Source: Atractiella rhizophila (taxonomy: Eukaryota). Taken from it: 47,762 nt of DNA. The notes beneath the pieces are model-generated. The model saw nothing but the letters and a program-made list of their open reading frames with translations. It did not search any database and was not told the DNA's origin. Below are positions 1 to 47,762 of the stretch, in pieces (positions within the stretch are counted from its first letter, which is position 1; every line of letters begins with the position of its first letter). Both the position numbers and the translations under genes were made by a program. The DNA lies in the NCBI GenBank assembly GCA_021432655.1, contig MU271539.1, positions 1 to 47,762 of the forward strand, in the 5' to 3' direction.

Positions 1-2556
1 ATCCTCCTTCGGAATCGTCATTTGTCGAATTGAAACAGATGGCTGATACGACATTTAGGTTCAAGGAGAAGAGTCAGCCTTACAATTATGTCCAGTTCCT
101 CGTTTCTCGCATGCTGGCTGCCGGACCGAAGGAGGCCGTGATTCGGAATGGCACTTGTTTGGGACAATGGTTCCCTGAACAGGTTGTTGAACTTGCGGAT
201 TTCTTGAAGAGGGATAACTGTCGGATTATTATTAGTTCAAAGCAGGAACCGGATGGGGTTAAGTATGATAGAATGGAGGAGAGATATCAAATTGAATATG
301 CCACAGTGGAGATGGACCATGTTCTGGCGAAGGTATTCACCTTCTATCGATTGACAAACTTGTTCTGATGAAGATTTGTGGCCAGGCTTCTGAAACGGTC
401 CCCAGTGATGCATTCGAGATGTTGCCTCCTAATCCCTTTATCCCAAAGGATTTCGAAATCAAGGGACCCATCCCAACCCCGCCTGTGCGCCATCCTCTGT
501 CAGTCCCTGTCGCGTAGCTGATTGACTTGATTGGCCCTACAGAGCCCCAAGCCACCGTCCGTCGTAATGGATAACAAATCGCTTAAGCTCTGGCATAAAC
601 TCGATGACCAATGGGGCGTTCCGAAAGGTGTTATTCATGTGCGGATTAGAAAGTACGTTTTATTCGTTTTCCATCGGTAAACACTTGCAGAAATACCGAT
701 GCCACTCTTTTCAGTCCAAGGACAGATCGTACGCCTAAAGAAGCAGTGAAGACTTCGATGGTCTTCAGCCTCTTCAGCGACCACGTCCAGAGGAAATTTT
801 ATGATGCTATATTGGGCAAGCAGTTTCCCTCCTCTGTAGGCATGGCGCTCATGACGCAAATTGTACAGCGGGTCACTCCTACGGTCTGTCAACGGACCAG
901 GACAATATTCATATCAAAGTTAAAGGGTACAACGAAAAACTTCCAGCCTTGCTGATGCAATTAGTCGAAGAGATAAAGGTTTTCCAACCTACGCCGGAGA
1001 GATTTGGAATCGTGATGGACTGGGTTCGTTTTCCCTTCTTGTTGCATGCTACAACATTTGACTGCATCTTGTAGCATGAAAGGTCCTACAAGAACTTTGC
1101 ACTTCGACGCCCGGATACACTGGCCAGCACTTTCATGGTGCGCTCTGCCTGGAATGATAAGCTCGTCTCATTTCCGTGCTCACGCAGAACTATTTGCTCG
1201 CGGAAGTTTCTTGGCTGCCTTCAGAGGCGCTTAACCAACTGCAGGGTCAGTAGCTTCACAACTAACTAACAATCAAAGCTCACATTAAACTGGTAGATGT
1301 CACTCTTGAAGAAGTACACAGTCACATCTCAGAATTATTAAAGGGATCGAGGACGGAAATGATGCTTCATGGCAATTTTAGCACCCACGTATGAATTTTG
1401 GCATTCTATTTCAATGAATCTGTTGACGCTTAGAGTAGGAAGCCAAAGTCCTTGCAGAGCAATTTACCGGTGCAGTTCCTGGTGATGGCAGCGATAAACG
1501 GAATCCACATAGAACTTACCTGCTACCCGAACAAGGTCGGCCCATCCGTTTTGTAGCGGTGCAGAAGTAGCTGAGCGGGAAAGCAGGTTGTAATTTCGTG
1601 TACCAACTGCCTGGACTTGACGCTGCGAATGTGAACTCTGCCATTGACTTTCGTGTTCAAGTCTGCCTCTCGACCTCTTTCCTGGAGCGCGCCAAACTGC
1701 AACTCATCGGACAAATCCTCTCTGAGCCCGTCTTCGACCAACTTCGAACGAAGGAACAGCTTGGATATATTGTGCACGGTTCTACGAATCTTCACGTTGG
1801 TGTTATGGGTTACAGCATCACAATTCAATCGGAAAAAAGTGCTGGATATTTAGAAGAGCGGATTGAGGCTTTCTACGACATGATGGTTGAAAGATTGGAG
1901 CAGATGAGTGAAGAGGAGATGGAGAAAAATAAGCAAAGTCTGATCGAAGATTTGCTTGAGAAAGACAAGAACATGTATGAGGAGTGCGTCACCCTTCGTT
2001 GCCTTTGTTACAGCTTACAACACTTTATACTGAGCCGTCGGTTAGGATTTCGAATCACTGGCGTCGCATAACAGAAGGCTATTGTGATTTCGAGAAATAT
2101 GAGCGGGACGCAAAGCTCACCAAGAAGCTGACGAAATTCGACATCCTGTCATTTTTCAAAAAGCATTTTCTCCGATCCTCAACGTCGCGACGGAAGCTCT
2201 CTGTCCAGATTCTCTCTCAAACGGTACATGATGACGATCCTATAATGTCGACTTTGCAAAGCCAACTACCACACCCTGCATTGGAGGAGATTGAAAAATT
2301 TGTGAAGACGAGACCACCTATCATCAAGGTGGAGGAAAAGGTGATCCAGGTGTTCGACGAGCACGGCATTCCAGTCGAAGGAAGACAGGGATTCACCAAT
2401 CTGATGAAGAAATTGAAGGAGCCTCCTTCTCTTCTGGAAGGAGTGAAGTTAGTCAGAGATGCCGAGATAAAGGAGTGGCAGAGCACGTTGAAGAAAGGGC
2501 CTATTCCAGAACCGCTGCTGAAGGAACACCTCGAAGTGCTCGAAGCGAAGCTTTGA
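1..2556 (+). CDS. Insulysin/insulin-degrading enzyme-like M16A metallopeptidase (Ste23-like), multi-exon, 5' end outside window
   Basis: Exon translations include KLWHKLDDQWGVPKG and SEPVFDQLRTKEQLGYIV, typical of the IDE C-terminal half, and end ...EVLEAKL* at 2556. About 8 short GT-AG introns join ORFs 30-368, 1598-2071 and 1984-2556. Confidence 0.9.
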
Positions 2557-2748
2557 CAACAGGCAAATATCTTGCAATACCATAGATTTTACTCCAGGAT
2601 CAAAGGAACGGTACCACGAATGCCTCGGGTTGAGGGTCGAAAGAAAAGAAATCGATTTTAAGTTTTCAAAGTATTCTACTCCGCACCTCATCCTCCACCA
2701 CACCATCCATTAGCAGTGACCGGGCAATTACTACTTTTGCGTTGTAAC

Positions 2749-4968
<2,220 letters not shown>

Positions 4969-5334
4969 GTTTATGAAGGTAGGATATAAAATAATATGGA
5001 GGTGGTGGTGGTTGGAAGGAGGTGCTACACTACGGCTGCCGGAAGTTCTAGGCATAGCACCGTACCGTACCGAATATTCCACGGTGTTATGTTACACGTG
5101 GCAAGGTTGCGCCTGCGGATGAGCTGCTTCATTTCTGCTTCATTGGCTGGACTGCGAGCTGATCGCTACTCGCTGAGTTCTCAGCTTCACGTGCGGTTTA
5201 TACCTTGTGAAGAAACTTTTAGCAAGCCAGCCATGAAATTGACTTCGTATAGAACTGGAAGAAAAGCAGGGGACGGCTGAAGAACGAAGAACGAAGGAAA
5301 GAGAACAACCACATTGACAAGATGATCTGAATGA

Positions 5335-7322
5335 TCACTTCTTTGCTTTCTTGCGACCCTTCTTACTACCTTCAGCCTTATCCTCCTTCTTGGTCTTAAA
5401 CTTCTCTTGTATCCGCTGAAATGCTTCCTCGTCCAAATCCAATTCTTCATGAGCTTTCCCATCCTCTTCCTCCACCTCCTCAGCCTTCCGCTTCTTTCCT
5501 CGCCCCTTCTTATCTCCAGATCCAGAACCGCTACCCTTTCTGACGTACTTCTCTTCCAGGGAGCTGATGAGGTTGTCCATTCTCCCCTTCCCTCGAGCGG
5601 CAATCAATGCTTTAAGACCTTCAACATCACCGTCATCGTCTTCTGCTTTCTTTTTGCCCTTTCCCTTAGCCTTCTTCTCCTTCCCATTCACCTCATCAGT
5701 AGTGGTGGCCGTCTTCGTACTTCCGACTCCATAGAGCTGATCATAAATCCCCATCTCCTTCGCCATTGCCTCCGCTTCCTTTGCCTCCTTCTCTGCCTTC
5801 TTCAACCTGCGCTTCCGAGCCTTCTCATCTTTCGCGTCGCTCTCGAATTTATCTATGGCTTCTCCATCCGTAATTTCACCGGATGAGATGAGTTTGCGGA
5901 TCAGGGAGACGAGTCGTTCTTCTTCTTCAACGGAAGCACCGAAGGAGATGTGACGCTCGAGCATAGAGGGAAATGATCCGGAAACGTCATTAAAGATAGT
6001 GAGGAGATCTGACTTTTCTTCTTCCGAGCCTGAAGAAAGAAGGGATCAGGTCTGTTGTTTCTCTTGATGTATGTGTTCAATATGTCCACATAAATAGCTA
6101 GTTTAGATGTGGGAAACGAAAGGAGAGGCAAAAGAATATTGTCTTCGAATGAGAAGCAGCGGACAGTGTAGAGCGCTGGCCAGCCTAAAGGTTAAAGTGG
6201 ATTGATGGATCTCTCCTAACAAACTTTTTGTTTTATCCATGGGTGATGGACGGACAACATGAAAGTGTACGACATTGATCTCTGGTGTTTAAAACGATGA
6301 AATCGCAGAGTTTCCAAAGCAGAGGGAAATGTCTGATCCGACGTGTCCAACCACCACGGTCAGCACTTACTTCGCACGAATTGCGCAATCAGCACAGTAG
6401 CGAAGGTCCAAAGCCCCATGCAATATCAACTTTCACTTTGTACTGTGACCATCACGAATAGCTAGAAGTGATTGATTGCGAGCGAAATATTCACATCTGA
6501 ATCTATGACGGCTAACTAAAGCACAGAACCTCCTGTCTTAGACCTAACAGCGTCTGCATTCACTCCGCCAGTTGCACCAACTTGAACAGAATTCGTCAGT
6601 TATAAAAGCGTTGGCAGTTTTCATAACGCTAATTGTTCGTATTGATTTCAGTTACAAATATCTGCAAAGATGCCCGTAACCTCCTCCTCCGCAACAGCAA
6701 GGCGCCACAGTTGGCTTCTGTTTGGGAAAGGAAGAGACGCGTCTCGAAATAAGTAAGGTCATGTTTCAAACGCGTCTTTCGGTGTCACGAAATCTTGTTC
6801 TACCCTGTTGCGCACATCTGGAAGAGCAACGACGCGTCTCAAGCCAGCGGGACACTTCCAGATGCTGCTCTCTGGGCAACAAAAGAAAGGACGCGTCGGA
6901 TCGTTATCAAAATGCACATTCCATCCTCCTCATAAAGTAAGAGAACTCGCGGTCCAAACCAATCTCAGAATGGAAGACCACGTACCGACATACTCCTTCC
7001 TAAACCGCTCCAGCTCCTCTACACCCACCTTCTCCGCCGTCCAGTCCCCATCCCGTCCCACAACTCCAGTAGAATCATAAACCTTCCGAGTCTGTTCGTC
7101 GCTCAAAACCTCATAAGCCCTCGAAATCGACTTGAACTTTTCCTCCGCCTCCTCCTTCTCCTGTTGCTTCTTTGACGGAGACAGAGACGCGGATGAGTGG
7201 GAATGGGAGACTTTGTCGGGATGATACTTGAGCGCGAGCTTCAGGTAGGAACGTCGAATGTCGCTCGCGCTGCAGGAGGGTTGTAGGGAGAGCGTGTCGT
7301 AGAGGGCGGTGGATTTTACCAT
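5335..7322 (-). CDS. DnaJ-domain protein, DNAJC9-like; 2 exons (7322-6986, 6029-5335) separated by a 956-nt intron
   Basis: J-domain LALKYHPDK...AYEVLSDEQTRKVYD. Splicing GTCG|gtacgt...cttcag|GCTCG gives KEYVGSEEEKSDLL, the DNAJC9-type continuation. C-terminus LKALIAARGKGRMDNLISSLEEKY plus a Lys/Glu-rich tail. Confidence 0.85.
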
Positions 7323-8300
7323 GATTCTCACGTATTGTTGATTACTCGTTCGCCAGAGATGTGGGTGGAAGCGCTGCGGGGTAAGTTCCGATCGGAGGGT
7401 AAAGTTTGGACGTTTCGTTCATACAGGCCGTGCATTAATATCGTCACCAACGACGAGTCAAGTTGAAGTTGCGTGCAATATATATTTGACACATGTTGCA
7501 ACGAATACTCGAATGCAAAGCAGATAGAAGGCAGGCAGGAAGGTGGCGTTGGAGGCAGAGAGTAAGTAAAAGTGACCGTTGAATGGAGCTAGAACGCTTC
7601 CTCTTCCGGATCTTCTCAAAACGTCTTTTTCTTGCGCTAATAACGTCTTCTTATTCTCTACTATCCTCTCCTCCTTTAGCTGCTCTCTCGTAGCCAGCCA
7701 GCTCATCCCTTGTGTTGAGCTGTCCTATGCCCATACTAGCTATCTCATAGCCTTATCCTTCCCAGCATCTTGAACAACGAACATCAAAGAATTATCACGA
7801 GGCTAGGAACGAGCATTGGATTGCATTTCCGGAATTGCACTTATCGCTCTCCCAAAGGGTGTACGCTTCCCATCCCGCTCTTTCCCTTTCCCTTTCCATT
7901 TCTCGTCTATTTCCATCTTTCTTAACACTCTCAGTGTTGTCCAATTCCAGCATTTCTCTCTTATGCTCCGTTTTCGTGTATATCTGGATGACTATATTAG
8001 TGGGACAACAGTCTTCAAGTTACTCTCGCTCCAACGCAAAATCAAAGCGCAAGGGTCAAAACACGGGATATATCGCTTGCTCCAACTCCACCTCGCGTCC
8101 TTTCAAAACTTCACTCGCAATACCACCGTTTAAAGGTGCAGACGACGTTAATCCTGCTTCAAAGGGGCCAAAGGGATTTCGACCTCCTTAACGTGACGCG
8201 CCAGATCTGGATTCTCACACAGTTCGTATTTTCTCACCCCTTTCCCTCCTTCCCGCCTTCGCTTCGAACTAACTTGCTGTTTCGGCTCACCCGGAAATCG

Positions 8301-8308
8301 TATAAAAG
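8301..8308 (+). promoter_or_regulatory. Putative TATA box of the cyclin gene
   Basis: TATAAAAG followed by a CT-rich tract and ~470 nt without any ATG up to the cyclin start at 8808. Confidence 0.5.
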
Positions 8309-8807
8309 GTCATATCCTCTCCACTCGATTCCCTTTCTTAATCCCTCTCGGATCTCTCTCCTCTCTACTCTCTCTCGCTCGCGCTCTCGCCACTCAACCA
8401 GGAAACGACGACGCCGTCGATAACTTGTCTTCATCTTGTTTGAATTCTTCTTGATTCTATAAGAAAACGACGAGGCAATCGATTTGCTCTCTGATTCATA
8501 TCATCTTTCGAATCCTCAGCAGCTCTCATTCTTTCTCGTCCTAAATCGCGCTACCTACATCGATTACTTTCGAGGGAAAAGGTCCATCCAAGCTTCTGAA
8601 TTTGCCGTCGTTATTTTCTTGGTTATCCACCCCTTCACCAACCAGTCGTTCTTCGCCCTCCCCTCCTCAGTATTTCATTCAGTGCTTCTTGGTCGTCCAT
8701 TGACTGCCTCAGTCTTAATCTATCCTTAGTACTTCAGTCTTTCATCCACTCTGTCTTTATTATTATTCTTTCTTCAACACCAAATCGAATCGAAGCGCGT
8801 CACAAGA

Positions 8808-10703
8808 ATGGAGTCCTCTCATTCTCTCCAATCCTTCTCCTCCTCGTCTTCATCTGGATCGAACAACACCAATTCCACCTATGCCACCTCACTTTCACTC
8901 TCGTCCTCTGGACCTGGTGGCTGTGACAGTCAACCTACGGTCATCAAGCTCCCCATCCCGCTCCCAAGTCCTCCACCCATCGAGAGGAGACATCCCGCCA
9001 GCTTGCTGCCGAAGAGGTTTCATCATCCTGGGTTATTGGAACTGGTCAGGAGCCCCGTCACTGGGGACATGATCAGTCAGTCGCCGCTTTCTTCCTCCCT
9101 CTTTGCTTTCATTGTTTTCGTTGACGATGGATCGCTGATTGTTTTTTTTGCACGTAACAGCATATCTCGCTCACAAAGCGATCTCAGTCATCCACTGCTC
9201 GTCTCCTCCAGCCCCGCTCCTCTCCCCTCCTCATACGCCAACGAAGCCCGGAGTCGTCTCCAATGGCAATCTATCGACGGGAGCGTCAGGAGACCAAGGA
9301 GCGATGCCTTCCCTGGAGACATTCATCAAGATCCTCGTAGACAAGTCGAACGTTCAAGTCCCGACCTTGCTCACCACGCTCGTCTATTTGGATAAGCTCA
9401 AGAATCGTCTCCCAAAGGTCGCGAAGGGTATGCAGTGTACGAGACATCGCGTCTTTTTAGCTTGTCTTATCGTCGCCGCCAAATATCTCAATGGTTAGTT
9501 CCTCCTTCCTTCCTTTTTCTTGTCCTTGGCTTTCCACTTTCCTTTCCTAGAAGGAGAGGGATGGATTTGGGAACTGAATAATTATTTCTGATATTTTCGG
9601 CGCTATTTACAGACTCCTCCCCGAAGAACAAGCATTGGGCGAAATACGCTGCCCTGTTTTCGATTGCCGAAGTGAATTTGATGGAGAAGCAACTGCTCTA
9701 TCTTCTCGACTACGACCTCCGAATGACGGAGGACGACCTTCTCCAACACTTCGAGCCCTTCCTACCGGCAGCCACCAGGGCTCAACCATCCCCCATCAAA
9801 TCCTCCTTCTCCACCCCTTCGTTCCAGAACCACAAACCCGCCCATCTGTCGATCACGGTTCCGCCTAGGAACCTCGAGCTTTCGGTTGATCTAAGGGCAG
9901 CGTCTCCTCAGTGGCCCATTACTCCCGTCAAGAAGACTGGTGGTGTTGAAGGAACTAAGGCCGGCTCTGGAAACTCGTTGTTGCCCACACCCTCGCCGAG
10001 TCCCACGAAGCCGATCACGCCCATCAAGAGCAGGTTCAACAAGCCCGTTCCTCCTCCTCCTCAACCTGAGACTCAAGCTCTGAATCAAACCCAGAACACG
10101 GTCCAGTCCCAGGCTCCAGTTCCCGTGCCCATCCAGAACCCCAAGACGCAGCCTCACCCCCTAGTCATGACGCCTGAATCGTCGAGCGACTCACAAGCTT
10201 CCTCGTGTTCTTCAGTGGGCAGTGTGGGTAGCGTTGGGTCGGGATATTCGATCACGTCTTCGGTTGGGAGCGTGGCGAGCGGTGCGGACTCAGAGTGCAT
10301 GGAGATGGATCTCGACCTGTCCCCACTTGCGAGCTACGGAGCGGGAGGAGAAGGGAGACGGAGGCCGCTGATGCAGAGGAGGAAGTCCTCCCCTCGTTCA
10401 ACCACCGCGAAGAAGTACGCTACCGTTGTACCCCGCAGGACGTCAGCCGCCAAGCTGAACGCCGTCCTTGGAGTCGGTACTGGCGCTGATGGGAGAGGAG
10501 CGGTGGGATTACAGGATGAGGTCGCCGCCTTTCAGCTCGCGTTGCCCTTTGAGAAGATGCAGACGACGGATTGTTTGGCGTCCAATCTGAAGACGAAGAG
10601 CTCAACGGGGAGCTTTTTGAGGATGACGTTTGAGGCGGGGAAGGGGATGTGGGAGAAGAGGAGGGAGAGGAATGGATCGATCAATGTAGATGCTTGTCAG
10701 TGA
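8808..10703 (+). CDS. Pho85-type cyclin (Pcl1/Pcl2 family), 3 exons, long disordered C-terminus
   Basis: Cyclin box [32 protein letters not shown]...[26 protein letters not shown], continuing [17 protein letters not shown]. Introns near 9076-9160 and 9495-9612. Confidence 0.92.
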
Positions 10704-11649
10704 TCTGGATGACGAAACAACCACTCCGTCTCTTCGCCTGCTCTTTCACTGTCGGCTCTTTCCATCATCGTCGGTCCGTTACGATGACTCTTCCTCTTTC
10801 GATCTCGTCTCCTCCGATCATCCCTCTCTCATTAATTCGGATTGTCGTAGTAATCAATCCTCCCTCTCCACTAATCGTCGCTAGGGGTGTCGATTTCGAA
10901 TGAAGAAGCATCATCGTTATCAATTGATTTGGTCTTTGAGTATTCAATTTTTCCATTGTTGTTTTGTCGGCTGTCTCTTGGTTATTCTTTTATCGTTTTC
11001 ATTTCATTTCAGTCAACCATCTGTCCCTCAGTTCACCCGCAGTTTACGAAGACGACGAACCCTCTTGTTCTTCCACAAGTCTCACAGTCTACGACATCCG
11101 CGCCACCTTTACGATCCGAGAACCAACGGGATTCCTTCCTCCTTCCTCTTCCCTCTCTTCTCATCATCTTCACATTATTGTTATAATCGAATGGACCATC
11201 AAAAGAAAGGAAAGAAGAGCTTTTAGATCTTTCTCGTATCGATTTCTGCGTTCTACTTACATGTTTCTTTAGCTGGATTCACGTTGGCTTGAACCCATTT
11301 TCTGGCAAACGAGACTGGATCCCATTCGATTTCCACTGGTTGGCATCGATTCTTCTTTCTCTTCATCACCCATCTTCAACCTCTTGTCAATGTACACTTC
11401 TTTTCCTCCTTCACCCTTTCCTCACTTTCCGCTACCCTTGTTCAATTTCATTGACGGACTTATTGGAGATGTCTTGCGCATGAGTGGATTGATGTCATGT
11501 AGCTTTCCTCAATGTTTGCAATAGAGAATGAAGAATCCCTCCCCTGTGGAACCTCATCATAGTGAGCCTCAATTCACTTTCACAAATATGCAATTCCAAT
11601 ATAAACCACGCAAATACGAACGAAAATGGACAGTGACACCAGGTTGGAC

Positions 11650-12865
11650 TTATGCTCCTCCAGCTTTTTCGCTTTCCATGGCGGCCCATACTTCTTTGAG
11701 CTCTTCCAGTGTCGTGTCGGCCAGCTCTGGAAATGTTCCCTTTATGTTTTCCAATACCTTCAGGAGCTCTTCCTCCGACACATCATCCAGCGACAACATA
11801 TCTTCGCTCTCCGGGAGATCACGATCCTCTTCGTCGGTGGCAGGATTGATTACAGGTTCTTCCGTTTCCTCATCATCAAACAGATCATCAACCTCAAAAA
11901 GCGTCTTCTGATTCCTCAAGGTTTCCCAATGATCCTCTTCTCGTGCAGGCTCTAGAAGACTCCCCCATGCCTTCTCACTCTTCAATTTTTTCGCGACGTT
12001 CAAGGTCCCCATGGACTCTTGGAACTGCTTCTCCTGCGCTTCTCTGGCAGCGTGTAGCTCGTCGGATGCAAAGGGTAGTTGGAAGGGATCGGGATTTTCC
12101 AAGACTAGCGAGGAGTCGTGTTTCCCTGTGGAATGTGGAGAGGAATGAGTGTGACGGTGACCGCGATGTGGCTTTGCCTTCTGCTCTGTCTTGGGACGAA
12201 CATTCAAGTCTGCGTCTGAATTCCTGAAATCGCTTGCGAATGGACGCCTTCGATTCACATCAGCTCGCTTGCAGACTCCCAGTGTCCCTTCTGTGGTACA
12301 TTCGAACTCGGGAGTGAAGCAGGAATATTCCCAATGAATCTGTGCGACCAATCGTTAGTGTCTTTCAATATCTCAGAGAGTGACATGAACTGACATCGGT
12401 GTGCTCGAAAGGCGCTTGGGTGTTGCAAATGCTGCCATTCCCACCGCAAATACCTGTGAACAATGCCTTACAAAGGTTTTCTTGTGAGGGCCGTGTAAAC
12501 CTCACCATCTGAACACCATCCAAAACAGTTTTCGTCTGATTCACACTTTGCTCCATTGTCCGCACAGTGATCTTTGTGTCGCCATTGGAGCACCGTCAAC
12601 CAATCTGCAGTGAATGAAGGAGGTGAACACTAACAGTTTGGAGCACACCACCCTTCCACTTTCGTCTTCTCCACTCCGCTCTCAACTTGGTATAGGTACG
12701 AGCACTGCTCCCCTGGTTCACAACGCGGACCTTAAGCATACGCATCAGCATCCTGGTACCACGATAGAGTCTCCGACAGCTGTACGAACCTGGTTTCCAG
12801 TGGAAACCTCTCGCACATTGACAAAGGAAAAGGATGGAAGATGCAAAAGGAAGGTAAGAGTACAT
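11650..12865 (-). CDS. Predicted secreted Cys-rich protein with acidic C-terminal region, ~5 exons, function unknown
   Basis: Signal-like MYSYLPFASSILFLCQCARG. Spliced exons read GPRCEPGEQCSYLY...GWCAPN|YHCADNGAKCESDENCFGWCSD|GICGGNGSICNTQAPF...|IHWEYSCFTPEFEC, then an Asp/Glu-rich tail ending at 11650. Confidence 0.7.
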
Positions 12866-13461
12866 TACTGGACAAGTTCAGCTGCAAGTTGGAGTGCTGG
12901 AGGTTGGAGCAGAGTGCTACCTTATAACAGTGCGCGTTCTAGATCTTCAAGTTAGAACCCGGAAGGAGGCGAGTTCCCGATGCTTCACGCCTTCTGCGGC
13001 GTTTCGGCGGCAACTTTGGGAAGGGAGGGTCCTTGTGAAAGTGCACGGCGCGTCAATCAAACATCATCAAAAACAAACCAGAAACACGGTGGAGCAAAGT
13101 AAGGAGGTAATAAAGAAGTGAAATCCTGCGGGCAATTCATTGATGGTGCCACATCAGTCACAATCATCGGCTTTTCACCAACACTCCGGGACACCTACGG
13201 TACCCCAGAAAGAACCTTTTCGTTCCGATCTAGAAGAGTAAACAAACGGTTGACTTCAACCGCTGCATTGAATGGTGTCATTCAACCACGTATACAGGAT
13301 CGAGACCACTGCAACGAGGCTGGAAGCACCGCCGTGGGCCACGGCTCCTTTACGAAGCAAGGAAGTCAATAAATCTGTCCTGTCAGAGCTGTCAGCCATG
13401 AATGGGCGAGGTATCGTGATTGTTGACTGTAGAACCCCAGAATGACCATGTCACATAAATT

Positions 13462-14082
13462 CTAGTACATTTGCATTGGGCCAGTAGATTGGACATTTGT
13501 AAGCGGAACAGAGGGAGGCATTGAAGGTTGTTGGGGTACAGGTTGTGGAAGGACGGAAAGGAAAGGAGGGATAGGTTGTTGTTGAAAGGGCATCGGTTGA
13601 GTGAGGGGTTGGTGAGGAAGCGACGCGTAAGGCGGAAGAGATACAGGAGGGATGATCGGTTGTTGGATTGGGGGATAGAGAGGTGGAAGTGAATGTCGAA
13701 ACATCATCGATGGTGGCGGTTGCGAAATGGTTTGAGACATCGGAGGAGCCAACGGCGGGATCGTGGCAGGTTGATGAGTGTAGATTGTCGGAGCAGTTGG
13801 TTGTGGAAGTACAGGTGGAGGGACGACAATGGGAGCAACAGGTTGAAGGAGAGATTGTGCGAGGACCGGTTGAGAAGTAGCAGAGGGAGCATATTGTTGT
13901 GCGTCGGATTGAGGGATCGTAGATGGATCAGATTGTTGGAGGTCAGTGTCAGTTGTGATGGTCGAAGGAGCGTGTTCAGGGACAGGTTCAGGAGCGATGG
14001 TGGAAAATTCAGGTTGAGAGACGACAGGTTGAGTTGAAGTATCAGTGGATTCGAGGGTTGAAGGAGATTGAGGCCTTGATTG
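13462..14082 (-). other. 206-codon Pro/Gln/Ser/Thr-rich open frame directly after, and in frame with, the AHA1 stop codon (candidate C-terminal extension)
   Basis: Hand translation from 14082: QSRPQSPSTLESTDTSTQPVVSQPEFSTIAPEP...GPMQMY*, with no stop until TAG at 13464-13462 and no ATG in the first ~114 codons. Confidence 0.6.
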
Positions 14083-15724
14083 TCAGAGGAGGGTTCCGAG
14101 CCTTTAAAGAAACAACGAACAGAATATTAGTACTGCTCTCCATCGAAAATAAATCACCGTTTGAGTGGCCCCGATGGACCGTATAAAAAGGCAGCGATAA
14201 GCCCAACAATCAAGCTGACAGAAATCAAGAAGGGCACTGCGCCAGCAGCGACGAGCCCTAGCTTCCCAAATTTTGGTGGTGGGAGGGTTGTTTGCTGTTG
14301 CGTAGGGGGAAAGGGTTGGACAGCCATAACTGACCCTATTTGCTTCAGCGACTTGATGTAGAAAGCGTCTAGATTTCTTTCTGCTTCGTCCTCCTTCCCA
14401 ACTGGCACTTTCGACAATCGAAGAGTTAAAGTGGTAGAGTCGCTGCCCTGAGACAGAATAGTTGTAAGCTCTCCAAAGTGACCTTCCGGCCATGTCGGCG
14501 CTATAAGCAAGTTAGCAGGTTCCCGAAATGGAAAGTAATGGCGTACCTCGCCATGTTGAGACCATCTTTTTTGGTGCGTCGACAGATATAACCTTCCCAA
14601 CAATGTTGTTACCAAACATGCTGATTTCGGCACCTGGTTCAGGCTTGATCTGCGTTCTCTTCAGCTTTCAAGCTCTATTCACAGAAAGTCCAACCCACTT
14701 TCGCAGGATTCCTCGTCCACATCGGTACCTTGGTTTCGTCCGTCAAGAAGGACCAGAGATCTTCAGCGGTGACCATGAAAGCGCCGTCTACTTTTACAGT
14801 TGACGTGTTAAGAGCAGCAGATTCCGTTTTAGTCGACGGCTTCACACCAGCAGAGCCTGATGGGGCTGGTGATGCCGAAGGCCCAGGGGAGGGTGCAGTG
14901 CCAGCAGGTGTCTGAGCGCCAGACGGGGGCTGAGAGATGGAGTTGGGGTCAACAATCATTTGGTTTCCGTGCGTCTCCATTAGAACCTTCCAGAACACTC
15001 ATTTGTCAGCTTCAGAATGTTTTGCAGATGAAGGACGAACGAACCTTGGGGTACTCATGGAACTTTGCCCGCAAAGCCTTTGAAAGGGTCTTTTTGACAT
15101 TATTCTCAAAGAGATCCTTTGCTTCTTTCTTGGACGAGTTGCAAGTGTATTCGAACGTGTAGTCAGATTCGTCCAAGTCGTGCATAACCTCCAGCGCCGT
15201 TATGTCTCCCGACGCCTTTTCACCGTCCGAAAGGTCGGCTACAGGAGATACAATCAGCGCTGCTTTACAGAAACCGAGGAGAAAGATCACACCTTCCCAT
15301 CTCATCGTGATTTTGAAGTCGTAAATCTATTCAAGACCTAACTTCAGTGCCAGTAGGCGACATGCGAATAAACCCCACCGTGACGACCCTAGTTACCTCA
15401 AATTACTATTCAACGCTTAAGACGCGAGAATAAATGAGACACGCACTTCGCCTTCCTCATTCCCAGTTCGCAAAGTCCCTCGATTTCTCCAACACTTGGA
15501 CAAATCCCTCTTAACCCAGATAACTGACACAACGAACAGACACACCTGTCAATCCTCACTGGACCTTCGGACAGGAGAAGCTCATTTTTAAACCATTCTT
15601 GGCTCCATTTGGTACAATCTGTTGGACGAATCCACGATCTCGTCAGCAGCTGCTACAGTAATGAGAAAAGGTCCTGACCCTTGTTACGCCAGTGCCAATT
15701 CACGATAGTAGAAGACTGAGCCAT
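14083..15724 (-). CDS. AHA1: Hsp90 co-chaperone Aha1, copy 1 (complete, including last exon)
   Basis: MAQSSTIVNWHWRNKDCTKWSQEWFK, GEIEGLCELGMRKAKVVTIYDFKI, and a C-terminal START-like domain (TAEDLWSFLTDE...APTWPEGHF...FYIKSLKQIG). Last intron 14334-14102; last exon 14101-14083 encodes LGTLL*. Confidence 0.93.
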
Positions 15725-15886
15725 TTTGATGATTTTTCCTTGCTCTTCTGCAGAAAAGTCGAGAACACTGCTGGTGGTATGCTGGCGGCTGGAAGATGTT
15801 TGCGCAGCACTTTAGGCACCTGGCTTGCTCCAACCACGAAGCAACTTTCTACCTTTCACTTCCTCTCTTTACTTTTCCCAAAAAAA

Positions 15887-15949
15887 ATGGCTGACGGACC
15901 AGAAATCACACGCCTGAATAGCTAGTGAGCTCTTTTCTCTGCGTTCTAC
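15887..15949 (+). pseudogene. CDC10: Truncated CDC10 fragment (exon 1 plus part of intron 1) cut by the duplication junction
   Basis: ATG GCT GAC GGA CCA... as in the copies at 17712 and 19662, ending at the junction. Confidence 0.85.
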
Positions 15950-15977
15950 ATTAGTACTGCTCTCCATCGAAAATAAA

Positions 15978-17548
15978 TCACCGTTTGAGTGGCCCCGATG
16001 GACCGTATAAAAAGGCAGCGATAAGCCCAACAATCAAGCTGACAGAAATCAAGAAGGGCACTGCGCCAGCAGCGACGAGCCCTAGCTTCCCAAATTTTGG
16101 TGGTGGGAGGGTTGTTTGCTGTTGCGTAGGGGGAAAGGGTTGGACAGCCATAACTGACCCTATTTGCTTCAGCGACTTGATGTAGAAAGCGTCTAGATTT
16201 CTTTCTGCTTCGTCCTCCTTCCCGACTGGCACTTTCGACAATCGAAGAGTTAAAGTGGTAGAGTCGCTGCCCTGAGACAGAATAGTTGTAAGCTCTCCAA
16301 AGTGACCTTCCGGCCATGTCGGCGCTATAAGCAAGTTAGCAGGTTCCCGAAATGGAAAGTAATGGCGTACCTCGCCATGTTGAGACCATCTTTTTTGGTG
16401 CGTCGACAGATATAACCTTCCCAACGATGTTGTTACCAAACATGCTGATTTCGGCACCTGGTTCAGGCTTGATCTGCGCTCTCTTCAGCTTTCAAGCTCT
16501 ATTCACAGAAAGTCCAACCCACTTTCGCAGGATTCCTTGTCCACATCGGTACCTTGGTTTCGTCCGTCAAGAAGGACCAGAGATCTTCAGCGGTGACCAT
16601 GAAAGCGCCGTCTACTTTTACAGTTGACGTGTTAAGAGCAGCAGATTCCGTTTTAGTCGACGGCTTCACACCAGCAGAGCCTGATGGGGCTGGTGATGCC
16701 GAAGGCCCAGGGGAGGGTGCAGTGCCAGCAGGTGTCTGAGCGCCGGACGGGGGCTGAGAGATGGAGTTGGGGTCAACAATCATTTGGTTTCCGTGCGTCT
16801 CCATTAGAACCTTCCAGAACACTCATTTGTCAGCTTCAGAATGTTTTGCAGATGAAGGACGAACGAACCTTGGGGTACTCATGGAACTTTGCCCGCAAAG
16901 CCTTTGAAAGGGTCTTTTTGACATTATTCTCAAAGAGATCCTTTGCTTCTTTCTTGGACGAGTTGCAAGTGTATTCGAACGTGTAGTCAGATTCGTCCAA
17001 GTCGTGCATAACCTCCAGCGCCGTTATGTCTCCCGACGCCTTTTCACCGTCCGAAAGGTCGGCTACAGGAGATACAATCAGCGCTGCTTTACAGAAACCG
17101 AGGAGAAAGATCACACCTTCCCATCTCATCGTGATTTTGAAGTCGTAAATCTATTCAAGACCTAACTTCAGTGCCAGTAGGCGACATGCGAATAAACCCC
17201 ACCGTGACGACCCTAGTTACCTCAAATTACTATTCAACGCTTAAGACGCGAGAATAAATGAGACACGCACTTCGCCTTCCTCATTCCCAGTTCGCAAAGT
17301 CCCTCGATTTCTCCAACACTTGGACAAATCCCTCTTAACCCAGATAACTGACACAACGAACAGACACACCTTTCAATCCTCACTGGACCTTCGGACAGGA
17401 GAAGCTCATTTTTAAACCATTCTTGGCTCCATTTTGTACAATCTGTTGGACGAATCCACGATCTCGTCAGCAGCTGCTACAGTAATGAGAAAAGGTCCTG
17501 ACCCTTGTTACGCCAGTGCCAATTCACGATAGTAGAAGACTGAGCCAT
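15978..17548 (-). CDS. AHA1: Aha1, copy 2; lacks the final acceptor and exon, so only the intron-read-through membrane-tail C-terminus is encoded
   Basis: Near-identical to copy 1. The junction at 15950 falls right after the last intron's branch site (gtactaat), removing aag|G-LGTLL*. Confidence 0.8.
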
Positions 17549-17711
17549 TTTGACGATTTTTCCTTGCTCTTCTGCAAAAAAGTCGAGAACACTGCTGGTG
17601 GTATGCTGGCGGCTGGAAGATGTTTGCGCAGCACTTTAGGCACCTGGCTCGCTCCAACCACGAAGCAACTTTCTACCTTTCACTTCCTCTCTTTACTTTT
17701 CCAAAAAAAAA

Positions 17712-19011
17712 ATGGCTGACGGACCAGAAATCACACGCCTGAATAGCTAGTGAGCTCTTTTCTCCACGCTCTACAAAAAAATTGGGTCTGAGAGGTTACC
17801 TTCGCTAGTGTTGGTTTCGACTCTATCACAAAGCAAATCGAACACAAGCTCCTCAAGCGAGGATTTCAGTTCAACGGTCTGCGATTTCCTACCTCCTGAG
17901 ATGAGTGCTCACAAAATTTCCTGGGAAAAGTCATTGTGGTCGGCCAAACTGGTCTTGGAAAGTCCACGTTGATTAACACCATTTTCGCGTCCCATTTGAT
18001 CGACTCGAAGGGAAGGTTTGAGGCGGACGAGCCTATCCGCCAGACTACTGAGATTCAAGCCGTCTCCCATGGTACGTTTCTCGCGTTTTAAACGAGCCGT
18101 GGGAGGAGGTTGAGGTTCGGTGTTCTGGAACAGTTGTCCAAGAAAACAATGTTACACTCCGACTCAATATCGTTGATACTCCTGGGTACGGAGACTTAGT
18201 CAATAACGAGAACTGGTGTGTTTCCTCTATCATCCAGAGAGACTCTGTTTAAAGGAAGAACAAACAGTTGGGACCCCATAATCAAGTACATCAAGGACCA
18301 GCATTCCGCCTATCTTCGCAAGGAGCTTACTGCCATGCGAGACCGATATATTCAAGACACGCGGATCCATTGCGCGCTCTATTTTATCGCTCCTACCGGC
18401 CACAGCTTGAGGACGATCGATATCATTGTCATGAAGAAGCTTTCGGAGGTGGTGAACGTCGTCCCTGTCATTGCCAAGAGCGACAGTCTCACGCTCGAGG
18501 AAAGACAGAAGTTCAAGGAAACTGTACGCCTTTCTTACACTAACCCGCGTCGTAATCGAACCATGTGAGAGCAGATCCGCGCTGAGCTTGCCCACCACAA
18601 TATTCGGGTCTTCCCCTTCGACAACGACGAAAATGATCCTGAGGAGACGCAACTCAACGAAGCGATCAGGAACATGATCCCCTTTGCGGTCGTTGGTTCA
18701 GAGAGGAATGTGATCATTGATGGAAAACCGGTGAGAGGAAGGAAGAATAGGTGGGGAGTCATCAATGTCGAAAATGAGCAACACTGCGACTTCAACTACC
18801 TCAGGAATTTCTTGATGAGGTTCGCGCTTTCATGTTTATGGGCTATTCGATTGAACACTGATCTGGTCGTCGTGACTGCAGGACTCACCTACAAGACCTG
18901 ATCGAGACTACTGCTCAGATCCACTACGAAGCTTTCAGGTCGAAACAACTACTTGCACTTAAGGAATCGAGTGCGAACAAGGCTGCTCAACAACAACCCA
19001 ACGGTGTTTAG
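17712..19011 (+). CDS. CDC10: Septin Cdc10/Spn2 group, first full copy (3' UTR cut 10 nt after the stop)
   Basis: YVGFDSITKQIEHKLLKRGFQFNVIVVGQTGLGKST (G1), DTPGYG (G3), AKSD (G4), GRKNRWG, and a short C-terminus with no coiled coil. Confidence 0.93.
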
Positions 19012-19021
19012 AGGATGTCTT

Positions 19022-19500
19022 AGATACAATCAGCGCTGCTTTACAGAAACCGAGGAGAAAGATCACACCTTCCCATCTCATCGTGATTTTGAAGTCGTAA
19101 ATCTATTCAAGACCTAACTTCAGTGCCAGTAGGCGACATGCGAATAAACCCCACCGTGACGACCCTAGTTACCTCAAATTACTATTCAACGCTTAAGACG
19201 CGAGAATAAATGAGACACGCACTTCGCCTTCCTCATTCCCAGTTCGCAAAGTCCCTCGATTTCTCCAACACTTGGAGGAATTCCTCTTAACCCAGATAAC
19301 TGACATAACGAACAGACACACCTTTCAATCCTCACTGGACCTTCGGACAGGAGAAGCTCATTTTTAAACCATTCTTGGCTCCATTTTGTACAATCTGTTG
19401 GACGAATCCACGATCTCGTCAGCAGCTGCTACAGTAATGAGAAAAGGTCCTGACCCTTGTTACGCCAGTGCCAATTCACGATAGTAGAAGACTGAGCCAT
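19022..19500 (-). pseudogene. AHA1: 5' fragment of AHA1 (first four exons) truncated at the duplication B junction
   Basis: ATG at 19500; matches 17070-17548 and ends at 19022. Confidence 0.85.
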
Positions 19501-19661
19501 TTTGATGATTTTTCCTTGCTCTTCTGCAGAAAAGTCGAGAACACTGCTGGTGGTATGCTGGCGGCTGGAATATGTTTGCGCAGCACTTTAGGCACCTGGC
19601 TTGCTCCAACCACGAAGCAACTTTCTACCTTTCACTTCCTCTCTTTACTTTTCCCAAAAAA

Positions 19662-20963
19662 ATGGCTGACGGACCAGAAATCACACGCCTGAATAGCTAG
19701 TGAGCTCTTTTCTCTGCGTTCTACCAAAAAAATTGGGTCTGAGAGGTTACCTTCGCTAGTGTTGGTTTCGACTCTATCACAAAACAAATCGAACACAAGC
19801 TCCTCAAGCGAGGATTTCAGTTCAACGGTCTGCAATTTCCTACCTCCTGAGATGAGTGCTCACAAAATTTCCTGGAAAAAGTCATTGTGGTCGGCCAAAC
19901 TGGTCTCGGAAAGTCCACGTTGATTAACACCATTTTCGCGTCCCATTTGATCGACTCGAAGGGAAGGTTTGAGGCAGACGAGCCTATCCGCCAGACTACT
20001 GAGATTCAAGCTGTCTCTCATGGTGCGTTTCTCGCATTTTAAACAAGCCGTGGGGGGAGGTTGAGGTTCGGTGTTCTGGAACAGTTGTCCAAGAAAACAA
20101 TGTTACACTCCGACTCAATATCGTTGACACTCCTGGGTACGGAGACTTAGTCAATAACGAGAACTGGTGTGTTCCCTCTATCATTTAGCGAGACGCTGTT
20201 TTAAAGGAAGAACAAACAGTTGGGACCCCATAATCAAGTACATCAAGGACCAGCATTCCGCCTATCTTCGCAAGGAGCTTACTGCCATGCGAGACCGATA
20301 TATTCAAGACACGCGGATCCATTGCGCGCTCTATTTTATCGCTCCTACCGGCCACAGCTTGAGGACGATCGATATCATTGTCATGAAGAAGCTTTCGGAG
20401 GTGGTGAACGTCGTCCCTGTCATTGCCAAGAGCGACAGTCTCACGCTCGAGGAAAGGCAGAAGTTCAAGGAAACTGTACGCCTTTCTTACACTAACCCGC
20501 GTCGTAATCGAACCATGTGAGAGCAGATCCGCGCTGAGCTTGCCCACCACAATATTCGGGTCTTCCCCTTCGACAACGACGAAAATGATCCTGAGGAGAC
20601 GCAACTCAACGAAGCGATCAGGAACATGATCCCCTTTGCGGTCGTTGGTTCAGAGAGGAATGTGATCATTGATGGAAAACCGGTGAGAGGAAGGAAGAAT
20701 AGGTGGGGAGTCATCAATGTCGAAAATGAGCAACACTGCGACTTCAACTACCTCAGGAATTTCTTGATGAGGTTCGCGCTTTCATGTTTATGGGCTATTC
20801 GATTGAACACTGATCTGGTCGTCGTGACTGCAGGACTCACCTACAAGACCTGATCGAGACTACTGCTCAGATCCACTACGAAGCTTTCAGGTCGAAACAA
20901 CTACTTGCACTTAAGGAATCGAGTGCGAACAAGGCCGCTCAACAACAACCCAACGGTGTTTAG
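19662..20963 (+). CDS. CDC10: Septin Cdc10/Spn2 group, second full copy with native 3' UTR
   Basis: Same exon structure as 17712-19011. The coding differences I found are synonymous. Confidence 0.93.
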
Positions 20964-21535
20964 AGGATGTCTTTTCCACTTACCTTTCTCGACCAACCAA
21001 ATGTTTATCCATTCGTCCTCTCAAAACGTCAGCTTCGTTCGTTTAATCCAGGCTTTTCGTACGGTCCATTTCCAGTTCCGCTGTCTACTCATCTTGTTAC
21101 GTTACATCTTTTGTCAGAGGTGGTCAAAGAGTTTGGCGAAGGTCCAAATTCTGCCTTTTTTGGTTGGGGAGGTCGAATGGGGTTCGCTGTTCGCTCAAAG
21201 TTGAGTACGTTGAGTGGTAGGAGACGCAGAGTGGTTATACCCTTACTCTTTGGTTAATGCATTCGATTTATTCTTCAACCTTCAATGTGGCAAAGCAGAA
21301 TGGAATGCTACTCGTGCCTTCCTCCTTCCATGAAGCTTGAAGCTTGAAACATGTGGATTTCGAGTTCGAGGACAAAGAGTGAGGAAAAGCTTGAGGAAAG
21401 GAAAGTATTGAAGCATCGCATTGATGCTATTCACATCAGTTTCCGCCACTTTTCGTTTTTAGGTCACAGGTATGTAATTAACATGTTTGTGCAAACATGT
21501 ATTTCACAAGTTGTGAAAGAGTGACAAAAAATTAT

Positions 21536-21712
21536 AGCGCAAGTCCCCCGAAAGAGACTTCGCGCCTAAGCAAATATTCAGACCCGTGCCAACGCGATGC
21601 GCCGTCACTAATATGGGACTCCCGTGGGTCGTTTGGGTCACCGTGCAATGCGCGAGTCCCATACCAGACACCCAGGTTTCTTGAGCCCCAGAAGCCAGGT
21701 CAAGGTAAGTAT
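21536..21712 (-). ncRNA. U1: U1 spliceosomal snRNA, copy 1
   Basis: 5' ATACTTACCT (splice-site recognition), loop I GCTCAAGAAA, stem TATGGGACTC/GAGTCCCATA enclosing the U1A site ATTGCAC, helix H GACC/GGTC, Sm-like AATATTTG, terminal hairpin AAGTCTCT-TTCG-GGGGACTT, and TATAAAA ~30 nt upstream. Confidence 0.93.
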
Positions 21713-21738
21713 GAAGACTTCAAGTTGACCTTCCTCCC

Positions 21739-21745
21739 TTTTATA
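21739..21745 (-). promoter_or_regulatory. TATA box of U1 copy 1
   Basis: TATAAAA 27-33 nt upstream of the ATACTTACCT start; conserved in copy 2. Confidence 0.75.
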
Positions 21746-22294
21746 CCTTTCGCAACCGCACAAGGTTGTCGGAATTTTGTTCCAAAGCCACTCCTAAAAA
21801 AGGAAATTCGTGGCTGCCAATTCATTTATCACCGATGTTCCTCCACCTCGCATTTCTCAACCCGTCCGCATCCATCCCAAACCCGTGATATCCGACGCTT
21901 TTAGCTCAGTTCTGGTTCTGAAAAGCCAAGTTTCAATGGTATGAAAGCTAGCATACATATTACTCCACATGCACAACGAGGCACCTTCATGTGAGCGCCC
22001 CTGCAGCCAGGCTCCCCACATGCCAGCCTCGATTTTGTGGGAAAGTGATTGCAAGGCTTTGCCTGGACATGTCATTGAACCACTGCTCTCACCCGCATTG
22101 TGCCTCTCGCTCTTTATGATGTGTCACATTTTTATGAGATCCATGGAAAGCACTCCGCGAACTCCAGTATTGGCTATAGCGCTGTGACGAAGTGGGCAGA
22201 AAGATGGAAACCGCTTTCCACCTTTCATCCCATTGATCAACCACAGTAACCTCCAATGCGACGTTTGTGACGTGTCACAAGGTGCGCTGCTGGT

Positions 22295-23120
22295 GCTCCG
22301 ACTTTCACTTCAACATACGGCTGCCCGCCCCATCTTCGTAGATGTCTACATCAGTCTTCAGGCAAAGCTGCCCACGTTTCTTTCTTTCGAGGTGGAATCG
22401 TGAGAATTGCGGACAAACCTTCATCTTCCAGTATTGGCTATCGTGAAGAAAGGATAGGCGCCATTGTAGGTCCGCTGGATATTCGCCATTGCATAGATTC
22501 ACAGGCTGTCCATCTCACGAGTCTCCTAGTAAAGAAATACTGATCTGGGTATTTAGACGACACTCTTGACGAAATAAATGTCACTTGCGAGAAAACAGAG
22601 GCAGGAGGAAGCACGAAGCACGAAGCCTTCAGATTTGTCAGTCTATTAGCGGATTGGATTTGAGTTCGTCCTTGTGCCGTCGTCGCAAACGGATCACAAT
22701 TAACTCTTTTGCAGGATCGCAGGATCCAAAAACAAGAAATTCCTCCCTGCTTCTATACATCATCAAGAATGAATTGTACTGACTATGAAGGCATCACTTC
22801 ACGACCAGTTCCTTGGTCGTGAAATCTCCTCGATCCTCCCCTCCACATCGGAAAAGAAGTGCGACCCTCTACCCTGAACGAAGGCCAACAAGAAACATTT
22901 TCCTCAATTGTGAAGCAGTTTCCTCCAACTTCATAGCTCATGACGATCGTTCTGGAGGAAACTGAAGAGACAGAACGAAATCTGAAAATGGGGAGCGTGG
23001 ACGTCTCTATGAGATTAGTGGAAGAGTGCAGCATGCTTTTTAAAAGAGAGGGATGGGACGATAGTTCTTTCCGGAGAAAGGGGAATGGTCATGCTGATAA
23101 CTTTTCATGGACTAAGAAGA
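22295..23120 (+). pseudogene. Decayed copy of the alpha/beta-hydrolase gene at 40534-41541
   Basis: Colinear nucleotide similarity across all exons (e.g. ctttcacttcaacatacggc vs actttcacatcaacgtatggc; ggtcgtgaaatctcctcgatc vs ggtcgagaaatatcctcaatt; tgaagagacagaacg; gagattagtggaag), with many deletions, frameshifts and stops. Confidence 0.85.
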
Positions 23121-23372
23121 ACAGGCTCCGAGTCTCGTAAACGAGTAGTCTTGTTACTTCTCCGATCTAGACGATAAGGATGCCTTACTTTGCAGCTGTC
23201 TGAATGATATAACAGTCGTAATCTACGTAAATCAACACCTCAAACTCATAGGCATTGTTTGAAGAGTGGTCCGGTTCGGTCGGAAATAGCCAAAAATTTG
23301 ACTGGGAAGAAGCAAAACGAACCCTGCCTAAATAATAGCGACAGGTGAAAGCGGGACGGCTTTCCTTAGATA

Positions 23373-26300
23373 ATGGCTCCAAAGCAAGATATTTCCCAAG
23401 TAAAATCCTGTCAGTAGTTTATTACCTCTATACGCGTCTCCAATTGACATGGTGGAACGAAACAGTGCTTAAATCGTCTGAATCGTCGCTCAGGACTTCT
23501 TCAACGATTGAGCTTTCGAAAATTTCGGTCTCTTCGATCTTCAAATCACTGGATACATGCCTCCGCGTTTGTTTACTTCCGAAATTGTTTCAGACCGCTG
23601 AATAGATGGGAGCAGGCGAATGATTCCACAACACTCAATCGTGTTCTCTCCAATTTAACCCGTCTCCTCCAACACTCATCTCGTACTCTCGATCTTCAGG
23701 CACTTCACAAGTCCCTCCTCCACGAACTGTGTGCCACCGATCAGCTTCTGGTTCTTCGCAAGCTTCTACAAAGGAACGAGACTACCATCCAGACTTTGAG
23801 ATTGCTTTGCACTGCGGTAGCTGGGGATGGAGAGGAGGAACATGGATGTGCACGAAAGATTAAAAGCGTGCTTGAGGTGGCAGCGAAAAGTATTTCAAAG
23901 TTACTGAAGCTGGGAAAAGGTGTGCCAGATGTCGAGAATCCCCAAGGTTAGATTTACAGCCTTGTACCGCGCATTCTGAAGAAATTATTTACGTTATAGA
24001 TACCAGGACGCTGCTTATTGTCTTTTTCTTCTCGATTCTCTCTGCGGTATCGTCCAAATCTAAACTCGAAATACCACATCTTTCGAAGTTGTATGGGCTG
24101 ATATGGTCCAATATATCAAAGGACCCGCCACATACGATCCGACTCATTCTCAGCTCTACTTTTGTGGATTTTATTACCGACAATTCTATACCAGGAAAGG
24201 TAAAACTGGATGTATTGAATGAACGAAACATCACTGAGGTGCGCCTCCACCACTCTTTGGAAATCCAATCTTGGAAAGTGTCTTATTGGCTATGTGGTGA
24301 GCAGATTACGAAGCTCTATCGCCGCGATGGTACCCGAGATGACGTCCACCGATTCTACGCAGCTGTGATAGCGTGGGGAGGGGAGGCACTGGAAAGGAAG
24401 GAAGGAAAGCATGACCAAGGGCAGCGACAGACGGCCATGAGATTACTCGCTCTAGTGCTCTCCAGCTTGAACTTGATAGATGACGAGTATCAGATGGAGT
24501 TGGCGAAGGGGATTGTGCGTGTGCGACCGCAGCTGATTGCATCGTTTGTCATCCCCCCCTTTACCCTCAAACGACAGTTGCTCATTCGTGTGCGTAGGGT
24601 ATGGAATCGGCTTCAGGCTGGATTAGAAGAAACGGTGGCTTCATCGAAGTTCATTATCTCTACGCGGCTTGTGTGCCAACTTCTCATCCCTTCCGTCAAC
24701 GACACAGAACTCTTCGCTTCTGGAATGAAATATGGATCTCCTCCCTCGCTCGGCCACCTCAAAGACTTCCTTCTCCCCCCGTCATTTCGGCCATGGGCAT
24801 CCAAAGCGCTCCAGCTTGCCAACTCGTTCTATGCATCTCTTGCACTCGATGTCCTAAAAGCTCTTATTTATCGAATCCATTGCCTGTATTCCTTCGCCGC
24901 GCGCCAGGGCAAAGGCGAAGATAACTGGCTTCGCCTGAATGCTGAATTATCGACCTATTTGGGCTCAAACTTACTTCCCGATTCCCAGATACTCATCGCC
25001 CTCCTAGGTAGGACAAAGTCGGACAATGCACTTATGAAGGTGTCAATATTAGATATATTAGAGAAATACGACGATTTCCTTCCAGCCTTGCTCTCGCCGT
25101 TCCGATTCGACATCTCCAGGTTCTTCACATTCTCTCCTTCCGCCATCTCCTCCTCCTCGCATTCTTCAGAAGCTAACAAAGGAGACATGGGCCCTTCTTT
25201 CCTCCTTCTCCAAGCCCGGAGCCTCGCATACCTTCGCAAGCACGGTAGTTCGATGGGAGGTGGTGGGAAAGAAGGAGAAATATGGCATTCCCTCCTTTCC
25301 CGATCTTACCTCGGAGCGGCAATGATGGATCTAAGGACGAAAACGCTCAAGAATATTTTGATTGAGAGCCCGGCATTGTGGGGGAACGTGGAGGAAGCGG
25401 AAACGTGGATTGAAGCTGTAGAGCTACTGTTGCACTCCACCGTGGAGGAGACTGAAGCGATAAAGGAGTGGGAGGGAATCTGGACTGTGGTGGGGAGAGG
25501 AATCATGAAATATACTGCCGCGTCTGAGGAGCTTCTGACTTCATCACGCAGGCAGAAGGATTGCTGTCAGTCCGCGGCGCATTGTGGCCTGGAGAAACGC
25601 AAAGAGAAGATAGTGAGAGGGGGAGATGGGGATAGAGTGACTGTTTCTCCGCTGTTGTCGGCCACAGTGGAAGAAGCAAGGAATCAGAAGGACGAGACGA
25701 GAAAGGGAATAGCTGTTCGTTTGCTGGATATGCTTGCGATTGCCTATGCAGCTGCGGACGACTGTCTTTGTTTTTCGGAACTTATTACGGACACTCTAGG
25801 ATTGTACAAGGAAGAAAAGAAGCCATTCAAGAAAGCTTTAGCTGAAGGCAAGGTGGAAGAGGTCGAGCATTTAGTGGAAGAGCACAGAACGGAATTGGAG
25901 AGCCGTCTTATACTTCAGTCTCTTCGGTATCAGGCGGATCCTGCACTGGCACAAATGATGTTACTTCGACTAACAAATGGGCTAAAGCAACATGCGCTGG
26001 AAAGATCAAGTTCTAGGGTAAAGGAAGCCCTCCTGAGATCAACTGGATTGCCAAAAGTGATCGCGAACCTTGACTATGATCAAGTGGTTGTCGAGGGTGA
26101 CTGTCTTTCATCTGTCTTGGTTTGAAGCGTGCTATGCTGATGGCTATTGACAGGTTGCTTTCGTCTGCTTTCAGAGATCAAGTTCCCCTTCATATCCTTA
26201 GGCTCTTTCTCTCTGGTGATACAGCGCATCATTGAGATAGCGGTGAAAACAGTGAAGGTGAGCTACCCCGATTATCGTCTGTCATTTGCCAGCTGATGAG

Positions 26301-29111
26301 ACCATCATCAGCCGCTCGACTATTTGGAAAACTCAACTCGCGTCGAAGACAGATCTCTCTTCTGCTCCCTCATACCGCCAGAACAATCACGAACACTTTT
26401 CGTCCTCCTCCTGGATTTGAACACGTCTATTCCGCAAGCTTCTTCCTGGTTCTGCTCTTTCGTACCGCATCATGGCCACGTCGCACTGTTAGCAACGATT
26501 CTTTTGCAAAATGTCTCCACATTCAACTTTTTCATGGTTCACCACTCCGAGACACTCTCAACATTGGGACCTCAATCGGCAGAGCTGTTTGGAGAGCTAT
26601 CGAAAAGAATCTTGAGTTTAGACGCTTGGATTGTTCAGCAAATACGCTCGGCCGAAGGGCGAGTGACAGAAGCAGCAGATGCAGATTACTTGACTTGGAT
26701 GGTTGATGTCAATGTGCTGCATCCTCCTCTTGCGCAAATTGTTACAGCCGCTGTAGTCAAATCCTCCTCGTCACGGTCAACATTCAAAAGGTGGATCTCG
26801 AAGTGTGACTTCCTCGATGTCATCGAGACCATCGAAGCATTGTTGGATTTAAAAGAGGATTGCGACTGGTCAAGAATCACTGAACTCCTCACCAAAATGG
26901 TTGTTCGAAGATCTCCGGTGTCCAACCGCGCCTGTCACATCACCGCACGCATACTCCAATTAGCGCCTTGCAGTAAAACCTCACTCTTGGAAGTTGCCAA
27001 ATCTACTCCAACCGTATTCTCTGGCACCATGCTTCAATTGTTATCGTTAGCTCACCCTGCAGGTCAAGTGGTCGATTATTTGGATCAAGGCCTTCTTTGG
27101 TTAGTGAGAAGATTTGCCGAGGACGCTGAAGACGGTGCAATGACGGTTGGTTTTGTGGAAGGAATATGTGAGTTTTATCACTTGACACTTTCATTTTAAG
27201 TAATGTCGGGTATAGCGTCGATAGCAGTTGAAGATGACTTCAGCTGGCCTTTGAAGACCCATATTCTGGACCCTTTATTCACAGCTGCCTTCCAGAACCG
27301 ACTAGAAAAGCCTTACGCGATGGAATTGTTGGCACGTCTGCTTTCTAGGTTTCCCAAAATGGTGCGGTCAACATAGAAACCTTTGAGGTACTGATGCTTT
27401 TTCATTCAAAGAATGCGACAAAACTTCTGCAAATGATTATCAGTCATCGCTCTCTCAAACCTGCACTCTCATTATCGTCACTAGCGCGTATATGGATCGT
27501 TCGTATCCTCGAAATATTGTTCACAGCTTCACCACAACAATGCATCAACAGTGGGGTGGTAGATGTTCTCCTCTCTCACTATCACCACACGACATCCGCA
27601 GCCGATATCATTATCCGAGATGTTCTCTGCAAAGCCGAGTTTCTGTTCAACTTCAATGTCTCTGATTTGGTTACCTCACAATACAATAGGAAGCGGCTCG
27701 TTGAATACATCCATAGTCTGGATTCCGAGAAGGCTCGACGCACATGTCGCTTCGTGCTACGGCCGGATCGTGCAAGCAGAGAGGAAGATGTGTATGATGT
27801 CCAGTTTCTCCTTCCCTTGCTGGGAGCTACATTCGAGGGAGGCAAGCTACATGAGGAGATTCTCGCGTCAGACATTTTCCCTATTGTATTCTTGGGCCTC
27901 TCTTCTCCTTTCATGGACGTCAGGAGGATGTCTAGGGCCGTTCTAATGAGAATCCAAGAAGGGATCAAGGTGTGTATATGTGGGAAGTGCATAAGAATGT
28001 CGGCTGACAGCCTGGCAGGCTTCGCCTTTGGAAGAGATGACTCTCATCCTGTCTCAACTGCAAAATATCTTTGTCCAGGAATCGCATCCTCGGATATCAG
28101 CCGTTGTCACAATGTACCTAGCCCAAAGTTTTCAAAGTATCTTCAGTCCAGAGACGGAGGTTTACGTGTCCAGCATTCGATTCTTCCTTCAACGACCCGA
28201 GATCGATACGGAGGACGTGCCGCTAATTTATCCTTCCCTCTTCCCAGCTTCTCGAGAAAGGAGGAGGGAGATGATAAGGTTTGTAGAGTATCTCAAAGAG
28301 GCAATGGTCACCTATCAAGTACGTATGCTCCTGCTCCTCAGTTTGCGGAAATAATAGCGGAGAGCTTAGGACTGGAAGATCCTTCGCCGGAGACAAGTTT
28401 GGGAACTGCTGACCAATTTGGCAACATCAAGAGATAACGAGTTACGGCGGATATCACTGGAGGTGAGTGTCTTTATGTTTCGCGGCTAGTATTTACTTGC
28501 TCTCCAGTTTATGGCCAATGCCGTGCGTGATGAGAAGACAACGAAAGATCTTGTCCTCCGTCTAGGGCTCCTTGCGTGGCTTCGACACTATCCGCCGTCA
28601 ACAAGCGACGATGAGGCCATGGCTTTCATCAGGCTTCTCCATAGCCTCTCCATCAGTCCCGGGCTTCCGAAACGTCCAGAGTACCTCTTTGATCTCACGG
28701 ATGCGCTTAGAAAATGGTCGTCGCTTCCTGTGGGACGATCAATCACCTTATCCACGATCCGACAGCTCAGCGTCTGGTCTCTGGAGGCCTTTGACCGCCT
28801 GGTTGTCCAGGTTGCTCATCACAACCTTCTTCAGATGCTGGACAAGTTCCAACTCGAGGACCTGAACCTGGAAGAAGAAATAAGGAACTTTCACGACTCG
28901 GCTGCAAGGCTACATTATTCACTTTCAACAGGCTCTTCCGAGCGCCTGTTCCGAAAAACCATTCATTTTGTTGCTCAAAATTGCAGAGATTGGGATCTCG
29001 CGCCGCCTCAATTTCTGCTCGAAAAGCAACAGGAATGACCATTCGTTTCTGATGGCTTGCGTTTGTTCACTAGGTTATCAGCGGTCATGACATTCGATAC
29101 CCGAGTCCCAT
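23373..29111 (+). CDS. URB1: Nucleolar pre-ribosomal-associated protein 1 (Urb1/Npa1), large multi-exon helical protein; ends approximate
   Basis: Contiguous Leu-rich exons (ORFs 23508, 24089, 26324, 27394, 28028, 28511). C-terminal NopRA1-like FFLQRPEIDTEDVPLIYPSLF...DWKILRRRQVWELL and N-terminal Npa1-like DTRTLLIVFFFSIL...LYGLIWSNISKDPPHTIRLIL. Confidence 0.78.
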
Positions 29112-29206
29112 AGACATAAACAAAATGTAAAAACAGTCATACTTTTTGACCTGACTTAATCATCCCTATCCTCTTATCCATGGGTATCTACATGAAAACA
29201 ATGGCA

Positions 29207-32128
29207 TCACCTAGCCAATTTCGCCAATCTGGATCCCCCACTAACTGAGCTTGAGAGCGAAGGCAACCGGGAGAGTGGCCTTTCTTCTCCTTTGTCACCT
29301 TCTCTGGCACCGACGGGAGGACCTCTCCCCATCTTCGCTAATAGCGCAGCAGCCCTCGCAGAGGGTTGCCTCGTTCCAGAGAGCGAAGATACACTCGCGG
29401 CTCTTGATAGAGAAGGAAGTTTGGAGGCACCAAACTCGTCCACTGACGCCTTGCGTGTGAGAGTCCTTCCACTCTGGCTCGTCGACCTCCCGTAGTCTAT
29501 TGAAGCGTGTCTGGAAAGCCTGTTAGGTGGGCCGCCGTTGTTTGTGACAGATGACGCATCAATGGACGCTTTTCTTGACGGCAGTCTGGAACTTCCATCG
29601 TTGGTGATGGCACCTGGGTTACGGGAAGAAGAGGCAGTAGTTCCTCCACGACTTGAAGGACGCGAAGGAGGAGCCATCATATCCACCGACGGTTTTCTGA
29701 TTTTGGAGGATGTGGTGGTGGATTTGGACTGAGGAGCAGCTGGAACAGCAAAAGAATCGTTGGAAGTACGACGAGTCATTCGAACCGTGGTAGTTTGACA
29801 AGGAGGCTGTGCAAACTCGTCCTTCGACGCTCTTCGAGCGAGTTTAGAGATACCACTGGATACAGGAGGTTTTGGTTTCGGCAGCCCTCTCGTCGCCAAT
29901 CTAGACATTGAAGTGTTCAGGTTCTCCTTCGCGCCAGCCCCTCCTGTAACCTGAGATGGGAGGTTAAGCTGTCGACTGGGGGGTCTTCTCGTAGGACTTG
30001 GGTTCCTGCTCCTAGCCTTCTCCGGAGAAGGAAGGATGGCCTCTTTGCTCGTCTTCTTCGCCCATCGCTCCACCCCCTTACTCTTCCCTTCCACTTCTAC
30101 TCCCACATCCGTGGAAGCTTCGTGGTTCAAGAACTCCTCCAGCGCTTTCTCAGTCAATGCCCCGCCTCCTCCTGCACGGAGAGACCTGATGTCATCCACT
30201 TTCTTCTTTCGCTCGTCCTCCCCCGCGCGCTTCATCTCTTTGATACGTTCGAGAAGTCGTGAGCCTTTGATGGTCGACTTTTTCTCGTTTGTCAACGGAA
30301 TGATTGGAGGAAGAGGTGGGAGATTAGAAATATCCAGTGTGGTAGTAGACTCCTGTAACATAATAGTCTCACCCATTCTATACCAACGGAAAGGATCAGC
30401 TTTGCTCCATCAATTCATGAAGCGAAACACGTACATATCTCTCGTTCCCTCCTCCTTAAAGGCTTCCAACAAGCCCTTCAAATCCTTCGTGTCTCCCTCC
30501 ATTCCCAACACCTCACTTCTCCCACCTCCCTCAGCGTCCAAAGTCGCCTCTTTCCTTCTCACCAACCCTCCACTCTTCTCACTCTGTCTACTCCCACTGC
30601 TCCCACTCCCAATCGAAGGCGGCGTATCGCCCCCTCTCAACAAATCCAGTTGAACCCGCTTCGCCGGCGTTCGAGGACGGGAAGCATCGCGGCGACGGAC
30701 AGTTCCTTCTTCCTTGTTCGTTCGTGTTCTTCCAGACCGGACCGTTCCCATCTCGTTTTCCTTCGGGAGAGTTCGCGAGGCACGAATGGTGCCGAATTCT
30801 TCTACAACCTGCGTTGGGGGAGGGAGGACGCGTCCTGCTCTCATGGTCCCTTCTTCTCCCTCCCGCTGGGAAACGAGCACCCTCCCCGCGCGCCGTATCG
30901 TTCCTTCCCCTTCGACTCCGTCTTTCTCCCGAGAGGATAACAAGACCCTTCCAGCCCGCAATGTGCTCTGTTCCCTGGTTTTGCTTGGACTGGGTAACGG
31001 AGAAGACGACTGGGAGTCGATTTCGTCCGTTTGGAGCTTGAGTACCTTGTTGGAGGAAGAAGTGGGAGTGGAAGTGGAGATTGGACGTCGTGTTGGGGTT
31101 GGATGCCAGGAGGAGAGGGTGAGGTCGGTTTGGTCGAGGAGGAAGGAAGAGCCCTCGTTCATTAGCAGGTTCGAGGTCACATCTTGGTCTAGGTTCAGTC
31201 CTAGATTGAGGGTGGAGTTCATGAGGGATGCGGAGTGGGAGTAGCAGTGGAAGGTGGAGTCGTTTGGGGTTCCTAAGGCGGAAGATGGACGAATGGATTG
31301 TGATAGGAGTGCTGTGCAACCTTGCGTCAGCTTCTTGGTAATTTGGAAGAGAAGAAACATACGCTTGGGGGATTCAGTGTCGTAGTAGTTGTTGAACCTT
31401 TCAGAGACGGAGGGAGAGGAAACAGACACGCTCCTGCTCCTCGAATGCTTCTTATTTCCCCTCTCTCCCCTCTTCCATACCGCTTCCTCCCTGTCACTCT
31501 CTAATAATCTTGCTCCCAAATCCAGTCCCACTGCTCCTCCTAAGACTGGAAAGGCAGACGTACTCTTCTTCAAGATACTGCTAGGCTCCCTAACCCTCTC
31601 GTTCGGCGTAGGCTTCCTGATGGTGGAAGGAGGAGAATCCGAAGAGAAAAAGTGAGTTTCCTCCTTCACCTTCTTCTTCTTTCTCTCCTCCGACGTACCC
31701 TTCTTCTGCGTCCAAGGAGTAGCAAGGACATCCCTCCTTCCCACATCTCCATCTCCCTCCTTCACATCCACCTCCACTTCGTTCAAAAGCCCAAGCGTCG
31801 ACGTATCCGACAAGAGAGAAGAGTCTCCCGGTCGAAAGTTGGCCGCGAAATGCACCCCTTTCCTCGTCGACGCTGCATCTCCGGCCCCAGACTTTCCCAA
31901 CGCGCTCCGTCCAAGCGTCAACGCAGAAGGAGCGGGAGTAGCAAGATCTATGAGCTGCTCTTTTCGACGCGGGGGAGATGAGACGAGGGGCAGAGGACGA
32001 CGGGGTCGGTTGTATGGGTTGAGTAGGGCGGAGGTGAAGGGTGTCGCTGGGACGGGGTTGGCGCGTGGAAGAGAGGGCGATGGCGGGAGTGGGACTGAAA
32101 GAGGGTCGAATTGTGATAATAGATCCAT
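29207..32128 (-). CDS. Uncharacterised low-complexity Ser/Arg/Pro-rich protein (2-3 exons)
   Basis: ORFs of 572 aa and 389 aa joined by an intron at ~30434-30378 (gtacgt...gtatag); a probable in-frame intron near 31315-31363. No recognisable folded domain. Confidence 0.8.
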
Positions 32129-32335
32129 ATTTCTTGTTTGTTCGCTGCGACCAACTCGCTAACTTGTTGGATGTCAAGATCAAACTCAAAGACGCGTTTT
32201 TGGCACGTGAGCGGTATATTGTCCCCTAAGGGCAGAAGGTAAGAATACGTCATGGTTTGTCTCAATTTGGGCTTATCACTTGACCTGTTCTTCCCCAAAG
32301 AAAGAAACGACGACACGACAAATTCAGCGGCAATC

Positions 32336-33076
32336 ATGATTCTCCCTCTCCTCGCTCTCCTTCCCCTCTCAGCCTTCGCCAATCCGCTCCCCGGCGCAAA
32401 CGACCGGCTCCTCCAATTCTCCTCCGACGCTATCTCCGCCGGCGCTTCCCTCTCCTCCCTCGTCTCAGGAGGCGTCAAGACCAACACTCGCTGGTCCTTC
32501 TCCGACTGCGGTCAGTCTCTTCCGTTCGCTCATGCGCATAGGTGATGGGTGGTCTGACGTTGGTCGGCTGCGGATGATAGGAGAACCTGATGATGCCATC
32601 ATTATCGAGGAACTCACCGTCAACCCCGACCCTCCACAGGCGGGAAAGACGCTGACCATAGACGCGACCGGATTGGTGCAGACCGAAATCAAGGAGGGAT
32701 CATACGCTAACGTCTTGGTTAAATTGGGGTTGATAAAGATCTTAAACAAGACCTTTGACATCTGCGAAGAGCTGTATGTCTCTTCCCAAACCCTCCACTA
32801 TTGTCTGAACGACATGCTGTGTTTGTGCGCTTGGTGTGTAGGGAGAACGCGAACTCGACCCTCCGCTGTCCCATCCAACCCGGTAGATATACCATCCAAC
32901 AATCCGTCGAACTTCCAAAGGAGATTCCAAAGGCTAAATTCCTCGTCAGCGCCCGTGCTTTCACTCAGGATGATGAGCCGATGGCGTGTGCGGATATTAT
33001 GATTGATTTCATGATTGGTGCGTCCTTTTCTTTTCTGCCAGTGATGGAGTGGGGACATATGGCTGAAACTATTTGA
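32336..33076 (+). CDS. NPC2: ML-domain lipid transfer protein (Npc2 / PG-PI transfer protein), 3 exons
   Basis: Signal peptide MILPLLALLPLSAFANP; WSFSDCG|EPDDAIIIEELTVNPDPPQAGK...VKLGLIKILNKTFDICEEL|ENANSTLRCPIQPG...LPKEIPKAKF...MACADI. Confidence 0.93.
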
Positions 33077-33708
33077 TGTCGTAGGCCATAATTAATTGCG
33101 TACGAGGGAGGATGCGGAGCAGTGCGTTTTGGTGGAGGTGGCAGACTGTACATTATTAGTCTTGAGTGATACGTATTGAGGAGTGAGTTGACGTTATGAG
33201 AGAAGGTGTGCCGTTTCTTCCTCCATGCTAAGGTTTCTGCTCCTCGCTGTCTTACTCCGCATTTTTCCCTTCATAAGGGTGTTAAAGCCTGAGACCATGC
33301 ATTCACGAGTGCCCAATTGTTGCTGACAGCTACTGTGCATTTGGTTCGGCTGTTCTAAGAAGCTGCTGCTGCGGTCTAACTTGCCACAGCTCTTGTTATC
33401 TTTGCTCCTATCACATTCCTAAACCTAGAGTGACGAGCGGGTGTTAATGGGTGTTAAGAGGTTTTATTCCCATAATTATTGAGCGGAGGTTGACTGGCAA
33501 TTCTCTGGCGTACTGCTGGTTTCTTCAACAAACCTTACCACTGAATTTCAGAATGATTTTCGTTCAATAATTTCAAGAATTCATGGTACTCATGCTCGTG
33601 AAAACCTCACCAGCGTCTACGTAACAATTGGGGCCTTCTTATGAAGAGAGAACAGAAGCCAGAAACACTCAATGTCCATAACTTGTCCATCCTTTCTCAA
33701 ATTTTGAG

Positions 33709-36679
33709 CTTAGAGAAGGAAGGCAAGGCTGGCGACGGCAAAGAATGCAACTGTCGCCGTGCTTGTTTGGAGTAAGCTCGCAGACGAATTGTCACTCTCC
33801 CTGTTCCCCGACTAGAGTGGTTGTCAGATCTGTAATGCAGACATTAATATTAAAAGATGGTAGACGTACCGCATTGGTGGCTGCTCCTGAAAGCGTGGCG
33901 TTTGTGGACACGGTGATGTCGTTTGTGCAGTTCTTGCTCCAATCCGAAATGGTGATGTTGTCGATCCGGAGGGTGAAGACACTATCCGTGCTAGGTTTAA
34001 TTCCTTCGCCCATTTATGGAGGTAGAACGTACCTCTGAGGAGAAATAGAAAAGATATCGTTTCCTGCCGCTGTCCCTATGAAAGTGAAAGGAACAAATGG
34101 ACCTTGACACGAATTGTTATGAGGTCTTAGGGGTAAGCAATTACATACCTGCATCGGCCGTCCCAGTTGGGACAGACACAGTCTCGTTGAGACTTCCAAA
34201 CTTGACGAGGGTATCGATCGGGTCATCAGCCAACGCGAAAGCGTAGAAGCTGACGGTGCTGCATACCAGTCGTATCAGAGACATGCAACGGTACCGTGAG
34301 CGACCGAGAACACATACTAGTTCACTCCAGCCTCTGCCGCTGTGCCCTGAGAGAGAGTGGTGAAATTAAACAGGGTGCCGTAACTTCCATCACCATCCGG
34401 CGCAATCGATCTTCCTGAATCCACGCCGCATAGGGAGGAATTGCTTCCAGGAGCGCGTGCGCAAGTCCATGGATCGACGCTCGTCGTGGAAAGCGTGAAG
34501 CCTCCATCGGATAGGAGGTTGGGGAAGCAGGTGCACACTGCTGCAGCGTTCGAGATCTCGAGATTAGTGAAGCCCAGAGTCGCCGCGCCGAGAGGCGTGA
34601 TTCCGAATGTGTCGTTGCCTGCGGCGACGCTGTAGAACGTTATATTCTGGAAAGGAACTGGAAATGGTTCTCAGCATCGACTAGCTACCGACACGAAAAG
34701 GGGGATGGTTACCTGTACCCGAGGCGTTCACGTTGAGAATGGAAATGGTTTGATGGAAAGAGCCGAATTGGACCAAGGCATCAACACTGTCCACATCCGT
34801 CACGAATGCCTGGAAGGAAACGGTGTAATTCGTTCCCGCTACTGCAGCAGTTTCGTAGTTCAGGGTCGAGAAGTTCGCCAGCGTTGCATACTTTGTATCA
34901 ATACCCGTCACATTCGTCCCATCCACGAGTGCTGCAATACCCAAGTCAATACTTCTAACTTTCCAAATCAGCATTCGACGTACCACAAGCACCAGCGGTG
35001 GAGCACTCGAACGGTGCAAACGAAGTATTTGATGCCTCAAAGCCTCCATTAACGACCAGATTTGGAGCACAAACCGTTCGATTGCTGGGAGGTGTCGGGG
35101 TGGCAGTCGGGAGAGCAACGACGATAGTTGTTGTAGAACTAACCAGGATACTTGTTGGAGTACCAGCAGAGGTTGCCACGGAAGTGCTGACGATCACACT
35201 TGGGACAAGTCCAACCGAAGTCGTCACTTCTACAACAGTCGTTACTTCTCCTCCGCCTCCTGCGGGAGTCGAGACGCTTGTGGTCTCGATAACCGTGGGA
35301 ACTGTGATAGTCGGAGGATCTGCGCAGAGCTATTCAGACACCAACTTAAAAACAAGTAGTTATCGTACTCGGAGTGGTGGCGGTTGGAGAGCCTGTTGGA
35401 GAATCTGTGACGACTGGTCAATCAATTGACTAATGGGACAAAATAAGGGCCAACCTGTAGGTGGCGGTACATCAGTTCCTGTATTTGTAGGAGAGGTAGT
35501 GGGAGTATTCGTACCAGTGGGAGTGTTAGTGGGCGTAGTCGTAGGGGTATCGGTCGGAGGAGTATTAGTACCTGTAGGGGTAGTTGTGGGAGTATTCGTG
35601 CCAGTGCCGGTTGGAGTAGTCGTGGGAGTATCAGTAGGAGTTGTGGTGGGAGAATCTGTGGGAGGAGGCGAGGTATCGGTAGGGATGGTGGTGGTGCCTG
35701 TAGGAGTCGTTGTGGGAGAGTCTGTGGGAGGAGGTCCAGTATCAGTAGGGGTTGTGGTGGGAGTATCTGTAGGAGTTGTAGTGGGAGAGTCTGTGGGAGG
35801 GGGACCAGTATCGGTAGGAGTTGTAGTTGGAGTATCTGTGGGAGTCGTGGTGGGAGAGTCTGTGGGAGGGGGGCCAGTATCGGTAGGGGTTGTGGTGGGA
35901 GAGTCTGTGGGAGGCGGCCCAGTATCAGTAGGGGTTGTAGTGGGAGAGTCCGAAGGAGGTGGCCCATCAGTTGGAGGGGTTGTAGTCGGCGAATCAGAAG
36001 GAGGGGGACCATCAGTTGGTGGAGTTGTGGTAGGAGAATCGGATGGAGGAGGCCCATCATCTTGACGCTTTCTGTGAAGCCTAGCAGGTACAATTGAAAT
36101 CGAAGAGACGACAATAGATCGACTCGATAGTGGGGTCAATGTCAGCTTCTCCTCTCCGGATGCACGAGCAAACACTGTGTAGTCATCGAAGCCTATCACA
36201 ACTCAATTGAACATCCGGATAAATAGCCAGAGAGGTAATGACGCGAACCATTAAAATTTGGGTAGACGTCCACAGTCATGTGGAAGTCTCCAAATTGTAT
36301 GAGGGTTGCGATCATGTCGTCATCAACTGCCGCCGCGGAGAAAGTTATAGCACTTCATTCCTTATCAGAACATGAAGATTATTATCTGAAAGATAAACGC
36401 ACTATTCCTCTCCCTCCTTTACAGGAACGGTCCGGGATAGTGTGCCATAGGAAGAGACTTTGATGTGCTCTCCTCTCGTCCGAGCGAACCAAGGAAGCAC
36501 TCCTTGAGCTAACCATTAATTCCTCATGAGTATCGCTCCATCGATCGCAAACAACACTCACAGCACAAAGAAGGATTTGAACACTCCCAAGACCCCTTCC
36601 CAAACCTCTCCACTCCAAACAATAACTCTTGGGCATCCACTATGCCAAGCGCCACAGCTGCAAAGATCGCCCTCTTCAT
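33709..36679 (-). CDS. Secreted/cell-surface mucin-like protein: signal peptide, N-terminal domain, Thr/Pro repeat stalk, Cys-containing beta-sandwich-like modules; 3' end approximate
   Basis: MKRAIFAAVALGIVDAQ signal; Kex2-like KR before QDDGPPP; PTDSPTTT repeats; CAPNLVVNGGFE and CFPNLLSDGGF starts resemble galactose-binding-like/CBM4-9 modules (inference). Confidence 0.75.
35480..36058 (-). repeat. Coding minisatellite (~39-nt GPPPTDSPTTTPTDT-type units interspersed with 24-nt PTTTPTDT units)
   Basis: Visible in ORF 35360-36199. Third codon positions vary between units. Confidence 0.95.
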
Positions 36680-37768
36680 GTCGATCTGACTGCTCCTTGC
36701 AAATAAGGGCACCGTTAAAGGATGGAAAGACAGAAAAGAAGGAAGCTCCGCTCGACACTTTATTCCCTTTATACTGACTCCCCACTACGCAGCCGAACGA
36801 CCACATTCACCCGCGTATGCTGCAGTCCATCGTGTTCTTCCATTGTGCAAGCCAAAAACATCAAGATTTGCTCGTGTTGCGCAATCTAAACTCCATGAAA
36901 ACCTTGGCTGAGTGACCCCATTCAAGGGGATGGCTGCATGGAAACCGTGTCAAGCAGGAGTCGGATGTCCATCGAAGTCCGTCGAAGGATGGCACGCCTG
37001 CACCAGCTTGAAAAATCCTTTGAATGTTTCCGTCTTTCCCGTGTTTCGCGGAATTCTATAAGGAGCAGGAGAACGGTCTGAAATACCGAAAAAAGAAGAA
37101 AAGATCCCGGAGAGAAATTAGGGAACACAATCGTACAAGAAAGCCTTCTGATGGTGAAGGTGAACGAATGTTCTGGTGAACCTCAAGCAAATCCTGCAAT
37201 GTGCAACGAACCGAAGCGAGCCATCAAGACGAGGAGGAAAGCCAAAAGAAAAGCTTGTCAGTGGGTCTCTCCGTCTCGCAACACTGGGATTTGATAAGAG
37301 AGCATGCTGACCATTCATTGCCTCAAACTTAAGCTTTCGAACCAGCATTCCATCCAGGCTGAATCTGAGCAGGAAACGGTCTCTGAATCATCACCATCTC
37401 GCACAGCGTCATTGACTCCGTGAGTCCTCTTTCCTCTTTTCTTTCTCGCCTCCCTCTCTCCCTTCACTTGACGTTGGACAGCCTGAAAGTGTCCCGTTAT
37501 TGATGTTGATTGTCACCAGGGATCTTCCTGATCGCCAAGGATCGCCCTCTTGTTTGCTAATGCTTGCTTCAGAAATGAGAAGCACGACTGGAGAGACGCC
37601 TTCGACCCTGCTAACCCTGCTCGATTTACTACATCATGGATTAATCGCGCAATCCCAGGATATCAAGGATATGATGGATTAGATATTGCAGAGATGACGT
37701 GACCTGTTGAGTCGAGAAGAGTCAGCACGAGATGAACAGATCCCATTAGCACGAATGACAGATGTCGA

Positions 37769-38464
37769 TAGGGCTTTGCACCGTCACCGTCAAGACGGGT
37801 GACGGGTCCGGGACGGACGGCATTTTTGGCCACCCGTCCCGTCACCGTCACAACTTTAATTTTTTGACGACGGACGGTATAAACAGACGGGTGCTACCCG
37901 TCCGTCAGCCCTCTCATGTGCTTCCATGACGGGTCAGACGGGGAACAACGGGTGTTATGTATGAATTTTAAGCTTTAAACTTGTTTTAAACTTGTTTTAC
38001 TGGTTTTTGCTTGTTTTGCTGCAAGCTTTTCGTAATTTCATATTTTCTTGTTTGCAGCAGGCAAACATTCCTTTGCATGGCCCGAAACGGCCAGGAAGGG
38101 ACTTCCGGGTTAGTACAAACCTAACCTTATGTGGGCCGGCTGCGTGCGGGCCATAGCCAGCTCAACCAAATCACCTTTCCGCCCAGCCAAACAGGCCTAG
38201 GCTTGCCAGCATTTTGTCGTTAGTGGCTAGAATATGGCATGAATGAGATATTCCGGTGGTGCCGGACAGAATAAAGAAACATTTTGTTGAACACCCGTGT
38301 TCACCGTCAAACCCGTCCGTCGGCACCCCTCTTCTTGCCGTCACTGTCCCGTCACCGTCAGACAGTCCCCGTGTTCAGTGACGGTGCGGGTGACGGGACG
38401 GGGTCACCCGTCCCGTCGCCGTCTCAGGCACAAAAATCGACGGACGGGATGGTGCAAAGCCCTA
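37769..38464. mobile_element. Non-autonomous hAT-type DNA transposon (MITE), 696 bp
   Basis: 14-bp perfect TIR TAGGGCTTTGCACC / GGTGCAAAGCCCTA, perfect 8-bp TSD GATGTCGA at 37761-37768 and 38465-38472, dense subterminal GACGG/CCGTC motifs at both ends, and no transposase ORF. Confidence 0.93.
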
Positions 38465-39155
38465 GATGTCGATGGGCGTCTTAATCACGTAAGCCTTTCA
38501 TCCCACTCTTTCCTTCAACGTATCACAATATATGAGCGAGTGACTTCCTATTCTTTATTAACACATGTTTGTAGTTCATTTATATTCGTTGTTTTGATTG
38601 ACCAGAGCCCCAACTTTGAAACTTGAGCTCCCAATCTCGTGTTCTTGCTATTTGTTTTCATTCCTCACCGTGGTTGCTGTGTTACAACAAAGCGATTGAG
38701 GACAGAAGTCTGTATACGAGTGTGTGCAAACACTCTTTCGAACGTGTTAGTCCTGTTATGACAAGAGGCACTTGTTCTCAAAATGTTGTTATGAACCACG
38801 TCACCATGTATCCGAATTGAGCGTGATGCGTTCTAGCGACCAAAAAATATTGTACGAGGGAGGAATGAGAGGAAGAAACCTGCAGAGTGACATGATAAAC
38901 AGACGAGAGTTGACGTGATCTGACTAGCGGCGACCAGCAGCGAGCGAAGAAAGTCCTTCCGTATAATGCGCCGCTTTGTGGATGTAGGGGAAGCAGAAGA
39001 CGTGAGATGCTCGCGCCTCGCAAAGACAACGACCGGTCCATCTGTTACCTCAACCGGCAACGTTGGGTGTAATCACATCTCCCTTCGCTCTTGTTTATAA
39101 CCACCACCCTTGGCACGTAGCTTCAAGCGGCAACCTTTACGGGTACTTACATAGT

Positions 39156-40392
39156 ATGCAGGACGCAGGACAGCCCTTTCCGGAACTTGTTGCGCTGAAG
39201 ACGGAAGACGGTTCGTTTCCAACCAGGAGCTACTTGTTTATCAAGAAAGATGTAGCTCTGAAGGTAGGTTGTCGATAAAAGTTGCATGTCTGCCTGATAC
39301 TGATTGAATGACGGGCAGAACGTCGTGGTCATCGCTCCCGCCTCAGGTGTACCGGCAGGATTTTATTTCGACTTTGCGACGTTAGTTATCCTCTGTCCCC
39401 CCTTTGTGGAAGTTACAACAAGAACAATGCACGCAGGTATCTAGCGAATCACGGCCATGCCACCTTCGTCTTTTCCTTTCGCTACGTCGGTGAATCCTAC
39501 CCACCAGGGGTGAACCTCAGATCGCGCGAATCGAGAATTGAAGCTCTGAAGGCAGCTCCACAAGTGGACATGATTCATTCTTGGGCCAACGACATGAAAG
39601 CTGCCATCGACTTTATCTTTACCCGCTTCCGAGGAGAAGAGTTAATATGGTGCGGACACAGTAATGGGGGTGAGTTCTACCCTAGTTCAAGTGGGGAGAG
39701 GTTGCATAAACTGATGAGCGATTTTCAGGAAGTATTTTCACTCTCCTCCCTGTCGTTTACTCCTCTCGCTTTTCCCGCGCTTTATTCGTCGGTTCCTTCA
39801 ATGGTTCCATTCGCTACAACTTGGCTCGAGAAGAAGGCAACCAGAATCCGCTGGAAACGATCGAGAGTGCTCGCAGCAGGGTTTCTTCTGCCTTAACGGC
39901 CGCGAGGGAGCGTGGTTTCCTATCAGGTGCAGCGGCGAACGTTGGAGAGGACATGACCTTGGGTGTAGCTGAAGATTGGTGGGGAGGTATGCTGGTGAAG
40001 GATTACATTTGGGAGCTGGCAGGATTACCTGATGGGATGGCGGGCTATTCGACCGATACATTGATGGTTTGCTATAACGATGATTGGGTGATTGGTTCCA
40101 CAGAACCTATGAGGGGTTGGTTTTCTCGCCGCATACTTTCTACTCGGCTCATGTGAAGTGTGCAGCTCTGATGAATTGCTGCCCCTTTGCGAAGTTCGAA
40201 GGACGCTGGATTGAGCCCAAGTCGATAGGCTGGGAGAGCTGCGGTCACGTCGAGACGTTTCGAAAGAAGCACAGTTATATTGGGGGGCCGTGGGAGTACT
40301 ATCGCGAGTATCTGGCCAAAGGGACAGTCCGAGATAAGGTCGCAATGGTTGAATGGCACCAAGGACCAGAACGCGAAAAGTTTAAGTTGTAG
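39156..40392 (+). CDS. Alpha/beta-hydrolase resembling the predicted-hydrolase family COG4757, ~5 exons
   Basis: VVVIAPASGVPAGFYFDFAT|YLANHGHATFVFSFRYVGES, nucleophile elbow GHSNGG, YNDDW acid, GHVETF His motif. Confidence 0.8.
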
Positions 40393-40533
40393 GCGTAGTT
40401 AGTGGATAAACATGTCGGTAATGACAGCAAGTCAAATTCTTCAAGTCCTGAGTCTTGCTGGAGTGTATTTAGATGTTAGCTGTTACCTTCTTGACGGTAA
40501 TGTACCTCAGACATATTATTGACTGAAAATTAT

Positions 40534-41541
40534 TTAAGAAAAAGTTTTGACAATCCATGCAAAGATAGCGGCATGAGCTTCCTTCCCTTCCGCTGAAGGA
40601 ACTACCGCTCCATCCTTCTCTTGCAAGAAGCCGTGCTCCACTCCTTCTACTAATCTCAGGGAGACATCCACGCCAGCCGCTTTCAGACTCCGTTCTGTCT
40701 CTTCACTCTCCTCCTTCGGGACGACGGAATCCAGGATCCCATGGGCTAGGAAAGTTGGAGGGAATCGTTCAGCCCACAACTGAGGAAAGAGTTTTCGTTC
40801 GTCTTCGTTTAGCGCGGCGAGCCGTCCTTCCCTATCCGATGTGGAGCGAAGAATTGAGGATATTTCTCGACCCAGAAAATGGTCGAGATACGATCCATCT
40901 TCGTAATACTCTACGAGAGTGTAGTTTGTACGATTTTGGCCTAGCGAAGCGCAGAGGGCGGGGGGATTATCGTGCTTCTGAACCCAGTGATCCTGCAAAA
41001 AAGTTCATTCATGACCAGTTATTTGTGACAAGAAAACTGGAACGAACCAAAAACCAATCTCCACTCATCCCAAACATGCTCACGAATCCAAGTGGCTTCG
41101 GTTCTGCCCATGCCGCAGCGAGTCGACCCGGTACAGCTCCTCCTGAAGCACCCACTACAATAATCTTCTGGCTGTCGACGTGAAGCTCTTCCTCGTTATC
41201 TCGCAGGTATTTCAGTAATGTTTGCACATCATCGAGGATGTCGTCTAAAGACATACTCTAGATCAGTCTTTTTAACCTCAAAGAGCGAGGCACTGACAGC
41301 CTGTATGTTTAGGTAGTAGCGAATACCCAGCCGATAAGAAGACCCATCCCTTCTCTAACGTCCCATCTGCAAGCCAGTAGGAGAAGATCGGGTTTTGGCC
41401 GCGATCACCAGTGACGATTCCCCCTCCGTGAAAAAAGAGAACGGTGGGAAGCTTTCCTTGCGCAGCCGAAGGAAGGTAGACATCAACCTTTGAATTGGGC
41501 CGACTGCCATACGTTGATGTGAAAGTGGGAGGAGGCGTCAT
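40534..41541 (-). CDS. Alpha/beta-hydrolase (HSL/GDXG-like esterase), 3 exons
   Basis: VLFFHGGG oxyanion motif, GASGG nucleophile, AHGILDSVVP (Asp) and EHGF (His). Confidence 0.9.
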
Positions 41542-42265
41542 CGTGGGTGGATTTCTGATACGTGTGTTTGAAGTTCCTGTGATTCAGTATTGGGATGGAA
41601 GCTAGAAGGGACTTCCTTTTTAAATGCCTCCTTCGCGTCTGGAATGAGCGCTACAAATGACTACTCCTTGCGCATAGCAGAGAACGCGGTCTCCGCTCTT
41701 GCCGAGATGTGGAGTGGAAAGATGTCAGCCACGGACTCAGCACACCGAATAGCAAGGTCGAGCGAAATGGATGCTCCTTTCCAAACAGACATCTGACTGT
41801 GGCCGAACTGTTCATTAGAATGCTGACCAACAGTTGATGTTGAGATGCAGGCGGGCATAGACGGCACCTTTTATTCCGACATAATTTTCCGCAAAGAACC
41901 ATGAGTCCAGTTCTGCAAGAAGCGATGAAAATATTTAGTGTGAAAAAAGGGTCCTGCCATCATCGGTGCATCATGTTTTCTCACTCAGCGCGTCAAAAGA
42001 AAAGAAAAATCTTGTCCATGGCTAGTGTGCTTGGGGAACAAATGTGTACGGTGGTACGGGGATGTTGTATGCTGGTTTCCACGCGCCGTCAAAACTTGAG
42101 AGCTTGAGACCAATCAAATAACTCCATATTGAAGGCAGGCGTTAAAAATGCGACATGGGGAAACATCGGTGATAAACGAATCGGAAAGCCGCTGAAGCCA
42201 CTAGTTTCCTTTTTGAGGAGTGGCTTTGCATCTAAATTCCGACAACCTTGTGTGGTTGCGAAAGG

Positions 42266-42273
42266 TATAAAAA
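42266..42273 (+). promoter_or_regulatory. TATA box of U1 copy 2
   Basis: TATAAAAA 27-34 nt upstream of ATACTTACCT. Confidence 0.75.
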
Positions 42274-42299
42274 GGGAGGAAGGTCAAATTGAAATATTC

Positions 42300-42476
42300 A
42301 TACTTACCTTGACCTGGCTTCTGGGGCTCAAGAAACCTGGGTGTCTGGTATGGGACTCGCGCATTGCACGGTGACCCAAACGACCCACGGGAGTCCCATA
42401 TTAGTGACGGCGCATCGCGTTGGCACGGGTCTGAATATTTGCTTAGGCGCGAAGTCTCTTTCGGGGGACTTGCGCT
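42300..42476 (+). ncRNA. U1: U1 spliceosomal snRNA, copy 2
   Basis: Identical by eye to the reverse complement of 21536-21712, with the same motifs. Confidence 0.93.
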
Positions 42477-42829
42477 ATAATTTTTTCTCACTCTTTCACA
42501 GCTTGTGAAATACATGTTTGCACACGTATATTGATTACATACCTGTTTCTTAGAAAAGAAAAGTGACGGAAACTGATGTGAACACCTTTGAACCCCGAGA
42601 AAGAGGTGTAAAGTGTATCTCGACTAGTAGTTATGTCGTCTTTGATCCTTACCTAGCGCTTCTCTCTATGTACGTGAGGAGGAATACAGCTCTACGTGGG
42701 CAGGAATACTAGCACTTAAGTTTTATGCCGCAGGAGGGTGAGAAACCTTTAACTTTTCTCCTAAATCCCCAGCTTGTCACCTGTTTCGCATTGCAACTAT
42801 CTATCTACTGTGGCAGAGTGAGCTGCTGT

Positions 42830-43656
42830 GTTGCGCGCTTGCCTCAGACTCTCTTCTTTCTGTATTTGCATTCCTCGGCTTTTGGATCGCCAGAGGAGCC
42901 CATCATCGAGCACGGATAAAAAGCATTGAGAAGGGTATTGCTCGTTGTACTTCGATATTTCAATGCATCCAGTTAAATGCCATCTCTGAACTATCCCCAT
43001 GGTTTGCGTTCTGTGAAAAATGGATGAATGACTTGCCGCCCTTCCTTTCTCTTTCGTTGAGCATGACAGTGGTGAGGCTCTAGCACGCTGGAACTAGTCC
43101 GTCAATGTGGCATTCGTTTTCGCCATCCAAGGCAGCAATCTTTGAACTTGTCGTGCATTATCGTCAATCGCTCAACCCCGTTGTTCATGGACAGGTAAAT
43201 TTCTGTGATTGATTCCTTCCGAATCCTTCAGCCAAAAATATGATTGTCAACCTACATATATCCGTTAACAAGGCGGACGCAGGCGGGTTCTATGCGCTTA
43301 TCCTTCAGCAGACAGGTCATCAAGGCCAATGATTCTTCAAGTATAAAGAAGGACGAACTGCTTTTCTCAAGCCGGAGGAGAAAAAGTTGTTCCCTCAATT
43401 ATGGCCAGAAAGGTTCTCCTTCACTTTGCTTGTACATGGGGACCACGATTCACTGGTATTGGAGGAGAAGAGTGAGGAGACGAAGAGGAGTTTGAAAGCG
43501 GCTGGTGTGGTCGTTTTCCTCAAGTTAATACTAGGTATCGAGCACGGCTTCGTGCAGCTCCAGGATGGGAAGATAAAGCCAAGTGAAGGCGCGAATCAGG
43601 CCCATACAGCCATTTTGAAGTGGATCGATGACAAATTTTCCAGTGCAGACTGCTAA
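42830..43656 (+). pseudogene. Second decayed paralog of the 40534-41541 hydrolase; C-terminal ~90 codons still open
   Basis: LFPQLWPERFSFTLLVHGDHDSLVLEEKSEETKRSLKAAGV...EHGF...AHTAILKWI matches the intact gene. Upstream there are only weak traces (ARLPQTLFFLYLH, attgagaaggg), so the 5' limit is uncertain. Confidence 0.7.
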
Positions 43657-43706
43657 ATGTTTTCGTCCAAGCCTATTATACAATGATGATCGCGGAGTAG
43701 CGACTT

Positions 43707-45678
43707 TCAGGACTTCACAATTTTGCTTTCCTTTCTTGCGGCGTAGCCAGTCCAACTCTGGATATCGAATTAGATATTGAGCGTATGGAGCAAATCGAAC
43801 TCACTTCGTCATACAGACCAACTTGGTCTGGTTTTAGTCCCGCGACTTGCAAAGCAAGCCAGATGATTGCAGCCGTCATACCCGAGCCACACGTCGTCAC
43901 GAAATTTCTGGTTGTCAGAGATGATGGTGGAATATTATATCGTTCTAGAAGGCCTGTCTCAACTTCCTTTGCCCCACTCTTTAGAGGGAAACGAACCCAT
44001 CGTCCTCTCAAACACTTTTCTCAGCTCATCTTGCGGAAGTAGAGTCTGGTACGGGGGATTCGTGTCGCTCGGTGGCGTTAACAGATCGGTAAAGGGGAGG
44101 TTTATTGAATTTGGGATGTGGCCACTTGATAAATTGGGGCGAGGCTCTGGCGCAGTTCCATCGAACCTGAGAGTAAAGTAGGAGATGTTAACAAGGGTGA
44201 TTGTTTTAGAAATGACAAGCCTCACCGACCCTTTGCCCTGGCATCAAGTACAAGCTGACCGCCTCCCTCTTCATCTTCTACGAGGTCGAACTTGGAATTC
44301 TCAACCATGAAAGGGTAGTCACGGACGAACGACTTCAATAGTTCTGGTGTTGAGTAGCTCGTTGATTTTGGCTAGAGATGCATCTTAATTTGAACCGTCA
44401 ACTCAAGAAAGGGCTTACTGTCAATGTTCGCCTTCCCGTCTCAGAGGAGTCGTCCACTTCAAATCCCTCTGCTAGCCACCGCGGTAATCCGCCGTCGAGA
44501 ATGCAAGCATCAGCATGTCCGAATGCCTGCGAATGTAATGTTAACCACGATAAGACAGTTTCTAACGGCGCATGTTGCAAGATGTGACATCCTCAGGCAG
44601 CAACAGAGAAGGAACCGAATGAGGAATGCGTCATTTCAACACAAAACAGGTGACTGGAGATTGTGCGTCTACATTAAGCAGCTCACTCCTTTGTTGGAAT
44701 GCAGAGTTCTGGGTTTGAGCCTGAGGAATAATGGTTGAGTGAGTAAACACTTCCATTCATATGACCATTCACCCCTTGGAATGATATACAGCCAGAATCT
44801 AGTCTTAAATGCATAATACTGCCCTGCCTTGGAATGATATACAGCCAGAAACTAGTCTTAAATGCATAATACTGCCCTGGTCTATCTTCAACGACGGAAA
44901 AATAGCACAATTATTGCGGTCGAAGCGACTTAAGTACACACAAGGGGTGAGAGAGCTATCACCCGTATAACAATCGACCATGATCATGAATATCGGGATA
45001 TAGGAACACTCTGACTTTCCTCATGCGTGTAGAATAATAACAAATGTCATAGCAGGCCATCGTATGGTGTGAAGGATTCTAAAAAACCGTATGCTATTTG
45101 AATGAGAAATAGGACAAACTACTCGTCCTGCAACTAACATAATCATCGCAACGAATCGAATGAAACGAAAGTTTGGCGTTTGCATCACGAAGTTCAGACA
45201 TGTGTGCAGCTCTTCGCTCATAACCAACCTCTTCTGCACTTTAATTTGTTTCCAAAGGAAAAGAACGTACCTTAAAAGTCCACAACGTCCTCGGAGCACT
45301 CCAAGTCCCAACGCTATCATAAACAACAACTTTCGTATCCCTCCCAATACCTAACCTCTCACATTCCTCTCCAAACCTTTCAGCACTCGGCAACATATGT
45401 TTCAATCCCATCTTCTCTCCCTCCTCCGACACTGTAGCTACACTATCCACATCCCAGAAAGCAGCACCCGGTAATCGCCGTGCCTTGTAATCCGTTAAAG
45501 CATTACGTTGAGAGTTGGGCATGTGCCAAGAGGCATCAAGGATCTTGATTCGTTGGCCATTAGACGAACGTGCGAGTTGGGAGGAGAGTAGGGATGGTGT
45601 AATAAGCAGTGGATGTGGGACGGCGTGAGACGTTGAGGCTGCACCGGCTGCTGAGCGAAGAACGCGATAAACTCGCAT
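43707..45678 (-). CDS. TUM1: Thiosulfate/3-mercaptopyruvate sulfurtransferase (two rhodanese domains) with mitochondrial-type presequence
   Basis: ILDASWHMP, HMLPS, SAPRTLWTFK|AFGH..LDGGLPRW, VLDAR, GHIP, active site TCGSGMTA, LYDE|SWTGY, ending IVKS* at 43707. First intron 45270-44527. Confidence 0.93.
44774..44879. repeat. 2 x 53-bp tandem repeat inside TUM1 intron 1
   Basis: ccttggaatgatatacagccagaa(t/a)ctagtcttaaatgcataatactgccctg at 44774 and 44827, one mismatch. Confidence 0.95.
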
Positions 45679-46173
45679 TTTGAATTGCGACAGTGCAAGA
45701 ACGTGAGGGAATTGTTGAAGGAGAAAAGAGTGCGATGATAAGCTGGCTGATAACGATTATTTATTTATGGCGAACAATGTAAGCGGAACAAAGCGGGACG
45801 CGTGATTGTTGCGAAGAAATGCGTGTCCTCATCATTGTTTTCTTCAACTTACTGGTTGAAAATCCATGAAACGAAGCCAAATATCTTTCTTTTTCACGTT
45901 GAGCTGGTTATATCACGATGGAGGCAGGAAGAGCAAACCGAGCACATTATGAACCTGAATGGTTTCAAGTTCTTGACCTGCCCTACCTCACGAAAGTTGA
46001 TTGGGAGCCTGAGGAGCTCGGAGTCGAGAACCAGAAGTCCCATTTGATTAGACCCTCTGCACATACTGCGGTATAATGTACACTGCACACAACTAACAGA
46101 CAGAAATGAACCACAGCACTCTTGACTTGCACTTCGACTTTCACTTTCAAGAAATACGAAACGACGGACGAAA

Positions 46174-47762
46174 TTAAGCCCCCGCGAACTGCTCCACGAC
46201 TGACTTCCAATGCTCCAAACCCATTCCAAGCACCATCAGCATCTCCCTTTTCCCCACACATTCCTCCCTCTCCCTCCTAGCCTTTTCCTTCAGTTCCTTC
46301 CAATAACCCCTCTCCCTCTCCCTCTTTTCTTCCCTCAGCCTCTCTAGCGCGTCTCTTTGCTTATCGAGCAGATCCATCAACTCTTCCTTCTCCGTTTCCA
46401 CTGCCGAAAGACGGGACTGCATCTGCAGCTTGGCACTTTCCGTGGAGGTGAGACGTAACTCGACGGACGACAGCTGGGAGGCTTGGGAGGATAGCTTGGT
46501 TTTGAGAGATTCGTTCTCAGCTGCAAGTTCTGGATTGGGGTCCACGATCTTCGTTTCTACACGAACCTCAACGCGTGGCGGAGAACTTGGGATGTTAGGC
46601 AGAGGAGCCATTGGCGGGGATGGAATCGTAATAGGAAGTAGTGTGTCCATGCTTGTCGATGACGGTAGGTAAACGGATTGGCGGTTCATCATGCGTGCGT
46701 CCATGACTGCAGACTGTCGATTTCCCACACCCATTCCCTCCTGTACCGTTCCCATCGAGACGGGCATGACAGGCGATACGAGCTCCATGCCCTGAGGAAT
46801 TCCCATGCCCCTTCTTTCCCCACCACCGCCACCTGATGAAGTGGAAGAAATAGACATCATGCTCTGTCTGGGAGAAATGATCCTCGAAGCTCGGTTGCCT
46901 TCCATAGCCATTCCCATCATGCTCTGCCTAGGGCTGACCGTGCTCTTCCTCTTTACCAGACCCTTCTTCCTCGTATTCGTAGGGCTTCTCATCCTCCCTC
47001 CCGCCACTCCTCCTGGGTTATGAATCAAGGTCGGGCTAGCCATAGCCATTTCCGCCTCTTCCCCTTCCGTCGCCTCTGAATGAGGTTCCAGCTTTTGTCC
47101 CGTCCACACATTCCGTCGCCCAGAGGGCCCAGGAGTTTTGTCGCCGGCGTTTGTTGATGGATTGAGGTGAAGGGATGGACGACTGACGGTCAAATTGAGG
47201 AGGTCGCCAGTCATTTTCTGCCAGCTCCCTTCTCCTCCAGGCATTGGCGGAGTAGCGAGAGCAAGACTCATCTCCTCCATCTGCATCGCCATGCTCCGTC
47301 TGGGAGAGAAAGTGCCAGGTGAACTAGCGAGGTCTGCCTCTGAGAACCCGCGACCGTTCGAGGTAGCTGTGGATGCGGACAGGGAGAAATTCGGCGGAGC
47401 AGCGGGGATGACTGAAGGTAACGCGGGCATCATAGGTGGTGGGGAGGTGGGAGAAGGAGTGCGCATCATGCTTGTTCGGAAGAGGGAGTCAGGGCGTGCC
47501 GAGACAAAGTTGTATGCTTCTCCTGGAGGGGGAGGAATGGAAAACAGAGAAGATGGACGATTTTCGAGGGCTGGAGGGTTGATACTAAATAACGACATAG
47601 GCCGACCAGATTGAGATTTTCCTGTTCACCAGATATCAGCTTGGACAAACTGAGAAAGGGCAAGATGATGTACCTAGCTCCATAGACTCCACTAGCTCCC
47701 TCAAATTCGTGCTCGCCTTCGCCGCAATCTTTGGCCTCCCGTTCCTCACAGCACTACCTCCA
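46174..47762 (-). CDS. Uncharacterised Pro/Ser/Met-rich protein with C-terminal coiled coil; 5' end outside window
   Basis: 474-aa ORF extended upstream via an intron (CTAG|gtacat...gaacag|GAAAA) to an open exon reaching the window end. Heptad-rich ELAAENESLKTKL...REEKRERE. Confidence 0.82.

Follow-up and report, generated by a model that had tools for sequence, protein, structure and literature searches.

A Long, AG-Free, Coding-Like Frame behind a Leak-Prone Stop Codon in AHA1 of Atractiella rhizophila

Introduction

The pace of the Hsp90 cycle is set by Aha1, so an isoform of this protein with a long disordered tail would alter its place and partners of action. C-terminal isoforms that arise by bypass of a stop codon are familiar from the basidiomycete Ustilago maydis, in which glycolytic enzymes carry cryptic peroxisomal signals reached by readthrough or alternative splicing; these extensions are short and end in PTS1. 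Readthrough of PGK in U. maydis is mentioned in PMC4132726. In Saccharomyces cerevisiae and S. paradoxus, ribosome profiling has placed AHA1 itself on a list of 19 strong candidates for conserved extension by readthrough (Artieri and Fraser 2014, PMC3941106, section 8; supplement file 5, row YDR214W, marked 'GOOD'). Two hexamer motifs directly downstream of stop codons, CARYYA (from TMV) and CARNBA (from yeast), are associated with leaky termination, and in a mammalian reporter CARYYA gives approximately 15% readthrough, with UGA as good as UAG; such values were obtained with viral or reporter contexts in plant, yeast, and mammalian systems, not in an atractiellomycete (PMC4132726). AG dinucleotide exclusion zones have been described in human ahead of 3' splice sites whose branch points are distant (Gooding et al. 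2006, PMC1431707).

The AHA1 locus of Atractiella rhizophila, a root-dwelling fungus and also a basidiomycete, resembles each of these systems in part. It belongs to the same gene family as the yeast candidate, for which ribosome profiling picked up in-frame translation beyond the stop, whereas the case made here is built on sequence and RNA. As far as the supplementary row goes (it shows '9 9', unlabelled), the yeast extension is apparently short and apparently unrelated in sequence, whereas the frame that follows the Atractiella stop has 206 codons. A C-terminal isoform by stop bypass is predicted, as in U. maydis, but its 206-residue tail ends in ...GPMQMY and has no PTS1. The CAATCA that follows the stop fits both hexamer motifs. 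Like the zones outlined in PMC1431707, the locus has a long pyrimidine-rich AG-free stretch that closes at an AG; unlike them, this stretch is part of a terminal exon that the mature mRNA keeps, and it overlaps with a frame that looks coding.

Readthrough of Aha1 is not new in principle, and a preliminary description of this DNA, which was aware of no earlier account, has to yield on that point to the yeast candidate. A literature search in which PMC3941106 was represented in part turned up neither a long Aha1 extension, nor this tail, nor a coding-like exon free of AG; the AG-free signature was found described for introns only.

Results and Discussion

Gene Structure and C-Terminal Forms of Aha1

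The window, the whole stretch of DNA analysed, is a 47,762-bp contig with AHA1 on the minus strand (Table 1). Contigs from four public RNA runs were aligned to positions 11400-15940, and GT..AG joints were read off. Joining of the exons by script yields a 327-amino-acid Aha1 ending in KQIGLGTLL, with TGA at 14085-14083; a run of 206 sense codons follows, closed by TAG at 13464-13462. The coordinates, codons, and splice sites given in the preliminary description for this end of the gene were all correct when compared with the sequence, the open reading frame (ORF) list, and the spliced translation. Two Aha1 models, P0001 and P0002, are named as A. rhizophila proteins, and both are without the RNA-supported last exon. 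P0002 is recognizable as a member of the Aha1/AHSA1 co-chaperones by PF09229 at residues 14-141 (1.8e-31) and PF08327 (START-like) at 207-320 (1.6e-18).

Table 1. Features of the AHA1 locus, in window coordinates
Feature	Positions	Strand	Basis
AHA1 gene, ATG to TGA, 10 exons	14083..15724	-	RNA-contig joints, spliced translation, Aha1_N and AHSA1 domains
AHA1 introns 1-5	~15619-15678, 15495-15545, 15389-15446, 15327-15378, 15239-15292	-	GT..AG joints in RNA contigs
Micro-exon, 10 nt, between introns 15389-15446 and 15327-15378	15379-15388	-	RNA-contig joints
AHA1 introns 6-9	~14987-15044, 14650-14698, 14501-14546, 14102-14334	-	GT..AG joints in RNA contigs
Last intron, 233 nt (other introns 46-60 nt), GT..AG	14102..14334	-	joint 14100->14334 (cut +1) in 4/4 runs
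Branch-like TACTAAT in last intron	14126-14132	-	sequence
Terminal mini-exon, coding part (G)LGTLL and TGA stop	14083..14101	-	sequence and spliced translation; like mini-exon LG[TA][IM]L* in relatives
CAATCA hexamer directly 3' of TGA, fits CARYYA and CARNBA	14077..14082	-	sequence; motif definitions as given in PMC4132726
Second AG after branch point (AAG, then G), in frame, 27 nt past used acceptor	14075..14076	-	sequence
AG-free zone, ~613 nt, longest in window (next 156 nt)	13464..14075	-	dinucleotide scan
Tail, P/Q/S/T-rich in-frame ORF, 206 codons	13465..14082	-	ORF list (13462..14082), spliced translation
PY-type motifs of tail, PPLY and LPPY	13675-13686, 13627-13638	-	sequence
TAG stop of tail, then AATTTATGT; its AG closes the AG-free zone	13462..13464	-	sequence
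Contig ends of three runs (13437, 13443, 13450), 12-25 nt past the tail's TAG; faint sign of where the mRNA mainly ends	13437..13450	-	RNA contigs

The last intron has a weak AAG as its used acceptor. If retained, it would supply an in-frame tail-anchor peptide that ends at TGA 14156-14154 (ORF 14154..14660). A search with P0002 returned 31 Aha1 proteins, 20 of which were aligned; the other 11 were P0001, a duplicate model, and ten sequences that were shorter or fragmentary. Fifteen of the aligned proteins are longer by approximately 60-110 residues, which lead into a hydrophobic segment that is conserved and into YGP(S/T)G, exactly what the last intron of Atractiella encodes when retained; four end in IGLG(T/S)(I/M)L*, in agreement with the spliced Atractiella form (IGLGTLL*), whose canonical C-terminus is thus present; and the one from Phakopsora has a different end. 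The transmembrane tail derived from the last intron is conserved across the Pucciniomycotina and in one Tremellomycete, Kwoniella. No description of a tail-anchored or intron-retention form of Aha1 turned up in the literature search.

A scan of metagenome contigs with an Aha1 profile gave 28 loci. The KQIG region was sought in all 28 and found in seven; the terminal mini-exon was sought in L001-L009 and found in six, of which L003 and L004 are alike, leaving five distinct loci. Three of the contigs look like cDNA: L001, which has the short form, and L002 and L005, in which the last intron is the only one kept.

A Coding-Like Frame on the Spliced mRNA

The tail lies on the same RNA as the spliced AHA1 exons. 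Contigs that carry these exons pass unbroken into the tail in runs X6 (record 16, spanning 13443-14100 and crossing the 14334 joint), X1 (record 2, spanning 13718-14100 and joined to four upstream exon pieces), and X23 (record 9, spanning 13913-14100 and joined to upstream exons). Contigs of all four runs keep the tail zone unspliced, and the mature mRNA carries an in-frame ORF of 206 codons past the stop. Polyadenylation shortly after 14083, named in the preliminary description as an observation that would speak against a tailed isoform, was not seen, since contigs with spliced AHA1 exons cross the tail. The sequence at the contig ends, TAG AAT TTATGT, is similar to a terminator motif of the yeast type.

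The depth of X23 contigs is higher in the distal tail, and intron bins are covered in X23 only; because X23 covers 30/30 bins, so that DNA or pre-mRNA may be present, these depths, which are contig depths only, were not taken as a measure of RNA. An X23 contig also has a loose end at 13942 that has no match in the window and no AG preceding it.

The 206-codon open frame, its P/Q/S/T bias, and its lack of an early ATG, all claimed at the outset, are confirmed by the ORF list and the composition. The tail contains 52 P, 28 Q, 24 S, and 19 T among 206 residues, one G, two R, and no K, W, or C; with no Lys and only two Arg, it would be missed by standard tryptic proteomics. Its first in-frame ATG is codon 115 (13738-13740), and further ATGs are found at codons 126 and 127. 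Base use varies with codon position (chi2 66.7, p 2e-12), G making up 16.5/1.5/12.6% of positions 1/2/3. One and the same codon phase runs through all four quarters of the tail and is most marked in codons 1-114, which precede every in-frame ATG (p 2e-10); for the last intron, the codon-position test gives p 0.53. Repeats do not explain the periodicity, because TRF finds no repeat array in the tail, only a two-copy 11-nt unit. The special composition stops exactly at the tail's TAG.

Codon use in the tail is atypical. Gln is encoded by CAA in 28/28 cases, compared with 44% CAA in reference genes of the window; there is no CTG and no GTG, all 24 Ser codons are TCN, and all Glu codons, as read from the sequence, are GAA. 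This departure from the other genes of the window points to constraints at the RNA level.

Strain differences within the tail, read from the RNA contigs against the window, were compiled in a list of 13, which is complete for X1 and X6 (as judged by the 'other letters' counts) and short of at least four more differences of X3; over positions 11400-15940 as a whole, 27 further entries lie outside the list. Nine of the 13 listed differences fall at third codon positions (binomial P 0.009), and seven are synonymous, against 26-29% expected (P 0.03-0.055); in either of the other frames only two would be. The AHA1 coding sequence, as a control, has eight synonymous differences out of nine. No indel occurs among the differences listed for the tail, whereas a single low-depth X23 contig over intergenic positions 12801-13192 shows five indel events and four substitutions (Fisher 0.005 against the tail), a weak comparison. 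The selection signal in the tail is modest, and the SNPs agree with a disordered region that is translated under loose constraint.

Searches of Pfam, ESM Atlas, and Rfam with the tail returned nothing, and phmmer against 1.84e9 representative proteins found no homologue, its single match (P0003, a bacterial-type repeat protein) being judged spurious. When metagenome contigs were scanned with the tail, 154 stretches matched the pattern, but not one was confirmed. The lack of a homologue counts against a translated tail. An origin of the frame in an unrelated gene or transposable element, which the preliminary description had held up as a reason to abandon the idea, is not borne out by the Pfam, Rfam, phmmer, and TRF results.

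The Stop Codon and Its Relatives

The minus strand at the stop reads ...GGG CTC GGA ACC CTC CTC TGA CAA TCA AGG CCT.... TGA-CAATCA is a known stimulatory 3' context that fits both the TMV and the yeast motif, just as had been proposed. CAATCA is rare: across the window it turns up at a rate of 0.002 per position, and it makes up two of the 205 in-frame codon pairs in the tail. Folding compared with 200 shuffles found no stimulatory RNA structure after the stop; the RNA directly downstream is less folded than 200/200 shuffles (z +2.34), and the whole exon has z +1.33. Editing of the stop from A to I can be set aside, no difference being listed at 14083-14085 in the RNA contigs. No selenocysteine machinery is known from the subphylum to which Atractiella belongs.

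The five distinct relative loci belong to other classes of Pucciniomycotina and are 42-49% identical. Their mini-exons stop at TGA, TAG, TAG, TAA, and TAG, after which the frame runs for 27, 4, 33, 20, and 42 codons, respectively; CARYYA is found in none of the five at the six bases after the stop, and AG observed/expected is 0.7-1.4. Set against these five loci, Atractiella alone combines a long frame with a leaky hexamer and an AG-free zone. Early stops in relatives had been put forward as grounds for rejecting a tailed isoform. Such stops do occur, 4-42 codons on, but given that these relatives are only 42-49% identical they indicate lineage restriction and do not refute a tailed isoform.

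Since the tail is coding-like, follows a leak-prone stop, and is nearly devoid of AG, a longer Aha1 would probably be made at low level. We rate a translated tail, with either readthrough or splicing as the main route, at somewhat better than even chances. The specific form that we tentatively prefer, though at clearly less than even chances, is a lineage-specific translated extension on the ordinary spliced AHA1 mRNA with readthrough as its main route. Most ribosomes would halt at TGA and yield the canonical 327-amino-acid Aha1, while a minority would decode TGA in the CAATCA context and translate 206 more codons to TAG, just before the apparent end of the mRNA, which would add a Lys-free, Pro/Gln-rich disordered tail to the protein. 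The same tail could also be reached if the splice fell on the in-frame AG that lies 27 nt beyond the used acceptor, and the sequence permits either route. The minor tailed isoform envisaged in the preliminary description thus gains from the periodicity, the synonymous bias, and the leaky context; no joint to its proposed acceptor at 14075 is listed in the contigs.

An AG Exclusion Zone in the Terminal Exon

Positions 13440-14101 of the minus strand contain two AGs where 16.5 are expected: that of the AAG at 14076-14075 and that of the tail's TAG, with no other in the terminal exon. AG observed/expected is 0 in the tail zone and 0.67-1.5 in other pyrimidine-rich 600-nt windows, and no other 600-nt window falls below 0.60. 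The avoidance crosses codon borders: none of the 34 codons that start with G follows a codon that ends in A, although 27% of codons end in A, and shuffling of codon order leaves a mean of 10.2 AGs (minimum 3), with 0/10000 shuffles reaching one or fewer. A general trait of 3' regions in this DNA is ruled out, AG observed/expected being approximately 0.6-1.6 over the 300 nt that follow each of 21 other long-ORF ends; in-frame runs after these ends are at most 79 codons, apart from one that ran on, probably into the next exon. RIP-like mutation is also ruled out, because CG is not depleted over the same positions (29 versus 28.8 expected) and TA is depleted rather than enriched (16 versus 39.7 expected).

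We infer that AG exclusion in the terminal exon reflects selection against 3' splice sites; it has no known link to readthrough. With AG purged, the last intron, which is weak and regulated, would have no cryptic acceptors to use in this pyrimidine-rich exon.

Alternatively, the tail may be a long untranslated 3'UTR whose pyrimidine-rich, G-poor, AG-free, and unstructured sequence has roles at the RNA level, such as protein binding, the blocking of splicing or of early polyadenylation, or escape from NMD, with the frame and its periodicity left over from former coding or arising as side effects. AG avoidance across codon borders, TA depletion, atypical codon use, the weakly folded RNA near the stop, and the want of homologues all agree with this reading. 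RNA-level constraints do not, however, yield a single G phase over 618 nt, and they leave unexplained both the third-position SNP excess and a frame that is in register with the AHA1 stop and follows on a rare leaky hexamer. We regard a purely untranslated tail as somewhat unlikely, though a serious contender.

Alternative Acceptors and Lesser Explanations

The tail might also be translated mainly by way of an alternative 3' splice site. Joining of the donor at 14334/14335 to the AG at 14076-14075 would omit LGTLL-TGA and give ...KQIG-PQSPST.... After TACTAAT, the used acceptor AG is 25 nt away and the in-frame AAG is second, at 52 nt, with no third before the tail's stop. The AG most open to mistaken use has thus been kept in an exon otherwise purged of AG, which makes the route real on paper, all the more so as the Arg at this point could be encoded by CGN, as is the other Arg of the tail, and as the competing acceptor is a weak AAG that closes an intron retained by relatives. 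The earlier proposal that this acceptor would join in frame holds, but no joint to 14075 is among those listed in the contigs of the four runs, which drop rare variants; furthermore, the site would be in frame by chance in one case out of three, and the route leaves the CAATCA context unexplained. As the main source of the tail, this splice is unlikely.

Very unlikely is a third arrangement, in which a long alternative intron has its branch point far from its acceptor (e.g., CTGAC at 14083-14087, with the TAG at 13464-13463 as acceptor); the AG-free zone would then be the exclusion zone of this intron, and the tail would sometimes be spliced out. A 613-nt AG-free stretch that is 66-67% pyrimidine and ends at YAG does resemble the human zones as characterized in PMC1431707, and one X23 contig reaches past 13440 to 13332, beyond the contig ends of the other runs. 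The stretch is nevertheless unspliced in all four runs, no joint into 13462 is among those listed in their contigs (which drop rare forms), contigs of three runs end 12-25 nt past the AG in question, and the codon periodicity would have no explanation.

A separate small protein that starts at Met115 or at a non-AUG codon, perhaps from a shorter transcript, could draw on the in-frame ATGs at codons 115, 126, and 127. It is highly improbable in view of the periodicity, which is strongest upstream of any ATG, of the four synonymous changes among the eight SNPs listed in codons 1-114, and of the RNA contigs, in which no separate 5' end within the tail was seen. Chance opening of a frame in G-poor sequence (11% G, with long ORFs of 206, 158, 140, and 103 amino acids spread over all three minus-strand frames) is scarcely credible, since frame 0 stays stop-free in only 37/5000 dinucleotide shuffles (0.7%) and 11/5000 mononucleotide shuffles and since periodicity, AG statistics, and stop context also run contrary to it.

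Three Possible C-Termini from One 3' Region

Readthrough, choice of an alternative acceptor, and intron retention may share one stop codon at this locus, which makes AHA1 a compact test bed for all three. A broader reading, which we consider quite doubtful, is that a single AHA1 3' region encodes three C-termini: a soluble form if the last intron is spliced and translation stops at TGA, a membrane form with a tail anchor if the intron is retained, and a form with a Lys-free Pro/Gln tail of approximately 200 amino acids containing PPLY and LPPY if the stop is bypassed. The 613-nt AG exclusion zone, written into coding sequence, would then fix the acceptors open to the weak last intron. An AG-free coding-like exon, if real, would mean that splicing constraints override codon choice over 600 nt.

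If this were so, tailed Aha1 could connect the Hsp90 cycle with condensates or with a ubiquitin ligase that has WW domains; a link between the tail and localisation or condensates is purely conjectural. The tail has two PY motifs where approximately 0.4 would be expected by a rough estimate, a difference that is not significant.

Apparent Alternative Ends of Aha1

When retained, the last intron of AHA1, the Hsp90 co-chaperone gene, encodes a predicted tail-anchor made up of a hydrophobic helix and the motif YGP(S/T)G. This tail-anchor is conserved in 15 of the 20 aligned Aha1 homologues, belonging to the Pucciniomycotina and Kwoniella, and the end encoded by the spliced mini-exon, LG(T/S)(I/M)L-stop, is found in four of the 20 (alignment A1). 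Relatives provide cDNA-like contigs for both the spliced and the intron-retaining forms. Soluble and membrane-anchored Aha1 look like a conserved isoform pair, which a literature search on Aha1 nowhere found described.

Features located in the window
Feature	Position	Strand	Support or remarks
Downstream gene	11543-12704	minus	RNA-supported introns 12572-12634, 12452-12503, 12340-12394, 11543-11620
Last AHA1 intron, retained form	14102-14334; ORF 14154-14660	minus	alignment A1; metagenome loci L002, L005, L003, L007, L008
AHA1 micro-exon, 10 nt, GGTCGTCACG	15379-15388	minus	8 letters between sides of joint, 3 runs
Nested tandem duplication	14126-20973		order X-U-X-U-A-U-A along minus strand; copies 98-99% alike

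Duplication and Annotated Models

In the nested tandem duplication, unit X holds the upstream neighbour of AHA1, unit U the 5' exons of the gene, and unit A its body. The edge of the duplication at 14126 falls within the last AHA1 intron, and the mini-exon and the 206-codon open frame (the tail) that follows its TGA are consequently single-copy. At 15924, contigs from three public RNA runs (X1, X3, and X6) diverge from the window and pass into sequence resembling unit X. For this reason the A/U junction may be peculiar to the strain or an artefact of assembly.

Both annotated Aha1 models of this species, P0001 and P0002, lack the RNA-supported last exon, and P0001 also skips the micro-exon. 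Residue 39 is Glu in the two models, as in copies U2 and U3, whereas the AHA1 copy adjoining the tail encodes Asp at this position (15548).

Neighbouring Sequences

The 234-amino-acid acidic exon of the downstream gene has no Pfam match. On the plus strand, a pyrimidine-rich stretch of 150 nt devoid of AG (10699-10848) begins at the stop of an ORF (9582-10703) and resembles, on a far smaller scale, the AG-free feature of AHA1. The window also contains a degenerate internal repeat array within a Pro/Ser-rich ORF (35582-36059) and an inverted repeat pair (21430-21815 and 42196-42582), the arms of which are 94% alike and separated by approximately 20 kb.

Follow-up and report, generated by a model that had tools for sequence, protein, structure and literature searches.

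Among known accelerators of the Hsp90 ATPase, Aha1 is the strongest, and it is regarded as a soluble cytosolic factor. In Ustilago, cryptic peroxisomal targeting of glycolytic enzymes reportedly arises when alternative splicing or stop-codon read-through changes the extreme C-terminus of the protein, and hence its compartment. A retained intron that encodes a transmembrane helix has been described for PTC7 of Saccharomyces cerevisiae and other Saccharomycetaceae (PMC3597508), and in animals the Hsp90 co-chaperone FKBP8 (FKBP38) carries a C-terminal tail-anchor helix and in this way delivers Hsp90 activity to clients near the membrane (PMC13470449). AHA1 has 0 occurrences in the former article, and the latter treats it only as a soluble co-chaperone. 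A literature search on anchored, tail-anchored or intron-retained Aha1, judged by title and the start of the abstract, found no description of an anchored Aha1. Here we examine a window of 47,762 nt from the fungus Atractiella rhizophila, in which an AHA1 gene probably follows a conserved design that gives a soluble product by splicing of its last intron and a tail-anchored product by its retention.

The gene that holds this 233-nt intron is AHA1, which encodes the Hsp90 co-chaperone, on the minus strand. Copy A (14083..15724) was defined from Pfam, deposited proteins and RNA joints, and its spliced form runs from the ATG at 15724 to the TGA of a terminal mini-exon at 14085-14083; deposited A. 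rhizophila proteins match it at 100%. An Aha1_N domain (PF09229) was detected in the exon translation of 15012-15326 (E 1.4e-13, 51.7 bits, cut-off 23.6), while the last-exon piece alone scored 19.7 bits against AHSA1 (PF08327), below the 22.1 cut-off, because it spans only the last 54 positions of the profile. Both PF08327 and PF09229 are precomputed for the deposited whole Atractiella proteins, with PF08327 carried by P0002 and P0003, and AlphaFold2 modelled the core of the 380-aa form with a pLDDT of 80-94 in both Aha1 domains. Judging by 43-51% identity to annotated fungal Aha1, the product would be expected to stimulate the Hsp90 ATPase. RNA joints, seen in up to 4/4 runs, place introns 1-5 at 15678-15619, 15545-15495, 15445-15388, 15379-15328 and 15292-15239, and introns 6-9 at 15040-14983, 14698-14650, 14546-14501 and 14334-14102 (all minus strand). 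They include a joint 15327->15446 with 8 letters between (X22, X1 and X6), which defines an 8-nt micro-exon (15380..15387, minus strand; GTCGTCAC on the coding strand) that codes for ..VVT...

The last intron (14102..14334, minus strand) lies in phase 2 within the Gly codon of KQIG, after an exon that ends ...AAG CAA ATA GG at 14335, and has the donor GTCAGT and the acceptor ttaaag. A branch-point-like gtactaat (14126..14133, minus strand) is found 25 nt from the acceptor, with the boundary of a tandem duplication directly after it. Splicing joins this exon to the mini-exon (14083..14101, minus strand), which reads G + CTC GGA ACC CTC CTC TGA and so ends the protein in (G)LGTLL. The joint from 14335 to 14101, recorded as 14100->14334 (cut +1), skips 233 nt with CT..AC on the plus strand and was present in 4/4 runs, at contig depths of 594.7 (X22), 8.76 (X1), 6.96 (X6) and 6.18 (X3). 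The spliced mRNA is the major form and dominates every run. A search of Rfam with 13900-14500 at E up to 1 returned 0 matches, so that nothing points to a snoRNA of a known family hosted in the intron. An argument from a weak donor was dropped, as GTCAGT cannot be called weak in Atractiella when GTCAGG serves as the donor of the first AHA1 intron, over which no RNA cover is seen.

In unspliced RNA, the frame would continue through a tail ORF (14154..14333, minus strand) of 59 codons (14333..14157) and the TGA at 14156-14154, which translates as SVMAVQPFPPTQQQTTLPPPKFGK, then LGLVAAGAVPFLISVSLIVGLIAAFLY, then GPSGPLKR. The hydrophobic segment LGLVAAGAVPFLISVSLIVGLIAAFLY (14181..14261, minus strand) is a predicted membrane span: the best 19-residue Kyte-Doolittle window scores 2.56 from residue 353 of the 380-aa form and is followed by 9 residues of net charge +2, whereas the best window in residues 1-321 reaches 0.74. 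The protein thus has a single hydrophobic segment near its C-terminus with a short segment behind it, no other membrane segment, and two domains of the cytosolic co-chaperone type, as judged by Kyte-Doolittle and Pfam. AlphaFold2 with alignment A1 gave the tail a pLDDT below 50 and only a short helix (364-371), which is uninformative for a membrane segment. The tail frame lies beyond chance, with an open frame of at least 59 codons in 516/5000 dinucleotide shuffles of the intron, and the frame together with the observed hydrophobicity (2.56) in 2/5000. Its GC content is ∼0.54, compared with 0.29 over the 52 nt that follow the tail stop, and the LGLVAAGAVPFLISVSLIVGLIAAFLY region aligns with other Pucciniomycotina tails over ...(Y/W)(Y/K)GP(S/T/N)G.... 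An earlier, sequence-only reading of this DNA had described the 233-nt intron with donor gtcagt, branch gtactaat and acceptor aag, neighbouring introns of ∼50-60 nt (RNA contigs give 46, 49, 58, 54, 51 and 60 nt), a spliced end of KQIG-LGTLL, and an unspliced frame of 59 codons with a linker, a hydrophobic run and PSGPLKR that would form a single C-terminal helix with a short basic tail; the RNA joints, translation and hydropathy profile bear out each of these points on the minus strand.

Three related DNAs cover the whole last intron: L001 (with its near-duplicate L002), L008 and L003. In 3/3, the donor GG|GT(T/C)AG, as GTTAGG or GTTAGC, falls in the same Gly codon, an in-frame tail of 73, 94 or 77 codons has a hydrophobic segment at its end and then a stop, and an acceptor with a mini-exon for LGAML, LGAIL or LGTIL and a stop lies behind the tail stop. 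Shuffles reached both the ORF length and the hydrophobicity in 1/5000 (L001), 8/5000 (L008) and 38/5000 (L003) cases; a long open frame was kept in 1217/5000 shuffles of L001. Codon bias of the coding type extends into the tail of the GC-rich L001, where the upstream exon has a GC3 of 0.93, the tail one of 0.88 (0.93 for its hydrophobic stretch) and the sequence behind the tail stop one of 0.64. The last 40 codons gave a dN/dS of 0.36/1.13 for L001 vs L008, the only usable pair, dS being saturated or undefined in most. The rust sequence L003, identical at 100% to residues 138-394 of P0008, is cDNA-like in that its upstream frame is uninterrupted, the full 541-nt intron and the mini-exon are kept and an A-rich run stands at its end. 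P0008 itself is an intact 394-aa frame carried by a 1366-nt contig, and L003/P0008 appears to be a cDNA-like retained-intron transcript in a rust; P0013, a rust-like protein with ∼50% identity to the Atractiella protein, is the spliced 322-aa form on 1331-nt contigs. The DNAs of L001 and L008 also hold a GTGAGT 45 and 37 nt behind the tail stop, known from DNA alone.

Similar tails are found in many Aha1 annotations from Basidiomycota and early-diverging fungi. Among 78 proteins with the basidiomycete-type ..xIG motif, 50 carry an extended tail whose hydrophobic window scores at least 1.5 and lies no more than 30 residues from the terminus, 22 finish in LG(T/S)xL and 6 have other ends. Of 115 further proteins of early-diverging fungi, 31 have such a tail; these 31 are mostly from Mortierellomycota, and their tails all begin G|YV. 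These counts come from gene predictions and favour tailed matches rather than give frequencies, because the search profiles themselves contained tails (9/13 rows of A1, 7/7 of A2). Most of the tailed proteins are unreviewed predictions. The hydrophobic segment is always at the very end of the frame with a basic end behind it; across groups, a median of 3-11 residues of net charge +1 to +2 follow the window, and the preceding flank is basic. Motifs are shared within lineages, such as AAFYYGPSGPGGKK in Microbotryomycetes and GAGLAVLTAFALGFWFSKK in Mortierellomycota, and a read-through dipeptide YV (as GTATGT or GTACGT) suggests the intron position in Mortierellomycota and Agaricomycotina. Between the Pucciniomycotina, Agaricomycotina-like and Mortierellomycota tails, hhalign probabilities were 0.7-3.9%, with some rows of the first group shortened by the motif pattern, and a single origin of the tails is unsupported since no similarity between lineages was detectable (<4%). 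Both lengths can occur within one fungus: Linnemannia elongata has short (P0267) and long (P0230, P0244) annotated forms, and in Basidiobolus the long tailed (P0100, P0211) and short (P0209, P0213) forms of Aha1 are separate proteins. Short forms elsewhere end in LGTIL, LGSML or FGFGAVL, and the Mucorales-type and ascomycete-like short forms among the matches listed have no anchored form. The ascomycete models used for Aha1 studies are likewise not known to have one.

The coding capacity of the intron is therefore conserved across species, as seen in 3/3 relatives, in annotated proteins and in codon bias. The sequence-only reading had named an in-frame hydrophobic segment in orthologous last introns as a check on its interpretation, and such a segment is kept in the DNA of all three relatives and recurs on the protein side. 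Its account of an intron spliced to a canonical end and of an in-frame hydrophobic tail stands, its idea that splicing toggles recruitment of an Hsp90 activator to an organelle surface is a hypothesis, and its proposal that one 3' end gives three C-termini is unsupported. The third was to come from a 206-codon frame directly behind the LGTLL stop (14082-13465, TAG 13464-13462), within the 3' UTR of the spliced mRNA (13440..14082, minus strand), a pyrimidine-rich stretch that we read as non-coding and over which RNA contigs run from 14100 to 13443 (X6), 13437 (X1), 13450 (X3) and 13332 (X22). That extension is unsupported: all three minus-strand frames are open across the 3' UTR, the 206-codon frame has no Pfam match, and the equivalent frame runs for only 4, 42 and 33 codons in three relatives.

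Self-BLAST and a repeat finder revealed a tandem duplication that the sequence-only reading had not described. AHA1 copy B (15950..17775, minus strand) is 99.2% identical to 14126-15950, which forms one duplication unit with its boundary at 14126/15950, and the two copies show 15 differences. Copy B has the tail ORF and its stop, and the unit ends right after gtactaat, without the acceptor and without the LGTLL mini-exon, so that copy B, if real, can encode no form but the anchored one. A partial third copy, copy C, with the 5' part of AHA1 (19022..19724, minus strand), lies inside another tandem unit, 1952 nt long (17070-19021 and 19022-20973, 98.2% identical). This duplication may be an artefact of assembly or of haplotypes.

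The only intron-containing RNA was one isolated 205-nt contig (14136-14340, 0 mismatches) in X22, 1/4 runs. Its depth of 91.6, against 594.7 for the spliced contig, was stated as about 13% of the spliced depth, a rough ratio from assembled contigs in which no condition-dependence can be read. Genomic DNA contamination is not its source, since bin arithmetic gave zero cover in X22 of the three other 3' AHA1 introns (14501-46, 14650-98 and 14983-15040). The contig reaches 6 nt into the upstream exon and stops at 14136, leaving 14101-14135 uncovered, and no k-1 overlap links it to the exon contigs, whereas neighbouring contigs elsewhere in the same data are linked in this way; because of this isolation, it is only a candidate piece of a full-length mRNA. 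It also lies wholly within sequence identical in copies A and B, so it can be assigned to neither. No intron contig was found in X1, X6 or X3, where depths of 6-9 are too low to expect one, and with such depths and contig data neither this nor the gap at 14101-14135 is evidence of absence.

Where the intron contig stops bears directly on a rival that we consider unlikely, although it deserves attention: that the anchored form of Atractiella comes from copy B and not from retention, with copy A simply spliced and the two copies subfunctionalised after duplication. Position 14136 corresponds to 15960 in copy B, 10 nt before the copies diverge, and the copy A acceptor is not reached; copy B, nearly identical to copy A, stops directly behind gtactaat. 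The two deposited Atractiella models finish with PSGPLKR and read RIESVGE at a site where copy A encodes RIDSVGE and copies B and C carry the alternative letter. Precedents exist in the separate tailed and short proteins of Basidiobolus and, according to PMC3597508, in duplicates of PTC7 and SKI7/HBS1 that each keep one isoform. However, the nested units with their 98-99% identity may not be real, and the expressed allele is a mosaic in 4/4 runs, with copy-B letters at 14400, 14602 and 14921, the letter of copy A at 14714 and, at 14469 and 14590, letters that neither copy has. Depth in X22 is also zero over 15871-15960, where a copy-B transcript would continue. L001 and L008, with flanks of at least 3 kb, each have a single AHA1, and the mini-exon is conserved behind the tail in relatives, which makes one gene with two ends the general state.

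The same contig could instead be unspliced precursor or a leftover of splicing, for example an excised intron or the remains of a lariat, and the tail a conserved coding relic that is rarely or never translated. This would suit the isolation of the contig, the dominance of the spliced form in every run, and an end 8-10 nt before the branch-like site that lacks the 3' part of the intron and resembles a debranching-resistant lariat body, but we regard it as improbable: a lariat would lack the 6 exon letters that the contig carries without mismatch upstream of the donor, and no other AHA1 intron left a contig in X22. Nor does the tail look like a decayed relic, given its exon-like GC content and the drop behind the stop, its performance in the shuffle test and its retention of the Pucciniomycotina motif ...YGPSGP.... 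It is harder still to believe that the hydrophobic frame is a by-product of U-rich intron composition and of predictors that prefer long frames, with no anchored Aha1 anywhere. Long open frames are indeed common in shuffles of the Atractiella and L001 introns, and the tailed proteins are mostly unreviewed predictions, yet composition-preserving shuffles almost never yield the hydrophobic segment (2, 1, 8 and 38 of 5000). The L001 segment is encoded with a GC3 of 0.93, the AAFYYGPSGPGGKK and GAGLAVLTAFALGFWFSKK motifs are conserved within their lineages, and the segment invariably sits at the extreme end of the frame with a basic end.

We favour a single AHA1 gene with two products. Splicing of the last intron, the major outcome, attaches the 5-codon mini-exon to KQIG and gives the ordinary soluble Aha1 with the end LGTLL. 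When the intron is kept, translation would run through a Pro/Gln linker into one hydrophobic helix and a short basic end, and insertion of this tail anchor would tether the two Aha1 domains to a membrane on its cytosolic side. The intron in the same Gly-codon position carries a predicted in-frame anchor in other Pucciniomycotina and, judged from annotated proteins, the same design would extend to Agaricomycotina, Mortierellomycota and scattered other early-diverging fungi. Copy B, if real, would be hard-wired for the anchored form. Anchored Aha1 may locally speed up the Hsp90 ATPase at the membrane on which Hsp90 folds its clients or passes them on. Under general targeting rules, the moderate hydrophobicity and dibasic terminus make us lean towards the mitochondrial outer membrane, at a little under an even chance, over the ER or nuclear envelope, a lesser though serious candidate, and other membranes.

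A broader reading is offered more tentatively, as one we would place just short of evens. Tail-anchored Aha1 may be an ancient and widely kept second product of AHA1, present in Basidiomycota, in Mortierellomycota and here and there among other early-diverging fungi, and made by leaving the last intron unused or, in Microbotryomycetes, through a downstream 5' splice site. It would act as an Hsp90 accelerator on an organelle surface, our preferred site being the mitochondrial outer membrane, at which Hsp90 passes precursors to the import receptor and client release could be triggered; duplicates such as copy B and the pair in Basidiobolus would represent the endpoint of subfunctionalisation. 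The conserved tail points to an unrecognised membrane-bound form of Aha1. If this holds, many fungi, among them rusts, Microbotryum, red yeasts, mushrooms and Mortierella, would control where, and not only when, Hsp90 is driven through its cycle, and AHA1 would have the second deeply conserved fungal intron coding for a membrane helix, after PTC7. The two database length classes of fungal Aha1, ∼320 and ∼390 aa, would also be explained, with neither simply a misannotation.

The predicted anchored protein shares the Aha1_N and AHSA1 domains of canonical soluble Aha1/AHSA1, and its spliced counterpart ends in LGTLL much as others end in LGTIL, LGSML or FGFGAVL, but no membrane segment has been described for the canonical protein. 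As in the Ustilago case, a minor variant in a fungus of the same phylum alters only the extreme C-terminus; there a tripeptide import signal is said to be added to a matrix protein, whereas AHA1 would add a whole membrane anchor. Like FKBP8, anchored Aha1 would be an Hsp90 co-chaperone with a C-terminal helix that holds it at a membrane. FKBP8, however, is constitutively anchored, is unrelated to Aha1 in sequence and fold, and binds Hsp90 by a TPR domain, while Aha1 uses its N- and C-domains to stimulate the ATPase. The closest parallel is PTC7, where one gene likewise gives two forms by splicing or keeping an in-frame intron that encodes a single predicted helix; different species have conserved this capacity, and in one of them the two forms are divided between the members of a duplicated pair (PMC3597508). 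The PTC7 helix changes localisation (PMC3597508), as the AHA1 tail would be predicted to do. The PTC7 intron is situated close to the N-terminus, is 3n nucleotides long without a stop, and encodes an internal helix (PMC3597508), whereas in AHA1 the last intron brings its own stop and a predicted C-terminal tail anchor in place of a 5-residue end, and its conservation spans fungal phyla rather than the one yeast family of PTC7.

AHA1 is encoded on the minus strand of the Atractiella rhizophila contig, and the deposited proteins are identical (100%) to its translated last exon. Pfam analysis matched Aha1_N in the exon translation and the end of AHSA1, at a score under cut-off, in the last-exon piece. 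The upstream exon ends at 14335 and is followed by a last intron of 233 nt (14334..14102; donor GTCAGT, acceptor ttaaag, with gtactaat 25 nt upstream of the acceptor) and a mini-exon encoding (G)LGTLL* (14101..14083). Left unspliced, the frame continues for 59 codons to a TGA at 14156-14154, and this tail consists of a Pro/Gln linker, then LGLVAAGAVPFLISVSLIVGLIAAFLY, then GPSGPLKR. The sequence-only reading had described the intron length, donor, branch, acceptor and both protein ends, all of them correctly for the minus strand. The gene also features an 8-nt micro-exon (15380-15387, minus strand); in contigs of three RNA runs, 8 letters separate joint sides 15327 and 15446.

Logan contigs from four Atractiella RNA runs (X22, X1, X6 and X3) were aligned to positions 13000-15960 of the window. 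A joint removing exactly 14102-14334 was present in all four runs (depths 594.7, 8.76, 6.96 and 6.18), so the major AHA1 mRNA encodes the canonical end; the other AHA1 introns (46-60 nt) are spliced too. X22, the deepest run, contained one additional contig of 205 nt over 14136-14340, with 0 mismatches and a depth of 91.6, which is ∼13% of the spliced plus unspliced depth. DNA contamination does not explain this contig, since three other 3′ introns of AHA1 are uncovered in X22, where exon parts alone reproduce the bin values exactly. The contig is isolated, reaching 6 nt into the upstream exon and ending at 14136, with 14101-14135 uncovered, and it lies within sequence identical between two assembled AHA1 copies. 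The depth of the three shallow runs was too low to reveal a 13% form.

A single scan of metagenome contigs by protein alignment yielded eight loci (L001-L008) with AHA1 relatives. The whole intron is covered by three distinct DNAs: L001 (with its near-duplicate L002) is near Rhodotorula proteins, L008 is near Sporobolomyces proteins and L003 matches the rust-like protein P0008 exactly. Contig ends fall inside the tail in L004 and L005; L006 and L007 end short of the gene end and gave no match in a C-terminal motif search. All three complete DNAs share the Atractiella plan, with a donor GG|GTTAGG or GG|GTTAGC in the same Gly codon, in-frame tails of 73, 94 and 77 codons that each close in a hydrophobic segment, 110, 131 and 306 nt from tail stop to acceptor, and a mini-exon encoding N+LGAML*, LGAIL* or LGTIL*. 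The in-frame hydrophobic segment that the sequence-only reading had proposed to look for in orthologous last introns is therefore conserved in every complete relative. L003 is cDNA-like, with an uninterrupted upstream frame, the whole 541-nt intron and mini-exon kept, and an A-rich run at its end; P0008 has its full 394-aa frame on a contig of 1366 nt, and the rust-like P0013, a short form, is encoded in full by contigs of 1331 nt. A strong GTGAGT lies 45 nt (L001) and 37 nt (L008) behind the tail stop, so the anchored form of these Microbotryomycetes-like yeasts could come from splicing at a 5′ splice site farther downstream instead of plain retention. A short GTGAGT...CTGAY...CAG intron is discernible between tail stop and mini-exon (L001 4405-4476, L008 about 4525-4617), which the anchored-form mRNA could remove from its 3′ UTR.

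Open frames of 59 codons are not unusual in shuffled sequence, occurring in 516 of 5000 dinucleotide shuffles of the Atractiella intron; an open frame and the observed hydrophobicity occurred jointly in two of 5000, and the same test gave 1, 8 and 38 of 5000 for L001, L008 and L003, respectively. GC content falls from ∼0.54 in the Atractiella tail-coding part to ∼0.29 in the 52 nt past its stop. L001, whose DNA is GC-rich, has GC3 values of 0.93 (exon), 0.88 (tail) and 0.64 (past the tail stop), a pattern that reads as the signature of translated sequence.

Among all collected proteins, 78 carry the basidiomycete-type ..xIG motif; 50 of these 78 have a long tail with a hydrophobic window ≤30 residues from the end, 22 end LG(T/S)xL and six end otherwise, counts that do not represent frequencies because they derive from gene predictions found with tail-containing profiles. 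Tailed proteins occur in Pucciniomycotina (Puccinia, Austropuccinia, Microbotryum, Rhodotorula, Rhodosporidiobolus, Sporobolomyces, Meredithblackwellia and a cystobasidiomycete), where the tails align and share the end ...(Y/W)(Y/K)GP(S/T/N)G..., and in Agaricomycotina (Rhizoctonia/Ceratobasidium, Hypsizygus, Agaricus, Sistotremastrum, Serendipita, Kwoniella and Phaffia). Short forms include those of Melampsora, Cronartium, Rhodotorula toruloides, Laccaria, Mycena and Rickenella. Starting from tailed proteins without the ..xIG motif, a second search returned 115 further proteins, of which 31 are tailed (again not a frequency); about 30 of these are from Mortierellomycota and have a nearly invariant GAGLAVLTAFALGFWFSKK. 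Tails are also present in proteins from Ambispora, Dispira, Nowakowskiella, Basidiobolus and Jimgerdemannia; in this set the Mucorales proteins and most chytrid ones are short, and both lengths are annotated in Linnemannia elongata. Agaricomycotina and Mortierellomycota tails start G|YV, from which we infer that a donor of the form GTATGT or GTACGT, in the same codon phase, is read through. Between the three large groups (Pucciniomycotina, Agaricomycotina-like and Mortierellomycota), the tails have no detectable similarity. The tail is much older and more widespread than the sequence-only reading had supposed.

Some annotated tails end in canonical residues (..AFALGFCFGAGL; P0230 and P0240 of L. 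elongata), and P0306 has a canonical YGASF ahead of its tail; these may reflect additional splice or read-through variants or artefacts of gene prediction. Several unnamed Aha1 proteins (P0123, P0132, P0180 and similar) end ..FGYVI or ..FGYVM, which looks like a GTATGT-type donor read through into a short intron, misannotated at the same intron position.

The AHA1 mRNA extends ∼640 nt past the mini-exon, to about 13440. Its 3′ UTR includes a 206-codon frame that starts immediately after the LGTLL stop. This frame had been proposed as a third C-terminus, a claim that we do not uphold: all three minus-strand frames are open there, Pfam found no match in the region and the equivalent frame in the three relatives has only 4, 42 and 33 codons, so we read it as non-coding. 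Over the pyrimidine-rich 3′ UTR at 13495-13791, the summed X22 contig depth is 1500-3400, several times the 594.7 of the AHA1 exons, and as many as three contigs overlap at one place; the excess may come from contigs of different alleles, from low-complexity words or from a further transcript.

Upstream of copy A of AHA1 (14083..15724), on the minus strand, lie a tandem duplicate, copy B (15950..17775), and a partial 5′ copy C (19022..19724). The units 14126-15950 and 15950-17775 are 99.2% identical (15 differences, period 1824 nt), and another tandem unit, 1952 nt long (17070-19021 and 19022-20973), comprises the partial copy and the start of a divergently placed septin gene. These nested duplications (14126-17775 and 17070-20973, copies 98-99% identical) may exist in the genome or may be artefacts of assembly or haplotypes. 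In all four runs the expressed allele is a mosaic, with copy B letters at 14400, 14602 and 14921, a copy A letter at 14714 and, at full depth, T at 14469 and G at 14590, which are found in neither assembled copy; L001 and L008 have one AHA1 each. The first duplication boundary lies directly after gtactaat, so copy B retains the tail ORF with its stop but lacks acceptor and mini-exon and, if real, would code for the anchored form only. Both deposited Atractiella protein models end PSGPLKR, and none ending LGTLL was among the protein matches returned for this species. Contigs of 1237-1335 nt from X1, X6 and X3 end at 15842-15924, a stretch that recurs upstream of copies B and C, and continue in septin-side letters (about 17790-17830), as if a spliced 5′ exon of the divergently transcribed septin mRNA overlapped the region upstream of AHA1.

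No other hydrophobic window is present in Aha1 (maximum 0.74 over residues 1-321), and AlphaFold2 was uninformative on the tail. Median window hydrophobicity is 1.83 in Pucciniomycotina (11 residues after the window, net charge +2 after it and +5 over the 25 residues before), 2.31 in the Agaricomycotina-like group (5 residues, +1 and +3) and 1.61 in Mortierellomycota (3 residues, +2 and +9). In tail-anchor sorting, moderate hydrophobicity combined with a short basic end suggests the mitochondrial outer membrane, and a more hydrophobic span the ER. By these rules, mitochondria are the favoured predicted target for the Pucciniomycotina and Mortierella types. Collectively, comparative and RNA evidence support well the core of the original interpretation, namely two C-termini, one of them a conserved tail anchor. 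Regulated toggling between the two, translation of the anchored form and its membrane target are proposed parts of that interpretation.

Literature searches, judged by their listings, returned nothing on an anchored Aha1. Of the two closest precedents, one is PTC7, in which a retained intron codes for a membrane helix and the isoforms are split between duplicates (PMC3597508, in which AHA1 goes unmentioned). The other is FKBP8, a tail-anchored Hsp90 co-chaperone (PMC13470449).
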